Positions 1 through 64,000 of a stretch of DNA of 64,000 nt are shown here, piece after piece (positions within the stretch are counted from its first letter, which is position 1; each line of letters starts with the position of its first letter). A model generated the notes under the pieces. The model was not told the origin of the DNA. It saw only the letters and a program-made list of their open reading frames with translations, and ran no database searches. This stretch comes from Escherichia coli (GTDB lineage: Bacteria; Pseudomonadota; Gammaproteobacteria; Enterobacterales; Enterobacteriaceae), in the NCBI RefSeq assembly GCF_036507355.1, contig NZ_AP027877.1. One strand, written 5' to 3'. The translations under genes were made by a program, and so were the position numbers.

Positions 1-1861
1 TCAACGCTTTTCACCTCTGAAACAAATTAACGCCGATAACGTCCATAATCTGAAAGAAGCCTGGGTGTTCCGTACTGGCGATGTGAAGCAGCCGAACGAT
101 CCGGGCGAAATCACCAATGAAGTGACGCCGATTAAAGTGGGCGACACCCTTTACCTGTGTACCGCTCACCAGCGCCTGTTTGCGCTCGATGCCGCCAGCG
201 GCAAAGAGAAATGGCATTACGATCCTGAGCTGAAAACTAACGAGTCTTTCCAGCACGTAACCTGCCGTGGCGTCTCTTATCATGAAGCCAAAGCAGAAAC
301 GGCTTCGCCGGAAGTGATGGCGGATTGCCCGCGTCGTATCATTCTTCCGGTCAATGATGGTCGACTGATTGCGATTAACGCTGAAAACGGCAAACTGTGC
401 GAAACCTTCGCCAATAAAGGCGTGCTCAATCTGCAAAGCAATATGCCAGACACCAAACCGGGTCTGTATGAACCGACTTCGCCGCCGATTATCACCGATA
501 AAACCATCGTGATGGCGGGTTCAGTCACCGATAACTTCTCAACCCGCGAAACGTCTGGCGTGATCCGTGGTTTTGATGTTAACACCGGGGAGCTGCTGTG
601 GGCTTTTGATCCCGGCGCGAAAGATCCGAACGCAATCCCGTCTGACGAACACACCTTTACCTTTAACTCACCAAACTCGTGGGCACCAGCGGCCTATGAC
701 GCGAAGTTGGATCTGGTCTATCTGCCGATGGGTGTGACCACGCCAGATATCTGGGGCGGTAACCGCACACCGGAACAGGAACGTTATGCCAGCTCGATTC
801 TGGCGCTGAATGCCACAACCGGGAAATTGGCGTGGAGCTACCAGACCGTTCACCACGACCTGTGGGATATGGATCTTCCGGCACAGCCGACGCTGGCGGA
901 CATCACCGTTAATGGTCAGAAAGTGCCGGTTATTTACGCTCCGGCGAAAACCGGCAACATTTTTGTGCTCGATCGTCGCAATGGTGAACTGGTGGTTCCT
1001 GCCCCGGAAAAACCGGTTCCCCAAGGCGCTGCCAAAGGCGATTACGTAACCCCAACTCAACCGTTTTCTGAACTGAGCTTCCGTCCGACGAAAGATTTGA
1101 GCGGAGCGGATATGTGGGGCGCCACCATGTTTGACCAGCTGGTGTGCCGCGTGATGTTCCACCAGATGCGCTATGAAGGCATTTTCACCCCGCCATCTGA
1201 ACAGGGTACGCTGGTCTTCCCGGGTAACCTGGGGATGTTCGAATGGGGCGGGATTTCCGTTGATCCAAATCGTGAAGTGGCAATTGCCAACCCAATGGCA
1301 CTGCCGTTTGTTTCGAAACTGATCCCACGCGGTCCTGGTAACCCGATGGAGCAGCCGAAAGATGCCAAAGGCACGGGTACGGAATCCGGCATTCAGCCAC
1401 AGTACGGTGTACCGTATGGTGTCACGCTCAACCCGTTCCTCTCACCATTTGGTCTGCCATGTAAACAGCCAGCATGGGGTTATATCTCGGCGCTGGATCT
1501 GAAAACTAATGAAGTGGTGTGGAAGAAACGTATTGGTACGCCGCAGGACAGTATGCCGTTCCCGATGCCGGTACCGGTGCCGTTCAATATGGGTATGCCG
1601 ATGCTGGGCGGGCCAATCTCCACGGCGGGTAACGTGCTGTTTATCGCCGCTACGGCAGATAACTACCTGCGCGCTTACAACATGAGCAACGGTGAAAAAC
1701 TGTGGCAGGGTCGTTTACCAGCGGGTGGTCAGGCGACGCCAATGACCTATGAAGTGAATGGTAAGCAGTATGTGGTGATCTCCGCAGGCGGTCACGGTTC
1801 ATTTGGTACGAAGATGGGCGACTATATTGTGGCTTATGCGCTGCCGGATGATGTGAAGTAA
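1..1861 (+). CDS. gcd: Quinoprotein (PQQ-dependent) glucose dehydrogenase, C-terminal about 620 codons; 5' end lies outside the window
   Basis: Open frame runs from the window edge (codon phase from position 2) to the stop at 1859-1861; translation ...AWVFRTGDVKQPNDPGE...YIVAYALPDDVK matches the Gcd periplasmic PQQ domain from memory. The ORF-track start at 65 is an internal GTG. Confidence 0.95.
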   Translation, partial: QRFSPLKQINADNVHNLKEAWVFRTGDVKQPNDPGEITNEVTPIKVGDTLYLCTAHQRLFALDAASGKEKWHYDPELKTNESFQHVTCRGVSYHEAKAETASPEVMADCPRRIILPVNDGRLIAINAENGKLCETFANKGVLNLQSNMPDTKPGLYEPTSPPIITDKTIVMAGSVTDNFSTRETSGVIRGFDVNTGELLWAFDPGAKDPNAIPSDEHTFTFNSPNSWAPAAYDAKLDLVYLPMGVTTPDIWGGNRTPEQERYASSILALNATTGKLAWSYQTVHHDLWDMDLPAQPTLADITVNGQKVPVIYAPAKTGNIFVLDRRNGELVVPAPEKPVPQGAAKGDYVTPTQPFSELSFRPTKDLSGADMWGATMFDQLVCRVMFHQMRYEGIFTPPSEQGTLVFPGNLGMFEWGGISVDPNREVAIANPMALPFVSKLIPRGPGNPMEQPKDAKGTGTESGIQPQYGVPYGVTLNPFLSPFGLPCKQPAWGYISALDLKTNEVVWKKRIGTPQDSMPFPMPVPVPFNMGMPMLGGPISTAGNVLFIAATADNYLRAYNMSNGEKLWQGRLPAGGQATPMTYEVNGKQYVVISAGGHGSFGTKMGDYIVAYALPDDVK

Positions 1862-1898
1862 GACTTGCTCAGATTGCTGACAACGTGCGCGTTGTTCA

Positions 1899-2000
1899 TG
1901 CCGGATGCGGCGTGAACGCCTTATCCAGCCTACAAAATTGTGCAAAATCAATGGATTGCACAGGTAGCGTAGGCCTGATAAGCGTAGCGCATCAGGCAGA
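1899..2000. repeat. REP/BIME-type repetitive extragenic palindromes between convergent gcd and cueO
   Basis: Two inverted copies of the motif GCCGGATGCGGCGTGAACGCCTTATCCAGCCTAC / GTAGGCCTGATAAGCGTAGCGCATCAGGC, typical of E. coli REP units. Confidence 0.7.
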
Positions 2001-2062
2001 TTTGCGTTTGTCATCAGTTTAATGCCCGGAGAGATCCGGGCATATTCCCGAATACGGTCTTT

Positions 2063-3613
2063 TTATACCGTAAACCCTAACATCATCCCCGTATCTTCAT
2101 GCTCCAGCAGATGGCAGTGCGCCATATAAGCATGTTCTTTCGGTGCGTCGTGATTAAACTTCACCAGCACTTCACTGACATTGCCTTCTACCTTAACGGT
2201 ATCTTTCCAGCCCGCGCGATGAGCCGCTGGCGGTTTGCCATTTTCTGACAAGATACGGAACTGCGTGCCGTGAATATGGAACGGATGCAGCATCATGTCG
2301 CCCACGCCAGAGATAACCCAACGTTCATACTGCCCTTTCGCCGCCGCAAACATCGGCTTATTCATATCAAACGCCTGACCGTTGATTTTATTGGCATGGT
2401 GGAAATCGAACTTCCCGCCGTGGTTCATATGATTCATATTGCCGTGCCCCATATGGCCCATCATCTGGCTGTGATCCATCCCGGCCATCGCCTGATCGCC
2501 ATATTTCTCCATTAGCATCTGCATCCCCATCATATCGAGCATCGGGTCCATAGAAAGTTGCAGCTTGCGTACCGTCAGCCCTTCCAGCGAAGGTAACGCA
2601 GGCAGGCTACTTAATGTGTCTGGCAAAGCACCGGAGGCACTAATAGCAATCGGCTGAATCCGCATTACCGGATGCGGCTTGTCAAACGGTGCAATCGCCA
2701 TCCCCATCTGGCTGACCGGCAGCGTCACCAGGTCAAAGGGTTTGTTGTCGTTAACCTCCACCAGCACTTCAAAACGCTCGCCCATCAGCACCGGCAGCTC
2801 GTTCACCTTCACCGGTTCAGGTAGCAGACCACCGTCGCTGGCAATCACATAAAGCGGGCGATTGTCGCTGGTGGCGAAATTGAGCGAGCGGGCATTACAG
2901 CCATTGAGCAAACGCAGGCGCAGCCAACCACGCGGGGCAGCGTGTTGCGGGTAGATTGCACCGTTGGTCAGCAACGTATCGCCAAACCAGCCCACGGCGG
3001 CGGTCATCACATCCAGTTGATAATCAATCTGCCCGTCGGCGCTAAATTTCTTATCCTGAACGATCACCGGAACATCATCGATACCCCACTGTTTTGGCAG
3101 CATTAATTTCAGGATCTCGTCATCTTCAATCACCACCAGACCAGCCAGCCCCATCGCCACCTGTCGCCCGGTCTTGCCATGTTGATGTGGATGGAACCAG
3201 CAGGTAGCGGCAGGTTGATCAACGTTCAACGTCACCGAGCGCTTGCCACCTGGCGGAATAATTCCCTGTGGGCCGCCGTCGACTTCACCCGGTACTTCCA
3301 GCCCGTGCCAGTGCAACGTCGTCTCTTCCGTCAGTTGGTTATAGATATCAACCGTTACCGCTTTGCCGCGCTGTAATTTCACCGCCGGCCCCAGCAGATT
3401 GCCGTTATAGCCCCAGGTAGTTGCAGTTTTCTCGCCAAAGGTAGACTGACCTGCGCCAATAGTTAACTGAATGCGATTACGGGCATCGGTCGTGAGCAAA
3501 TCAGGGATCGGTAACGTTGGGCGTTCCGCCGCAAAGACTGCACGGCTCCACAGTGGCAAGGCTGAAGCCACACCCAGTGCGACGGAATATTTCAAGAAAT
3601 CACGACGTTGCAT
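2063..3613 (-). CDS. cueO: Multicopper oxidase CueO (516 aa) with twin-arginine signal peptide
   Basis: ORF track 2063..3652; true start taken at the ATG giving [10 protein letters not shown]... (RR Tat motif); length and sequence match CueO from memory. Confidence 0.96.
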
Positions 3614-3666
3614 AGTTATTTCCTTATTCTTAAGCAGGCGAAACAAAATCAAACGTTGAGCATAGT

Positions 3667-3685
3667 CCTTCCCCTTACGGGAAGG
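3667..3685. promoter_or_regulatory. Candidate CueR (MerR-type) operator in the cueO promoter
   Basis: Inverted repeat CCTTCCCCTTACGGGAAGG 54 bp upstream of the cueO start; CueR operators are of the CCTTCC...GGAAGG type (established knowledge). Confidence 0.6.
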
Positions 3686-3778
3686 TCAAGCCGCAGACAC
3701 AATTTAATCGACAATAATGGTCGTCGCCTCGCTCGCAGTGTGCTAACGTTTATCTTCTTTAAGCCCCTGGTAGAAGCA

Positions 3779-4126
3779 ATGAAGACGTTTTTCAGAACAG
3801 TGTTATTCGGCAGCCTGATGGCCGTTTGCGCAAACAGTTACGCGCTCAGCGAGTCTGAAGCCGAAGATATGGCCGATTTAACGGCAGTTTTTGTCTTTCT
3901 GAAGAACGATTGTGGTTACCAGAACTTACCTAACGGGCAAATTCGTCGCGCACTGGTCTTTTTCGCCCAGCAAAACCAGTGGGATCTCAGTAACTACGAC
4001 ACCTTCGACATGAAAGCCCTCGGTGAAGACAGCTACCGCGATCTCAGCGGCATTGGCATTCCCGTCGCTAAAAAATGCAAAGCCCTGGCCCGCGATTCCT
4101 TAAGCCTGCTTGCCTACGTCAAATAA
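3779..4126 (+). CDS. yacC: Periplasmic protein YacC (115 aa)
   Basis: Internal ATG of ORF 3608..4126 giving MKTFFRTVLFGSLMAVCANSYA... (signal peptide); matches YacC from memory. Confidence 0.88.
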   Translation: MKTFFRTVLFGSLMAVCANSYALSESEAEDMADLTAVFVFLKNDCGYQNLPNGQIRRALVFFAQQNQWDLSNYDTFDMKALGEDSYRDLSGIGIPVAKKCKALARDSLSLLAYVK

Positions 4127-4231
4127 TCCCTGATACCTTTTTGTAGAAATATTGACCGTGCATCCGCGGTCAATGTTAGCTATTATGTTGCGCCCTTTTT
4201 TTACGGGTGTTAACAAAGGAGGTATCAACCC

Positions 4232-5098
4232 ATGGCCGAAAAAAAACAGTGGCATGAAACGCTACACGACCAGTTTGGGCAGTACTTTGCGGTAGATAAC
4301 GTTCTGTATCATGAAAAGACCGATCACCAGGATCTGATCATTTTTGAGAACGCTGCATTTGGTCGCGTAATGGCGCTGGATGGCGTAGTACAAACCACCG
4401 AGCGCGACGAGTTTATCTATCATGAGATGATGACCCATGTTCCGCTACTGGCCCACGGTCACGCGAAACATGTGCTGATTATCGGCGGCGGCGACGGTGC
4501 CATGCTGCGTGAAGTAACCCGACATAAAAACGTTGAGTCAATCACGATGGTGGAAATCGATGCGGGTGTCGTGTCGTTCTGCCGTCAGTATCTACCCAAC
4601 CATAACGCCGGTAGCTACGACGATCCGCGCTTTAAGCTGGTGATCGACGATGGCGTCAATTTCGTTAATCAAACCAGCCAGACCTTTGATGTCATTATCT
4701 CCGACTGCACCGATCCTATCGGTCCCGGCGAAAGCCTTTTCACTTCGGCATTTTATGAAGGCTGCAAACGTTGCCTGAATCCTGGCGGTATCTTCGTCGC
4801 ACAAAACGGCGTCTGCTTTTTACAGCAGGAAGAAGCCATCGACAGCCATCGCAAACTCAGCCATTACTTCAGCGACGTTGGCTTTTATCAGGCGGCGATC
4901 CCGACCTATTACGGCGGTATCATGACTTTTGCATGGGCGACAGATAACGACGCCTTACGCCATCTCTCAACCGAAATTATTCAGGCGCGTTTTCTCGCCT
5001 CTGGCCTGAAATGCCGTTATTACAATCCGGCAGTCCATACGGCAGCTTTTGCCTTACCCCAGTATCTGCAAGACGCACTGGCTTCACAGCCGTCCTAA
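4232..5098 (+). CDS. speE: Spermidine synthase (288 aa)
   Basis: Full-length [43 protein letters not shown]...; matches SpeE. Confidence 0.97.
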
Positions 5099-5113
5099 GG
5101 AGAAGATAAGAAA

Positions 5114-5908
5114 TTGAAAAAACTGAAACTGCATGGCTTTAATAATCTGACCAAAAGTCTGAGTTTTTGTATTTACGATATCTGCTACGCCAAAACTGCC
5201 GAAGAGCGCGACGGTTATATTGCTTATATCGATGAACTCTATAATGCCAACCGTCTGACCGAAATCCTGTCAGAAACCTGTTCCATTATCGGGGCTAATA
5301 TTCTTAACATCGCCCGCCAGGATTACGAACCACAGGGTGCCAGCGTCACTATTCTGGTGAGTGAAGAACCGGTTGACCCGAAACTTATCGACAAAACAGA
5401 ACACCCCGGCCCACTGCCAGAAACGGTCGTTGCCCATCTCGATAAAAGTCATATTTGCGTACATACCTACCCGGAAAGTCATCCTGAAGGCGGTTTATGT
5501 ACCTTCCGCGCCGATATTGAAGTCTCTACCTGCGGCGTGATTTCTCCGCTGAAGGCGCTGAATTACCTGATCCACCAGCTTGAGTCCGATATCGTAACCA
5601 TTGATTATCGCGTGCGCGGTTTTACCCGCGACATTAACGGTATGAAGCACTTTATCGACCATGAGATTAATTCGATTCAGAACTTTATGTCTGACGATAT
5701 GAAGGCGCTGTATGACATGGTGGATGTAAACGTCTATCAGGAAAATATCTTCCATACCAAGATGTTGCTTAAAGAGTTCGACCTTAAGCACTACATGTTC
5801 CACACCAAACCGGAAGATTTAACCGACAGCGAGCGCCAGGAAATTACCGCTGCGCTGTGGAAAGAAATGCGCGAGATTTATTACGGGCGCAATATGCCAG
5901 CTGTTTAA
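5114..5908 (+). CDS. speD: S-adenosylmethionine decarboxylase proenzyme (264 aa), TTG start
   Basis: ORF begins at TTG 5114-5116, preceded by AAGGAGA RBS in the speE stop region; [26 protein letters not shown]... matches SpeD. Confidence 0.95.
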
Positions 5909-5912
5909 CGGC

Positions 5913-5950
5913 TCTGGCGGAGCTCCCAGGCTCCGCCAGATTTATTTACT
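5913..5950 (+). terminator. Candidate intrinsic terminator after speD
   Basis: GC-rich hairpin CTGGCGGAGC-TCCCAG-GCTCCGCCAG followed by ATTTATTTA on the + strand. Confidence 0.5.
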
Positions 5951-6308
5951 TCTGCTGCACGAAATTGCGGTAAGCCGCCACCACCTGCAGAAAATCCTCA
6001 ACGCCGCATAGCGACAGGCTTTCTTCGTCGTAGTAGTTCATCCCCTCTTCCATTTCATCGCCAGCGAATTCCAGTTGATTGGCGCGAACCATCACCTCTT
6101 CACCGTCCATCCACAGGGTGTATTCATGCCCTGCCCGTTGCCAGGACCGTTCGCTACCTTTCAGTGCGTGCGCTGCTTGTTCCACTTCATCAAGCAAGGC
6201 CAGGTTTTCTTTCACCTCTTCATTAAACCAGTGCCCGACCACTTCATGCCCCATGGACATACGCACCTTTACCACTCCGGTAATATCGCGCAGAAATTCG
6301 TAATCCAT
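5946..6308 (-). CDS. yacL: UPF0231 family protein YacL (120 aa)
   Basis: ORF 5946..6356 trimmed to the ATG giving [32 protein letters not shown]...; matches YacL from memory. Confidence 0.88.
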
Positions 6309-6416
6309 AGTGTGTTCCTCTGCTCCCGGCAATGCGCCGAAATCGCATTGCGCCATTGATGTAATTATCGCAGCCTTACCGGAGAAAAACAGCGGAACGG
6401 CGATGGTTTAGAAATA

Positions 6417-6452
6417 AAAAATGCCCGGGAATCTCATTCACCGGGCATTGTG
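6417..6452 (-). terminator. Candidate intrinsic terminator after acnB
   Basis: On the minus strand, hairpin GCCCGGTGAATGAGATTCCCGGGC followed by ATTTTTTATTTCT, just downstream of the acnB stop. Confidence 0.55.
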
Positions 6453-6482
6453 TCGTTTATGCGCAGCGCGTGCGCTGACTTT

Positions 6483-9080
6483 TTAAACTGCAGTCTGGAA
6501 AATCACCCCATCGGCTTTCTCGGTGTACTGAGAAAGCTGGTTGAAGTTCAGATAACGGTAAGTATCAACGGCTGTTTTATCTACCTGCGCCACGTAGGTC
6601 TGGTACTCTTCCGGCGTCGGCAGTTTGCCAATCAGCGCCGCAACAGCAGCCAGTTCCGCAGAAGCCAGGAAGACGTTTGCACCAGTACCCAGACGGTTCG
6701 GGAAGTTACGGGTAGAGGTGGAAACCACCGTCGCACCGTCTGCTACACGCGCCTGGTTACCCATACACAGGGAACAGCCAGGGATCTCGATACGCGCACC
6801 ACTCTTACCGAAGACGCTGTAGTAGCCTTCTTCGGTCAACTGTGCGGCGTCCATACGGGTTGGCGGTGCCACCCACAGGCGGGTCGGCAACTGGCCTTTA
6901 TGCGCATCCAGCAGTTTACCCGCAGCACGGAAGTGACCGATGTTGGTCATGCAGGAACCGATAAACACTTCGTCGATCTTCTCACCCTGTACCGCAGACA
7001 GCGGACGCGCGTCATCCGGGTCGTTCGGAGCACACAGGATTGGCTCTTTAATATCCGCCAGATCGATGTCGATCACTGCCGCGTATTCCGCATCTGCATC
7101 GGCTTCCAGCAGCTCAGGATTCGCCAGCCATTTTTCCATGCCCTGAATACGACGTTCCAGGGTGCGACGATCGCCGTAACCTTCCGCGATCATCCACTTC
7201 AGCAGGACGATGTTGGAGTTCAGGTATTCGATGATCGGTTCTTTGTTCAGCTTGATGGTACAACCGGCAGCAGAACGCTCGGCGGACGCATCGGTCAGTT
7301 CAAATGCCTGCTCAACTTTCAGATCCGGCAGACCTTCAATTTCCAGAATGCGACCTGAGAAGATGTTTTTCTTGCCTTTCTTCTCAACGGTCAGCAGACC
7401 TTGTTTGATCGCATACAGCGGAATAGCGTGTACCAGATCGCGCAGGGTGATGCCCGGCTGCATTTTGCCTTTGAAGCGCACCAGAACGGATTCCGGCATA
7501 TCCAGCGGCATTACGCCTGTTGCGGCTGCAAATGCCACCAGACCAGAACCCGCCGGGAAAGAGATACCGATCGGGAAACGGGTATGGGAGTCACCACCGG
7601 TACCGACGGTATCCGGCAGCAGCATACGGTTCAGCCAGGAGTGGATTACGCCGTCACCCGGACGCAGCGACACACCGCCACGGTTCATAATGAAGTCCGG
7701 CAGCGTGTGGTGCGTGTTCACGTCAACTGGCTTCGGATACGCCGCGGTGTGGCAGAAAGACTGCATCACCAGGTCAGCCGAGAAGCCCAGGCACGCCAGG
7801 TCTTTCAGTTCATCACGGGTCATCGGGCCTGTGGTGTCCTGAGAGCCTACAGAAGTCATTTTCGGTTCACAGTACGCGCCCGGACGAATGCCTTTCACGC
7901 CACAGGCACGGCCTACCATTTTCTGCGCCAGCGAGAAGCCGCGATCGCTCTCAGCGACATCTTTCGCCTGACGGAACACATCACTGTGCGGCAGACCAAG
8001 TGCTTCACGCGCTTTGGTGGTCAGGCCACGCCCGATAATCAGCGGAATACGGCCGCCAGCACGCACTTCATCAATCAGCACGTCGGTTTTCAGTTCGAAG
8101 GTCGCCAGCAGTTCGCCTGTTTCGTGGTTACGCACTTCACCTTTGTACGGGTAAACGTCAATCACGTCGCCCATGTTCAGGTTAGAGACGTCGACTTCGA
8201 TTGGCAGTGCACCCGCGTCTTCCATCGTGTTAAAGAAGATGGGTGCAATTTTACCGCCGAGGCACAAACCACCGCCGCGTTTGTTCGGCACATGTGGAAT
8301 ATCATCGCCCATAAACCACAGAACGGAGTTCGTGGCGGATTTACGCGAAGAACCCGTACCCACAACGTCACCGACGTACGCCAGCGGGAAACCTTTCTGT
8401 TGCAGAGCTTCGATTTGCTTGATCGGACCAACAACACCAGGCTGGTCTGGCTCAATACCTTCACGGGCGTTTTTCAGCATCGCCAGCGCGTGCAGTGGGA
8501 TATCCGGGCGCGACCACGCATCCGGTGCCGGAGAAAGGTCATCGGTGTTGGTTTCGCCAGTGACTTTGAAGACGGTAACGGTCAGTTTTTCAGCCAGCGC
8601 CGGGCGATTCAGGAACCATTCGGCATCCGCCCAGGACTGCATTACCTGCTTCGCATATTCGTTGCCTGCTTTCGCTTTCTCTTCTACGTCATAGAAGTTA
8701 TCGAACATCAGCAGCGTGTGAGAAAGTGCTTTGGCAGCGATCGGTGCCAGTTTGGCATCATCCAGCGCGTCGATCAGCGGATGAATGTTGTAACCACCCT
8801 GCATGGTGCCCAGCAGTTCGATGGCTTTTTCCGGAGTCAGCAGTGGGGATTTGGCTTCACCTTTCGCGACAGCAGCCAGGAAGCCTGCTTTGACATAGGC
8901 GGCTTCATCGACGCCAGGGGGAACACGGTTGGTTAATAGATCTAACAGGAATTCTTCTTCGCCCGCGGGCGGGTTTTTCAGCAGCTCTACAAGTGCGGCC
9001 ATTTGGTTTGCATCCAGGGGTTTGGGCGCAATCCCCTCAGCGGCACGCTCAGCTACGTGCTTACGGTATTCTTCTAGCAC
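6483..9080 (-). CDS. acnB: Aconitate hydratase B / 2-methylisocitrate dehydratase (865 aa), GTG start
   Basis: ORF 6483..9233; start placed at the GTG (revcomp of 9078-9080) giving (M)[21 protein letters not shown]..., with GAGGAG RBS upstream; length matches AcnB. Confidence 0.96.
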
Positions 9081-9434
9081 GACGGTTCTCCTCGCTCTCA
9101 TTGTCATAGTGCGGCAGGCGATTCTCTTCACGCTCCTGTGAGACAGCAGTTTGTAGGGTAAATGCCCAGTACCGCAACGGGCAGAATAGCAGGATTTTGA
9201 CGATGTGTTAATCTGTTTACAAAAAAGCAACATAAAAAAGTGGCTGAATCGTTAAGGATGGTCTAGAGATTGTTTCCCTCCGTAAAAACTTCGTTAATTC
9301 GCATAGTGATAATCACCTTTCTCAACGAATCCCAAGATTAGTCAAAATTTAAACTACCGCCTCTTTATACTCAGATTTACAGCACCTGCGGGTGGCAGTT
9401 CGCCGACCATTGCGATTTCCTTGAGATCCGAATT

Positions 9435-10435
9435 ATGAAAATGACTTTGCCGTTTAAACCCCATGTGCTGGCGCTAATTTGCAGTGCCGGGCTTTGTGCC
9501 GCCTCTACCGGGCTATATATAAAAAGCCGCACAGTGGAAGCGCCTGTGGAACCGCAATCGACACAACTGGCTGTGTCTGACGCTGCCGCGGTTACGCTTC
9601 CTGCAACGGTTTCCGCACCTCCCGTAACACCCGCCGTCGTCAAATCCGCATTCAGCACTGCACAAATAGATCAATGGGTCGCGCCCGTCGCGCTGTATCC
9701 CGACGCCCTACTTTCGCAGGTGCTGATGGCATCAACCTATCCGACAAACGTTGCTCAAGCAGTGCAATGGTCGCACGATAATCCACTTAAACAAGGCGAT
9801 GCTGCTATTCAGGCGGTATCTGACCAGCCGTGGGACGCCAGCGTTAAATCACTGGTGGCCTTTCCACAATTGATGGCATTGATGGGCGAAAACCCGCAAT
9901 GAGTGCAAAACCTGGGCGATGCTTTTCTGGCGCAGCCGCAGGACGTGATGGACTCGGTACAGCGATTGCGGCAACTGGCGCAACAAACCGGCTCGCTGAA
10001 GTCATCAACCGAACAGAAAGTTATTACCACAACGAAGAAAGCTGTACCGGTAAAACAGACAGTCACGGCACCCGTCATACCATCCAATACCGTTTCAACT
10101 GCCAACCCTGTCATTACAGAGCCTGCAACAACCGTCATTTCCATTGAGCCCGCCAATCCTGATGTAGTCTATATTCCCAACTACAACCCAACCGTGGTTT
10201 ACGGGAACTGGGCCAATACTGCGTATCCGCCGGTTTATCTGCCACCACCAGCCGGAGAACCGTTTGTTGACAGCTTTGTGCGCGGATTCGGCTATAGCAT
10301 GGGCGTTGCTACCACGTACGCACTATTCAGCAGCATCGACTGGGATGACGACGATCATGACCATTATCATCATGACGATGATAATTATCATCACCACGAT
10401 GGCGGTCATCGTGACGGTAATGGCTGGCAACACAA
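9435..10435 (+). pseudogene. yacH: yacH (DUF3300 family) 5' portion, carrying an in-frame TGA at 9900-9902 and ending where the IS element is inserted
   Basis: ORFs 9435..9902 and 9903..10454 are in the same frame, separated only by TGA; the frame then runs into the IS left inverted repeat at 10436. Confidence 0.85.
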
Positions 10436-10470
10436 TGAATCGCCACGGGTTTAACAGACACCTCAGAGTC
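10436..10470 (+). repeat. IS left terminal inverted repeat (IRL)
   Basis: TGAATCGCCACGGGTTTAACAGACACCTCAGAGTC; pairs with the reverse complement of 11630-11664. Confidence 0.85.
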
Positions 10471-10498
10471 ATTTAAGATGGCTTAAAGAGAGGTGCCC

Positions 10499-10777
10499 AT
10501 GAGCGGTAAGCGTTATCCCGAAGAGTTTAAAATTGAAGCAGTCAAACAGGTTGTTGATCGCGGTTATTCTGTTGCCAGCGTTGCAACACGTCTCGATATC
10601 ACCACCCACAGCCTTTACGCCTGGATAAAGAAGTACGGTCCGGATTCTTCCGCTAATAAAGAACAGTCAGATGCTCAGGCCGAGATCCGCCGTCTCCAGA
10701 AAGAGCTGAAGCGGGTTACCGACGAACGGGACATATTAAAAAAAGCCGCGGCGTACTTCGCAAAGCTGTCCGACTGA
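10499..10777 (+). CDS. IS3-family transposase OrfA (helix-turn-helix / leucine-zipper part)
   Basis: ATG at 10499 with RBS AGAGAGG; MSGKRYPEEFKIEAVKQVVDRGYSVASVATRL...ERDILKKAAAYFAKLSD, typical IS3-family OrfA. Confidence 0.88.
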   Translation: MSGKRYPEEFKIEAVKQVVDRGYSVASVATRLDITTHSLYAWIKKYGPDSSANKEQSDAQAEIRRLQKELKRVTDERDILKKAAAYFAKLSD

Positions 10778-20261: not shown

Positions 20262-21632
20262 ATGGAAGGTCAACAGCACGGCGAGCAGCTAAAGCGCGGC
20301 CTTAAAAACCGCCATATTCAGCTTATCGCGCTGGGTGGCGCGATAGGGACAGGGCTATTCCTGGGTAGCGCCTCCGTAATACAGTCCGCAGGGCCAGGGA
20401 TTATCCTGGGTTACGCCATTGCTGGTTTTATCGCCTTTCTGATCATGCGTCAGCTGGGTGAAATGGTGGTCGAAGAACCTGTCGCAGGCTCCTTTAGCCA
20501 CTTTGCTTATAAATACTGGGGCAGCTTTGCTGGCTTCGCTTCTGGCTGGAACTACTGGGTACTGTACGTTTTAGTTGCCATGGCAGAGCTGACTGCTGTG
20601 GGTAAATACATTCAGTTCTGGTATCCGGAAATCCCAACCTGGGTTTCTGCCGCCGTGTTCTTTGTGGTGATCAACGCCATCAACCTGACAAACGTAAAAG
20701 TGTTTGGTGAGATGGAGTTCTGGTTTGCCATTATCAAAGTTATCGCAGTGGTAGCGATGATCATCTTCGGCGGCTGGCTGCTATTCAGTGGCAACGGCGG
20801 CCCGCAGGCGACCGTTAGCAACCTGTGGGATCAAGGTGGTTTCCTGCCGCACGGCTTCACCGGGCTGGTGATGATGATGGCGATTATCATGTTCTCGTTC
20901 GGTGGTCTGGAACTGGTGGGGATCACCGCAGCAGAAGCTGATAACCCGGAGCAAAGCATCCCGAAAGCGACCAACCAGGTTATTTACCGCATCCTGATTT
21001 TCTATATTGGTTCGTTAGCCGTTCTGCTCTCACTGATGCCGTGGACCCGCGTTACCGCCGATACCAGTCCGTTTGTGCTGATCTTCCACGAGTTAGGCGA
21101 TACCTTTGTGGCGAATGCGCTGAACATCGTGGTACTGACTGCGGCGCTCTCCGTGTACAACAGCTGCGTATATTGCAACAGCCGTATGCTGTTTGGTCTG
21201 GCACAACAGGGTAACGCGCCAAAAGCGCTGGCGTCTGTCGATAAACGCGGCGTACCGGTTAACACCATTCTGGTGTCTGCACTGGTAACGGCATTGTGCG
21301 TACTGATTAACTATCTTGCTCCGGAATCCGCATTTGGCCTGTTAATGGCGCTGGTGGTATCTGCACTGGTGATCAACTGGGCGATGATTAGCCTGGCGCA
21401 TATGAAATTCCGTCGCGCCAAGCAGGAACAAGGCGTGGTAACTCGCTTCCCTGCTCTGCTTTATCCGCTGGGTAACTGGATCTGCCTGCTGTTTATGGCG
21501 GCGGTACTGGTGATTATGCTGATGACCCCAGGAATGGCGATTTCGGTATACCTGATCCCGGTATGGCTGATCGTGTTAGGTATCGGCTATCTGTTTAAAG
21601 AGAAAACCGCCAAAGCCGTAAAAGCGCATTAA
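20262..21632 (+). CDS. aroP: Aromatic amino acid:H+ symporter (APC family)
   Basis: ORF MEGQQHGEQLKRGLKNRHIQLIALGGAIGTGLF...; full-length match to AroP. The codon immediately upstream is ATA. Confidence 0.95.
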   Translation: MEGQQHGEQLKRGLKNRHIQLIALGGAIGTGLFLGSASVIQSAGPGIILGYAIAGFIAFLIMRQLGEMVVEEPVAGSFSHFAYKYWGSFAGFASGWNYWVLYVLVAMAELTAVGKYIQFWYPEIPTWVSAAVFFVVINAINLTNVKVFGEMEFWFAIIKVIAVVAMIIFGGWLLFSGNGGPQATVSNLWDQGGFLPHGFTGLVMMMAIIMFSFGGLELVGITAAEADNPEQSIPKATNQVIYRILIFYIGSLAVLLSLMPWTRVTADTSPFVLIFHELGDTFVANALNIVVLTAALSVYNSCVYCNSRMLFGLAQQGNAPKALASVDKRGVPVNTILVSALVTALCVLINYLAPESAFGLLMALVVSALVINWAMISLAHMKFRRAKQEQGVVTRFPALLYPLGNWICLLFMAAVLVIMLMTPGMAISVYLIPVWLIVLGIGYLFKEKTAKAVKAH

Positions 21633-21640
21633 TCTCTCTA

Positions 21641-21666
21641 CGCCCTCACCCGTACACGGTGAGGGC
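21641..21666. terminator. Stem-loop between convergent aroP and ampE (possible terminator, weak U-tract)
   Basis: GCCCTCACC-CGTACAC-GGTGAGGGC, a 9-bp perfect stem. Confidence 0.35.
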
Positions 21667-21674
21667 AATAATCT

Positions 21675-22529
21675 TTACACCAACGCCCCGTAAATCGTCA
21701 GTAGCGCAATCACCACCACGACCACGAACGAGGTTTTCTTCGCCATTGAAACCGCTGCCTTCGGCGTCTCCACCTTATCGACATGCGGTTCACGCGCCAG
21801 AGAGAACTGCGCCAGACGCGTTAATACCTGATATTGCGAAGTATGGAAATCACCCAGCGAAGCAAACCAGGCCGGTAACGCTTTCTCACCATGACCGATC
21901 AAGGCATATACCACACCCGCAAGACGAACCGGCACCCAATCCAGTACATGAAGCACTGCATCAATGCCGGACTGTAAACGATGATGCGGCGTCTGGTATC
22001 GCGCCAGCCAGTATTGCCATGCACGCAAGAACGCATACCCCATCAGCGTAACGGGTCCCCAGGTTCCCCCCACAATCAGCCAGAACAGCGGTGCAAGATA
22101 AAAACGAAAGTTAATCCACAGCAATGCATTTTGCAGCTCACGCAAATACTCACGTTCATCGCAGCCTGCCGGGACGCCGTGAATCATGGTGAGTTCGCCA
22201 GCCATCGTGGCACGGGCATGGCTATCATTACGTGAAGCAGCTGTCAGATAAGCATGATAATGAAGACGAACTTTACCTGCGCCAATACACAGCAAACCAA
22301 TCAGCAGCCACACCAGCAGCGTGGGAACGTTGAACAATACTCCCTGCAATGCGCGTAACAGTAAAAAAGTCACGCCCATCGCAATAATGGTCATGCCTAA
22401 CGTGCGCCCGAGAGAAAAATGTTTCACCCGCCGAAAGAACGCTTCAAGACGATGATCAAGCTGCCAGTGCTCGCCCAACTTAAACAGGCGCTCGAAAATT
22501 AACACCAGTAAGGTTGTAAATAGCGTCAT
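21675..22529 (-). CDS. ampE: Inner-membrane protein AmpE (284 aa)
   Basis: ORF 21675..22568 trimmed to [32 protein letters not shown]...; start overlaps the ampD stop (ATGA). Confidence 0.93.
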
Positions 22530-23077
22530 GTTGTCTCCTTGCTGACCAGCGCACGAAACCGTGCCCAATCAAATGCAGGACCGGGATCGGTTTTCCGATC
22601 CGGCGCAATATCACAATGGCCCGTCATGTTATTAGCGATATCCGGATAGCAATCAATCAGTGCCCGCGTAACCGCCGCAAGCTGTTGATACTGCGCATCG
22701 GTATACGCCAGCGTATCGGTGCCTTCAAGCTCAATCCCAATAGAAAAATCATTGCAGCGTTCGCGCCCCTGATACTGAGAGACTCCCGCATGCCATGCAC
22801 GTTTATCGAAAGGAACATACTGGACTATTTCACCATCACGGCAAATCAAACAGTGAGCGGAGACGCGCAAATGGGCGATCTCAGCAAAGAAAGGATGTGC
22901 CTGCGGATCAATAGTTCCAGTGAATAATGCGTCGATCCACGGACCGCCAAACTCGCCTGGCGGCAGGCTAATATTGTGCACCACCAGCAGGGTGGGTGTT
23001 TCGTCATCCGGGCGGCAATCGTAATGTGGTGAGGGAACGCGGCGCGCGCCAACCAGCCACCCCTGTTCTAACAACAT
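22526..23077 (-). CDS. ampD: 1,6-anhydro-N-acetylmuramyl-L-alanine amidase AmpD (183 aa)
   Basis: Full-length [48 protein letters not shown]... Confidence 0.95.
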
Positions 23078-23104
23078 GCAGGATCTCCTTATATGTGGTG
23101 CTAA

Positions 23105-24058
<954 letters not shown>

Positions 24059-24260
24059 TTGCTGACAGATTTATCCGCTCCATAGTGGGCGGATAATCAC
24101 CCCTTCCCCAACTTTCTTCGTAACGCCTCGCAAATTTCTTGTCTTTCGCTGCAACGGAATAAAAAACCTCGGAAGCTGCTTTCCCGTTTCTTTTTTTGCC
24201 CCTCGCTTGTGCTGATGGCGTTTGCCAAAGTAGCGCCAACCCAATCAAGGAGCGAAACAG

Positions 24261-24701
24261 ATGAACAAGCAACGCGGTTTTACACTTATCGAACTGATGG
24301 TGGTTATTGGCATCATTGCCATTTTAAGCGCCATTGGTATTCCCGCTTATCAAAACTACCTGCGCAAAGCCGCACTCACCGACATGCTACAAACCTTTGT
24401 GCCTTACCGTACCGCCGTAGAGTTGTGCGCGCTGGAACATGGTGGATTAGATACCTGCGACGGTGGCAGCAATGGCATTCCCTCGCCTACCACCACCCGC
24501 TATGTTTCAGCCATGAGTGTGGCAAAAGGCGTGGTGTCGCTGACCGGGCAAGAAAGTCTCAATGGGCTAAGCGTCGTCATGACGCCGGGTTGGGATAACG
24601 CAAACGGCGTCACCGGCTGGACGCGCAACTGCAATATTCAAAATGACAGCGCATTGCAGCAAGCCTGCGAAGATGTCTTCCGTTTTGATGACGCCAACTA
24701 A
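24261..24701 (+). CDS. ppdD: Type IV prepilin-like protein PpdD (146 aa)
   Basis: M(N)KQRGFTLIELMVVIGIIAILSAIGIPAYQNY..., a class III signal peptide/prepilin cleavage motif (G/FTLIE). Confidence 0.93.
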   Translation: MNKQRGFTLIELMVVIGIIAILSAIGIPAYQNYLRKAALTDMLQTFVPYRTAVELCALEHGGLDTCDGGSNGIPSPTTTRYVSAMSVAKGVVSLTGQESLNGLSVVMTPGWDNANGVTGWTRNCNIQNDSALQQACEDVFRFDDAN

Positions 24702-24710
24702 GGAACGGCA

Positions 24711-26096
24711 ATGAATATTCCACAGCTCACCGCCCTGTGTTTGCGTTATCAGGGAGTCTTGCTGGATGCCAGCGAAGAAGTGGTTCATGTTGCGGTGGTC
24801 GATGCCCCCTCACATGAATTGCTGGACGCATTGCATTTCGCTACCACCAAACGTATTGAGATCACCTGCTGGACGCGCCAACAAATGGAAGGCCACGCCA
24901 GTCGCACACAACAGACATTGCCCGTAGCTGTTCAGGAGAAGCATCAGCCCAAAGCAGAGTTGCTGACTCGAACGTTACAATCTGCGCTGGAACAACGCGC
25001 GTCTGATATTCATATCGAACCAGCAGACAATGCCTACCGCATCCGCTTGCGTATCGACGGCGTATTGCATCCTTTACCGGATGTTTCACCGGATGCCGGA
25101 GTCGCATTAACAGCCAGATTAAAAGTGCTGGGAAACCTGGATATTGCGGAACATCGCCTGCCGCAGGACGGACAATTCACTGTCGAACTGGCAGGAAACG
25201 CCGTCTCATTTCGTATTGCGACCTTACCATGTCGGGGTGGTGAAAAGGTGGTATTAAGGTTGTTACAGCAGGTGAGCCAGGCACTGGATGTTAACACGCT
25301 GGGAATGCAGCCGTTACAACTGGCGGACTTTGCTCATGCCTTGCAACAACCACAGGGACTGGTGCTGGTAACTGGCCCTACCGGCAGCGGCAAAACGGTC
25401 ACGCTTTATAGTGCCCTGCAAACGCTGAATACCGCTGACATTAATATTTGTAGCGTCGAAGATCCGGTTGAGATCCCCATAGCCGGACTAAACCAGACGC
25501 AAATCCATCCGCGTGCCGGGCTCACCTTTCAGGGCGTTTTGCGTGCGTTATTGCGCCAGGATCCTGACGTCATCATGATCGGAGAGATCCGCGATGGCGA
25601 AACGGCAGAAATTGCCATTAAAGCCGCGCAAACCGGTCACCTGGTGTTGTCCACGCTACACACCAATTCCACCACTGAAACGCTGGTACGTTTACAGCAA
25701 ATGGGGGTCGCCCGCTGGATGCTATCATCGGCGCTTACGCTGGTAATAGCCCAGCGTCTGGTACGTAAACTTTGCCCACATTGTCGCCGACAGCAAGGGG
25801 AGCTCATCCATATTCCAGACAATGTATGGCCGTCGCCGCTGCCCCATTGGCAGGCACCCGGTTGTGTACATTGCTACCACGGTTTTTATGGTCGTACCGC
25901 CTTGTTTGAAGTCCTGCCCATTACACCAGCCATACGCCAGCTTATTTCCTCTAATACTGAAGTTGAATCGCTGGAAACGCACGCCCGACAGGCGGGTATG
26001 CGAACGCTTTTTGAAAACGGCTGCCTGGCCGTGGAGCAAGGCTTAACCACCTTTGAAGAGTTAATCCGCGTATTGGGGATGCCGCATGGCGAGTAA
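24711..26096 (+). CDS. hofB: Type IV pilus assembly ATPase, GspE/PilB family (461 aa)
   Basis: Walker A GPTGSGKT and GspE signature present; position after ppdD matches K-12. Confidence 0.93.
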   Translation: MNIPQLTALCLRYQGVLLDASEEVVHVAVVDAPSHELLDALHFATTKRIEITCWTRQQMEGHASRTQQTLPVAVQEKHQPKAELLTRTLQSALEQRASDIHIEPADNAYRIRLRIDGVLHPLPDVSPDAGVALTARLKVLGNLDIAEHRLPQDGQFTVELAGNAVSFRIATLPCRGGEKVVLRLLQQVSQALDVNTLGMQPLQLADFAHALQQPQGLVLVTGPTGSGKTVTLYSALQTLNTADINICSVEDPVEIPIAGLNQTQIHPRAGLTFQGVLRALLRQDPDVIMIGEIRDGETAEIAIKAAQTGHLVLSTLHTNSTTETLVRLQQMGVARWMLSSALTLVIAQRLVRKLCPHCRRQQGELIHIPDNVWPSPLPHWQAPGCVHCYHGFYGRTALFEVLPITPAIRQLISSNTEVESLETHARQAGMRTLFENGCLAVEQGLTTFEELIRVLGMPHGE

Positions 26097-27288
26097 GCAA
26101 CTCTGGCGCTGGCATGGCATAACCGGCGACGGCAATGCGCAAGATGGGATGCTATGGGCAGAGAGCCGTGCTTTGCTGCTCATGGCACTACAGCAACAGA
26201 TGGTTACTCCACTAAGCCTGAAGCGAATTGCTATCAATTCTGCGCAGTGGCGAGGAGATAAAAGCGCGGAAGTCATTCATCAACTGGCGACGCTACTTAA
26301 AGCCGGGTTAACGCTTTCTGAAGGGCTGGCACTGCTGGCGGAACAGCATCCCAGTAAGCAATGGCAAGCGTTGCTGCAATCTCTGGCACACGATCTCGAA
26401 CAGGGCATTGCCTTTTCCAATGCCTTATTACCCTGGTCAGAGGTATTTCCGCCGCTCTATCAGGCGATGATCCGCACGGGTGAACTGACCGGTAAGCTGG
26501 ATGAATGCTGCTTTGAACTTGCGCGTCAGCAAAAAGCCCAGCGTCAGTTGACCGATAAAGTGAAATCAGCGTTGCGTTATCCCATCATCATTTTAGCGAT
26601 GGCAATCATGGTGGTTGTGGCAATGCTGCATTTTGTTCTGCCGGAGTTTGCCGCTATCTATAAGACCTTCAACACCCCCCTACCGGCACTAACGCAGGGG
26701 ATCATGACGCTGGCAGACTTTAGTGGCGAATGGGGCTGGCTGCTGGTGTTGTTCGGCTTTCTGCTGGCGATAGCCAATAAGTTGCTGATGCGCCGCCCGA
26801 CCTGGCTTATCGCGCGGCAGAAATTGCTGTTACGCATCCCGATTATGGGTTCACTGATGAGGGGACAAAAACTCACGCAGATCTTTACGATTCTGGCGCT
26901 GACACAAAGTGCAGGCATTACTTTTTTACAGGGCGTAGAGAGCGTCAGAGAAACAATGCGCTGCCCGTACTGGGTGCAACTTCTGACACAAATCCAGCAC
27001 GATATCAGTAACGGTCATCCCATCTGGCTGGCGCTAAAAAATGCCGGTGAGTTTAGCCCGCTCTGTTTGCAATTAGTGAGAACGGGAGAGGCCTCCGGCT
27101 CGCTGGATCTCATGTTAGACAACCTCGCCCATCATCATCGGGATAACACAATGGCGCTGGCGGATAACCTAGCAGCCTTACTGGAACCGGCGTTGCTGAT
27201 CATAACGGGAGGAATTATCGGTACGCTGGTGGTGGCGATGTATCTGCCAATTTTCCATTTAGGCGATGCGATGAGTGGGATGGGATAA
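26086..27288 (+). CDS. hofC: Type IV pilus assembly inner-membrane platform protein, GspF/PilC family (400 aa)
   Basis: Full-length ORF overlapping the hofB 3' end by 11 bp; matches HofC. Confidence 0.93.
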   Translation: MASKQLWRWHGITGDGNAQDGMLWAESRALLLMALQQQMVTPLSLKRIAINSAQWRGDKSAEVIHQLATLLKAGLTLSEGLALLAEQHPSKQWQALLQSLAHDLEQGIAFSNALLPWSEVFPPLYQAMIRTGELTGKLDECCFELARQQKAQRQLTDKVKSALRYPIIILAMAIMVVVAMLHFVLPEFAAIYKTFNTPLPALTQGIMTLADFSGEWGWLLVLFGFLLAIANKLLMRRPTWLIARQKLLLRIPIMGSLMRGQKLTQIFTILALTQSAGITFLQGVESVRETMRCPYWVQLLTQIQHDISNGHPIWLALKNAGEFSPLCLQLVRTGEASGSLDLMLDNLAHHHRDNTMALADNLAALLEPALLIITGGIIGTLVVAMYLPIFHLGDAMSGMG

Positions 27289-27322
27289 CGCTGGCGTGTT
27301 GCTCCACACCAGCGTCGGAAGA

Positions 27323-28366
27323 TTACAGGTTGTTGAAGATGCGGTTTTCTTGTTCCAGCACACGGATAAATGTGGTGCGCTTGGTCAGTTCTTTCAGGCG
27401 TGAAGCCCCAACGTATGTACAAGCCGAACGCAGGCCGCCCAAAATATCACGCGCGGTATTTTCAACCGGGCCTCGCAGCGGCAGCTTAACGGTTTTACCT
27501 TCTGCTGCGCGATATTCCGCAACGCCGCCAACGTGACGTTTCATCGCAGACTCGGAGCTCATGCCGTAGAACAGCATAAATTTCTCGCCGTTCTCCTCAA
27601 CGATGCGACCGCCGCTCTCTTCGTGGCCCGCCAGCATGCCGCCAAGCATGACGAAATCGGCACCGCCGCCAAAGGCTTTCGCGACATCGCCCGGCGTGGT
27701 GCAGCCACCATCGCTGACGATCATTCCGCCCAGACCGTGCGCAGCATCGGCACATTCGATTACCGCAGAAAGTTGCGGATAACCGACGCCTGTTTTGACA
27801 CGAGTTGTACAAACAGAACCTGGGCCAATGCCAACTTTAACGATATCGGCACCGGAGAGGATAAGCTCCTCACACATTTCACCAGTCACTACGTTGCCAG
27901 CACAAATGGTTTTGGTCGGCCACGCTTCACGCGCTTTCGCAACGAACTGCACGAAGTGTTCGGAATAACCATTCGCCACATCAATACAAACGAAGTTTAA
28001 TGCCGGGTTCAGGTCGAGAATCTGTTTAGTTTTTTCGAAATCCGCATCAGACGTGCCGGTAGAAACCATCACATGTTTCAGCACATCAGCGGAAGAATTG
28101 TTGATAAACGCTTGCCACTCTTCGACAGAATAGTGTTTATGCACAGCAGTCAAAATATCAAAAGAAGCCAGCGCAGAGGCCATAGAAAATGTGCCTACGG
28201 TGTCCATATTTGCGGCGATAATCGGCACGCCGGACCAGCTCTGACCTGAATGTTTGAAGGTGAATTGACGTTCCAGTTCAACATCGGAACGGCTTTTAAG
28301 AGTGGAGCGTTTAGGGCGGATGAGAACGTCTTTAAAACCTAACTTCAGATCTTCTTCAATACGCAT
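27323..28366 (-). CDS. guaC: GMP reductase (347 aa)
   Basis: [60 protein letters not shown]... Confidence 0.97.
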
Positions 28367-28590
28367 GTGCGGATTCCTGGGGTTAATGGCTATAAGGGTA
28401 AGAGCGCAACTCCAGTGACGCTATCATACGCACTAATCAATGCGGCGCAAGACTGCGAAATTGTCTTTTTTTACGCTACAATCCCATAAATTTACCTGGT
28501 AAATAGTGAGCGAACGTTTCATCAATTTCGCTTTCGTGCGCTCATTTTTAACGTTTTGATAATCATGATGAATTCCCGGGAATATAAATT

Positions 28591-29211
28591 ATGAGGTATA
28601 TAGTTGCCTTAACGGGAGGCATTGGCAGTGGCAAGAGTACCGTTGCCAATGCGTTTGCTGATCTCGGAATTAACGTCATTGATGCCGATATTATTGCGCG
28701 TCAGGTGGTTGAACCAGGTGCACCTGCGCTACATGCCATTGCTGATCACTTTGGCGCTAACATGATTGCTGCTGATGGAACATTGCAGCGCCGGGCCTTG
28801 CGCGAGCGGATCTTCGCCAACCCGGAAGAGAAAAACTGGCTTAACGCCCTGCTGCATCCGCTGATTCAGCAAGAGACGCAACACCAGATCCAGCAAGCAA
28901 CTTCCCCCTATGTACTGTGGGTTGTGCCATTGCTGGTAGAAAACTCACTGTATAAAAAAGCGAATCGAGTGCTGGTGGTGGATGTCAGCCCAGAAACGCA
29001 GCTTAAGCGCACCATGCAGCGCGATGATGTAACTCGCGAGCATGTCGAACAAATCCTTGCTGCTCAGGCAACGCGCGAAGCCCGCCTTGCCGTGGCAGAT
29101 GACGTCATTGATAATAACGGCGCACCGGATGCTATCGCATCGGATGTTGCCCGCCTGCACGCACACTATTTGCAGCTTGCGTCGCAGTTTGTCTCACAGG
29201 AAAAACCGTAA
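28591..29211 (+). CDS. coaE: Dephospho-CoA kinase (206 aa)
   Basis: [43 protein letters not shown]... (P-loop). Confidence 0.95.
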
Positions 29212-29954
29212 TGCAGACCCAGGTCCTTTTTGAACATCCACTAAATGAAAAAATGCGTACATGGCTGCGCATTGAGTTTTTGATTCAGCAACTCACCGTT
29301 AATTTACCCATCGTTGACCACGCTGGCGCGCTGCATTTCTTCCGTAATGTCAGTGAATTACTGGATGTTTTCGAGCGCGGCGAAGTCCGCACTGAGCTGT
29401 TGAAAGAACTTGACCGGCAGCAACGTAAACTCCAGACCTGGATTGGCGTGCCTGGCGTGGACCAGAGCCGTATTGAAGCATTAATTCAGCAGTTAAAAGC
29501 GGCGGGGAGCGTATTAATCTCCGCGCCACGTATCGGGCAATTTCTACGTGAAGATCGTTTGATTGCTCTGGTGCGTCAGCGACTGAGCATCCCAGGCGGC
29601 TGTTGCAGCTTTGATTTACCAACATTGCACATTTGGCTGCATCTACCCCAGGCGCAGCGCGACAGCCAGGTAGAAACCTGGATTGCCAGCCTGAACCCGC
29701 TCACCCAGGCACTTACCATGGTGCTGGATTTAATTCGCCAGTCGGCCCCCTTCCGTAAACAAACCAGCCTGAATGGTTTTTATCAGGATAACGGTGGCGA
29801 TGCCGACTTGCTGCGCCTGAATCTGTCGCTCGATTCACAGCTTTATCCGCAAATTTCCGGACATAAGAGCCGTTTTGCCATTCGTTTTATGCCGCTGGAC
29901 ACTGAAAACGGACAGGTACCGGAACGTCTGGATTTCGAACTGGCCTGTTGCTAA
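29211..29954 (+). CDS. zapD: Cell division factor ZapD (YacF), 247 aa
   Basis: [28 protein letters not shown]...; start overlaps the coaE stop. Confidence 0.93.
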
Positions 29955-29963
29955 GGAGTAAAA

Positions 29964-30161
29964 ATGTCAGAAACTATTACGGTGAATTGCCCAACCTGCG
30001 GGAAAACGGTGGTGTGGGGTGAAATCAGCCCGTTTCGGCCATTTTGCTCCAAACGTTGTCAGCTGATTGACCTCGGAGAATGGGCTGCTGAAGAAAAACG
30101 AATCCCCAGCAGTGGCGATCTTTCCGAAAGCGATGACTGGAGCGAAGAACCAAAGCAGTGA
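29964..30161 (+). CDS. yacG: DNA gyrase inhibitor YacG (65 aa), zinc-ribbon
   Basis: [49 protein letters not shown]... Confidence 0.93.
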
Positions 30162-30169
30162 CATTTGTC

Positions 30170-30263
30170 TGATGCCGCACGTAGGCCTGATAAGACGCGC
30201 CAGCGTCGCATCAGGCATCGTGTGCGAATGTCGGATGCGGCGAAAACGCCTTATCTGACCTAC
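30170..30263. repeat. REP/BIME-type repetitive extragenic palindromes between yacG and mutT
   Basis: GATGCCGCACGTAGGCCTGATAAGACGCGCCAGCGTCGCATCAGGCATC and GTCGGATGCGGCGAAAACGCCTTATCTGACCTAC, same family as the units after gcd. Confidence 0.7.
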
Positions 30264-30649
30264 AGACGTTTAAGCTTCGCAATTACCGGTTCATTGGCTG
30301 GCGGAAAATCATCGGCATTAAGACCGACCAGCGACATCCACTTACCGGGTTGCCCTTCTTTACCCCACGGCTCCCCTTCCCAGCTTTCGACCAGCCAGAA
30401 CCACAGAGTTATATGCCTGTCCGGGAATTCATATTCCAGTTTTTCAAATAGCGAAAAATGTTGTGGGGTAATCCCGACTTCTTCCTGAAGTTCACGCACC
30501 ACCGCCTGTTCCGGCGTTTCACCCATTTCAATTTTACCGCCGGGAAACTCCAGTTTATTCGCCATGTGCGCATCTGCTGCGCGACGCGTTATAAAGATTT
30601 CATTGTTCTCGTTGCGAATAATACCTACCGCAATTTGCAGCTTTTTCAT
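30260..30649 (-). CDS. mutT: 8-oxo-dGTP diphosphatase MutT (129 aa), Nudix hydrolase
   Basis: MKKLQIAVGIIRNENNEIFITRRAADAHMANKLEFPGGKIEMGETPEQAVVRELQEEVGI... (Nudix box). Confidence 0.95.
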   Translation of the reverse strand: MKKLQIAVGIIRNENNEIFITRRAADAHMANKLEFPGGKIEMGETPEQAVVRELQEEVGITPQHFSLFEKLEYEFPDRHITLWFWLVESWEGEPWGKEGQPGKWMSLVGLNADDFPPANEPVIAKLKRL

Positions 30650-30708
30650 TGTCTTAAACCTATAAAAAAGGCGCAGAATCCTGCGCCTTTTACTTCAACA
30701 GTTAGCTT

Positions 30709-33414
30709 TTATTGCAGGCGGCCATGGCACTGCTTGTATTTTTTACCAGAACCGCACGGGCAAGGATCGTTACGTCCTACTTTGCGCTCACCGGTTTGCG
30801 CCGCCAGTGCAGCTGCGGCTGCAGAGTCGTCATCCTGATGGCTAAGCTGCTGCATTTGCGCTAAACGCTCGGCTTCCATACGACGCTGTTGTTCCAGCTC
30901 CTCAACCTCTTCAGGCATACGTACCTGAACTTTGCTCAGCGTACTGATAACTTCATATTTCAACGACTCCAGCATCGCTGCAAACATGGAGAACGATTCA
31001 CGTTTGTATTCCTGCTTCGGATCTTTCTGTGCATAGCCACGCAGGTGGATACCCTGACGCAGATAGTCCATCGCTGCCAGGTGCTCTTTCCACAGGGAGT
31101 CAAGCGTTTGCAGCATGACGCCTTTCTCGAAGTGACGCATCATCTCAGCACCAACCACTTCTTCTTTACGCTGATACACTTCGATGGACTGCGCCAGAAT
31201 GCGCTCACGCAGCGTCTCTTCATGCAGTTCTGGTTCTTTATCCAGCCACTCGGCAATTGGCAAATCGAGGTCGAAATCGTTCTTCAGACGTTCCTGCAGC
31301 CCCGGAATATCCCACATTTCTTCCAGCGACTGTGGTGGAATGTAGGCATCAATGGTCGCTTTGAACACATCTTCACGAATGCTGTTAATGGTTTCGCTCA
31401 CATCGCTGACATCCAGCAATTCGTTACGCTGGGAGTAAATGGCACGACGCTGATCGTTAGCCACGTCATCATATTCCAGCAGTTGCTTACGAATGTCGAA
31501 GTTACGACTTTCAACTTTACGCTGGGCGTTGGCAATCGCTTTAGTCACCCACGGGTGTTCAATGGCTTCGCCTGGCTTCATACCCAGTTTACGCATCATT
31601 CCGGATACTCGGTCGGAAGCAAAAATACGCATCAGCGCATCTTCCATCGACAGGTAGAAACGGGAAGAACCAGCATCCCCCTGACGACCAGAACGACCGC
31701 GCAACTGGTTATCGATACGACGGGATTCGTGACGCTCGGTACCGATGATATGCAGGCCACCTGCTGCCAGTACCGCATCGTGACGTACCTGCCAGTCGGC
31801 TTTAATTTTTTCAATTTGCTCTGCGGTCGGATTTTCCAGCGCGGCAACTTCTGCCTGCCAGCTACCACCGAGCACAATATCTGTACCACGACCCGCCATG
31901 TTGGTCGCGATAGTCACCGCAGCCGGATAACCTGCCTGAGCAACAATCGCCGCTTCGTTGGCGTGGAATTTGGCGTTCAGGACATTGTGCTTAATACCGG
32001 CTTTGGTCAGTTCGTTTGACACCAGCTCCGATTTTTCGATGGAGATAGTACCCACCAGCACCGGCTGGCCTTTCGCAGTACGTTCTTTGATATCTTCAAT
32101 GATCGCCTGAATTTTTTCCGCTTCAGTCATGTAGACCAGGTCCGGCAGATCTTTACGAATCATTGGACGGTTGGTCGGAACAACGACGGTATCCAGTTTG
32201 TAGATGGAGCTAAATTCGAAAGCTTCGGTATCAGCAGTACCGGTCATCCCCGCCAGTTTTTCATACAGACGGAAGTAGTTCTGGAAGGTGATCGAAGCCA
32301 GCGTTTGGTTTTCATTCTGGATCTGCACACCTTCTTTCGCTTCCACAGCCTGGTGCAGACCATCGGACCAGCGACGGCCCTGCATGGTACGACCGGTGTG
32401 TTCGTCAACGATGATAACTTCACCATCTTTAACGATGTAGTCGACGTCACGGGTAAACAGCGCATGAGCGCGCAGCGCCGCCGTTACGTGGTGCATCAGC
32501 ATGATGTTGGCCGGAGAGTACAGAGACTCCCCTTCATCCATGATGCCCTCTTTCACCAGCAGTTCTTCAATCAGCACCAGACCACGTTCGGTCAGGTTCA
32601 CCTGGCGAGATTTTTCGTCCACCGAGAAGTGGCCTTCGCCCAGGAAGGTTTCGGAGTCTTCTTTTTCCTGACGGATCAGGTGCGGAATAATTTTATTCAC
32701 GCGTTTATACATTTCCGAGCTGTCTTCTGCCGGGCCGGAAATGATCAGCGGTGTACGCGCTTCATCGATCAGGATGGAGTCCACTTCGTCCACCAGCGCA
32801 TAGTGCAGTTTACGCTGTACACGTTCTTCAGGGCTGAACGCCATATTGTCGCGCAGGTAGTCAAAGCCGTATTCGTTGTTCGTACCGTAAGTGATGTCAG
32901 CTGCGTAAGCTTCGCGCTTTGCCGGTGCTGGCATGCCCGGCAGGTTGATACCGACAGTCAGGCCAAGGAATTCAAACAGCGGACGGTTGTTTTCGGCGTC
33001 ACGTTGCGCCAGGTAGTCGTTGACGGTAACTACATGCACGCCTTTACCGGTTAGTGCGTTCAGGTAAGCAGGCAGCGTTGCGGTCAGGGTTTTACCTTCA
33101 CCGGTACGCATTTCGGCGATGCAGCGTTCGTTAAGAACCATACCGCCGAGTAACTGAACGTCGAAGTGACGCATACCAAAAACGCGCTTACTTGCCTCAC
33201 GCACCACGGCGAAAGCTTCCGGGATCAGATTTTCCAGCACTTCGCCTTTTTCCAGACGCGCACGAAACTCTGCGGTTTTCCCTTTCAGTTCTTCGTCGGA
33301 GAGTTTTTCCATCTCCGGTTCCATGGCATTGATGATGTTGACCACTTTGCGCATCCGGCGCAGGGTGCGATCGTTACGACTACCGAAAACTTTAGTTAAT
33401 AATTTGATTAGCAT
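30709..33414 (-). CDS. secA: Preprotein translocase ATPase SecA (901 aa)
   Basis: [58 protein letters not shown]... full-length. Confidence 0.98.
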
Positions 33415-33475
33415 AATAAAATCTCAAACGCCCCGCGTTGCGGAGTTAATAAAATGAAGTAAAGGTTTATTGTTG

Positions 33476-34195
<720 letters not shown>

Positions 34196-34217
34196 TTATA
34201 CGACAGTATAAATGTCG

Positions 34218-35156
<939 letters not shown>

Positions 35157-35235
35157 CTATCCAACCGAAGTGTACTATACATTCGGCGGGCCAGTTTAGC
35201 ACAAAGAGCCTCGAAACCCAAATTCCAGTCAATTC

Positions 35236-36387
35236 TTAATCAGCTTGCTTACGCAGGAATGCTGGGATATCCAGATAATCCGGCTCTTTCGCAGTTTGCG
35301 GCGCATTGTCATTCACGACTTTAGCAACCGGCTTCTGCTCCTGGGTCAGCGGAGCCATCCCGTGCTGCTGGTAGCGATCCATCACTGGCTGCTGAACCTG
35401 CTTATTGGTCACCAGAGTGATTTCAGGACGTTTGTCCATGCCGATACCTGTCGCAACAACAGTTACGCGCAGCTCGTCATTCATATCCGGGTCAAGAGAA
35501 GTACCGATAACCACGGTCGCGTTGTCGGAAGCAAATGCACGGATGGTGTTACCTACCGTTTCGAACTCATCCAGACGCAGGTCGAAGCCCGCTGTGATGT
35601 TAACCAGCACGCCGCGTGCGCCAGACAGGTCGATATCTTCCAGCAGCGGAGAAGAGATAGCCATTTCAGCAGCTTCTTCCGCACGGTCTTCACCGCTTGC
35701 CACGCCAGAACCCATCATTGCGTAGCCCATTTCAGACATTACGGTGCGTACGTCTGCAAAGTCCACGTTCATCAAACCCGGACGAGTAATCAGTTCGGCG
35801 ATACCTTGCACAGCGCCTTTCAGTACATCGTTCGCTGCGCCAAACGCATCCAGCAGGGAGATACCACGGCCCAGAACTTTCAGCAGTTTGTCGTTCGGGA
35901 TAGTGATCAGAGAGTCCACATGCTTGGACAGTTCAGTGATCCCCTGCTCCGCGAATGCCATACGCTTCTTGCCTTCAAAGTTGAAAGGCTTAGTGACGAC
36001 GGCAACGGTCAGGATACCCAAATCTTTTGCCACTTCAGCGACGACTGGTGCTGCACCTGTACCGGTACCACCACCCATACCCGCAGCAATAAAGACCATG
36101 TCTGCACCTTCCAGCGCCGCACGCAGTGCATCGCGATCCTCATCAGCCGCATTGCGGCCAACTTCTGGATTAGCGCCAGCGCCCAGTCCTTTGGTGATAC
36201 CGCTACCGATTTGAATCGTCTGTCCAACCGCTGTTTTACGCAGCGCTTGTGCATCGGTATTTACCGCGAAGAATTCAACACCTTCAATGCGCTCACGCAC
36301 CATGTGTTCAACAGCATTACCGCCGCCGCCGCCGACGCCGATGACTTTAATCACCGCGTCATTGGTAAGTTCCATTGGTTCAAACAT
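35236..36387 (-). CDS. ftsZ: Cell division GTPase FtsZ (383 aa)
   Basis: [52 protein letters not shown]... (tubulin signature GGGTGTG). Confidence 0.98.
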
Positions 36388-36447
36388 AGTTTCTCTCCGA
36401 TTTGTGCCTGTCGCCTGAGGCCGTAATCATCGTCGGCCTCATAAAAA

Positions 36448-37710
36448 TTAAAACTCTTTTCGCAGCCAACTATTGAGTCGCTTGATCCACGAGCCAACTG
36501 ATGCTGTAACACGTTTTTCTACTTCAGCTTCACCGTTAAGATGTGACTCTTTCCCATAGTGAAGCAATCCCACCGCCGTCGAATAATACGGCTCCTGAGC
36601 ATAATCCGTTAAACCGGTAATGTTCAGCGGCGCGCCGATACGCACTTGCGTATGAAACACGCGCTGAGCACAGGCTGCAAGACCTTCGATCTGCGCTGCG
36701 CCACCGGTTAATACAATGCCTGCCGCCAGGTGATGTTTAACCCCTTGTTGGCGAAGCTTTTCCTGCAACTGCAATATCTCTTCGTTGACCAGGTTGAGCA
36801 GCTCGGTATAGCGCGGCTCGATCACCTCTGCCAGGGTCTGACGTTGCAGACTCCGCGGCGGACGACCACCTACGCTCGGCACTTCCACGCTCTCATCTTT
36901 TCCAACGATGGAACCCAGCGCACAACCGTGGCGAACTTTAATCGCTTCGGCGTCGCTTGGCGGCGTGCCAAAGGCGTAAGCGATATCACTGGTCACGACA
37001 TTGCCAGCATAAGGAATTACCTTAGTGTGGCGCAATGCCCCACCGGTATAAACGGCGATATCCATTGTACCACCACCGATATCGACGACGCAGACACCCA
37101 GTTCACGTTCATCTTCCGTCAATACCGAATAACTTGATGCCAGTCCGGCAAATATCAGTTGGTCAACTTTCAGCCCACAACGTTCAACCGCTTTGACGAT
37201 GTTTTTCGCCATATCGTTGTGACATGTGATCAGGTGCACTTTTGCCTGCATCCGCACGCCCGAAAGTCCTACCGGATTCTTGATCCCTTCCTGATAGTCA
37301 ATCGCATACTCTTGCGGGATCACATGCAGCACACGATGCTCATCGCGCACACGCACCGATTTCGCGGTATGGACGACGTTTTCCACATCTTCTTGCGTCA
37401 CTTCTTCTTCAGAAATCGGCACCATACCAATTTCATTCTGGCAGCTGATGTGCTTACCAGAAAGCGCCAGATATACCGAAGAGATCTGACAATCTGCCAT
37501 CAATTCTGCCTGGTCAATGGCGCGTTGTACGCACTTGACCACGGATTCGAGGTCGTTCACCCCGCCTTTATCCATACCACGCGACGGGCAGCTGCCCACG
37601 CCAATGATATTGACCATACCGTCGGGCAGAACTTCCCCTACTAAAGCGGCAACCTTCGCGGTACCAATCTCCAGTCCTACTACCAGTTTTCTGTCCGTCG
37701 CCTTGATCAT
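36448..37710 (-). CDS. ftsA: Cell division protein FtsA (420 aa)
   Basis: [57 protein letters not shown]... Confidence 0.97.
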
Positions 37711-38537
37711 TGTTGTTCTGCCTGTGCCTGATTTTGTTGCTGAGTAGATTCCTCTGGCGGCAATGGCGCCCAGCCTACTGCCGCTCCAGAGTCATAACGC
37801 AAATCAACGTAGCTAATCCGTTTGCCATCGGTTTGCGCCTGCTGCTGTAAAACCGGATAAAGTTCTACAAAGCGAGCCAAACGTTTCATCGTATCGCCCC
37901 GGCCAAGATTGAGCTTAATATCGTTATTCAGCGTCAACTGCCAGGAACGCCGCGCGGTCATCGCCGCTTCCTTCAGAGTAAATCTGTCCTTTGCCAGCAT
38001 CTGCCCCATTTCGCGATAGCCCTGCAACACTTCATTGGCGCTGCCTTCCGGGCCATACAGCATTGGAAGCACCTGCTTGCTGGTGCGATCTGGCGGCACG
38101 CTGAAGGTGTTTCCTTCCGCGTCTACCATATGTTGATCATTCCACCGCGCAATCGGCACATATTCAACCAGATGAATCTTCAATTCATCAGGCCACTGCT
38201 TTCTGACGCTCACCTGCTTAATCCACGGCAGGCGTTGTTCTATTTGCGTCTGGATGATGTTGACATCCTGGGTCATAAAGGTACCTGGCTCACCCAATGC
38301 CAGGATCGACTGCCGGATATCGTCATTACGCGTGTAATGGCGTTCACCGGTCAACACCAGCTTTGAGAGCGGCAGGCGTTGCGCATCTTCCATCCAGCCC
38401 AACACGACCCAGCCGCTCACCAACACTGTCGTTAAAACGGTCAGCAGGAAAAGGATCCCCGCCAGACGCGTTCCATTATTGCGGCGAGAAGAAACCTCTT
38501 CTTCGCTGTTTCGCGTGTTCAGAGCAGCCTGCGACAT
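37707..38537 (-). CDS. ftsQ: Cell division protein FtsQ (276 aa)
   Basis: [60 protein letters not shown]...; overlaps the ftsA start by 4 bp. Confidence 0.96.
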
Positions 38538-38538
38538 A

Positions 38539-40927
<2,389 letters not shown>

Positions 40928-40980
40928 TCTTTACGCCATTAACTTCTTAAATTCATACGATGCAAAAGGCATCGCTACAA

Positions 40981-42048
40981 TTACGCCCGGGCAGCCCGGC
41001 TCACTTCATTTGCCACTCGCTCGGTGGCATCCGGAATGGATGCAGCGCGGGCGCGTTCTGCCATGGTTAATAAGGTTTCTCGCGACCACCCGGCCAGGGT
41101 GTTGGCGACAGCATCCACGCTAAGCTGTGGCTGCTCGATAATTTTGGCTGCGCCCGCTTTTTCCAGCGGTAGCGCATTCCAGTATTGCTGGCGGTCTTTA
41201 TGTTGAAACGGCACAAACAACGCCGGTAGTCCTGCCGCGGCGATTTCACTCACCGTTAAAGCACCGGAGCGGCAAACGACGACATCCGCCCACGCATACG
41301 CCGCCGCCATATCATCAATAAATTCAGTCACTTTATGCTGCGGTTGCCCCGCTTCGGCATACGCCTGTTCAACGGATTGTTGCGAACCTTTGCCGCTCTG
41401 ATGCCAGATAGTGACTGAATCACCCAGTTTCGCAGCAACCTGCGGCATTGTCTGGTTAAGAATGCGTGCGCCCTGGGAACCACCCACTACCAGCACACGA
41501 ACCGGACCTTCACGTCCAGCCAAACGTTGCTGCGGCAACGGTAGCGCCAACACATCGGTACGCACCGGGTTACCCACCACTTCCGCATTGGGGAAAGCAC
41601 CTGGAAACGCCTGCATCACTTTGGTGGCAATCTTCGCCAGCCATTTATTGGTTAAGCCCGCAATACCGTTTTGTTCATGAAGTACAACCGGAATGCCTAA
41701 CGACCACGCAGCCAGACCACCAGGACCTGATACGTAGCCGCCCATACCGAGCACCACGTCAGGTTTGTACGCTTTCATAATCGCCCGCGCCTGACGCCAG
41801 GCATTGAAGATACGCAGCGGCGCAGCTATCAGTGCTTTTATACCTTTTCCACGCAGACCAGAGATACGAATGAAATCAATTTCGATGCCATGTTTTGGCA
41901 CTAAGTCCGCTTCCATACGGTCGGCAGTCCCCAGCCAGCGAACTTGCCAACCCTGAGCCATTAGATGGTGCGCAACCGCCAGTCCCGGGAATACATGTCC
42001 ACCGGTTCCGCCTGCCATCACCATTAATCGCTTTCCTTGACCACTCAT
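40981..42048 (-). CDS. murG: Lipid II synthase, UDP-GlcNAc:undecaprenyl-PP-MurNAc-pentapeptide GlcNAc transferase (355 aa)
   Basis: [60 protein letters not shown]... Confidence 0.97.
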
Positions 42049-43289
42049 CGTGAACCTCGTACAAACGCCTGCGCTTTCTCCAGACGCGTTTCATAATCAA
42101 TACGCAACAGCATCATGATGGCTGTCGACATAATCAGTAAGCTCGAACCACCGTAACTGATCAGCGGCAATGTCAGACCTTTGGTCGGTAACATCCCCGC
42201 CGCCGCGCCTACGTTAACCAGCGCCTGGAAGCTAAACCAGATGCCAATGGAACAGGCGAGAAAACCGGAAAAACGGTGGTCAATTTCTAACGCTTTGCGG
42301 CCAATCGACATCGCACGAAAAGCGACGAAGAATACCATTAAAAGTGCCAGCACCACACCGACATACCCCAGTTCTTCGCCGATAATGGCGAAAATAAAGT
42401 CAGTGTGCGCTTCCGGCAGATACTCCAGTTTTTGTACCGAGTTACCTAAACCTTGTCCCCACAGTTCGCCGCGACCAAACGCCATCAGCGATTGCGTTAA
42501 CTGATAGCCGCTGCCAAAGGGATCTTCCCACGGGTTCCAGAATGCAGTAACACGGCGGATACGGTACGGTTCGGCGAGTATCAGCAACACAACCGCTGAA
42601 ATGCCCATACCGATAATGGCAATGAACTGCCACAATTTCGCTCCCGCCAGGAACAACATCGCCAGCGTAGTCACAAACAACACCACCACCGTACCAAGGT
42701 CTGGCTGTGCCAGCAGTAACACTGCCAACACCAGAATCACGCCCATCGGTTTCAGGAAGCCGCGCAGGTTATTACGTACTTCGTCGCCTTTACGCACCAG
42801 ATAGTTGGCGATATAGCAAAACAGCGACAGTTTTGTCAGCTCCGCAGGCTGGATACGCAGCAAACCGAGATCGATCCAACGCGATGCCCCTTTAACCGAG
42901 CTCCCCACTACCAGCACGATCATCAGCAGGATGATAGATCCGAGCAGCATCGTGGCACTGTAGCGTTGCCAGAACTCCATCGGCAGACGCAGCGTAATGA
43001 TCGCCAGAATAAACGCCAAAATCAGATAGACACCATCACGCTTCGCGAAGAAGAACGGATCGTTGGTTAAGCGTTGCCCTATGGGCATTGACGCCGAGGT
43101 CACCATGATAAAGCCAATCGCCGCGAGGCCGAAGGTCAGCCACAGTAAGGTGCGATCGTACATGATCAGGCTGTCGGTATCTTTTTCCCGCGAGCCCATC
43201 ACCCAGCCCTTTAGCGCCGTGGAGATCCAGACCAGGATACTGAATCCTGGCAGGCGCGGCATTTTCAGGCGAGGGAGAGATAAACGCAT
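42045..43289 (-). CDS. ftsW: Peptidoglycan glycosyltransferase FtsW (414 aa); an in-frame ATG one codon upstream (43292) is an alternative start
   Basis: [60 protein letters not shown]...; the start shares one base with the murD stop (TGATG). Confidence 0.95.
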
Positions 43290-44605
43290 CAACCTAACTC
43301 CTTCGCCAGACGGGCAAACTCATTGCCTCGTTGTTCAAAGTTCTTGAACTGATCAAGGCTGGCACAGGCCGGGGAGAGCAGAACCATATCGCCCGGCTGA
43401 ACACGCGGAGCCAGCAAGCGCATCGCCTGTTCCATAGTTTCGGTTTGTTCTGCCACTTCCGGGCGTAGCGCCGCCAGCTGCGCGCCGTCACGACCGAAAC
43501 AATACAGACGTACGTTATCGCCATTCAGGTAACGCGCTAGTGGGCTAAAGTCCGCCGATTTACCATCGCCGCCCAGCAACAAATGCAGCGTGCCGTCTAC
43601 GTGCAGGCCATTCAGCGCCGCTTCCGTACTGCCGACGTTGGTCGCTTTTGAATCGTTAATCCAACGTACGCCGTTATGCTCCAGCACAACTTCAAAGCGA
43701 TGCGGCAGACCAGTGAATGTGGTTAATGCTTTCAGGCTGCTGGCGCGCGGCAAACCAGCTGCGTCTGCCAGTGCCAGTGCTGCGAGCGCATTGGTGTAGT
43801 TATGCTGCCCGGAAAGTTTCATTTCTTTCACGTTCAGCACTTTCTCGCCTTTCACCCGCAGCCAGGTTTCGCCCTGCTGATGATTCAGGTGATAGTCACC
43901 CATGTTGACGCCAAAGCTGACGCAGCGTTCATCCGCACCGCGAATCGGCATTGTTAAGGCATCATCAGCATTAACCACGCAAACTTTCGCGTTTTCGTAA
44001 ATGCGCAGTTTTGCTGCACGATACTGTTGTAAACCAAACGGATAGCGATCCATATGATCTTCAGTCACGTTCAGAATGGTCGCTGCTACCGCCTGTAAGC
44101 TGGAGGTGGTTTCCAGCTGGAAGCTCGACAGTTCCAGCACGTATAGTTCACACTCATCATCCAGTAGCATCAACGCAGGCAGGCCAATATTGCCACCCAC
44201 ACCAACGTTAACCCCCGCCGCTTTCGCCATTTCACCCACTAGCGTGGTGACCGTGCTTTTGCCGTTAGAACCGGTAATCGCCACAATCGGTGCTTGTGCT
44301 TCGCGACAGAACAGCTCGATATCGCCAACGATTTCGATTCCGGCATCAGCGGCAGCGCTTAAGGATGGATGCGCCAGTGCAATACCGGGACTGGCGACAA
44401 TCAGATCTGCCGCCATCAGCCATTCATCATTCAGACTGCCCGTGTGGCGTTCTACGGCTTCGGGTAATTTATCCAGGCCAGGCGGTGTCATACGCGTATC
44501 CATAACGCGCGGCGTCACACCGCGAGCGAGGAAAAAGTCCACGCAGGAAAGCCCGGTGAGGCCCAGGCCGATAATGACAACATTTTTACCCTGGTAATCA
44601 GCCAT
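43289..44605 (-). CDS. murD: UDP-N-acetylmuramoyl-L-alanine--D-glutamate ligase (438 aa)
   Basis: [60 protein letters not shown]... Confidence 0.97.
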
Positions 44606-44607
44606 GA

Positions 44608-45690
44608 TTAACGTACCTTCAGCGTTGCCAGACCAATCAGGACCAGCATCAGCGAAATAATCCAGAAACGCACAATGACGCGCGGTTCCGGCCAGCCTTT
44701 CAGTTCATAGTGGTGATGAATCGGTGCCATGCGGAAAATACGTTGTCCGCGCAGTTTAAAGGAGCCGACCTGCAGGATGACAGAAAGCGTTTCTACCACG
44801 AACACGCCCCCCATAATCACCAGCAGGAATTCCTGACGAAGCAGTACGGCGATAATGCCTAACGCACCACCTAACGCCAGCGAACCTACATCGCCCATAA
44901 AGACCTGCGCCGGATAGGTGTTAAACCACAGGAAGCCCAGTCCTGCCCCGACTATCGCGGTACAGACAATAACCAGTTCCCCGGCGTGTCGCAGATACGG
45001 TATGTGTAAATAGCTGGCAAAGTTCATGTTGCCGGTCGCCCACGCCACCAGCGCAAAACCACCGGCGACAAATACGGTCGGCATAATTGCCAGACCGTCA
45101 AGACCATCGGTCAGGTTTACCGCGTTGCCAGTACCCACAATGACGAAGTAAGCCAGCAGAATGTAGAACAGCCCCAGTTGCGGCATCACATCTTTAAAGA
45201 ATGGGACCACCAGCTGCGTTGCGGGCGTGTCTTTGCCAACAAGGTACAGCGCGAAGGCGACACCCAGCGCAATGACCGACATCCAGAAATACTTCCAACG
45301 AGCGATCAACCCTTTGGTGTCTTTACGCACTACTTTGCGATAATCATCAACAAAGCCAATAACACCGTAACCTACCAGCACCACCAACACGCACCAGACG
45401 TACGGATTGGACGGGTAAGCCCACAGCAGTACGGAGATCACAATCGCCGTCAGGATCATAATCCCGCCCATGGTCGGCGTACCGCGCTTGCTGAAGTGTG
45501 ATTCAGGACCGTCGTTACGCACCACCTGACCAAAGGAAAGTTTTTGCAAATGAGCAATCATACGCGGGCCCATCCACAATGAGATGAACAGCGCGGTCAG
45601 CAGGCTGACGATGGCGCGAAACGTCAGATAGGAAAAGACGTTAAAGCCGGAATAATATTTGACCAAATGTTCGGCCAGCCAAACTAACAT
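44608..45690 (-). CDS. mraY: Phospho-N-acetylmuramoyl-pentapeptide transferase (360 aa)
   Basis: [60 protein letters not shown]... Confidence 0.97.
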
Positions 45691-47042
45691 GTCCCATTCT
45701 CCTGTAAAGCGCGTACTACCTCTTCCATGGCGGCACTACGTGAACCCTTAACTAAAATCGTAATTACCTGTTGCTCAGCAATCAGTGATTTAAGACGCGT
45801 AATTAACGCAGTTTTATCAGCAAAATGTTCGCCAACGCCGCTGGCGGTGCTGATAGCATGGCTTTGTTTACCCACGCTTAACACGCGGTCAATACCAGCA
45901 GCTTTTGCCGCCTCGCCCACCTGTACATGGCAGGCTTCGCTTTCAGCGCCCAGTTCCGCCATATCGCCCACCACCAGCACGCGGTAGCCCGGCATTTCAG
46001 CCAGTACCTGAACAGCGGCGGTCATTGAACCGACATTGGCGTTGTAGGAGTCGTCGAGCAGCAACTGGTTTTCTGCCAGTTGGATGGGGAACAGACGGCC
46101 TGGAACAGCTTTCAGATTTGCCAGCCCCGCTTTGATAGCATCAAGCGTTGCGCCCACGGACATGGAGAGCGCAGCGGCTGCCAGCGCATTCGCAATATTG
46201 TGACGCCCCGGCAACGGCAGCAGAACATCCACGCTACCGGTTGGGGTTTGCAGGGTAAATTCCGTACCGTGCGAGGTCACATGGATATTGGTGGCGGTGA
46301 AATCGCTGTTGGCGGCATTGGGTGAGAAACGCCACACTTTGCGTGAGCCAATTACGCTCTGCCAGTTCAGCCAGTCGTTGTTGTCGGCGTTCATAATGGC
46401 GATACCGTTTTCCGGCAGGCCGCTAAAGATTTCACCTTTCGCTTTCGCGACCCCCGCAAGCGAGCCAAAACCTTCCAGATGTGCCGCTGCCAGGTTGTTG
46501 ACCAGCGCCGCTTCCGGGCGAGTCAGACTCACAGTCCAGGCTATTTCGCCCTGATGGTTCGCGCCAAGTTCAATAACTGCGTAATCGTATTCCGGCGTTA
46601 AGCGCAACAGCGTCATCGGTACACCGATGTCGTTGTTGAGATTGCCTGCCGTATAAAGCGTGTTGCCGCACTGGCTTAAAATCGCCGCCGTCATCTCTTT
46701 AACGGAGGTTTTGCCGGAGGACCCCGTCAGAGCAACCACGCGCGCCGGAACTTGCTGGCGAACCCATGCAGCCAGTTCACCAAACGCCAGACGCGTATCC
46801 TTGACGATTAACTGCGGCAGGTCGATGTCCAGCGGACGGCTAACCAGTAGTGCGCCTGCGCCGCCAGCTTTCGCCTGGTCGGCAAAATCATGAGCATCGA
46901 AACGTTCGCCTTTCAGGGCAACAAACAGGCAGCCCGGCGTCAGTTTTCGGGTATCAGTGGTTACAGCATCAAGGGTGATATCTGCACCTTGCAGTTCACC
47001 GTTGAGAATGTCGGTAAGTTGGCTAAGGGTTACGCTAATCAT
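45684..47042 (-). CDS. murF: UDP-MurNAc-tripeptide--D-Ala-D-Ala ligase (452 aa)
   Basis: [60 protein letters not shown]... Confidence 0.97.
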
Positions 47043-48526
47043 GCAATCACCCCCAGCAGACGCGCCACCGTGACGCGATCGGAGTAGTCCAGACGCTGAT
47101 TGCCAACAATCTGGTAATCTTCATGGCCTTTGCCCGCGACCAGCACCACATCGTTCTCTTTAGCCTGCATAACGGCGCAAGTCACCGCTTCAGCACGGCC
47201 TTCCATCACTTTGGCATGTCCGGCATCTAACATTCCCGCCAGAATATCGTTGATGATGGCACGCGGTTCTTCGGTACGCGGGTTATCGTCCGTCACCACC
47301 GCCACGTCAGCAAACTCTTCGGCAATTGCGCCCATCAGTGGACGCTTACCTTTATCGCGATCGCCACCACAGCCAAAGACACACCACAGCTTGCCCGCAC
47401 AGTGCAGACGCGCCGCCTGTAAGGCTTTTTCCAGTGCATCCGGCGTATGCGCGTAATCCACCACCACCGTCGGTTTGCCTGGCGCAGTGAACACTTCCAT
47501 ACGTCCGCAAACCGGTTGCAGACGCGCGGCGGTTTTCAACAGATCAGCCAATGGATAGCCGAGTGCCAACAGTGTCGCCAGCGCGAGCAGCAGGTTGCTG
47601 ACGTTAAAAGCGCCCATCAGATGGCTTTCAATTTCGCCATCGCCCCAACTTGAGCTAAAGCGAATCGTCGCACCGCTGTCGTGATAGTTCACGTCGATCG
47701 CTTTTAACCAGCGTCCGTGACAGTTCGGATTGATATGATCTTCCATTGATACCGCAACCGCGTCCGGCAGTTTTGCCAGCCAGCGGCGGCCCACTTCATC
47801 GTCGGCGTTAATAATCGCCTGACCGCAATGATGTTCAGAATAAAGCAGCCATTTCGCAGCTTCGTAGTGTTCCATATCACCATGATAATCAAGGTGATCG
47901 CGGCTTAAGTTGGTAAAGACCGACGCTGCAAATTTCAATGCCGCCACACGGTGCTGTACCAGCCCGTGGGAGGAAACTTCCATTGCGCAAAAAGTCGCGC
48001 CCTGATCCACCAGCCCCGCCAGCTCGTGCTGAACATCGACTGCGGAACCGGTAGTATTTTCTGTCGGGATCACTTTCCCAAGCAGACCGTTACCAACGGT
48101 GCCCATTACCGCGCTGGTTTCGCCAAGCAGTTGGCTCCACTGCGCCAGCAGCTGGGTCGTCGTGGTTTTGCCGTTGGTGCCCGTTACGCCCACGAGACGT
48201 AAATTGTCAGAGGGTTCATGGTAAAAGCGGCCCGCCAGTGCAGATAAACGCTCGTTGAGCTGGCTGAGATAGATGACCGGTACGCCGTGCATTTCACGGA
48301 TTTCACCGTCGGTCGCCTCATCTTTCGCCTCTGCAATAATGGCAGCCACACCTTGCGCTATCGCCTGCGGGATATATCGACGCCCGTCCGCCTGATGACC
48401 TACTACAGCTACAAAGAGATCGCCCGCCGCAGCCACACGGCTGTCGAGTGTCATCTCTCGCAGTGCTCGCGAAGGTGCGTCTGGCACCCACGGAGCAAGA
48501 AGGTCGCGCAAATTACGATCTGCCAC
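47039..48526 (-). CDS. murE: UDP-MurNAc-L-Ala-D-Glu--meso-diaminopimelate ligase (495 aa)
   Basis: [60 protein letters not shown]... Confidence 0.97.
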
Positions 48527-50279
48527 CTGTCCCCTCGCCTTGATTAATCACAAATTCATTTTTATCGCCCGTTGTCAGCGCATCCGGCTCGATGTTCATG
48601 GTACGCAATACGCCGCCCATGATGGCACCAAAGACCGGCGCGGAAACGGCGCCGCCGTAGTATTTACCCGCCTGCGGATCGTTGATAACAACAACCAGCG
48701 CGAAGCGCGGCTGACTCGCAGGCGCAACGCCTGCGGTATAAGCAATATATTTATTGATGTAGCGACCGTCCGGCCCGACCTTTTTCGCGGTACCGGTTTT
48801 AATGGCGATACGATAGCCTTTAATCGCCGCCTTCACGCCGCCGCCGCCCGGTAGCGCCACGCTTTCCATCATATGCACCACGGTGCGGACAATGGATTCC
48901 GGGAAGACACGTTCACCGGGAACCGGGGGGTCAACTTTGGTAATCGACAGTGGGCGATAAATGCCGTAGCTGCCGATAGTTGCGTAGACTCGCGCTAACT
49001 GTAACGGTGTTACCATTAGCCCGTAGCCGAAAGAGAAGGTGGCCCTCTCTATGTCAGACCACCGTTGTTTTTGAGGATATAAGCCACTGCGTTCTCCGAC
49101 CAACCCCAAATTGGTCGCTTTTCCCAGTCCAAAACGTGAGTAAGTATCTACTAACGCTGAGGACGGCATCGCTAACGCCAGCTTGGAAACACCGACGTTA
49201 CTCGACTTCTGTAATACCCCGGTCAGGGTTAATTCGCTGTAGCGTGCCACGTCTTTGATTTCGTGGCCGTTAATTCGATAAGGAACGGTATTGAGTACCG
49301 AGTTTTCCCGCACCACGCCACGTTGCAACGCGGTCATCACCACCATCGGTTTAACCGTTGAGCCCGGTTCAAACACGTCGGTGATGGTACGGTTACGCAT
49401 CGCCTCTTTCGGCGTGCCACTCAGATTGTTAGGGTTGTATGATGGGCTGTTAGCCATCGCCAGCACTTCACCGGTGTTGACATCCACCAGCACGGCGCTA
49501 CCAGATTCAGCCTTGTTAAAGGCCACCGCGTTGTTCAGTTCGCGATAAACCAGCGCCTGCAGGCGTTCATCAATACTCAGCGCCAGGTTGTGCGCAGCCT
49601 GGCTGTCAGTAGAAGAAATATCTTCAATTACGCGACCATAGCGGTCTTTACGCACAATGCGCTCACCCGGCTGCCCGGTAAGCCATTTATCGAAACTCTT
49701 CTCGACGCCCTCAATCCCCTGGCTATCGACGTTAGTAAAGCCAATGAGGTGAGCAGTCACTTCGCCGGATGGATAATAACGGCGAGATTCTTCACGCAGA
49801 TGAATCCCCGGCAGTTTCAGTTTTTTGATGTAGTCCGCCATGTCAGGGTTTACCTGACGCGCCAGATAAATAAAGCGCCCTTTCGGGTTGGCGTTAATGC
49901 GGGCTGAAAGCTGATCCAGCGGAATATTGAGCGCGTTAGCCAACGCCTTCCAGCGGTCACCGACGCTGATACCGCCAGCGTCATGCACTTCTTTCGGGTC
50001 AGCCCAAATCGCTTTTACCGGCACGCTCACCGCTAACGGGCGACCAGAACGGTCAGTAATCATGCCGCGGGAGGTGGAAACTTGCTGAACGCGAAGAGAA
50101 CGCATGTCGCCCTCTTTCACCAGCATATCCGGGGAGATAACTTGTAACCACGCTACGCGTCCGAGCAGAAAAGCCAGCGCCAGGAGAATACAGCCGCATA
50201 ACAACGCAAAACGCCAACTGATAAAGTTGGCATGTTCTTCCTGACGTTTTGGTTTCTGCGTTTTCGCCGCTGCTTTCAT
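48513..50279 (-). CDS. ftsI: Peptidoglycan D,D-transpeptidase FtsI (PBP3), 588 aa
   Basis: [60 protein letters not shown]... Confidence 0.97.
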
Positions 50280-50294
50280 GCGTCGCGTTTATCC

Positions 50295-50660
50295 TTATTT
50301 TTGCACTACGATATTTTCTTGTGACGGATCAACATGCTGCATTTGCAGCTTTTCCGTGGCGATCCTTTCCACCCGGCTATGGTCGCCGAGCGCATTCTCT
50401 TCAAGGATCAGGTTGCGCCATTCAATGTCTAAAGCATCTCGCTCCAGCACCAGTTGTTCGCGCTGAGCGGTCAGTAAACGGGTATGGTGCGCCGTGGTTA
50501 CCACGGTCACCGCCGTCAAAATAATGCAAATGAACAGGCAGAGTGGCAGCTTCCCAAATCGCAAAAGATCGTCACCGATAACACCAGGCAATGCATGGCG
50601 CTCGTGGCTTCCCATCGATCCTTTAACTTTGCTTAGAGCTTCTGTCACTCTGCTGATCAT
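50295..50660 (-). CDS. ftsL: Cell division protein FtsL (121 aa)
   Basis: [60 protein letters not shown]... Confidence 0.95.
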
Positions 50661-51598
50661 GCGTTCGTCCTCTCTGCAATACGCAGAACTGAACTACGGG
50701 CACGAGGGTTCTCAGCCACCTCTTCTTCGCCCGGCATTAACTTGCCTAGTGCTCGCAGCTGACGGCCACCCAGTTTTTTGAGCTGCTCTTCAGTCATCGG
50801 TAACCCTGCCGGAACTTGCGGACCGCGGCTGTTTTCACGCATAAAACGTTTCACAATACGGTCTTCCAGCGAGTGGAAGCTGATGATCGAAAGCCGCCCA
50901 CCCGGGGCCAGCACGTTGAGCGAGCTTTTTAGCGCCTGCTCTATCTCCTCCAGTTCACTGTTTACCCAAATGCGCACCGCCTGGAAGGTACGGGTCGCGG
51001 GATGTTTAAACTTATCTTTCACCGGCGTTGCAGCAGCCACGACTTCCGCCAGTTCTTTGGTGCGGGTCATCGGCTGTTCGCGGTTACGCTCGACAATGGC
51101 GCGGGCAATGCGTTTGGCAAAACGCTCTTCACCATAGGTTTTCAATACCCAGGCGATATCGGCTTCTTCTGCGGTTTGTAGCCATTCAGCGGCTGACTGC
51201 CCACGGGTTGGGTCCATACGCATGTCCAGCGGACCATCGCGCATAAAGGAAAAGCCGCGTTCAGCATCATCAAGTTGCGGTGAAGAGACACCAAGATCGA
51301 GGAGAATGCCGTCGATCTTGCCGATAAGATCGCGCTCGGCAACGTATTCGCCCAGCGCGGAAAAAGGTCCGTGGATGATGGAGAAGCGCGGATCATCAAT
51401 AGTCTTCGCAACGGCGATAGCCTGCGGGTCGCGATCGATCGCCAGCAAACGCCCCTCTTCGCCAAGCTGCGAGAGGATCAGACGTGAGTGACCACCGCGA
51501 CCAAAAGTCCCATCAATGTAGATGCCATCAGGACGGATATTGAGGCCATTAACGGCTTCATCCAGCAGCACCGTAGTATGTTTATAGTTTTCCATCAT
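50657..51598 (-). CDS. rsmH: 16S rRNA m4C1402 methyltransferase RsmH/MraW (313 aa)
   Basis: ORF 50657..51727 trimmed to [46 protein letters not shown]... Confidence 0.95.
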
Positions 51599-51599
51599 T

Positions 51600-52058
51600 T
51601 TATAGAGACAAGTCCTGCAGTCGCTCCGATAAGTCTCCGGTAGCCAACTGCTCTGCGTCGATATCTTCCTTGACCTGTTGATGCCAGGTTGTTTCATCCC
51701 ACAGCTCAAACTTGTTGAACTGTCCAACCAGCATCACTTCTTTTGTCAGCCCGGCATGTTGCCGCAGTACTGGCGCGATTAACAATCGACCTGCGCCATC
51801 CATCTGACATTCGCTGGCATGACCTAACAGTAGGCGCTGCACACGGCGCTCAACCGGGTTCATGCTCGACAGACGCGATAATTTTTGCTCGATAATTTCC
51901 CATTCAGGCAGGGGGTAAAGCAGCAGGCACGGGTGATGAATGTCAATGGTGCAAACCATTTGACCGGCAGCGTTCTCAAGCAGCTGTTCCCGATAACGGG
52001 TAGGCACTGATAAGCGCCCTTTGCTGTCGAGATTGACTAACGTTGCTCCCCGGAACAT
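51600..52058 (-). CDS. mraZ: Transcriptional regulator MraZ (152 aa)
   Basis: ORF 51600..52094 trimmed to [60 protein letters not shown]... Confidence 0.95.
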
Positions 52059-52075
52059 GCCAGCCTCACCCCTTA

Positions 52076-52103
52076 TTCCCACTTTGCCCCACAATTTCCC
52101 ACT
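52076..52103 (-). promoter_or_regulatory. MraZ operator: three direct GTGGG repeats with 10-bp spacing upstream of mraZ
   Basis: Minus strand reads GTGGGAAATTGTGGGGCAAAGTGGGAA; matches the reported MraZ binding repeats (TGGGN type) in the mra promoter region. Confidence 0.65.
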
Positions 52104-52109
52104 GAAAGG

Positions 52110-52139
52110 AGTTTACGGAGCGGAGGAAAAGCTTGTCAA
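52110..52139 (-). promoter_or_regulatory. Candidate Pmra sigma-70 promoter of the dcw cluster (-35 TTGACA, -10 TAAACT, 18-bp spacer)
   Basis: Minus strand CTTGACAAGCTTTTCCTCCGCTCCGTAAACTCC; hexamers read from the sequence, position consistent with the known mraZ promoter. Confidence 0.6.
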
Positions 52140-52611
52140 GCCAGTCACAAGGCATACCGAGGTAAAAAACCCGATGTTTACGGCTAATATCAGAGTTGTT
52201 TATTTTACGTCCAACGTGCGAAGCAAATTAACGTTATGAATAGCTGTAAGAAAAAAACCCTCATCGTCATCACCGTTTTAAAATGACTCACTATTTCCCA
52301 CAGCAAATATAAAGTGTCAGTTTGCGACGCGAGCGGCATTTTAGGACATATCTTCCCCGGTTAACAGTCCCTGTTGCGTCTGTGTAGCGCTTGATGCCAG
52401 CGGGTTTGCGCAAAAGCAAAGAAAAGTGCTTGTTAAATCGGCAATTCATCTCTGCATGTAACAAAATAATGCAAAAACGCGCTGTCGATATCACTTAATT
52501 ATTGTGAATTTTAGCTGGTGAGTTAATTAACGGGCGGGTTTAAAAGCATTTATCAATAATAGTCAGGAATAGTCTTATTTACTTTAAGGATATTGATGTC
52601 CAGTCCCGTAC

Positions 52612-52650
52612 TCTACGCGCCAGAGGGAAATTCACCTGGCGCGTATTTTT
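52612..52650 (+). terminator. Intrinsic terminator oriented on the + strand within the mraZ-cra intergenic region; no assigned gene
   Basis: ACGCGCCAG-AGGGAAATTCAC-CTGGCGCGT followed by ATTTTTGTT on the + strand; on the minus strand the hairpin is not followed by a U-tract, so it is not a good cra terminator. Confidence 0.55.
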
Positions 52651-52659
52651 GTTCGCGGC

Positions 52660-53664
52660 TTAGCTACGGCTGAGCACACCGCGGCGATAGAGATTACGTT
52701 TAATGCGCGTTAAACCAGGTTTTGGCTTACGCGGTTCGTCCAGGCTTGCCAGGACAATCTCCAGCACACGCTCTGCGACATCGCGGTGACGTTGAGCCAC
52801 TGCCAGCACCGGGCACTGTAAGAAGTCGAGCAGTTCGTTATCGCCAAAGGTGGCAATTGCCAGGTCAGAAGGCAGTTTACCATCGCGACGTAGCGTGACA
52901 TCCATCACCCCTTGCAACAACGCAAACGACGTTGTGAACAGCGCCTGCGGCATCGGATGCGTTTCCAGCCATTTTTCGAATAACTGGGCAGCCGCCTCCC
53001 GCTCATAGCTGTTGGCATACAGAAAATGCACTTCGCGCGGATCATCTTTCCAGGCAGTACGGAAACCTTGTTCACGCAGGAAGCTGACAGAAAGCTCCGG
53101 CAGCGCGCCAAGATAAAGCACCGTCTCGGCGGGAAACTTACGTAACTCTTCCGCCAGCATTTCGGCATCATCCTGATCGGCACCAACCACGCTGGTAAAG
53201 TGTTCACGATCGAGGGCGCGGTCCAGCGCGACAATCGGGAACGGGTCGTTAGCCCAGCGTTGATAAAAAGGATGCTCAGGAGGCAACGACGTCGAAACAA
53301 TAATGGCATCGACCTGACGCTGTAAAAGGTGCTCAATACAGCGCATTTCGTTGTCTGGCTGATCTTCTGAGCAGGCAATCAGCAGTTGATAACCCCGTTG
53401 CCGCGCCTGGCGTTCAAGATAGTTAGCGATGCGGGTATAGCTGGTGTTCTCCAGATCGGGGATCACAAGACCAATAGAACGTGTGCGTCCAGCACGAAGC
53501 CCAGCTGCCACGGCGTTCGGGTGGTAATTGTGCTCACGCACGACAGCCATGACTTTTTCAACGGTTTTGTCGCTCACACGGTATTGCTTCGCTTTGCCGT
53601 TAATAACATAGCTTGCAGTGGTCCGCGACACTCCCGCCAGCCGAGCGATTTCATCCAGTTTCAC
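52660..53664 (-). CDS. cra: Catabolite repressor/activator Cra (FruR), LacI family (334 aa)
   Basis: [60 protein letters not shown]... Confidence 0.96.
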
Positions 53665-53843
53665 AATTGCCCCTTGCGTAAAATGTAAAAACCATAGCCA
53701 TTGTACTGGTATGGGTTAAATTCATTAACATCTAAGCGCAGAAAATTAACTGCGGCAACTGCTTTTATTCCAGGTTCCCACTGATTTCGCAAAAAAAGCC
53801 CAACGTGACATGTTGGGCTGTAAATTGCGCATTGAGATCATTC

Positions 53844-54335
53844 TCAACGCATTATTTTATCGCCGCGCGAAAGTCCGACCACACCAGAGCGAGCAACTTC
53901 CACAATTTTCGCCACATCGCGAATCGATGCTAAAAATGCATCAAGCTTATCGCTGGTGCCTGCTAATTGAACGGTATAAAGCGAGGGTGTGACATCGATA
54001 ATTTGCCCACGGAATATTTCCGTATTACGTTTCACTTCGTCACGCCCGTAACCACTGGCCTGAATTTTCACCAGCATGATTTCCCGCTCAACATGCGCGC
54101 CCTGCCCCAACTCACTCACGCGCAAGACATCGACCAGCTTGTGTAATTGCTTTTCGATCTGCTCAAGTACTTTTTCATCGCCCACGGTCTGGATGGTCAT
54201 ACGCGATAATGTCGGATCGTCGGTTGGCGCAACGGTCAGGCTTTCAATGTTGTAGCCACGCTGGGAAAAAAGGCCAATCACGCGGGATAACGCGCCTGAT
54301 TCATTTTCGAGTAAGACTGATAATATCCGGCGCAT
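53844..54335 (-). CDS. ilvH: Acetolactate synthase III small (regulatory) subunit (163 aa)
   Basis: ORF 53844..54365 trimmed to [50 protein letters not shown]... Confidence 0.95.
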
Positions 54336-54337
54336 AA

Positions 54338-56062
54338 TCAGGTTCTCTCCGTTTTGCTTAACCACATTTCATCCATTCCGCCCCCGCGAATCTGCATCGG
54401 GTAGACGTGCTCGCTGCCATCGACGGTAACATCAACAAACACCAGGCGATTACTGCGCACCTGTTCCAGCGCCTCGCTAAGTTTGCTTTCCAGCTCATGC
54501 GGATGAGAAATCTGGATCCCGACATGCCCATAGGCTTCCGCCAGACGGACGAAATCGGGTAGCGATTGCATATAAGATTGTGAATGACGGCCGGAATAGA
54601 TCATGTCCTGCCACTGCTTCACCATCCCCAGATAGCGGTTATTGAGATTCACCACCAGTACGGGCAACTCGTATTGCAACGCGGTAGATAGTTCCTGAAT
54701 GTTCATCTGAATACTGCCGTCGCCAGTGACGCAAACCACGGTTTCTTCTGGCAACGCCATTTTGACGCCCAGTGCCGCAGGTAAACCAAAACCCATCGTG
54801 CCGAGGCCACCGGAATTGATCCAGCGACGCGGTTTGTCGAATGGATAATAAAGTGCAGCAAACATCTGGTGCTGCCCGACATCGGACGTCACGTAAGCGT
54901 CTCCCTTCGTCAACCGCCAAAGAGTCTCGATCACCGCCTGCGGTTTAATCTTTTCACTGTGAGTGTCATATTTCAGGCACTGACGAGCGCGCCACTGTTC
55001 AATTTGCTGCCACCAGTCGCGGATCTCATCCAGCGGTTGATGGGCGGATTCTTGCGACAAGAGTTCAAGCATTTGTTCAAGGACCTGGCGAGCATCCCCC
55101 ACAATCGGGATATCCGCAGTCACGGTTTTAGAAATGGAAGTAGGATCAATATCGATATGCAGAACAGTGGCATTTGGGCAGTACTTTGCCAGATTGTTCG
55201 TCGTTCGGTCATCAAATCGTACCCCGACGGCGAAAATCACATCCGCGTTATGCATCGTCATATTGGCTTCGTAGGTACCGTGCATTCCCAGCATGCCCAG
55301 TGCCTGACGATGCGTTGCCGGAAACGCCCCCAGCCCCATCAACGAGGAAACAACGGGCAGATTCAACGCCTCCACCATTTCTTTCAACTGCTGATGGCAG
55401 CCCGCCGTGATTGCCCCACCGCCTACGTAGACAACCGGTTTTTTTGCCGCTACCAGCGTTTGCAGAGCACGCTTAATTTGCCCTTTATGTCCGGTAGTAG
55501 TGGGATTGTAAGAACGCATACTGACCGACTCCGGCCAGACATAGGGTAATTTGTTCGCCGGATTAAGAATATCTTTCGGTAAATCAACGACCACTGGTCC
55601 TGGGCGACCACTTGCCGCCAGCCAGAAAGCCTTTTTCAGCACCTGCGGAATGTCTTCCGTTTGCTTAACCAGAAAACTGTGTTTAACCACCGGTCGCGAA
55701 ATCCCCACCATGTCGCACTCCTGAAAGGCATCGTAACCTATCAACGAGGTCGCTACCTGCCCGGAAAGGACAACTAATGGAATGGAATCCATATAAGCGG
55801 TGGCGATGCCAGTAATCGCATTGGTCGCCCCTGGACCCGACGTTACCAGCACGACGCCGACTTCCCCGGTCGCGCGCGCCAGACCATCGGCCATATGCAC
55901 TGCCGCCTGCTCATGACGAACTAAAACATGATCGATACCACCCACGGTATGCAATGCATCGTAAATATCAAGGACTGCGCCTCCGGGATAACCGAATACT
56001 TGTTTAACGCCCTGATCGATAAGCGATCGGACGACCATCTCGGCTCCAGACAACATCTCCAT
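54338..56062 (-). CDS. ilvI: Acetolactate synthase III large subunit (574 aa)
   Basis: ORF 54338..56203 trimmed to [52 protein letters not shown]... Confidence 0.95.
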
Positions 56063-56379
56063 GGCCTGCCTCACTGTTTGACGGAAAAAATGTGTAAAAC
56101 ACATTAACCGTCCGATCTTGCTTAAGCAATTGGTAGCCAGAGACATAAACGCAGGGTAATAAGAATAAACAGGAGGAAAGGTGAAAAGAAACGATAAAAT
56201 CATCCATTACGAAGGATTAAAATGATAATAAATCGGCTGAATCCCACAACTTACAGCAATTTCTCTATTTTTTTAATTAATCCTAAAATAGAGAGCCTAC
56301 ACATTCAGAATAAAATTCTACATTCAATAAAAAATGCAGAATAAACCAGACATTGATGTCTGACCTATTCTGCATTCAG

Positions 56380-57324
56380 TTAGCGTTTGCAAATTGAGAC
56401 TAATTGCTCTTCCATCCACTGATGGCCTTTATCGCGCCCGGCAGCTTCATGCCAGGAGAGATAACAGGTTCTGCTATTTAGTTTTAACGGCAGCGGTAAT
56501 ACCTGTAATTCTAAGGATTCAGCGAACTCTTCAGCCAGCCAACGCGGCGCAATAGCGACCAAATGCGTTTGCGACACCACGCTAAGTACGCTCATCATTG
56601 CCATACCCTGATACGCGATACTGGCTTGCTTATCTACCGTATCATACCAAGGTTGACTAAATGACGCGAAACGATCGAGCGAAACCGCCGCATGTTGTTC
56701 GTTATAAACATCATGTTTCAGTAACGGGCCTTTAATTGTTGGATGATTTTTGCTGGCTACCAGCACCATTTCATCTTTAAATAATGGCACGCTGGTAAAT
56801 TCAGGACGATGGAAGTCTTCATAACTAATCACAAACTCCGTTCCCTGATAACGCAGCTGATGTTCAGTGTTCTGATTTAATGAAGACTTGAACATAACAT
56901 GTATATTTGGCGCAATCTGCTCAATGTGATTATAAATCTGCGAGGTCAGAATGCTGTCTAACGGGCTGCAAACACAAAGATGAAATACACGTTCACTGCT
57001 CGCGGGTTCAAAACCTGAACCAGGCAATTCATTTTGTACTAGTTGCAATGCCTGGCGAACTGAACCAAAAAGTTGAAATGCGCGAGCAGTCGGTTGAATA
57101 CCACGGCCATAACGAACAAAAAGCTCGTCATTAAACATCACCTTCAGGCGTGCAACAGCGTTACTGACCGCAGGTTGCGACATTCCCAGAACATGAGCGG
57201 CACGGGTAATGTTTTGCTCCTGCATCACGGCATCGAAAACGGTTAATAAGTTGAGATCGACCATGCGTAGCTGTGGCTTGCTGAACTCCGCCGTCTCTGG
57301 ATGATCTGTTTGTACCTCTGGCAT
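56380..57324 (-). CDS. leuO: LysR-family transcriptional regulator LeuO (314 aa); alternative upstream starts exist in frame
   Basis: ORF 56380..57408 trimmed to [60 protein letters not shown]... Confidence 0.92.
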
Positions 57325-57981
57325 ACTTAACTCCACTGTCACACTTAACTCCCTTTCCCTTATTGGAATGCAGAGAAATAATCCTCGAGAATATGATTTA
57401 TCATGCATATAAAATAAGAAAAAGGAAAATGAGTAAAATTAGGAAAACATAAAGATACGGGTTCTTATAAAAACAGAATCCATTGCCGTGGAAAGCGTCA
57501 CTTACCACAGCATAATAATCCATAATGTTTTTATTGCGAAAACAATCTAATCATAACTACCGCGAATACTCAATCATCCACAAAATGGATTAAATGTGCT
57601 TTTTAATAATTTATTTATATGTTTAATGCATTAATTCTTAACATTAATTGATCAATAATATTCACCAAATCAATATCAAAAAATCCGCAAAACATATAAT
57701 TCAATACAAATCATCAGGATAGGTTTTGCAACGCGTGCATTTTGTCCCCTTTTTCCTCGTGGATTAGATGCAAAAATTTATTCTGAAATATGTCAACCGA
57801 TGAAAAGCATCGGTAGTTAAGCAGAAATTAATATCGCTTGTTTTAACCACAGCAGCACAATTAGCTAATCTTACGGATGCAGAACTCATGCTGGCGGGAC
57901 GTTTTTATTGCGTCAGGGTTGACATCCGTTTTTGTATCCAGTAACTCTAAAAGCATATCGCATTCATCTGGAGCTGATTTA
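57325..57981. promoter_or_regulatory. AT-rich divergent leuO / leuLABCD control region
   Basis: About 650 bp of visibly AT-rich non-coding DNA with long A/T tracts between leuO and leuL; in E. coli and Salmonella this interval is known to hold the leuO and leu promoters and H-NS-bound silencer DNA. Confidence 0.6.
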
Positions 57982-58068
57982 ATGACTCACATCGTTCGCT
58001 TTATCGGTCTACTACTACTAAACGCATCTTCTTTGCGCGGTAGACGAGTGAGCGGCATCCAGCATTAA
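57982..58068 (+). CDS. leuL: leu operon leader peptide (28 aa) with four consecutive CUA leucine codons
   Basis: Internal ATG of ORF 57877..58068 giving [28 protein letters not shown]; the LLLL run is encoded CTA CTA CTA CTA. Confidence 0.93.
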
Positions 58069-58086
58069 GCCAGCACGCAGTCAAAC

Positions 58087-58118
58087 AAAAAACCCGCGCC
58101 ATTGCGCGGGTTTTTTTA
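58087..58118 (+). terminator. leu attenuator (intrinsic terminator) between leuL and leuA
   Basis: AAAAAACCCGCGCCATTGCGCGGGTTTTTTT: a GC stem with a 7-U tract, placed between leader peptide and leuA as in the classic leu attenuator. Confidence 0.9.
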
Positions 58119-58160
58119 TGCCCGAAGCGAGGCGCTCTAAAAGAGACAAGGACCCAAACC

Positions 58161-60823
<2,663 letters not shown>

Positions 60824-60825
60824 TC

Positions 60826-62842
<2,017 letters not shown>

Positions 62843-62875
62843 TTTGTACACCGTCCGGTACTCAATCGCCAAAAA

Positions 62876-63102
62876 GAAAAAAGCCAGCAGATAATCACTG
62901 CTGGCGTGGCGATTAACACCAATACTCAGTCACACATGATGTCCGCAAATCAGTAGTCAGAATGACTCCCCTCCCACTGCATCAGTTCTTCAAGCATGGT
63001 TAATCGTTGTGGGACGCTTAACCAACGCAACCAGCACAACTGCGCTGTCGCGGTAAAATAGTGCTGATAAAACTGACGCATGGGGCACCTCCTTGCTTCA
63101 TC
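62876..63102 (-). ncRNA. sgrS: Small RNA SgrS (glucose-phosphate stress sRNA; dual-function, encodes SgrT); ends approximate
   Basis: Minus strand starts GATGAAGCAAGGAGGTGCCCCATGCGTCAG..., contains the ptsG-pairing seed GAGTATTGGTGT and ends in a terminator hairpin CCAGCAGTGATTATCTGCTGG plus U-tract; sits 67 bp from the divergent sgrR start, as in K-12. Confidence 0.88.
62950..63081 (-). CDS. sgrT: Small protein SgrT (43 aa) encoded within SgrS
   Basis: C-terminal part of ORF 62950..63249: MRQFYQHYFTATAQLCWLRWLSVPQRLTMLEELMQWEGSHSDY, with an AGGAGG RBS upstream. Confidence 0.85.
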   Translation of the reverse strand: MRQFYQHYFTATAQLCWLRWLSVPQRLTMLEELMQWEGSHSDY

Positions 63103-63169
63103 GTTAGGAATTATTGACTTAATATAGGGAAAATAAAATTGCTGTCTTTTGCGCAGGAGTTCCCCTTTT

Positions 63170-64000
63170 ATGCCATCTGCTCGTCTGCAACAACAGTTCA
63201 TCCGCCTGTGGCAATGCTGCGAGGGTAAATCGCAGGACACAACGCTCAACGAACTGGCAGCGTTATTGAGCTGCTCGCGTCGTCATATGCGCACCCTGCT
63301 CAACACCATGCAGGATCGCGGCTGGCTGACGTGGGAAGCGGAAGTCGGGCGTGGTAAACGCTCGCGTCTGACATTCCTCTATACCGGGCTGGCGCTTCAG
63401 CAACAGCGGGCGGAAGACCTGCTGGAGCAGGACCGTATCGACCAACTAGTGCAGTTAGTTGGCGACAAAGCGACTGTGAGGCAAATGCTGGTTTCTCATC
63501 TGGGCCGCAGCTTCCGCCAGGGGCGGCACATCCTGCGCGTGCTTTACTATCGTCCGTTGCGTAATCTGCTACCTGGCAGCGCATTGCGCCGTTCCGAAAC
63601 CCATATCGCCCGGCAAATCTTCAGTTCGCTAACGCGCATAAATGAGGAAAATGGGGAACTGGAAGCAGACATCGCCCACCACTGGCAGCAAATATCACCG
63701 CTTCACTGGCGTTTCTTTTTGCGTCCAGGAGTCCATTTTCATCATGGTCGTGAACTGGAAATGGACGACGTGATCGCCTCTTTAAAACGAATCAATACGC
63801 TGCCGCTCTATTCGCATATTGCTGACATTGTGTCGCCGACGCCCTGGACGCTGGATATCCATCTCACGCAACCGGACCGCTGGTTACCGTTATTGCTGGG
63901 GCAAGTTCCGGCGATGATCCTGCCGCGCGAATGGGAAACCCTCAGTAACTTTGCCAGCCATCCCATCGGCACCGGTCCGTATGCGGTGATTCGCAACAGC
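63170..64000 (+). CDS. sgrR: Transcriptional regulator SgrR, N-terminal 277 codons; 3' end lies outside the window
   Basis: ATG at 63170 opens a frame with no stop to the window end: [60 protein letters not shown]...; not in the ORF track because it has no stop codon in the window. Confidence 0.93.

Follow-up and report, generated by a model that had tools for sequence, protein, structure and literature searches.

A predicted CueR-dependent cueO promoter, unchanged from K-12, between cueO and yacC in an Escherichia coli chromosome

CueR-activated promoters and the cueO-yacC intergenic region

In Escherichia coli K-12, CueR activates copA and cueO (PMC5329002, PMC8169799), and PcueO-lacZ serves as a CueR reporter (PMC9396075). 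Copper activation of cueO by CueR is thus established in K-12; for it, these papers cite Outten 2000, Stoyanov 2001 and Yamamoto & Ishihama 2005, and descriptions of this regulation go back to 2000. CueR has the core box CCTTCC-N7-GGAAGG, as PMC8169799 quotes it from Yamamoto & Ishihama 2005. In a 2006 comparative study, the CueR signal is written ACCTTCCC-(5)-TGGAAGGT, and a "yacC-yacK divergon" is described that has a CueR site and a promoter with a 19-nt spacer (PMC1526738). Other metal-responsive promoters of the MerR family (merT, zntA and the targets of HmrR, CadR and PbrR) likewise carry a dyad in an over-long spacer of 19-20 bp and are likewise activated through distortion of the DNA (PMC1526738, PMC8169799); in contrast to these shared features, the half-site sequence at cueO is specific to CueR/HmrR. 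The register of the dyad matters for the contact between CueR and sigma and for CueR-dependent activation (PMC8169799).

We analyzed a 64-kb window (the whole stretch of DNA presented above) and found that it is E. coli chromosome, collinear in reverse orientation with approximately 76.5-140.7 kb of K-12 MG1655 at 97-99% identity. Positions 3614-3778 are exactly the 165-bp intergenic region between cueO on the minus strand and yacC on the plus strand; the genes diverge from start codons at 3613-3611 (ATG, minus strand) and 3779-3781 (ATG, plus strand). When we compared this region with the cueO (yacK) promoter of K-12 MG1655, we found that all 165 bp are identical base for base (100%) and that the flanking genes and their orientation are the same. 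A 601-bp query over the site finds a match, annotated as cueO and yacC, in 5424 of 5426 complete E. coli genomes. A 71-bp segment centered on the operator has the same sequence in 5025 of these 5424 genomes, and its identity in the remaining 399 is 95% or more. The CueR operator of cueO is already known and is unchanged here from K-12; there is nothing new in the regulatory region.

Operator dyad and promoter anatomy at cueO

In the sequence at 3667-3685, CCTTCCCCTTACGGGAAGG, two 7-nt arms, CCTTCCC (3667-3673) and GGGAAGG (3679-3685), form a perfect inverted repeat with 5 bases between them; the whole takes up 19 of the 165 bp between the genes. Read without regard to strand as CCTTCCC-CTTAC-GGGAAGG, the dyad matches the core box CCTTCC-N7-GGAAGG with 0 mismatches, and this is the single match in the window. 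The exact box appeared in 0 of 100 dinucleotide-preserving shuffles of the window, and 0.08 matches with at most one mismatch are expected in a window of this kind. A palindrome this short and GC-rich, with arms of 7 bp, could in principle have arisen by chance, or could form a hairpin or a terminator-like structure in RNA, and have no regulatory role. However, the absence of the exact box from all of the shuffles argues against chance; the terminator scan was blank and the stem is not followed by a downstream T-run, which speaks against a terminator. In addition, Rfam at gathering thresholds gave no hit between cueO and yacC.

To describe the promoter around the dyad, we used a custom scan for sigma-70-like promoters with spacers of 15-21 bp over positions 3560-3830. 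The only promoter found in this region is TTGACC-N19-TATGCT on the minus strand, which encloses the dyad and reads towards cueO. Its -35 hexamer, TTGACC, is at 3684-3689 and is also that of copA; its final two bases are the opening two of the dyad. The 19-bp spacer, TTCCCGTAAGGGGAAGGAC, is at 3665-3683 (minus strand) and is 2 bp over the sigma-70 optimum, and the -10 hexamer, TATGCT, is at 3659-3664 (minus strand). A standard promoter scan of positions 3500-3900, which allows spacers of 16-18 bp only, found no promoter, as would be expected of a MerR-type promoter with a suboptimal 19-bp spacer. From the position of the hexamers, we infer that cueO transcription would start near 3652, giving a leader of approximately 40 nt that includes a Shine-Dalgarno region, AAGGAAA, at 3619-3625 (minus strand), a block that is conserved in an alignment of 77 upstream sequences. 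The dyad lies upstream of this inferred start and would hence be outside the cueO mRNA, which further argues against an RNA element.

We also performed a generic test, which counts every palindrome whose arms are 6 bp or longer if it falls within a weak promoter match with 19-bp spacing. This test gave 3 hits in the window as compared to a mean of 0.56 expected, with at least one hit in 47 of 100 simulations, and is therefore not specific. The other two hits, at 10384 and 10596 on the minus strand, fall in the His/Asp-rich yacH coding sequence and in an IS element, and we judge both to be chance. These two evident chance matches in the same window could be taken in favor of a chance origin for the cueO palindrome as well. 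Because the architecture alone is unspecific, we draw support instead from the specific CueR box, the identity with K-12 and the conservation of the site (below).

A close relative of this promoter is that of copA, which in the K-12 genome record reads TTGACC-TTCCCCTTGCTGGAAGGTT-TAACCT and also has a 19-bp spacer. Aligned on the -35 hexamer, PcopA and PcueO are identical at 22 of 31 positions. They have in common TTGACC, the 19-bp spacer, the half-sites CCTTCC/GGAAGG and the register of the dyad: in both promoters, the CC of the -35 hexamer opens the dyad, and the gap from GGAAGG to the -10 hexamer is 2 bp. They differ in the central 7 bp (CGTAAGG in cueO, CCTTGCT in copA), in the -10 hexamer (TATGCT in cueO, TAACCT in copA) and in the product that is regulated, which is a periplasmic oxidase for cueO and a P-type ATPase for copA.

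The earlier note had described a palindrome of the MerR-family operator style between divergent cueO and yacC, and had proposed that it be compared with the copA operator and inspected for -35 and -10 hexamers with 19-bp spacing. All of this held up: the palindrome is the perfect inverted repeat at 3667-3685, it contains the exact CueR box, hexamers with 19-bp spacing flank it on the cueO strand, and hexamer, spacer length and dyad register agree between copA and cueO.

All metal-sensing MerR regulators use dyads in 19-20 bp spacers, and a CueR paralogue that also has a CueR-type site occurs in Salmonella (PMC1526738); on these grounds, the operator might be assigned to another regulator of the family, such as ZntR, SoxR or a GolS-like gold sensor. 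However, the half-sites agree exactly with the CueR box and with copA, and the gene downstream encodes a copper oxidase. We therefore consider assignment to another MerR-family regulator extremely unlikely. The ZntR and SoxR operators have half-sites unrelated to those of CueR, and the zntA promoter has a 20-bp spacer and a dyad unlike that of CueR. E. coli is not known to have GolS. The palindrome is almost certainly the operator of the CueR-dependent cueO promoter (PcueO), and no observation contradicts this reading.

Conservation of the promoter block and predicted copper control

To examine how widely the site is retained, we collected cueO loci from 80 enterobacterial species, each represented by a single genome, with the CueO protein alone as query. 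Because retrieval used only the protein, the species sample is not biased towards loci that bear the operator. We found the block CTTGACCTTCC...GGxxGG..TA(T/A)GCT upstream of cueO, at a near-fixed distance, in 79 of the 80 species, which include members of Escherichia, Citrobacter, Salmonella, Enterobacter, Klebsiella, Raoultella, Kosakonia and Kluyvera. In all 79 species that bear the block, the spacer is 19 bp; the -35 hexamer is TTGACC, or TTGACG in two Superficieibacter species, and the -10 hexamer of the orthologues is mostly TATGCT or TAAGCT. The right half-site outside Escherichia is often GGAGGG and not GGAAGG, and the E. coli site is for this reason among the most symmetrical. The sole exception among the 80 species is Intestinirhabdus alba (locus L075, 1240-1512), where a cueO homologue has neither the CueR box nor the promoter nor a divergent yacC, and where the DNA upstream of cueO is GC-rich and unrelated.

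When 77 distinct upstream sequences were aligned with MAFFT, the promoter block from 3690 to 3659 stood out as an island of conservation, and in the same alignment the flanks at approximately 3716-3692 and 3655-3628 are poorly conserved. An island of this kind, with the hexamers and the 19-bp spacing retained in 79 of 80 species, is not what is expected of a chance palindrome. Together with the exact-box statistics and the missing T-run, this pattern of conservation rules out a chance palindrome, hairpin or terminator, to which we give next to no probability.

For the CueR-dependent promoter that we favor, the published mechanism would work as follows. A dimer of CueR, a MerR-family Cu(I) sensor, would bind CCTTCC-N7-GGAAGG in the spacer, which is 2 bp too long and would leave the two hexamers out of phase for sigma-70 RNA polymerase. 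Apo-CueR would keep the promoter DNA in a repressed conformation, and Cu(I)-CueR would bend and under-twist the spacer until the sigma-70 holoenzyme can reach both hexamers, turning cueO on (PMC8169799, PMC5329002). CueR carrying Ag(I) or Au(I) would act like Cu(I)-CueR. The CueO that is made would then be exported via the Tat pathway and would oxidize Cu(I) in the periplasm. In this account, CueR binding, copper induction and DNA distortion come from the literature, and the anatomy of the sequence, the identity with K-12, the register shared with copA and the conservation come from our analysis. The crystal and cryo-EM structures of CueR were made with copA promoter DNA; by analogy, the structural mechanism probably extends to cueO, since the -35 hexamer, the spacer length, the half-sites and the register are identical.

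The gene under this promoter, cueO (2063-3613, minus strand), encodes a multicopper oxidase of 516 aa that belongs to copper homeostasis by its match to the NCBIfam equivalog NF008205. The match scores 983.5 bits over residues 1-516 (cut-off 525), and the protein is accordingly full length. On the same protein, Pfam finds three Cu-oxidase domains and TAT_signal, the latter on residues 1-20 with 21.1 bits (E = 2.9e-4), slightly below its 22.7-bit cut-off. The Tat signal peptide spans residues 1-28 (3530-3613, minus strand): the N-terminus, MQRRDFLK, carries the twin-arginine motif and is followed by a hydrophobic stretch and an A-x-A cleavage site. Residues 1-60 are the same as in K-12 CueO, and the two full proteins differ at 2 residues, G61E and S271N.

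Two statements of the earlier note bear on this gene. It had called the Tat signal RRDFLK of CueO intact, and we find the motif at residues 3-8. It had also taken the palindrome to support copper-responsive control of cueO in this strain; the promoter anatomy and the identity with K-12 speak for such control, and the words "in this strain" rest on cueR being a core gene of E. coli. In K-12, cueR is near 514 kb, approximately 375 kb away, and it lies outside the window; of 5426 complete E. coli genomes, 5424 carry cueR, and we assume from this core status that the strain has it. On that assumption, the standard circuit of aerobic copper tolerance in E. coli, with a CueR-controlled cueO promoter and a Tat-targeted CueO, would be intact in the strain. 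The finding has little significance beyond annotation.

The yacC side and the surrounding chromosome

On the other side of the intergenic region, yacC (3779-4126, plus strand) encodes a YacC family pilotin-like lipoprotein of 115 aa (NCBIfam equivalog NF037975, 196.8 bits). In 78 of the 80 species, yacC sits upstream of cueO in divergent orientation, with 140-200 bp between the genes. Per-column conservation over the 77 distinct sequences reveals a second conserved block at 3713-3750 on the plus strand, separate from the CueR site, that is a candidate yacC promoter. The block is composed of AATAA (3713-3717), TCGTCG (3721-3726) and TGCTAACGTT (3741-3750); the last of these is at least 90% conserved in the 77 enterobacterial sequences, and AATAA and TCGTCG are conserved too. 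With a weak -35 hexamer at a spacing of 17 bp, TGCTAACGTT resembles an extended -10 element (TGnTAACGT), and the block may be an extended -10 promoter of yacC. Its match to the consensus is weak, and both promoter scans (16-18 bp and 15-21 bp spacers) missed it.

If the CueR site were bidirectional, the same dyad would also make yacC copper-responsive. The YacC pilotin-like lipoprotein would then be linked to copper stress, and this link would account in part for the retention of the yacC-cueO divergon in 78 of 80 enterobacterial species. This retention, together with the short intergenic region and the assignment of the site to the "yacC-yacK divergon" in PMC1526738, is consistent with control in both directions. 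In contrast, the hexamers around the dyad point to cueO only, and yacC has its own conserved block approximately 60 bp away; relative to the yacC start inferred from this block, near 3756, the dyad would be at around -78. None of the papers searched connects yacC with copper. We regard copper control of yacC from this dyad as improbable, and the reading of the site as a promoter/operator for cueO alone is the one we retain.

Elsewhere in the window, we noted several other features. An IS3-family element of 1229 bp (10436-11664) interrupts yacH relative to K-12. Its orfA (10493-10777) and orfB (10834-11646) both match NCBIfam transpos_IS3. The element ends in imperfect inverted repeats of 38 nt that start TGAATCGCCACGG, and it is flanked by a 3-bp target duplication, CAA, at 10433-10435 and 11665-11667. 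The sugar exporter gene setA (K-12 77621-78799) is absent between leuD and sgrS, where 40 bp (62837-62876) stand in place of approximately 1.26 kb of K-12 sequence; SgrS itself is intact (Rfam, 226.6 bits). Within the aceF-lpd intergenic region, 30 bp (14045-14074) stand in place of approximately 147 bp of K-12 (127736-127882), which makes the region approximately 120 bp shorter, and this difference is probably the gain or loss of a REP-type repeat. Finally, Rfam matches PssrA (RF02797, "plasmid-encoded Shigella sRNA A") at 36379-36468 on the minus strand with 105.5 bits. The matched segment maps to the junction between the end of ftsA and the start of ftsZ in K-12 (approximately 105225-105314), which suggests that the PssrA family corresponds to chromosomal ftsA-ftsZ sequence.

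What the first reader, a model, noticed from the sequence alone, without database searches (positions are those of the whole stretch)
5114..5116. Non-ATG initiation codons at speD (TTG), acnB (GTG) and secM (GTG)
The homology-supported N-termini of these three genes coincide with TTG at 5114, GTG at 9078-9080 (minus strand) and GTG at 33986-33988 (minus strand), each with a plausible RBS. The ORF track over-extends acnB and secM to upstream ATGs. Relevant for correct annotation and for translation-efficiency interpretation.
Basis: partly seen in the sequence, partly recalled or inferred. Interest (0 to 1): 0.15.

Follow-up and report, generated by a model that had tools for sequence, protein, structure and literature searches.

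The report
Known GTG/TTG gene starts confirmed
Three ordinary E. coli genes (speD, acnB, secM) really do start at TTG or GTG instead of ATG, exactly as the curated K-12 annotation already records, so this is correct but routine.

Summary
The window is an E. coli chromosome segment, the reverse complement of K-12 about 76.5-140.7 kb and 98.2% identical to it. Each coincides with the curated K-12 start and with RefSeq calls in close genomes.

Independent support is strong:
- **Family profiles.** NCBIfam profiles begin at or within two residues of these codons.
- **Ribosome-binding sites.** Shine-Dalgarno pairing is -9.1, -8.9 and -6.5 kcal/mol, against a background mean of -2.35.
- **acnB conservation.** GTG in 77 of 80 gammaproteobacterial loci.
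- **speD conservation.** TTG in 16 of 16 loci, with a stop 2-6 codons upstream in 15.
- **secM conservation.** GTG in 6 and TTG in 1 of 7 genera, with a stop directly upstream in two.

Two corrections:
- The over-long secM ORF begins at a GTG (34159) inside the lpxC terminator hairpin. There is no upstream in-frame ATG.
- The list is incomplete: cra, murE and yabR also start at GTG.

Six non-ATG starts among 55 genes (11%) is not above the usual rate.

Verdict: correct, already known, low interest. One modest lead is that the acnB GUG lies inside an 8-bp complementarity to the sRNA RyhB.

The parts
5114..5116 (+). speD start codon TTG
   Evidence: It equals the K-12 b0120 start. It is the first codon of ORF 5114..5908, 264 aa. 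TTG is found in 16/16 related loci.
5096..5102 (+). speD Shine-Dalgarno UAAGGAG, overlapping the speE stop codon TAA (5096-5098), which is in the speD frame
   Evidence: The anti-SD duplex is -9.1 kcal/mol. The sequence was read. AGGAGG or AGGGGG is conserved at this position in the 16 loci.
5114..5908 (+). speD CDS (S-adenosylmethionine decarboxylase proenzyme, 264 aa)
   Evidence: TIGR03331 scores 491 bits, with the profile (1-259) matching residues 3-261. Annotation.
9078..9080 (-). acnB start codon GTG
   Evidence: It equals the K-12 b0118 start. GTG is found in 77/80 loci. Residue 1 of the PDB 1L5J chain aligns here. TIGR00117 profile position 1 aligns here.
9088..9093 (-). acnB Shine-Dalgarno GAGGAG, 7 nt before the GTG
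   Evidence: The duplex is -8.9 kcal/mol. GAGGAG or GAGGA is conserved in nearly all 80 loci.
6483..9080 (-). acnB CDS (aconitate hydratase 2, 865 aa)
9183..9211 (-). acnB promoter-like site (-35 TTAACA, 17 nt spacer, TG-extended -10 TATTCT); implied mRNA 5' end about 9176
   Evidence: Found. A 96-nt 5'UTR is derived from the 2761-nt transcript minus the 67-nt 3'UTR and the 2598-nt ORF (PMC4150767).
9231..9233 (-). Upstream in-frame ATG where the mechanical ORF begins; not the start
   Evidence: Seen. It has no SD (+0.3 kcal/mol). It lies upstream of the promoter. The extension is not conserved.
9099..9107 (-). Two in-frame ATGs (9107-9105 and 9101-9099) within the acnB 5'UTR; not starts
   Evidence: They have no SD (-2.9 and +0.7 kcal/mol). 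An in-frame upstream ATG of this kind is present in only about 15 of 77 loci. In Citrobacter, Kluyvera, Serratia and Yersinia these ATGs are out of frame or absent, or a nearer in-frame stop intervenes.
33986..33988 (-). secM start codon GTG
   Evidence: It equals the K-12 b0097 start and the RefSeq call in the closest genome. The position is GTG in 6 and TTG in 1 of 7 genera. PDB 9VVI SecM residue 2 aligns with the codon after this GTG, so residue 1 falls on it.
33996..34002 (-). secM weak Shine-Dalgarno-like GGGAUGG, 7 nt before the GTG
   Evidence: The duplex is -6.5 kcal/mol, within the top 7% of background. Five of the six other genera have GGUGG near the same place; Raoultella has GGUAA.
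33476..33988 (-). secM CDS (170 aa, with the arrest motif [17 protein letters not shown])
   Evidence: NF002799 scores 228 bits. The precomputed Pfam domain on the homologs is PF06558. Translation.
34142..34197 (-). lpxC terminator hairpin plus U-run, containing the GTG (34159-34157) at which the mechanical secM ORF begins
   Evidence: The fold is -24.2 kcal/mol with z = -5.0. The hairpin sequence is conserved across genera. That GTG has no SD (-1.7 kcal/mol).
   Evidence: Mapped from K-12 b0080.
   Evidence: Mapped from K-12 b0085.
   Evidence: Mapped from K-12 b4726.

Best explanation
These are three ordinary Shine-Dalgarno-led bacterial initiation sites that use the near-cognate codons UUG (speD) and GUG (acnB, secM).

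From established knowledge: the 30S subunit is positioned by pairing of the SD with the 3' end of 16S rRNA. fMet-tRNAfMet reads the codon with a first-position mismatch under IF3 proofreading, so the protein still begins with fMet. Output is lower than from AUG (10-100% of AUG in reporter assays, bioRxiv 10.1101/063800).

Shown here: each codon is the conserved N-terminal boundary of its gene family, has an SD at 7-11 nt, and is kept as a non-AUG codon across genera.

Inferred: the weak codon is selected as a set-point for expression.
- **speD.** The UUG lies 15 nt after the speE stop, and its SD overlaps that stop. Initiation is therefore probably coupled to speE termination and keeps SpeD output low relative to SpeE.
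- **secM.** A weak codon plus a weak SD limits ribosome loading on a regulatory leader ORF, whose arrested ribosome controls secA translation.
- **acnB.** The GUG sits inside the region that the sRNA RyhB binds to block 30S binding (PMC4150767).
For: - **Annotation.** The coordinates equal the curated K-12 starts and RefSeq calls in the closest genomes.
- **Family profiles.** NCBIfam equivalog profiles start at these codons or within 2 residues.
- **SD strength.** SD energies are -9.1, -8.9 and -6.5 kcal/mol against a background mean of -2.35, and rival in-frame candidates are weak or badly spaced.
- **acnB.** GTG occurs in 77/80 loci from Enterobacterales to Vibrio, Aeromonas, Shewanella and Rheinheimera. 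Many have an in-frame stop 5-10 codons upstream and no other start between. By contrast, 33 fourfold-degenerate sites in the same alignment share their commonest base in only 51% of loci on average, at most 86%.
- **speD.** TTG occurs in 16/16 loci, with a stop 2-6 codons upstream in 15.
- **secM.** GTG occurs in 6 and TTG in 1 of 7 genera. TAA or TGA lies immediately upstream in Raoultella and Yokenella, and the upstream region carries indels that are not multiples of 3. Most of residues 2-23 (19 of 22) are invariant while their codons vary synonymously.
- **Deposited structures.** The AcnB (1L5J) and SecM (9VVI) chains start at these positions.
- **Ribosome profiling.** The retapamulin paper shows secM with its annotated primary start marked (bioRxiv 10.1101/520783, Fig. 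S1G legend).
- **Toeprinting.** A toeprint of 30S on the acnB initiation region and its block by RyhB are reported in PMC4150767.
Against: No direct N-terminal peptide or initiation-site data for this strain could be examined. The primary papers I recall were not available in the library, so their content rests on my memory. They are Sarker, Rudd & Oliver 2000 for secM, Bradbury et al. 1996 for acnB, and Tabor & Tabor 1987 for speD.

PDB chain sequences follow the annotation and are not independent proof. The 11-nt SD-to-TTG spacing of speD is longer than optimal. The functional reasons for keeping weak codons are inferred, not shown.
Confidence: 0.97

Rival explanations
1. acnB translation starts, at least partly, at the in-frame ATGs 7 or 9 codons upstream (9101, 9107). 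This would give an N-terminally extended AcnB isoform ([14 protein letters not shown]...).
For: Both ATGs lie inside the inferred 96-nt 5'UTR and are in frame with no intervening stop in this window, in E. albertii and in several Enterobacter-like genomes.
Against: Neither has an SD (-2.9 kcal/mol with 15-nt spacing, and +0.7). The frame is not conserved: a stop lies at -7 or -6 codons, or the ATGs are out of frame, in Citrobacter, Kluyvera, Serratia, Yersinia and Photorhabdus. The family profile starts at the GTG. The conserved nucleotides there are better explained as the SD plus the RyhB pairing site.
Confidence: 0.03
2. secM starts at the downstream ATG (33919, Met24). This would give a short classical signal peptide, the older 'gene X' reading as I recall it.
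For: An ATG is present at codon 24, followed by a hydrophobic stretch ([13 protein letters not shown]).
Against: Most of residues 2-23 (19 of 22) are invariant across 18 sequences from many genera, while their codons vary at synonymous positions, so this stretch is translated. The SD for the ATG is poor (-3.0 kcal/mol, no spacer). The curated annotation and the 2000 revision (title cited) place the start upstream.
Confidence: 0.02
3. The long mechanical ORFs (acnB from ATG 9233, secM from GTG 34159) are the real genes.
For: They are open reading frames without stops, and some automatic gene callers produce long SecM versions of 177-225 aa.
Against: ATG 9233 lies upstream of the acnB promoter and of the mRNA 5' end. 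GTG 34159 lies inside the lpxC terminator hairpin. The extensions are unalignable between genera. Neither codon has an SD.
Confidence: 0.01

Closest known systems
Curated E. coli K-12 MG1655 starts of speD (b0120, TTG), acnB (b0118, GTG) and secM (b0097, GTG)
   Same: The codon is identical at the homologous position. The 150-nt start regions are 99.3-100% identical and the protein lengths are the same (264, 865 and 170 aa).
   Different: Strain-level differences only. SecM carries P132S and T170S relative to K-12. Overall the window is 98.2% identical to K-12.
General class of bacterial near-cognate (GUG/UUG) start codons
   Same: The sites are SD-led and read by initiator tRNA. The frequency in the window (6 of 55 genes) is in line with the reported 14% GUG and 3% UUG.
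   Different: Nothing unusual, except the depth of conservation of the acnB GUG (77/80 loci across several gammaproteobacterial orders).
sRNA-targeted translation initiation regions (RyhB-acnB; Benjamin & Masse 2014, PMC4150767)
   Same: RyhB binds the acnB RBS and initiation region and blocks 30S binding. My duplex calculation places the pairing from -21 to +5, including the GUG.
   Different: The link between the identity of the start codon and RyhB pairing is my inference. I did not see it stated in the paper's main text (the pairing figure is supplementary and not held), and it has not been tested.

Membership tests
SD-led near-cognate (GUG/UUG) bacterial start codon | A GTG or TTG in frame at the position where family-wide protein homology begins | tested here: met
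   NCBIfam equivalog profiles begin at residue 3 of SpeD, at residue 52 of the long acnB ORF (the GTG codon), and at residue 60 of the long secM ORF (GTG is residue 58). tblastn alignments reach query residue 1 in 77/80 acnB loci and 16/16 speD loci.
SD-led near-cognate (GUG/UUG) bacterial start codon | A Shine-Dalgarno sequence at suitable spacing upstream | tested here: met
   The duplexes are -9.1 kcal/mol (11 nt), -8.9 (7 nt) and -6.5 (7 nt), against a background mean of -2.35.
SD-led near-cognate (GUG/UUG) bacterial start codon | No better in-frame start upstream (a stop, or loss of conservation or frame) | tested here: met
   For speD, a stop lies 5 codons upstream between it and the TTG. 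For acnB and secM, orthologues have stops 1-10 codons upstream and the upstream sequence is unalignable.
SD-led near-cognate (GUG/UUG) bacterial start codon | Direct evidence of initiation at the codon (N-terminal sequence, toeprint, initiation-site profiling) | not testable with these tools
   Only indirect evidence was available. A toeprint on the acnB initiation region is reported in PMC4150767. The secM primary start is marked in the retapamulin profiling figure legend. The primary N-terminal sequencing papers are not held.
AcnB (TIGR00117, bifunctional aconitate hydratase 2) | Full-length match above the curated cutoff | tested here: met
   1717.5 bits against a cutoff of 1287.2. The N-terminal 99 residues compared (residues 2-100) match PDB 1L5J at all but one position.
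SpeD class 1a (TIGR03331, E. coli-type AdoMet decarboxylase) | Full-length match above the curated cutoff | tested here: met
   491.5 bits against a cutoff of 255.8.
SecM (NF002799 / PF06558, secA translation cis-regulator) | Match above the cutoff, location immediately upstream of secA, and the C-terminal arrest motif | tested here: met
   227.9 bits against a cutoff of 100. secA begins 62 nt downstream of the secM stop. The sequence [17 protein letters not shown] is present and matches the chains in SecM-stalled ribosome structures.

The most novel reading that the evidence does not exclude
The acnB start codon may be held as GUG, rather than drifting to the generally preferred AUG, because it forms the centre of an 8-bp helix with the conserved core of the iron-responsive sRNA RyhB (mRNA GUCGUGCU paired with sRNA AGCACGAC). 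An AUG there would introduce an A-C mismatch and weaken the predicted duplex from -24.7 to -18.9 kcal/mol. The identity of the start codon would then be constrained by sRNA regulation as well as by initiation efficiency.

The three loci that lack the GUG (Pasteurellaceae, ATG 2-3 codons upstream) belong to a family that, to my knowledge, has no RyhB.

Against this: loci of the Rheinheimera and Alishewanella type keep GTG although their complementarity to the E. coli RyhB core is near the shuffle level.
Probability: 0.25. Interest if true: 0.35.

Novelty: already known. Interest (0 to 1): 0.08.

Why it matters
The practical value is for annotation. A longest-ORF rule mis-starts acnB by 51 codons and secM by 57 codons, and public gene calls for SecM range from 164 to 225 aa. 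Fixing these starts matters for signal-peptide prediction and for expression modelling.

Biologically, nothing new is revealed for E. coli. The only mildly interesting point is how strictly the weak codons are conserved: acnB GUG in 77/80 loci, speD UUG in 16/16, and secM never AUG in 7 genera. That argues that low initiation efficiency, or in acnB sRNA pairing, is itself under selection.

Tried and rejected
- **Primary literature.** I tried to read the primary papers: Sarker/Rudd/Oliver 2000 (PMC111006), Li et al. 2001 (PMC58508), and Bale & Ealick 2010 (PMC2847442). None is held.
- **Supplements.** No supplement text is held for the retapamulin ribosome-profiling preprint. The Salmonella riboproteogenomics paper's supplements have no occurrence of acnB, speD or secM.
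- **Literature searches for speD.** Searches for speD with UUG, or for proenzyme residues, gave nothing relevant.
- **Solved structures.** No solved structure matches E. coli-type SpeD by sequence.
- **RyhB duplex.** A full-length RyhB-versus-acnB duplex calculation was uninformative, with 12.6% of shuffles doing as well. Only the restricted core calculation was kept.
- **secM promoter and terminator.** The simple promoter/terminator scan found no secM promoter and missed the lpxC terminator because of its long loop. Direct folding showed the hairpin.
- **Enrichment idea.** I considered and rejected the idea that the three codons form a notable cluster or enrichment. Six of 55 genes is at or below expectation.

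Full report
**What the window is.** Megablast against complete E. coli genomes and against K-12 shows an E. coli chromosome segment. It is collinear with the reverse complement of K-12 MG1655 positions about 76.5-140.7 kb, at 98.2% mean identity. The gene order runs cueO, yacC, speE, speD, yacL, acnB, yacH, lpd, aceF, aceE, pdhR, aroP..., secA, secM, lpxC, the fts/mur cell-division cluster, cra, ilvIH, leuO, leuABCD, sgrR.

**Checking the observation.**
- Reading the sequence confirms TTG at 5114-5116 on the + strand, GTG at 9080-9078 on the - strand, and GTG at 33988-33986 on the - strand.
- I mapped 57 curated K-12 CDS starts onto the window by local alignment of 150-nt start regions; 55 mapped.
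- The three codons coincide exactly with the curated starts of speD (b0120, TTG), acnB (b0118, GTG) and secM (b0097, GTG).
- RefSeq annotation of the closest genomes places the starts at the same bases.
- For secM the over-long ORF (227 aa, 33476..34159) begins at a GTG, and its 57-codon extension has no ATG at all. The phrase 'upstream ATGs' is therefore wrong for secM.
- For speD the ORF list already starts at the TTG.

**Completeness and chance.**
- Six of 55 genes is 11%. The reported figures are 14% GUG and 3% UUG for E. coli genes (bioRxiv 10.1101/063800).
- The window is therefore not enriched: P(X>=6) = 0.92 at p = 0.17.

**Ribosome-binding sites.** I computed anti-SD (ACCUCCUUA) duplex energies for every in-frame ATG, GTG or TTG between the upstream stop and 40 codons into each gene.

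| Candidate | Duplex (kcal/mol) | Note |
|---|---|---|
| speD TTG 5114 | -9.1 | UAAGGAG 5096-5102, 11 nt upstream, overlapping the speE stop |
| acnB GTG 9080 | -8.9 | GAGGAG 9093-9088, 7 nt upstream |
| secM GTG 33988 | -6.5 | GGGAUGG 34002-33996, 7 nt upstream |
| acnB ATG 9233 | +0.3 | rival |
| acnB ATG 9107 | -2.9 | rival, 15-nt spacing |
| acnB ATG 9101 | +0.7 | rival |
| secM GTG 34159 | -1.7 | rival |
| secM GTG 34063 | -3.2 | rival |
| secM ATG 33919 | -3.0 | rival, no spacer |

Random positions in the window average -2.35; 7% reach -6 and 1.3% reach -8.

**Where the alternatives sit.**
- **speD.** No alternative exists. The speE stop TAA (5096-5098) is in the speD frame, 5 codons before the TTG, and one search found no in-frame ATG, GTG or TTG in the 40 codons after the TTG.
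- **acnB.** A promoter-like site (-35 at 9211, extended -10 ending at 9183) predicts a 5' end near 9176. Published transcript dimensions give the same answer: 2761 nt in total with a 67-nt 3'UTR, hence a 96-nt 5'UTR (PMC4150767). ATG 9233 is therefore not on the mRNA.
- **secM.** The GTG at 34159 lies inside the conserved lpxC terminator hairpin (-24.2 kcal/mol, z = -5.0).

**Family profiles.** Curated full-length NCBIfam models begin at these points:
- residue 3 of SpeD (TIGR03331, 491 bits);
- residue 52 of the long acnB ORF, which is the GTG codon (TIGR00117, 1717 bits);
- residue 60 of the long secM ORF, where the GTG is residue 58 (NF002799, 228 bits).

PDB chains for AcnB (1L5J) and SecM (9VVI, 9XWO) also begin at these codons. 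They follow the annotation and are not independent evidence.

**Cross-species evidence: acnB and speD.**
- One scan of the species-representative genome collection with AcnB returned 80 loci, from Escherichia to Vibrio, Aeromonas, Shewanella, Rheinheimera and Pasteurellaceae.
- The codon aligned to AcnB residue 1 is GTG in 77 of 80. The three exceptions are Pasteurellaceae, which have an ATG 2-3 codons upstream.
- Many loci have an in-frame stop 5-10 codons upstream and no other start between. GAGGAG or GAGGA is conserved 6-8 nt upstream.
- The in-frame ATGs at -7 and -9 codons occur in only about 15 loci. In Citrobacter, Kluyvera, Serratia and Yersinia they are out of frame or absent, or a nearer in-frame stop intervenes.
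- As a yardstick, 33 fourfold-degenerate sites in the first 110 codons share their commonest base in only 51% of loci on average, at most 86%. The G of the start codon is therefore under purifying selection rather than simply inherited.
- speD lay within 16 of these loci. All 16 have TTG and none has an alternative start. Fifteen have an in-frame stop 2-6 codons upstream; in the sixteenth the stop is 53 codons upstream. Most have AGGAGG or AGGGGG as the SD.
- For speD the yardstick is weaker: fourfold sites average 64%, and 3 of 35 are fully conserved.

**Cross-species evidence: secM.**
- A protein search found 762 SecM relatives, with called lengths from 164 to 225 aa. Gene callers clearly disagree about this start.
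- In an alignment of 18 sequences, conservation starts abruptly at Ser2. Nineteen of the 22 residues from 2 to 23 are invariant, and the extensions are unrelated between genera.
- DNA from six other genera, aligned with the window, shows GTG at the start in Salmonella, Enterobacter, Citrobacter koseri, Raoultella and Yokenella, and TTG in one unnamed lineage.
- Raoultella and Yokenella have TAA or TGA immediately upstream of the start.
- The upstream region carries indels that are not multiples of three, and the first 23 codons vary at synonymous positions.
- This also excludes the downstream ATG (Met24) as the sole start.
[quoted passage not shown] The paper itself is not held, so what I say of its content is from memory.

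**How it works.**
- Established knowledge: these are standard SD-led initiation sites read by fMet-tRNAfMet at a near-cognate codon under IF3 proofreading. In reporter measurements GUG and UUG yield 10-100% of AUG.
- Shown here: the position, the SD and the conservation of the codons.
- Inferred: the weak codon is a selected expression set-point.
  - speD is probably coupled to speE termination, because the SD overlaps the speE stop and only 15 nt separate the stop from the TTG.
  - For secM, a weak codon and weak SD limit ribosome loading on a regulatory leader ORF.
  - acnB initiation is a known target of RyhB, which blocks 30S toeprinting on its initiation region (PMC4150767).

**A modest lead: RyhB and the acnB GUG.**
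- I took RyhB from the K-12 record. Its single-stranded core (nt 31-62) forms a predicted -24.7 kcal/mol duplex with the acnB mRNA from -21 to +5. Shuffled mRNA gives -14.5 +/- 3.2, and 0.3% of shuffles reach the observed value.
- The duplex contains an 8-bp helix, GUCGUGCU paired with AGCACGAC, that includes the GUG. Replacing GUG by AUG gives -18.9.
- The predicted duplex with the E. coli core covers the GUG in all 77 GUG-bearing loci.
- The energy falls to shuffle level in loci of the Rheinheimera, Alishewanella and some Shewanella types, which nevertheless keep GTG. RyhB pairing therefore cannot be the whole reason.
- I rate this as a possibility (0.25), not a finding.

**Verdict.** All three starts are already in the curated K-12 annotation and in RefSeq. 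Novelty: already known. Interest: low.

Noticed in passing
window 20259-20264 (+): K-12 aroP begins with tandem ATG ATG. In the window the first ATG is ATA, so aroP must start at the second ATG (20262), one codon shorter. The rest of the ORF is intact, with 457 of 458 positions identical.
   Followed up: partly
window 10436-11662: A 1227-bp IS3-family insertion sequence interrupts yacH; it is absent from K-12. The flanks abut K-12 positions 130260 and 130264, consistent with a short target duplication. Copies 99.9% identical occur on other E. coli chromosomes and plasmids.
   Followed up: partly
window 62836-62877: setA is absent. About 40 bp in the window replace 1262 bp of K-12 (77592-78854) between sgrS/sgrT and leuD.
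   Followed up: no
window 53662-53664, 48524-48526, 56181-56183: Three more non-ATG (GTG) starts lie in the same window, by mapping from K-12: cra, murE and the small protein yabR.
   Followed up: partly
window 9054-9101 (-), acnB translation initiation region: The stretch acaatgagagcgaggagaaccgtcGTGctagaagaataccgtaag is conserved almost base for base across Enterobacterales, well beyond coding needs. It is complementary to the RyhB core, including an 8-bp helix over the start codon.
   Followed up: partly
window 33476-33988 (-): SecM differs from K-12 at P132S and T170S. The C-terminal ...QRLS is the form found in the other genera aligned, so K-12's T170 is the unusual state.
   Followed up: no
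window 14044-14075: In the aceF-lpd intergenic region K-12 has about 148 bp where the window has about 30 bp. This is possibly a repetitive extragenic element present only in K-12.
   Followed up: no
window 34020-34045 (-) and loci L086-L091: A block (gctttaatgataagatttgtgcgc) about 40-60 nt upstream of the secM GTG is conserved across seven genera. It is probably the secM promoter -10 region. The simple consensus scan did not report it.
   Followed up: no

Follow-up and report, generated by a model that had tools for sequence, protein, structure and literature searches.

A predicted programmed −1 ribosomal frameshift site in an ISEhe3-like insertion sequence that interrupts yacH in Escherichia coli

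How a single transposase can be made from two overlapping reading frames that are one nucleotide out of register is the question raised by a locus in the Escherichia coli DNA analyzed here (contig NZ_AP027877.1 of assembly GCF_036507355.1; the whole stretch of 64,000 nt is called the window). An earlier note on this DNA had placed orfA in frame 2 and orfB in frame 1, exactly −1 relative to each other, and its coordinates, frames, and peptide all proved correct on rechecking. Our analysis leads us to conclude that the transposase is very probably made by programmed −1 ribosomal frameshifting in an intact, ISEhe3-like element of the IS3 family. The two frames are as follows:

10499..10777, + strand: orfA, 92 aa, helix-turn-helix (HTH) DNA-binding protein, the product of normal translation; frame 2; Pfam HTH_Tnp_1, E 4e-20, 72 bits
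10744..11646, + strand: orfB frame entered by the −1 shift (300 aa), with HTH_21 and the rve DDE catalytic core; frame 1

Translation of orfA starts at ATG 10499, which is preceded 5 nt upstream by a Shine-Dalgarno sequence (GAGG, 10490-10493), and stops at TGA 10775-10777. The C terminus of OrfA reads ...ILKKAAAYFAKLSD, and is also given as that of a 92-aa protein ending ...DILKKAAAYFAKLSD. The GTG at 10493 given by the ORF lister falls within the orfA Shine-Dalgarno sequence. Behind TAATAA, the orfB frame runs without a stop from 10660 to TAG 11644-11646 and overlaps orfA by 118 nt, in agreement with the earlier note, in which it is open back to the slippery run. OrfB matches Pfam rve (E 2.5e-33, 115 bits) and HTH_21 (6e-15), and also rve_2. 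When 10499-10744 is joined to 10744-11646, the conceptual −1 fusion, OrfAB, is 382 aa long with the junction ...DILKK/SRGVLRK..., and it scores 437 bits against the NCBIfam equivalog NF033516 “IS3 family transposase” (cutoff, 160), aligning over profile positions 1-369 of 369. Because this alignment runs single and unbroken across the junction, the junction position is supported. Two overlapping ORFs with orfB in −1, an HTH OrfA, a DDE OrfB, and an above-cutoff NF033516 score are the IS3-family characters found at the protein level. RefSeq/PGAP annotates near-identical copies in the same way, as one two-piece CDS (WP_089518920.1, “IS3 family transposase,” “programmed frameshift”) that is the equivalent of 10499-11646.

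The limits of the element were taken from comparison with uninterrupted E. coli yacH, as listed here (a slash marks the point of insertion):

10436..11664, + strand: complete IS3-family insertion sequence, ISEhe3-like, 1,229 bp; ends from comparison with uninterrupted E. coli yacH
10433..10435, no strand: left copy of the target-site duplication, CAA, 3 bp; E. coli empty site ...GGCAACACAA/CGGCGAC
11665..11667, no strand: right copy of the target-site duplication, CAA, 3 bp; from comparison with the E. coli empty yacH site
10436..10473, + strand: left terminal inverted repeat, starting 5'-TGAATCGCCACGG; 38-nt repeat pair, 74% complementary
11627..11664, + strand: right terminal inverted repeat, ending ...CCGTGGCGATTCA-3'; partner of the left 38-nt repeat

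At the empty site, uninterrupted E. coli yacH reads ...GGCAACACAA/CGGCGACAAC..., and in the window CAA flanks the IS on both sides. The inverted repeats, 38 nt each, are imperfect and of the TG...CA type (TGAATCGCC...GGCGATTCA). Their 13-nt tips (TGAATCGCCACGG) are exact, and within the window they are present at the two IS ends only. With imperfect TG...CA repeats, a length of 1,229 bp, and a 3-bp duplication, 10436-11664 is an intact IS3-family insertion sequence of the ISEhe3-like kind. It probably belongs to the IS51 group, for which a length of about 1.0 to 1.4 kb and a target duplication of 3 to 4 bp are tabulated within the IS3 family (PMC10425158). The insertion disrupts yacH, which additionally carries a nonsense codon. 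Copies 99.8 to 99.9% identical in DNA are carried by E. coli chromosomes and plasmids, and their OrfA, OrfB, and frameshift region are identical to those in the window. Since the frameshift cassette is intact, as are the inverted repeats and the target duplication, this copy of the IS is probably still mobile, as judged from its sequence.

ISEhe3, first described from the pPATH plasmid of Pantoea agglomerans, is a member of the IS51 group of the IS3 family with TG ends, a 3- to 4-bp duplication, and two CDSs (PMC10425158). The element in the window likewise has TG ends and two CDSs and belongs to the IS3 family. It shares 98.8% identity with one carried on a P. agglomerans plasmid and 89.4%, which is below isoform level, with a Shigella phage SfIV element labelled ISEhe3 orfA/orfB by its authors; these identities are to the plasmid and SfIV copies, and ISEhe3 proper would require 95% or more nucleotide identity with AF327445, the ISfinder reference. 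We take the element most likely to be ISEhe3 itself or a closely related sister element. ISEhe3 also appears among the ISs listed for the reference genomes of S. flexneri.

The place at which the two frames would be joined, and the structure that follows it, are given by three features:

10738..10744, + strand: slippery heptamer A_AAA_AAA, in the Lys81-Lys82 codons of orfA; zero-frame phase checked; homologous motif in 53 of 71 loci
10745..10749, + strand: spacer GCCGC, 5 nt, from heptamer to hairpin; the same GCCGC spacer stands ahead of the IS3 pseudoknot (PMC4066793)
10750..10785, + strand: predicted stimulatory hairpin, 11-bp stem and 14-nt loop; arms 10750-10760 and 10775-10785; minimum free energy (MFE) −16.0 kcal/mol

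The sequence from 10730 to 10760 is GACATATTAAAAAAAGCCGCGGCG; a run of seven A's occupies 10738-10744, and G10745 comes next. As the earlier note had it, the slippery run lies inside the last codons of orfA; in the zero frame these are TTA (10736-38), AAA (10739-41), AAA (10742-44), and GCC, and A_AAA_AAA is therefore correctly phased for tandem tRNA slippage. An in-phase heptamer is thus found inside the orfA/orfB overlap, as a −1 frameshift signal calls for. Conservation of the site was assessed in species-representative genomes scanned with OrfB, which yielded 80 loci with OrfB identities of 63 to 99% in Enterobacterales, Alteromonadales, Pseudomonas, Acinetobacter, Aeromonas, Vogesella, Massilia, and other gamma- and betaproteobacteria. 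Two further plasmid copies, with OrfB 92% and 56% identical, were added, and motifs were counted over the 71 loci that have both ORFs (OrfB 56 to 99% identical).

The −1 layout and an in-phase heptamer at the homologous position were present in 53 of these 71 loci, which goes beyond chance, as A_AAA_AAA in 24 and A_AAA_AAG in 29, a synonymous AAA/AAG difference in the second Lys codon. The exceptions include G_AAA_AAA (3 loci), A_AAG_AAG (3 copies in one Pseudomonas genome), A_AAG_GAG in Aeromonas, G_AAA_AAG, and A_AAA_ACG, most of which retain a shifty tetramer (A_AAG or A_AAA). In the remainder, 1-nt indels or small deletions show that the copy is damaged. The earlier description of A_AAA_AAA as the less usual heptamer did not hold up; together with A_AAA_AAG it makes up 72% of the heptamers in IS1- and IS3-family elements (PMC4066793), it accounts for the 24 conserved loci just given, and it is the motif used by IS600. 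The copy in the window lacks an upstream Shine-Dalgarno-like stimulator (GGAG, GAGG, or AGGA within 30 nt 5' of the heptamer), and such a sequence occurs in only 16 of the 71 relatives.

Downstream of the heptamer, the predicted stem is formed by GGCGUACUUCG (10750-10760) and UGAGGUACGCC (10775-10785), and its 3' arm holds the orfA UGA (10775-10777). Folded in isolation, the 36-nt hairpin has a z score of −2.4 (6 of 200 shuffles were at least as stable), and its stability of 0.44 kcal/mol/nt compares with a mean of 0.452 ± 0.124 kcal/mol/nt for stimulatory hairpins of the IS3 family (PMC4066793). Its first base pair is separated from the heptamer by 5 nt in the window and by 6 nt in the consensus. 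Stimulatory structures are expected to start 4 to 10 nt after the motif and to have at least 7.6 kcal/mol (PMC4066793), and the spacing of 5 to 6 nt and the energy of −16.0 kcal/mol found here agree with that rule.

Covariation was examined in 55 distinct homologous sequences aligned without gaps, with the 3' arm slid by 1 to 3 columns as controls. Standard pairs occupied 95.2% of the stem cells, versus 31 to 51% in the slid registers. Compensatory double changes were seen at 5 of the 11 stem pairs, in 24 cells, as in G10753:C10782 to A:U (7 sequences), C10752:G10783 to U:A (3), and C10759:G10776 to U:A (9). In 500 column shuffles, the covariation score and the tally of doubly changed cells were never matched, and the count of pairs with such changes was matched twice; these shuffle statistics are inflated by sequence kinship, 2 of the 11 pairs are invariant, and part of the conservation is protein constraint, the region being one that encodes protein in two frames. 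The slid-register control retains the same kinship and still separates cleanly. RNAalifold independently recovered the stem as 10751-60/10775-84. The signal is therefore conserved in both of its parts, by a heptamer kept at 53 of 71 loci and by covariation in the stem, and we infer that the hairpin stimulates frameshifting at the heptamer.

Comparison with named elements, which the earlier note had suggested for IS3 and IS911, places this hairpin more closely. IS3 of E. coli has the same two-ORF −1 layout and the same 5-nt GCCGC spacer, and its pseudoknot starts right after GCCGC (PMC4066793). In IS3 the region reads CCA AAG GCCGC GACAUACUUCG-(14 nt)-UGAAGUAUGCC UUUAU, and the window aligned to it reads UUA AAA AAA GCCGC GGCGUACUUCG-(14 nt)-UGAGGUACGCC UUUAU; in both, the orfA UGA lies inside the 3' arm and is followed by a conserved −1-frame ..YAFI... 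Because the spacer, stem, loop length, and embedded UGA align position by position, the hairpin in the window is a homologue of stem 1 of the IS3 pseudoknot. At the DNA level, however, IS3 aligns to the element over a 152-nt stretch only, at about 70% identity. The two also differ in that IS3 shifts on the tetramer A_AAG and the element in the window on the heptamer A_AAA_AAA, and in that a second stem is formed in IS3 by the loop bases GCCUGA with UCAGGC, some 15 nt beyond stem 1, whereas no equivalent of this stem 2 was found in the window.

IS911 resembles the window in its OrfA-OrfB −1 fusion at a Lys-Lys heptamer in an ..ILKKA.. region with structure downstream (PMC5009743). Its heptamer is A_AAA_AAG, with an upstream Shine-Dalgarno-like GGAG (PMC4066793) and a branched three-way-junction stem-loop, whereas the window has A_AAA_AAA, a simple 36-nt hairpin, and unrelated downstream sequence. 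IS600, of the IS3 group of the IS3 family, has proven −1 frameshifting on A_AAA_AAA with stem-loop stimulation (cluster A_AAA_AAA_1; PMC4066793). It shares its heptamer with the window but is a different element, likened to it here by the description of the motif.

A second pseudoknot stem was sought in several ways. Wider segments folded no better than their shuffles, with z = −0.27 for 86 nt (10745-10830) and z = 0.03 for 201 nt, the hairpin folded in isolation being the one distinctive structure. In the 201-nt MFE structure the A run paired with a U run at 10854-10862, a pairing that was rejected at 46% conservation. RNAalifold on 180-nt alignments added an outer helix of 10744-10749 with 10853-10858 that was 96% pairable without compensatory changes. 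Since this helix begins at the last base of the heptamer, it lies too close to act on a ribosome at the motif, and coding conservation probably accounts for it.

For an IS3-type stem 2, the best duplex of the loop with the 3 to 35 nt downstream had −6.8 kcal/mol in the window (P = 0.63), and the same test returned −11.4 kcal/mol (P = 0.01) for the IS3 control. An earlier version that paired the loop with 100 nt was powerless, as the IS3 control itself gave no signal. Among the relatives, 10 of 60 reached P ≤ 0.05 in the 3- to 35-nt test, the clade of the window not among them, and some distant relatives may retain an IS3-type stem 2.

Two pseudoknots of longer range were also considered and rejected. 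One would join CCGAC (10770-10774) to GUCGG (10829-10833), which lies 44 nt beyond the 3' end of the hairpin, but the pairing is kept in only 58% of cases (shuffle P = 0.12) and is broken without compensation in seven close relatives (loci L003, L005, L008, L010, L011, L013, and L017); the pairing of 10768-72 with 10838-42 is kept in 73% without clear covariation. ALIL pseudoknots, found in IS3411 and at least 27 other IS3-family elements, have a stem-loop 1 placed as in the window and a partner 44 to 104 nt 3' (PMC5009743). The 44-nt spacing of CCGAC:GUCGG falls inside that range, but the pairing itself is weakly conserved. No Rfam family, those of frameshift elements among them, matched 10600-10950 at E ≤ 10, and in 16 relatives the frameshift region gave no match at E ≤ 1. 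An ALIL pseudoknot was thus not recognized in the window, either as an Rfam match or as a well-conserved CCGAC:GUCGG pairing. As to the stem-loop or pseudoknot that the earlier note had left to be confirmed, then, the hairpin 5 nt downstream is present and covaries, and a second pseudoknot stem was not found in the window copy. We consider it unlikely that the A7 site departs from the textbook IS3 case by combining an ALIL-like CCGAC:GUCGG pseudoknot in the enterobacterial clade with a measurable share of OrfAB from RNA polymerase slippage.

Taken with the reading frames, these signals suggest the following course of events. Most ribosomes starting at ATG 10499 would reach UGA 10775 and release the 92-aa HTH protein OrfA, a type of protein that serves as a regulator in this IS family. 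A minority would pause with two Lys-tRNAs on AAA-AAA (10739-10744) and the hairpin (10750-10785) at the mRNA entrance. Both tRNAs could then slip one base 5' onto A-AAA-AA, where their re-pairing would be perfect, and reading in the orfB frame would resume at AGC (10744) to give the 382-aa OrfAB with its DDE catalytic domain. We infer the occurrence of the shift at this site, its efficiency, and its regulatory role from what is known of the family (PMC5009743, PMC4066793). In an E. coli reporter, A_AAA_AAA shifted at 0.41% without a stimulator; adding the IS911 stimulators brought this to 0.82% and adding the IS3 pseudoknot to 24.8%, and the corresponding values for A_AAA_AAG in the same series were 0.29%, 4.3%, and 39% (PMC4066793). 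Judged from these values, an A7 motif with a simple hairpin is expected to shift at low efficiency, probably in the per-cent range.

Other ways of obtaining a transposase from this layout have to be weighed against ribosomal frameshifting. RNA polymerase slippage at A7/T7 could add one A, and the resulting A8 mRNA would encode OrfAB (..LKK-SRG..) in one frame. The tract is a pure homopolymer of 7, and E. coli genes contain AAAAAAA less often than expected in all three frames, possibly as a result of transcriptional slippage (PMC4066793). Transcriptional realignment is believed to operate in many IS clusters, and two relatives (L014 and L021) have A6 in place of A7, which may reflect length instability or homopolymer sequencing error. 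However, 29 of the 53 conserved sites are A6G, which is too short for efficient polymerase slippage and is a classic ribosomal motif, and a covarying hairpin at ribosomal spacing has no role in such a model. Productive slippage in bacterial IS elements, as Baranov et al. reportedly described in 2005, uses runs of about 9 or more, against the 7 A's found here and the 6 at those 29 homologous sites. We therefore regard polymerase slippage as an improbable source of the transposase, although it may make a minor contribution to OrfAB.

Independent initiation of OrfB, for example at the GTG at 10834, would make a fusion unnecessary, and low-level independent OrfB synthesis does occur in some IS3-family members (IS911 and IS3), which counts in its favor. 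Between 10660 and 10833, however, the orfB frame contains no ATG, GTG, or TTG, and ahead of GTG 10834, the first such codon, no Shine-Dalgarno sequence was found. The −1-frame segment from the heptamer to 10834, including ..YAFI.. (TACGCCTTTATC), is moreover conserved in relatives and is part of the continuous match to the IS3 profile, and a product begun at 10834 would lose it. This route is thus highly improbable, and of the two findings that would have spoken against the frameshift in the earlier note, an orfB start with a ribosome-binding site and a slippery site that is not shared by homologous ISs, neither was seen: no start with a ribosome-binding site lies before or at GTG 10834, and the slippery site is conserved among those ISs. 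It is likewise extremely improbable that the two-frame layout is a frameshift mutation in a decayed copy. IS copies do decay, with indels or deletions at or near the site in six relatives (L014, L015, L018, L020, L021, and L076), and the host locus is itself decaying, yacH having both a nonsense codon and an insertion. However, the −1 layout and motif position recur in 53 of 71 loci in many genera at OrfB identities of 56 to 99%. The copy in the window has its repeats intact and is flanked by a target duplication, and both of its ORFs are full length and match a RefSeq protein of wide distribution exactly. Programmed −1 ribosomal frameshifting remains the preferred reading, and the IS3-family design proposed in the earlier note is borne out by the protein domains, the full-length NF033516 match, the RefSeq programmed-frameshift label, the conserved site, and the covarying hairpin.

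The frameshift site is ordinary, of a textbook kind, and already in public annotation for the same protein, and is thus not novel; its importance beyond correct annotation is small. For annotation, the locus should be entered as a single IS3-family transposase gene, joined by a programmed −1 frameshift (10499..10744, 10744..11646), together with OrfA, rather than as two unrelated genes or a pseudogene. The data set provides a clean, covariation-supported hairpin for the ISEhe3-like clade, and its homology to IS3 stem 1 is a small refinement. If distant relatives do keep an IS3-type stem 2 that was lost in this clade, the type of stimulator would have turned over within one IS lineage. The probable mobility of the IS also bears on the decay that the host genome is undergoing at the yacH locus.

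The insertion sequence (IS) carrying the frameshift site lies within a host gene that bears a further lesion of its own:

9435-12520, yacH (a DUF3300 gene), with acnB and lpdA as neighbours, one on each side

Because yacH is interrupted by the IS at 10436-11664 and independently carries a nonsense change, TGG to TGA, at 9900-9902 (CAATGGGTG in E. coli versus CAATGAGTG in the window), the gene is doubly inactivated. When a 1-kb yacH stretch was compared with complete E. coli genomes, none matched at 99% identity or above and the top match reached 98.9%, which suggests that the window comes from a Shigella-like or otherwise divergent, pseudogene-rich lineage. Immediately 5' of the insertion point, at 10340-10430, the sequence encoded by yacH is an Asp/His-rich tract of low complexity (DDDDHDHYHHDDDNYHHHDGGHRDG), and the DNA of this tract consists of short direct and inverted repeats (D1, I3, and I5).

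Matches to the IS are present in 2,549 of 5,426 complete E. coli genomes, with a copy covering at least 80% of the element in only 181, and plasmid copies show recurring truncations with breakpoints in common (e.g., query 313-1229 and 1-157). Most occurrences of this IS in E. coli genomes and plasmids are therefore fragments and not intact elements.

Several related loci from other genomes differ at the slippery heptamer. Three copies in Pseudomonas wayambapalatensis (L061, L062, and L063) and the Aeromonas loci L056/L084 carry A_AAG_AAG or A_AAG_GAG in its place, yet all retain the hairpin; one codon upstream, an A_AAG tetramer of the IS3 kind has apparently taken over in these multi-copy elements. 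L014 and L021 have A6 rather than A7, and small deletions have removed the A-run from L015 and L020. All of these length changes and deletions fall exactly at the homopolymer, and they could reflect either mutational instability of the tract or homopolymer sequencing error. L028 and L029, two contigs from one Pseudomonadales MAG compared over the equivalent of window 10738-10770, retain both A_AAA_AAA and the hairpin. Each has a -1-frame TAG 8 codons past the shift site (..CUU UGC UAG), so a shift at the canonical site could not produce a complete OrfAB. Either these copies are defective, perhaps, or shifting may take place elsewhere.

One further pairing encloses the whole frameshift domain:

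10744-10749 with 10853-10858, long-range helix, AGCCGC with GUGGUU

Across 60 homologues, 96% of cells at this helix were pairable and no compensatory changes were found. Since each arm lies within strongly conserved codons (Ala-Ala and ..SGF..), the helix may have arisen as a side effect of constraint on the coding sequence.

At the position of stem 2 of the IS3 pseudoknot (the equivalent of window 10789-10820), a loop-to-downstream duplex with p <= 0.05 was detected in 10 of 60 distinct relatives (L024/L025, L042/L043, L056/L084, L034, L063/L064, and L038/L041/L058), where about 3 would be expected by chance, and no such duplex at that threshold occurred in the window's enterobacterial clade. 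This distribution hints that the type of stimulator, pseudoknot versus simple hairpin, varies inside this IS lineage.

Follow-up and report, generated by a model that had tools for sequence, protein, structure and literature searches.

Background

The cell-division and cell-wall (dcw) genes of Escherichia coli form one long transcription unit. MraZ is a repressor and RsmH a 16S rRNA methyltransferase. MurC, MurD, MurE, MurF, DdlB, MraY and MurG make the peptidoglycan precursor, in steps that take place in the cytoplasm and at the membrane, and FtsL, FtsI (PBP3), FtsW, FtsQ, FtsA and FtsZ belong to the divisome. In K-12 MG1655, the cluster runs from mraZ (b0081) to ftsZ (b0095) and is followed by lpxC (b0096), together occupying NC_000913.3 89634–107474. 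As classically defined, the cluster has 16 genes and ends with envA (PMC5089854).

Here we describe the corresponding region of the window, the 64-kb stretch of DNA that was analyzed. Positions 35236–52058 hold a standard, intact E. coli dcw cluster, an ordinary feature; we put the probability of this reading at about 97%. The cluster is real and already known.

Gene content and junctions

Fifteen genes lie on the minus strand in canonical order, read from 52058 down to 35236. The first four are mraZ (51600–52058; 152 aa; TIGR00242, 225 bits, cut-off 98), rsmH or mraW (50657–51598; 313 aa; TIGR00006, 452 bits), ftsL (50295–50660; 121 aa; NF008040, 213 bits) and ftsI, encoding PBP3 (48513–50279; 588 aa; NF011685, 1316 bits). 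They are followed by murE (47039–48526; 495 aa with a GTG start; NF001123, 895 bits), murF (45684–47042; 452 aa; NF008041, 916 bits), mraY (44608–45690; 360 aa; TIGR00445, 539 bits), murD (43289–44605; 438 aa; TIGR01087, 437 bits), ftsW (42045–43289; 414 aa; NF008042, 852 bits) and murG (40981–42048; 355 aa; TIGR01133, 377 bits). The remaining five are murC (39452–40927; 491 aa; TIGR01082, 611 bits), ddlB (38539–39459; 306 aa; NF002378, 436 bits), ftsQ (37707–38537; 276 aa; NF008043, 558 bits), ftsA (36448–37710; 420 aa; NF007009, 913 bits) and ftsZ (35236–36387; 383 aa; TIGR00065, 472 bits).

The first-pass annotation had counted sixteen genes from mraZ to ftsZ. There are 15 in that span; the sixteenth is lpxC (envA), which lies outside it on the same strand, 100 bp beyond ftsZ, and is also intact (34218–35135; 305 aa; TIGR00325, 544 bits). 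All 16 genes, lpxC included, are recognizable orthologues. In the profile search, the 15 cluster proteins and LpxC all scored above curated NCBIfam cut-offs, most of them as equivalogs.

The genes are tightly packed, with 99.2% of the span coding and only 132 of its 16,823 bases outside coding sequence. Read directly from the junction sequences, stop/start overlaps of 1–14 nt were counted at 9 of the 14 junctions, with gaps of 1–2 bp at 3 more. Overlaps occur at rsmH–ftsL (4 nt, ATGA), ftsI–murE (14), murE–murF (4), murF–mraY (7), murD–ftsW (1), ftsW–murG (4), murC–ddlB (8) and ftsQ–ftsA (4). The murD–ftsW overlap is the one-base TGATG noted at first pass, in which the ftsW ATG and the murD TGA stop share one base. 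The gaps are 1 bp at mraZ–rsmH and at ddlB–ftsQ, 2 bp at mraY–murD, 15 bp at ftsL–ftsI (given earlier as 13), 53 bp at murG–murC (given earlier as 50) and 60 bp at ftsA–ftsZ. Based on the literature, such packed junctions would allow translational coupling, and they would leave no space for insertions that are non-polar on essential genes.

Comparison with K-12

We aligned the region to K-12 (NC_000913.3 87000–109500) with blastn. A single collinear alignment at 99.0% identity was obtained, and the cluster sits within a 32.6-kb collinear block. From mraZ to ftsZ there is no indel, no frameshift, no internal stop and no inserted element; the sole indel in the alignment is 1 bp in the lpxC–secM spacer, outside the cluster. 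This whole-region alignment, which had been proposed as a check, bears out the initial description of a complete, uninterrupted and tightly packed cluster free of insertions, and the curated family models confirm each gene.

K-12 MG1655 and the window share gene content, order and strand, all gene lengths, starts and stops, and all junction overlaps and gaps. They also share every internal intergenic sequence and the terminator region after lpxC. Identical stretches include the ftsL–ftsI, murG–murC, ftsA–ftsZ and ftsZ–lpxC spacers and the final 400 nt of ddlB. The tight packing matches the reference exactly and so is not due to chance.

The lack of an insertion is statistically unremarkable. 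The whole window contains one IS element, which corresponds to about 0.26 expected per 16.8 kb, and essentially all E. coli genomes are uninterrupted here. Elsewhere in the window, outside the dcw cluster, both IS insertion and gene loss are present.

There are 165 nucleotide differences from K-12 (about 1%), all in coding sequence. They produce 152 synonymous and 12 nonsynonymous codon changes, and the dcw genes are under strong purifying selection. The amino acid changes relative to K-12 are Y41H in MraZ; I332V in FtsI; I137T, T277I and E278D in MurE; L419S in MurF; A151V in MraY; V352A in MurG; R445Q in MurC; G34A and A120V in DdlB; and E150D in FtsQ. The FtsZ protein is identical to that of K-12. 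The essential dcw region is intact, and annotation can be transferred directly from K-12. Its use is limited to that of a quality and annotation control.

Comparison with other E. coli genomes

Among 5426 complete E. coli genomes, 5422 have the cluster in a single place, and in 35 of a sample of 40 genomes it spans exactly 16,823 bp. The nearest complete genome is that of E. coli Ec1120, isolated from lettuce (NZ_CP126598.1), which aligns as one piece, without gaps, to all 16,823 bp at 99.5% identity. Thirteen of the 15 Ec1120 proteins are identical to those of the window. Of the window's variants, Ec1120 lacks only DdlB G34A and a site in MurC, residue 337, which is A in Ec1120 and E in the window.

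The distribution of differences raises the question of mosaicism, in which the notable feature of the locus would be that it acquired some of its parts from other E. coli lineages through homologous recombination. The 79 positions that differ from Ec1120 in 16.8 kb are patchy and cluster in murC and ftsZ: 19 fall within 39193–40192 (murC) and 11 within 35193–36192 (ftsZ), while most other 500-bp bins hold only 0–2. The spread in per-gene nucleotide identity to K-12, from 98.3% to 99.8%, points the same way, as does an identity of no more than 99.5% to the best complete genome. However, patchy divergence of this kind is ordinary in the E. coli core genome, and no gene or junction is changed by it. 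Furthermore, a contig assembled from SRA reads (Logan assembly, SRR31122001_64) is 99.98% identical to the window, differing at 3 of 19,264 bp over the stretch between ftsI and mutT, so the sequence simply comes from a lineage with few complete genomes. Judging from these sequence patterns, we consider import of parts of the cluster possible, with a chance well short of even, and prefer to read the region as a standard cluster with ordinary core-genome variation.

Amino acid variants and PBP3

An intact-looking cluster could still hide a functional lesion (a cryptic pseudogene, a harmful substitution or a PBP3 variant of the resistance type, for example), in which case ‘complete’ would be an overstatement. 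Besides the 12 amino acid differences from K-12 as such, the candidates are FtsI I332V, which adjoins the known YRIN/YRIK insertion site and has been loosely tied to beta-lactam MICs in some clinical papers (PMC12216380, PMC12291914), and the rare DdlB allele combining G34A with A120V. We regard a lesion of this kind as very improbable. All of the proteins clear their curated cut-offs by a wide margin, and a null allele is implausible because the dcw genes are essential. Hidden frameshifts and pseudogenes are ruled out, since all lengths, starts and stops equal those of K-12. Eight of the nine variant proteins exactly match common alleles, each found on at least 1000 contigs (the MraZ H41 allele among them), and at these K-12 has the minority allele. 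The exact DdlB protein is rare, with only 7 contigs carrying it. I332V is likewise ruled out as a special mutation: the exact FtsI protein occurs on at least 1000 contigs, and the lettuce isolate carries I332V as well.

The four-residue PBP3 insertion and its effect on susceptibility are described in PMC8210206. In lineages with the YRIN/YRIK insertion, a 12-bp duplication in ftsI adds four residues after P333-YRIN. Strain EC9 (NZ_CP194953.1) is an example. Its 15-gene cluster and junctions are the same as in the window, but it encodes a 592-aa FtsI (PYRINYRINGHE, where the window has PYRINGHE) in a span of 16,835 bp. At the insertion site, the 588-aa window protein reads VPYRINGHE and the EC9 protein IPYRINYRINGHE. 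The window FtsI lacks the 12-bp duplication, and this genome therefore has no PBP3 insertion of the kind tied to reduced beta-lactam susceptibility.

Two changes particular to this lineage, in an otherwise invariant region, might have a measurable effect: the rare DdlB G34A (with A120V) on D-Ala-D-Ala supply, or an A>C change in the promoter spacer at 52122 on dcw expression. We think either effect highly unlikely. Both changes are single, conservative and present in viable strains.

Transcription signals

Transcription would start at the promoter Pmra upstream of mraZ. In a scan of 18.7 kb, the best match to the sigma-70 consensus (10 of 12 positions, with hexamers assigned by consensus match only) is a Pmra-like TTGACA-18 nt-TAAACT at 52110–52139 on the minus strand. 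Its hexamers are intact relative to K-12, and its spacer contains the single A>C change at 52122. The 5' UTR of the Pmra transcript is 38 nt long (PMC5089854), which would place the transcription start near 52096. The -10 hexamer found by the scan (52115–52110) lies about 14 nt upstream of that start, so the exact assignment of the Pmra hexamers is uncertain.

Between the promoter and mraZ, three direct repeats (TGGGA, TGGGG and TGGGA with 5-nt spacers; 52077–52101, minus strand, read directly from the sequence) are identical to those of K-12. MraZ reportedly binds TGGGN repeats. The repeats have the form of a MraZ operator, at which, going by the literature, MraZ would repress its own transcription. 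Internal promoters in ddlB, ftsQ and ftsA, established in E. coli, would give ftsQAZ an additional boost.

The transcription unit would end past lpxC at a hairpin followed by a U-run. A strong intrinsic terminator at 34139–34190 (minus strand) consists of a GACUGG...CCAGUC hairpin, then a G and nine consecutive U. Its fold of -25.3 kcal/mol has a z-score of -5.3, and none of 200 shuffled sequences was as stable. A Rho-independent terminator has been described at envA (PMC5089854). Inside the cluster, 20 terminator-like sites were counted, against 21.6 +/- 4.7 expected from shuffles; this lack of an excess is compatible with the absence of an internal terminator but does not prove read-through.

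RNA families and antisense frames

We also considered whether the region holds an additional, unannotated gene, either the PssrA small RNA at the ftsA–ftsZ junction or a protein encoded by a 393-codon antisense ORF. Taken together, this is a very remote prospect. The case for PssrA is a match to Rfam family RF02797 at 36379–36468 on the minus strand, which covers the full model length and scores 105.5 bits, where the gathering score is 69. In the source paper, pssrA is a virulence-plasmid gene, located on pCP301 at about 103842–103931 in the interval that separates CP0121 from ipaJ (PMC3071730). The RF02797 model finds no match at pCP301 102800–105000 even at E<=10. In a plasmid collection, every record with the junction sequence also has ftsA/ftsZ itself, and true plasmids lack the sequence. 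Since the model misses the published pCP301 locus and true plasmids lack the junction, RF02797 was evidently built by mistake from the chromosomal ftsA–ftsZ junction. We therefore rejected a PssrA gene at the junction as a database artefact despite its above-threshold score. RF02797 appears to model the ftsA–ftsZ junction, and a false ‘plasmid sRNA’ would then be called on each E. coli or Shigella chromosome.

The antisense ORF (35245–36426, plus strand) covers all of ftsZ and is open in K-12 too. However, its frame is the codon-aligned antisense frame, and ftsZ, unlike every other gene of the cluster, contains no TTA, CTA or TCA codons. Compared with K-12, 11 of its 12 changed codons are nonsynonymous, whereas in ftsZ itself every one of the 12 is synonymous. 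Given this codon use and the excess of nonsynonymous changes, a coding ORF antisense to ftsZ was rejected as a by-product of codon usage.

Searching the region with Rfam gave no other RNA families at E<=0.1, and ftsO had no Rfam match. The 60-nt ftsA–ftsZ spacer contains an 8-bp hairpin, GAGGCCG...CGGCCUC, at 36416–36441 on the minus strand (fold -15.4 kcal/mol, z = -2.6). Two further RNA features were mapped from the K-12 annotation. The StfZ antisense RNA region (b4840; 36193–36744, plus strand) has one difference from K-12 in 552 nt. The ftsO sRNA (b4810; 49034–49207, minus strand), which is embedded in ftsI, is the same as in K-12 at 174 of 174 nt.

Gene content and organization

The dcw cluster occupies 35236-52058 on the minus strand and is complete, in canonical order and free of insertions, as the first-pass annotation had proposed. 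The ORF list has an unbroken run of minus-strand ORFs from 33.5 to 54.5 kb, with the sizes of the E. coli dcw genes. We aligned the reverse complement of the window to E. coli K-12 MG1655 (NC_000913.3, 87000-109500, with its annotation) and projected the K-12 gene table through the alignment. The result is one collinear piece of 22,501 columns, with 221 mismatches (99.0% identity). Its sole indel is 1 bp in the lpxC-secM spacer, outside the cluster, so mraZ to ftsZ aligns without one. The cluster sits within a 32.6-kb block (30182-62836) that is collinear with K-12 (74-146 kb) with only three gap characters.

The projected genes, all on the minus strand, are mraZ (51600-52058), rsmH (50657-51598), ftsL (50295-50660), ftsI (48513-50279), murE (47039-48526), murF (45684-47042), mraY (44608-45690), murD (43289-44605), ftsW (42045-43289), murG (40981-42048), murC (39452-40927), ddlB (38539-39459), ftsQ (37707-38537), ftsA (36448-37710) and ftsZ (35236-36387). 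They encode the MraZ regulator, the RsmH methyltransferase, the lipid II pathway (Mur, Ddl, MraY, MurG) and divisome proteins (FtsL, I, W, Q, A, Z). All 15 agree with K-12 in length, start codon and stop codon, with no internal stops. As a check independent of K-12, we scored the proteins against the curated NCBIfam models of their expected families; all 15, and LpxC as well, exceed the cut-offs by a wide margin. The first-pass count of sixteen genes from mraZ to ftsZ is one too many: lpxC (envA; 34218-35135, minus strand) lies 100 bp past ftsZ, outside this span. The usual dcw count of 16 takes in envA/lpxC (PMC5089854).

Junctions were read directly. Genes overlap by 14 bp at ftsI-murE, 8 bp at murC-ddlB, 7 bp at murF-mraY, 4 bp at each of rsmH-ftsL, murE-murF, ftsW-murG and ftsQ-ftsA, and 1 bp at murD-ftsW (TGATG). 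Gaps measure 1 bp at mraZ-rsmH and ddlB-ftsQ, 2 bp at mraY-murD, 15 bp at ftsL-ftsI, 53 bp at murG-murC and 60 bp at ftsA-ftsZ, leaving 132 of 16,823 bases non-coding (99.2% coding). Every overlap named at first pass is right, including the single base shared by murD and ftsW; the ftsL-ftsI and murG-murC gaps had been put at 13 and 50 bp. The finding is real, and its original reading is correct save for these three small miscounts.

Occurrence among E. coli genomes

The intact cluster of this window is already known. A megablast search with window 35236-52058 against 5,426 complete E. coli genomes matched 5,424, with a single place covering at least 80% of the query in 5,422. Two genomes labeled complete had no dcw match, and three matching places were on plasmid-labeled records. 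The best identity to a complete genome is 99.5% across the cluster; for the leu-ilv flank the figure is 99.4%. The window is matched at 99.98% over 19.3 kb by an SRA assembly contig (Logan SRR31122001_64); the window's lineage is thus public yet poorly represented among finished genomes.

We also surveyed span length in 40 records taken at even steps down the whole megablast ranking. The span is exactly 16,823 bp, as in the window, in 35 records, 16,835 bp in three (a YRIN duplication in the one checked) and 16,822 bp in one. In the remaining record, strain B27 (NZ_AP027424.1), a ~1.6-kb mraY-murD' unit is apparently triplicated in tandem, which splits the cluster, and murD is frameshifted; this may reflect either misassembly or genuine amplification. 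The survey indicates that an uninterrupted, length-invariant cluster is the norm in nearly every E. coli genome. One insertion sequence (IS) per 64 kb, the rate in this window, corresponds to an expectation of about 0.26 per 16.8 kb, so the lack of one here is unremarkable even before essentiality is considered.

Substitutions relative to K-12

From mraZ to ftsZ there are 165 differences from K-12, every one within coding sequence. The changed codons comprise 152 synonymous and 12 nonsynonymous, a signature of strong purifying selection. The ftsL-ftsI, murG-murC, ftsA-ftsZ and ftsZ-lpxC spacers are identical to K-12. At positions carried over from K-12 annotation, the ftsO sRNA inside ftsI (49034-49207) has the same sequence and the StfZ antisense region (36193-36744, plus strand) has one change.

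The 12 substitutions are MraZ Y41H; FtsI I332V; MurE I137T, T277I and E278D; MurF L419S; MraY A151V; MurG V352A; MurC R445Q; DdlB G34A and A120V; and FtsQ E150D. Of the nine proteins affected, eight were each found on 1000 or more contigs by exact-sequence look-up, which makes K-12 the minority allele at those sites. The only rare variant among the nine is DdlB with G34A (codon at 39358-39360) and A120V (39100-39102), found on 7 contigs. The nearest complete genome, lettuce strain Ec1120 (NZ_CP126598.1), carries all of the window's variants apart from DdlB G34A and a single MurC residue.

The four-residue YRIN/YRIK insertion is a clinically important change in PBP3 (FtsI). Read against EC9 (NZ_CP194953.1), a comparison strain with the insertion, the window FtsI lacks it: the site is VPYRINGHE in the window and IPYRINYRINGHE in EC9. 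Codon 332 (49284-49286) adjoins the insertion site. Clinical genomics studies list I332V among PBP3 polymorphisms and connect it speculatively with beta-lactam MIC (PMC12216380, PMC12291914). Because the exact protein is very common, we regard I332V as a lineage marker, probably a neutral one.

Regulatory sequences

The E. coli dcw cluster is known to be transcribed from Pmra, the promoter upstream of mraZ, to the lpxC terminator, and internal promoters supply ftsQAZ. In an 18.7-kb scan, the best sigma-70-like match is upstream of mraZ (TTGACA, 18 nt, TAAACT; 52139-52110). It is followed 3' by TGGGA-aattg-TGGGG-caaag-TGGGA (52101-52077); TGGGN repeats of this form are reportedly the MraZ operator in 2014 work by Eraso and colleagues. 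Over the 103 nt that begin just before the promoter and end at the mraZ start codon, the window departs from K-12 at a single base, an A>C change at 52122 within the 18-nt spacer that separates the hexamers. This change and the rare DdlB allele are unlikely to have a phenotype, which would in any case be of minor interest. The final 400 nt of ddlB, the location of the ftsQ promoters in the E. coli cluster, show no differences from K-12.

The published 5' UTR is 38 nt (PMC5089854), which would put the transcription start near 52096. As this is ~14 nt past the -10-like hexamer, the hexamers are assigned by consensus match rather than by promoter mapping. Downstream of lpxC, a strong hairpin followed by nine U (34190-34139; -25.3 kcal/mol, z = -5.3) fits the Rho-independent terminator at envA that transcription can reach (PMC5089854). 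Within the cluster, 20 terminator-like motifs were found versus 21.6 +/- 4.7 in shuffled sequence, which is consistent with an absence of internal terminators. That absence apart, the window has each defining trait of an E. coli-type dcw cluster that is open to sequence analysis. Anatomy and identity to the reference were observed directly; transcription, repression and coupling we infer from the literature, according to which the stop/start overlaps would permit translational coupling.

Candidate features at ftsZ

A 393-codon ORF (35245-36426, plus strand) lies antisense to ftsZ over the full length of that gene, and it is open in K-12 as well. Its frame is codon-aligned, and stops arise there only from sense TTA, CTA or TCA codons, which are absent from ftsZ and number 3-17 in each other dcw gene. 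Twelve codons are changed relative to K-12; all the changes are synonymous in ftsZ, but 11 of the 12 alter the amino acid in the antisense frame, which shows that the ORF is free of coding constraint. We rejected it as a coding gene; it is a by-product of ftsZ codon usage.

The only Rfam match in the dcw region, at 36379-36468 on the minus strand, is to RF02797 (PssrA, plasmid-encoded Shigella sRNA A); it scores 105.5 bits, and the family's gathering score is 69. The interval runs from 21 nt before the end of ftsA through the 60-nt spacer to the ninth nt of ftsZ. The published pssrA locus is between CP0121 and ipaJ on virulence plasmid pCP301, at ~103842-103931 (PMC3071730). The model has no match on pCP301 102800-105000 (Rfam scan, E<=10). 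The junction sequence is in only 13 records of the plasmid collection. Twelve of these are listed. Eleven of them, large records (0.27-5.4 Mb) from E. coli or Klebsiella, match the ftsA-ftsZ junction over its full extent; eight carry ftsA/ftsZ annotation at the match, and the other three are chromosome-sized, without annotation under it. The twelfth is a 4.1-Mb Proteus record with a 40-nt partial match. The K-12 equivalent of the match (105224-105313) is ~1.4 kb off the published pCP301 numbers. The family was apparently built from the wrong replicon; the simplest reading, as we infer it, is that plasmid coordinates were applied to the S. flexneri chromosome when the seed was extracted. RF02797 would accordingly be reported on any E. 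coli or Shigella chromosome. Whatever the origin of the seed, the match is no evidence of an sRNA gene at this junction. The ftsA-ftsZ spacer also holds an 8-bp hairpin (36416-36441).

Differences elsewhere in the window

A 1,229-bp IS3-family element lies inside yacH (10436-11664) and is absent at that K-12 site. Its terminal inverted repeats are imperfect and 38 nt long (TGAATCGCCACGG...), and its orfA and orfB products match HTH_Tnp_1 and rve, respectively. The setA gene is missing: 40 bp (62837-62876) stand in place of 1,261 bp in K-12 (77593-78853, between sgrS and leuD). In the aceF-lpd intergenic region, 30 bp (14045-14074) replace 147 bp of K-12, and the mutT-yacG intergenic region holds a short indel or repeat zone (30182-30264) relative to K-12. 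Both length differences probably reflect the presence or absence of REP-type elements.

Follow-up and report, generated by a model that had tools for sequence, protein, structure and literature searches.

The leucine operons of Escherichia coli K-12 and Salmonella are preceded by the leu leader and attenuator (Rfam RF00512), in which a 28-aa leader peptide with four CUA codons is combined with the protector/preemptor/terminator logic 43 nt upstream of leuA. The trp, his, thr, phe, and ilvGMEDA attenuators resemble it in having a short leader ORF enriched in the cognate codons, hairpins that exclude each other, and an intrinsic terminator. On the other hand, leuL carries only four control codons and uses a rare codon, whereas the others use common or intermediate codons (PMC1183508). 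Leucine limitation was found to increase read-through in both K-12 and Salmonella, as summarized in PMC1183508 with reference to Carter 1986 and Bartkus 1991, and, according to the same account, the Salmonella leader became less sensitive to leucine limitation when CUG was put in place of CUA (Carter et al., 1986). In the selective-charging theory, CUA is favoured for being read by the tRNA isoacceptor of which charging is most sensitive to leucine limitation (PMC1183508), and this argument refines the historical 'rare codon' explanation of the CUA run.

The gene divergent from the leucine operon, leuO, is a well-studied target of silencing. Its promoters P1 and P2 in E. coli are repressed by H-NS and StpA, BglJ-RcsB activates P2, and LeuO regulates its own gene (PMC5025477 and PMC3950696, both citing Stratmann et al., 2012 for the H-NS/StpA-silenced P1 and P2). 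In Salmonella, leuO is kept silent by H-NS bound at a defined nucleation region in the promoter DNA, and the silencing is lifted by upstream transcription and supercoiling; the concepts of the 'promoter relay' and of a 72-bp AT-rich silencer originated from the same region (PMC6797219, PMC10981669, PMC4264507; the original works are Chen et al., 2001 and 2005, and Fang & Wu, 1998, as cited in PMC4264507 and PMC6797219). For both E. coli K-12 and Salmonella, H-NS/StpA have been reported to occupy this DNA and leuO to be derepressed in hns stpA mutants (PMC5025477, PMC3950696, PMC6797219, PMC10981669).

We analyzed a 64-kb stretch of DNA (hereafter the window), in which leuO (314 aa; 56380-57324, minus strand, with the start codon at 57322-57324) and leuA, the first structural gene under the attenuator (58161-59732, plus strand), were found as ORFs, the former being annotated likewise in the RefSeq records of K-12 and FRIK1989. 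The proteins are 99% (LeuO) and 99.8% (LeuA) identical to the K-12 counterparts. Between the two genes are the divergent intergenic interval of 657 bp at 57325-57981 (hereafter the spacer; GC 0.33) and the 28-codon ORF of the leader peptide, leuL, at 57982-58068 on the plus strand, recognized from its translation and the RefSeq leuL annotation. An 836-base query over the region had a single match in 5,399 of the 5,426 complete E. coli genomes, with leuL annotated beneath it. The stretch is E. coli chromosomal DNA, and we regard it as very probable, with little room for doubt, that its ilvIH-leuO-leuLABCD cluster holds two known control devices side by side, a ribosome-mediated transcription attenuator and an AT-rich spacer that silences leuO. 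The 266 bp comprising the promoter, leader, and terminator (57895-58160) are base-for-base identical to K-12, and we detected no difference between the two leaders, which are the same element in different E. coli strains. The leuO regulatory region also occupies the orthologous position between the same flanking genes, with the same composition, a similar length (657 bp versus 659 bp in K-12), and 96.4% identity, but differs by 22 substitutions and two single-base indels, all of which fall in 57325-57894 (95.8% identity). The gene identities, leader peptide, CUA control codons, and attenuator proposed in a preliminary description of this DNA, made from the letters alone, were borne out by Rfam, the RefSeq annotation, the identity to K-12, and the conservation across species. 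The interval of '650 bp' given there was essentially right, and its remark that all of this is known biology is well taken, as the element is identical or nearly so to the K-12 reference. Nothing in the leuO-leuL region departs from established biology, and the main use of the present analysis is a confirmed annotation that matters little beyond that.

The leuL ORF is preceded by a GGAG Shine-Dalgarno sequence (57970-57973) located 8 nt ahead of its ATG, and codons 10-13 (58009-58020, plus strand) are four consecutive CTA (CUA) leucine codons, as had been read before. CTA is indeed the rarest leucine codon in the window, accounting for 59 of the 1,740 leucine codons in 41 long ORFs (3.4%), and the probability of four in a row from codon usage alone is approximately 1e-6. 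No other run of three or more CTA codons occurs in the 64 kb. Two rare arginine codons, AGA and CGA, are adjacent to each other at 58042-58047 in leuL, where they form part of the 3' strand (GGUAGAC...) of the protector helix, and may be fixed by RNA pairing, not by translation.

The leader RNA matched RF00512 at 57968-58117 on the plus strand over the full length of the model (positions 1-148 of 148), scoring 145.8 bits (E = 1.8e-33; gathering score, 50). The predicted fold of the leader has a free energy of -58.3 kcal/mol (z = -4.4 versus shuffles). Its 3' end, as judged from the sequence and folding, is an intrinsic terminator at 58087-58117 on the plus strand, AAAAAACCCGCGC-CAUU-GCGCGGGUUUUUU, with a 13-bp stem (arms 58087-58099 and 58104-58116), a G+C core of CCCGCGC/GCGCGGG, a CAUU loop, and a run of exactly seven T residues (58111-58117); 43 nt separate the terminator end from the ATG of leuA. 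The attenuator hairpin followed by seven U residues, which had been noticed in the preliminary description, thus holds in both the stem and the Rfam score. The Thr, Phe, and Trp leader models gave weak, sub-threshold Rfam matches over the terminator. As the terminator is symmetric (A6-stem-T7), a sub-threshold Leu_leader match was also found on the minus strand (58086-58140, 33.9 bits), and the same hairpin could in principle stop antisense transcription from leuA as well.

We computed the alternative folds of the leader with the ribosome footprint masked. In the free leader RNA, the terminator was accompanied by a long protector helix spanning 57968-58080. In constrained folds of the nascent RNA, the 'region 2' hexamer GCGCGG (58035-58040, plus strand) pairs either upstream, as a part of the protector, or with CCGCGC (58094-58099), as the preemptor or antiterminator. 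When the CUA codons were masked and the nascent RNA extended to the terminator loop, GCGCGG paired with CCGCGC in silico; the preemptor did not form in the nascent fold without the masking of the CUA codons. In the full-length equilibrium folds, the terminator was always retained and never replaced by the antiterminator, regardless of whether the ribosome was masked. The antiterminator is therefore supported kinetically only, as is expected of a kinetic switch. What this analysis established is the anatomy of the element, the family to which it belongs, its alternative pairings in silico, and the conservation across species described below.

If the mechanism known from the literature is applied to this leader, the ribosome would enter the 28-codon leuL behind the RNA polymerase. 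With ample charged tRNA-Leu, it would clear the four CUA codons and GCGCGG would stay masked or paired upstream, so that the 13-bp/U7 terminator would form in leucine-replete cells and end transcription ahead of leuA. When leucine is scarce, a ribosome stalled at the CUA run would free GCGCGG, which would then pair with CCGCGC, the terminator's 5' arm, while the 3' arm has yet to be synthesized, and transcription would read through into leuABCD. This response to leucine is taken from the published work on the attenuator, which is the textbook case of amino-acid sensing by ribosome stalling.

To compare the leaders across species, the species-representative genomes were scanned with the exact terminator pattern, by which the leucine codons were not pre-selected, and at least 120 loci were retrieved. 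Among the matches listed, which include neither Salmonella nor Klebsiella, at least 43 loci adjoin leuA, and 41 leaders (40 distinct ones) were obtained from approximately 39 species of Enterobacterales plus an Enterovibrio. In the 41 leaders from the matches listed, the leucine run is three to four codons long, and CTA makes up 129 of the 147 control codons (88%), with CTT or CTC as the remainder; none of the 147 is CTG, TTA, or TTG. CTA accounts for 0.5% of the leucines in leuA at these loci, again among the matches listed. The leaders with a main run of three leucine codons (L010, L014, L022, L024, and others) bear two additional leucine codons, mostly CTA CTN, just upstream. The extra pair is set off by a single Gly or a similar residue, giving the pattern RLLGLLLNAS and five control codons in total.

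The conservation extends to the pairing partners. The Arg-Gly codons bearing GCGCGG are CGC GGN in all of the 41 leaders among the matches listed. All of the 39 aligned leaders (among the matches listed) contain GCGCGG unchanged and retain the six preemptor pairs, although the 3' side of the preemptor and the terminator were fixed by the search pattern, and thus these pairs attest to conservation, not to covariation. For 34 of the 41 leaders among the matches listed, the preemptor was predicted to form in the nascent RNA. When the protector of E. coli was projected onto the aligned leaders among the matches listed, 70% of the positions were paired, versus 36-43% with slid partners; its inner helices were 95-98% paired and the outer ones 50-68%.

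As the CUA codons lie partly in the protector, we considered that they may have been conserved mainly as a strand of the helix GUCUACU (58007-58013):GGUAGAC (58039-58045), not for the supply of tRNA. This helix is 94.7% paired across the 39 leaders among the matches listed, and the departures to CTT or CTC occur mostly in the last control codons, outside the helix. Nevertheless, the helix takes in no more than the first CUA plus two bases of the next one, and CTA still predominates at the third and fourth codons, which are unpaired and in no case the common CTG among the matches listed. Furthermore, the substitution of CUG for CUA weakened the response to leucine limitation in Salmonella (Carter et al., 1986, as described in PMC1183508). 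Helix pairing is therefore unlikely to be the main reason for the CUA run, and the two constraints, pairing and tRNA supply, are compatible and not mutually exclusive. The contrast between 88% and 0.5% CTA and the invariance of GCGCGG, as well as the maintained length and AT-richness of the spacer (see below), illustrate known principles and make no discovery.

The promoter of the leucine operon is in the part of the spacer closest to leuL. The -35 hexamer TTGACA was read from the sequence at 57919-57924 (plus strand), and GTTGACA is conserved across genera. The -10 element is likely TAACTC at 57942-57947, which lies at a 17-bp spacing and matches the consensus poorly, and the start of transcription is predicted near 57955, approximately 27 nt upstream of leuL. 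The block at 57935-57972 (plus strand), comprising the -10 region, the start site, and the first bases of the leader, is the most conserved in the spacer (up to 0.87) and is identical to K-12. Near leuO, the best-conserved block was found at 57385-57445 (minus strand; cross-genus conservation of 0.64-0.75 versus the mean of 0.50). This block is probably the leuO core promoter or P2 region, and its position fits the start of leuO transcription in Salmonella, which, as derived from PMC10981669, precedes the ATG by no more than roughly 120 nt. Other conserved blocks in the spacer are at 57325-57345, adjoining the start of leuO, 57545-57575, and 57854-57867. A search by eye for the BglJ-RcsB core wwTTCykA yielded no convincing candidate in the spacer. 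A scan for consensus promoters and terminators failed to list both the leu promoter, due to its poor -10 (TAACTC), and the attenuator terminator, probably because the A-U extension of the stem consumes the T run. Both misses look like limits of the tool rather than biology. As the scan overlooked known elements of the leu region, negative results from it are weak evidence.

No other stretch of the 64 kb is as AT-rich as the spacer. Its GC content of 0.33 compares with 0.524 for the whole window, and a lower value was obtained for only three of 63,343 equally long windows, each of them overlapping the spacer. In a 200-bp scan of the 64 kb, the minimum GC content also falls within the spacer, at 57512-57711 (GC 0.225), and this core bears the strongest AA/TT periodicity of the spacer at approximately 10.75-11 bp, as a sub-region picked post hoc. 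TpA steps are twice as frequent in the spacer as in the window (0.088 versus 0.041). The description of the spacer as 'strikingly AT-rich' is fully justified by these values.

The low GC content is typical of foreign, H-NS-targeted DNA, and the spacer could for this reason be taken for a horizontally acquired insert. However, the region sits at a single chromosomal place in the 5,399 of 5,426 E. coli genomes mentioned above, and keeps its place between leuO and leuL across the Enterobacterales among the matches listed, a synteny that effectively refutes an insert. Neither flanking repeats nor features of mobile elements were found, and a repeat search of the spacer returned only short two-copy matches, as expected in AT-rich DNA. 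We give practically no credence to an origin by horizontal transfer.

An unannotated gene, either for a small protein or for an sRNA, might also be concealed in the spacer, in which nine ORFs of 20-41 aa and one sigma-70-like site per strand (near 57512-57540 on the minus strand and 57489-57516 on the plus strand) are present. Nevertheless, only one of the nine ORFs remains intact outside E. albertii, namely in Pseudescherichia, the spacer has no match to an Rfam family even at E <= 1, and the promoter-like sites are fewer than expected from shuffles (3 versus 5.6). A hidden gene is thus highly improbable, and we continue to regard the spacer as control DNA. Hidden small ORFs and other Rfam families were searched for in the spacer, and nothing was found.

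The spacer diverges faster than its neighbours. The part at 57325-57894 is 95.8% identical to K-12, versus 98.5% for leuA and 98.8% for leuO, and the spacer as a whole is 82% identical to that of E. albertii, though LeuA is 98.9% identical between the two, and approximately 61% identical to that of Citrobacter. Together with the modest phasing and an H-NS motif that is not clearly enriched (see below), this divergence would be expected if the spacer were weakly constrained DNA between divergent promoters, of which the composition stems from a mutational bias toward AT. On the other hand, the spacers of the 28 loci that carry leuO among the matches listed have kept a length of 427-721 bp and a GC content of 0.19-0.44 in spite of the turnover of their sequences. 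The GC content of leuA in the same 28 loci is 0.39-0.62, and the spacer is lower than leuA by 0.10-0.32 across the species among the matches listed. In the group of Escherichia, Citrobacter, Enterobacter, and Kluyvera, the ranges are as narrow as 614-659 bp and 0.32-0.39, also among the matches listed. A mutational bias has to account for the spacer being the most AT-rich DNA of the 64 kb as well, and both genetics and ChIP in the literature demonstrated the binding of H-NS and silencing at leuO (PMC5025477, PMC6797219, PMC10981669). Altogether, we consider mutational bias a very improbable explanation, only slightly less so than a hidden gene, and prefer to read the spacer as AT-rich control DNA silenced by H-NS, a role known from the literature (PMC5025477, PMC6797219).

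The signals of H-NS other than composition were modest in the spacer. Homopolymeric A/T tracts of four or more residues number 21, versus 14.7 +/- 2.6 in dinucleotide-preserving shuffles (p ~0.009). The power spectrum of AA/TT peaks at 10.75 bp with p ~0.03 within the band of 10-11.5 bp, but is non-significant (p = 0.22) when all periods are allowed. The 'phased A/T tracts' of the preliminary description, as well as the curvature that it proposed to check, for which we used A-tract phasing, therefore hold for the excess of tracts and within the helical band, but not over all periods. The phasing signal is concentrated at 57575-57725, a sub-region picked post hoc, and the best 150-bp window of the spacer ranks 10th of 6,385 in the window and third among distinct loci, behind the aroP-pdhR and ilvI-leuO spacers. 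The prediction of H-NS motifs, also proposed there, gave no clear signal: the high-affinity consensus TCGATAAATT has two matches with two mismatches each (57608 and 57646) and none better in the spacer, and the density of its matches is not clearly above the background of the window. As the consensus is not clearly enriched and the phasing is modest, the case for H-NS from the sequence is based on composition, and the role of H-NS depends on the published experiments. The earlier view of the spacer as H-NS-bound DNA agrees with the published work on E. coli and Salmonella, with strong support from AT-richness and moderate support from phasing.

If the occupancy and the P1/P2 promoters described in the literature apply here, the divergent leuO promoters would lie within the spacer under a coat of H-NS and StpA that keeps leuO silent, and the silencing would be opposed by LeuO, by BglJ-RcsB, and by transcription-driven supercoiling (the 'promoter relay'). 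This DNA upstream of leuO belongs to the standard model of H-NS silencing and of supercoiling-mediated promoter coupling. We tentatively suggest, with the doubts outweighing our confidence to some extent, that the spacer may be selected across Enterobacterales for its length and base composition, not for its sequence, as a platform for H-NS and a topological insulator between leuO and leuLABCD. If so, the 22 substitutions and two indels relative to K-12 would be functionally neutral.

Two other intergenic regions in the window are also AT-rich. The second most AT-rich stretch is at 19651-20308 (GC 0.374), placed between aroP and pdhR by the RefSeq annotation, and contains the strongest helically phased AA/TT signal in the 64 kb (19871-20020). 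The ilvI-leuO spacer (56071-56379) is likewise AT-rich, with a GC content of 0.285 at 56158-56357, and bears the second-highest AA/TT phasing of the window at 56131-56280. The latter spacer also contains the yabR ORF (56181-56225, plus strand), which has 14 codons and a GTG start, and of which the FRIK1989 counterpart is annotated as a pseudogene ('too short'). A terminator-like hairpin with a 20-bp stem directly follows leuO, running from 56377 to 56332 on the minus strand.

Besides the leu leader, five RNAs scored above the Rfam gathering score elsewhere in the window: tp2 (18796-18909, plus strand), naRNA4 (30184-30260, minus strand), STnc40 (30664-30733, minus strand), a PssrA-like sRNA (36379-36468, minus strand), and SgrS (62876-63102, minus strand), the last with 226.6 bits.

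Follow-up and report, generated by a model that had tools for sequence, protein, structure and literature searches.

A setA-less sgrS-leuD junction in Escherichia coli: very likely an old and common allele of the genus

In Escherichia coli K-12 the gene setA is co-transcribed with the small RNA gene sgrS by read-through of the sgrS terminator (Sun & Vanderpool 2011, as summarised in PMC4021124 and PMC4509938). SetA is induced together with SgrS and aids the recovery of growth under some conditions of glucose-phosphate stress, and it is not the exporter of alpha-methylglucoside (PMC4021124, PMC4509938). The synteny tbpA-sgrR-sgrS-leuD was analysed by Horler & Vanderpool 2009 (PMC2760817), with setA appearing in Figure 2. 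According to that paper, the SgrS of CFT073 and that of O157:H7 are 88% identical to the K-12 molecule and the sgrT start codon has been lost in O157:H7; its text does not take up the absence of setA. Apart from its synteny legend, nothing in the literature searched says outright that certain phylogroups lack setA. The mentions of 'setAB' in pathogenomics papers concern the unrelated ShET1 toxin genes.

Two SgrS alleles and the synteny of the locus were thus already described in 2009, and the RefSeq annotation of thousands of genomes shows the arrangement reported below, which is in that sense already known. On sequence comparison, the only mildly novel thread is that the K-12 setA cassette looks like an exceptional and mobile allele within the genus. 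The locus is described here as it occurs in a 64-kb stretch of an E. coli chromosome (contig NZ_AP027877.1), referred to as the window.

The sgrS-leuD locus compared with described strains

The K-12 record gives the order sgrR, sgrS/sgrT, setA (77621-78799), leuD, in agreement with the order given in an earlier note on this DNA. BLAST against the K-12 region from 50 to 148 kb showed the window to be collinear at 98.6% identity, with window 30182-62836 pairing with K-12 111511-78854 and window 62877-64000 with K-12 77592-76469. The 1261 bp between these blocks in K-12 (77593-78853), which include the whole of setA, are replaced by 40 nt, and a tblastn search with K-12 SetA gave no match anywhere in the 64-kb window. 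The claim of the earlier note that setA is missing relative to K-12 therefore stands, as does its distance of 33 nt between the leuD stop codon and the end of sgrS, since the RF00534 match covers 62876-63102. The note had allowed that leuD and sgrS might lie equally close in K-12; in the alignment they are separated there by setA. No SET-family MFS gene follows the sgrS terminator in the window. A pairwise MAFFT alignment of the window with K-12 misplaced the large gap, and the BLAST coordinates and a multi-taxon alignment were used instead. The features of the locus are collected in Table 1.

Table 1. Features at and around the leuD-sgrS junction in the window (NZ_AP027877.1)
Feature	Position	Strand	Basis and remarks
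leuD (3-isopropylmalate dehydratase small subunit)	62237-62842	+	ORF list; intact, 201 aa, TAG at 62840-62842, C-terminus FMR*
haplotype-linked block	62770-62971		holds 24 of 30 differences fixed between the setA-plus and setA-less E. coli compared (61001-64000)
leuD-sgrS spacer, 33 nt	62843-62875		between convergent leuD and sgrS; putative ancient setA-deletion junction
sgrS intrinsic terminator	62871-62905	-	terminator scan; hairpin 62883-62905, tail U6CU5 62882-62871
sgrS sRNA, CFT073/O157-type allele	62876-63102	-	Rfam RF00534
sgrT ORF, 43 aa	62950-63081	-	ATG intact; equals CFT073 SgrT except K14Q (translations compared)
divergent sgrR-sgrS promoter region, 67 nt	63103-63169		98.5% identical to K-12
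sgrR 5' part, 831 nt (277 codons), truncated at the end of the window	63170-64000	+	tblastn, 100% identical to K-12 SgrR residues 1-277

The genes on either side of the junction proved to be intact, as the earlier note had maintained for sgrS, sgrT and leuD; for sgrR, which the note had likewise called intact, this holds for the 277 codons that lie within the window. The covariance match to RF00534 scored 226.6 bits (gathering score 37) and covered model positions 1-232 of 232; sgrT is a complete frame of 43 aa with its ATG; and residues 1-200 of LeuD are 100% identical to K-12 LeuD by tblastn. The base-pairing seed of SgrS, CATGTGTGACTGAGTATTGGTGT, is matched exactly and is the same as in K-12, and a promoter-like site is found on the minus strand at 63148-63121. 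The terminator is a G+C-rich hairpin with an 8-bp stem (GCCAGCAG/CUGCUGGC) and a loop of 7 nt, directly followed by UUUUUUCUUUUU in both the terminator scan and the RNA fold; its folding energy is -21.1 kcal/mol (z = -4.1). The window holds the hallmarks of an SgrS gene: a full-length model match, a divergent sgrR with the promoter region, sgrT, the seed, and a hairpin with a U-tract. With promoter region, sgrT, seed and terminator all intact, sgrS forms a stand-alone unit, and no gene lies downstream of it that read-through of the terminator could express.

A comparison with the K-12 read-through operon revealed a sharp internal boundary. Identity between window and K-12 is 98-99% in sgrR, the promoter region, the 5' half of sgrS and most of leuD, and falls to 82-88% at 62801-63000, versus 98.6% overall. 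More specifically, the promoter region is 98.5% and the 5' half of sgrS 97% identical and the seed is the same. In the 3' half of sgrS, by contrast, identity to K-12 is no more than 72%, while identity to other Escherichia species is 95-97%. The C-terminus of SgrT differs as well. The terminator stem GCCAGCAG/CUGCUGG is also found in K-12; in the window it is closed by a G-C pair and followed by U6CU5, whereas the K-12 tail is U8. LeuD ends in Arg201 (FMR*) in the window, which is the Salmonella and Citrobacter state, and in Asn201 (FMN*) in K-12. Above all, the window has no setA downstream of sgrS, and so no bicistronic read-through product.

The loci of CFT073 and O157:H7 share with the window the SgrS allele, the SgrT C-terminus ...EELMQWEGSHSDY and the position of leuD directly beside sgrS (contiguous, 97-99.5%). 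The window differs from O157:H7 in keeping the sgrT start codon, which that strain has lost according to PMC2760817, and from CFT073 in one extra SgrT substitution and in the lack of an IS200C element in the terminator tail. The substitution, K14Q, is present in none of K-12, IAI1, CFT073, IAI39, SCU-316 and 042. The IS200C of CFT073 lies within the A/T tract of the setA-less junction (approximately 1840-2550 of the extracted locus, corresponding to window position ~62877), such that the SgrS tail of CFT073 consists of six U followed by the end of IS200.

Distribution of the junction in E. coli and other genera

A junction probe of 641 nt was aligned to 5426 complete E. coli genomes, a collection without Shigella, and a genome was counted when the probe aligned at one place over at least 80% of its length. 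The contiguous, setA-less junction was found in 2159 of the 5426 genomes (about 40%), whereas the probe was split into two places in some 3240 others. The full-length alignments in a single piece are 95.6-99.8% identical and include O157:H7 and O55:H7. Of the 5426 genomes, 3241 carry K-12 setA; nearly all of them have one copy of it, on the chromosome, and in 3228 of these carriers its identity to the K-12 gene is 99% or higher. Because the setA-less (2159) and setA-bearing (3241) sets are complementary, setA has not been relocated elsewhere in the setA-less genomes; for the strain of the window itself, the absence of setA refers to the 64 kb of the window. The paralogue setB is essentially a core gene (5413 of 5426 genomes). 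The presence of setC, which adjoins selC, is variable (4281 genomes).

Among the reference strains, setA is lacking in CFT073 (phylogroup B2), 042 (D), O157:H7 and O55:H7 (E) and IAI39 (F), and present in K-12 (A) and IAI1 (B1). CFT073 matches the probe in two pieces, across its own IS200C insertion. The earlier note had presented the loss as a feature of this strain, and here it does not hold: the same junction occurs in the 2159 complete genomes and in four further Escherichia lineages described below, and the comparison across phylogroups places setA-less references in B2, D, E and F. Within the genus it is K-12 that shows the less usual arrangement. Over window 40001-64000, the best complete E. 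coli RefSeq genome is 99.4% identical, and the lineage of the window is not represented in that set.

For a wider comparison, one genome per GTDB species was scanned for the invariant SgrS seed, and the 44 loci obtained were mapped with the SetA, LeuD and SgrR proteins. In every locus outside Escherichia that extended far enough, setA lies directly downstream of sgrS (Salmonella, many Citrobacter species, Klebsiella, Raoultella, Enterobacter, Siccibacter, Superficieibacter, Pluralibacter), mostly with a convergent leuD on its far side. Since the outgroup genera keep setA beside sgrS, the presence of the gene is the ancestral state and the arrangement in the window a deletion, not a primitive empty site.

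Among the Escherichia lineages sampled, setA is also lacking in E. albertii, E. whittamii, Escherichia sp. E1V33 and the 'E. coli' strain SCPM-O-B-8794. In the multiple alignment these four share the junction endpoints of the window (...TTTATGCGTTAG), a spacer of 31-33 nt and the same terminator. The spacer differs from that of E. albertii by three substitutions and a 2-nt indel in 33 nt, and its divergence between species roughly equals that of the flanks. Having diverged about as much as its flanks, the spacer points to an allele that dates back to the species splits, and not to a recent transfer. Strain SCPM-O-B-8794, although labelled E. coli, reaches only ~90% identity with either K-12 or the window in the 5' region of sgrR, like E. 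albertii and E. whittamii, and by this measure probably represents a cryptic Escherichia lineage.

Unlike the window, Salmonella and Citrobacter keep setA (~1.18 kb) between sgrS and leuD, along with intergenic DNA that is REP-like. The region 3' of the seed, the terminator and the tail in the window resemble those of Citrobacter (GTTAATCGCC...GCUGGCUUUUUUC). A coupling of the type of terminator to the presence of setA is ruled out, as the setA-bearing Citrobacter and Salmonella have the G-C-closed stem and a tail of U6-7 in common with the window. The 24 nt after the leuD stop codon have no recognisable homologue in the setA-bearing genera, so that the endpoints of the deletion are not mappable exactly against the outgroups.

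Origin of the junction and of the K-12 cassette

The comparison makes it very likely that the spacer marks where one ancient deletion interrupted the ancestral order sgrR-sgrS-setA-leuD, and that this deletion has been inherited as a common Escherichia allele. Early in the genus, the deletion would have taken setA together with flanking intergenic DNA, and the resulting allele would have been passed down to the E. coli references of phylogroups B2, D, E and F and to the sister species. SgrR would then drive sgrS/sgrT with no efflux gene downstream, and sgrS would be a monocistronic unit closed by a hairpin and U-tract of its own, with the convergent leuD stopping only 33 nt away. The arrangement of K-12 (A/B1) would be an alternative, strongly diverged cassette. 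Less likely, the deletion allele may have spread among the Escherichia species horizontally instead of vertically.

A search of 62300-63400 for IS ends, target-site duplications and flanking direct or inverted repeats at the junction yielded short chance matches only, in line with the earlier note, which had seen neither an IS scar nor a repeat there. An IS-mediated deletion was rejected, no scar being present, and the IS200C of CFT073 is a secondary insertion. The event being old, a scar of an IS or a repeat could also have eroded.

The K-12 side of the comparison is clearest in the fixed differences over 61001-64000 between setA-plus strains (K-12, IAI1) and setA-less ones (the window, CFT073, IAI39, 042, SCU-316). 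There are 30 of these, 24 of which are confined to 62770-62971, and at almost all sites within that block the other Escherichia species show the state of the window. Just 3' of the seed, the sgrS of the window is Citrobacter-like and that of K-12 Salmonella/Enterobacter-like. Judged by its sequence, the K-12 type is a sharply diverged cassette comprising ~95 nt of the sgrS 3' end, setA and ~70 nt of the leuD 3' end. K-12 setA is 77-79% identical to the setA of Salmonella and Citrobacter, where the values for sgrR and leuD are 77-80% and 81-84%, and its G+C content is 48.5%, versus 55-57% for setA of Salmonella, Citrobacter and Klebsiella. With distances near those of sgrR and leuD and an Escherichia-like G+C content, K-12 setA is not a recent import from any of the sampled genera. 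It sits on a somewhat longer branch, given its 77-79% identity to genera that are mutually 80-84% identical. In the unclassified Escherichia sp. MOD1-EC7003 (extracted locus 1-1514), the 3' half of sgrS is of the K-12 type (100%) and the 5' end of setA is 98.9% identical to K-12, whereas sgrR is only 94% identical; the K-12 cassette has apparently been exchanged between Escherichia lineages.

These observations bear on each of the other explanations of the junction. A recent deletion of setA in this strain, within an otherwise K-12-like locus, would account for the reduction of 1261 bp to 40 nt and for the missing IS scar. However, the presence of the junction in 2159 complete genomes and four other Escherichia lineages, together with flanks that are not K-12-like (sgrS 3' half at 72%, against 95-97% to other Escherichia), leaves this reading almost no chance of being right. 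No credence at all can be given to a collapsed or mis-joined contig from which setA was dropped, as thousands of independently finished genomes show the junction base for base at 97-99.8% identity. That setA was never at this place in Escherichia, the window being a primitive empty site and the relatives of K-12 having gained a foreign setA from another genus, would fit the setA-less state of most sampled Escherichia lineages and the strong divergence of the K-12 cassette from the genus consensus at both of its ends. Against it, the outgroup genera hold setA in the same position and orientation, and the distances of K-12 setA to Salmonella and Citrobacter and its G+C content are those discussed above; we consider it very improbable.

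A further scenario, to which we give slightly less than an even chance, concerns the origin of the K-12 allele only and is compatible with the single ancient deletion. The deletion would have become fixed, or nearly so, early in the genus, after which homologous recombination with a deep-branching Escherichia-like lineage that still possessed setA returned the gene to the ancestor of the setA-plus E. coli, with crossovers in the leuD 3' end and in the middle of sgrS. The K-12-specific block is indeed tiny and sharply bounded, MOD1-EC7003 shows that the cassette moves between lineages, and 3228 of the 3241 E. coli carriers have a setA with 99% identity or higher. An old polymorphism with recombination eroding the linkage would, however, leave the same small block, and the exchange in MOD1-EC7003 may have run in either direction. 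Nor did a protein search with K-12 SetA for intermediate SetA lineages, such as E. fergusonii, as candidate donors yield one: all 120 matches listed were near-identical E. coli variants. Tentatively, and falling just short of an even bet, the overall history may be put as one early deletion of setA in Escherichia, the setA-plus E. coli carrying a small cassette, either re-imported or long retained, that is still moving. If this is true, the sgrS-setA operon of K-12 would be the exception within Escherichia, the Hfq-binding/terminator module of SgrS and the C-terminus of SgrT would have been swapped along with the efflux gene, and the cassette would be as far from the genus consensus as that of another genus.

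Consequences and neighbouring differences

The finding amounts to an ordinary presence/absence polymorphism that is old and lineage-wide. The SgrR/SgrS response of the strain of the window very probably operates without SetA, as the earlier note had proposed. For setA-less strains in general, we infer from the gene content of the locus and from the K-12 work that SetA, a minor arm of the response, would not be induced in glucose-phosphate stress, while SgrS, SgrT and SetB would be kept. Work on the SgrR/SgrS stress response has been done almost entirely in K-12, and ~40% of the sequenced E. coli, including EHEC O157:H7 and UPEC CFT073, have no setA. Those strains differ in addition in the 3' end of SgrS and the C-terminus of SgrT. 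Because the setA-less strains differ in exactly these parts, the K-12 results on read-through, on SetA-dependent recovery and on the terminator and Hfq need checking before they are transferred.

The junction may also affect the opposite strand. The terminator scan found no terminator-like site on the plus strand after leuD, and in the RNA fold the sgrS hairpin, when read on the leu transcript, would have no U-tract behind it; in K-12, leuD is followed by a hairpin with a short U run. Considering this lack of both a plus-strand terminator and a U-tract, transcription of leuABCD might run antisense into sgrS.

Two other differences were observed in the surroundings. An IS3-family element of 1.23 kb at window 10436-11662 (orfA 10493-10777, orfB 10834-11646) interrupts yacH relative to K-12. 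Copies that are 99.8-99.9% identical occur in other E. coli chromosomes and on plasmids; none of the matches listed reached into the yacH flanks, and so no listed genome has the element at that site. Beyond the right end of the window, the T3SS effector gene espY2 lies between sgrR and the thiB TPP riboswitch in SCU-316, IAI39 and 042 (22518-23087, 10289-10858 and 6759-7328 of the respective extracted loci) and is absent in K-12 and IAI1. Over its last 500-800 nt, the sgrR of SCU-316 matches that of K-12 at only ~90%, such that sgrR is flanked by a second diverged block linked to an indel.
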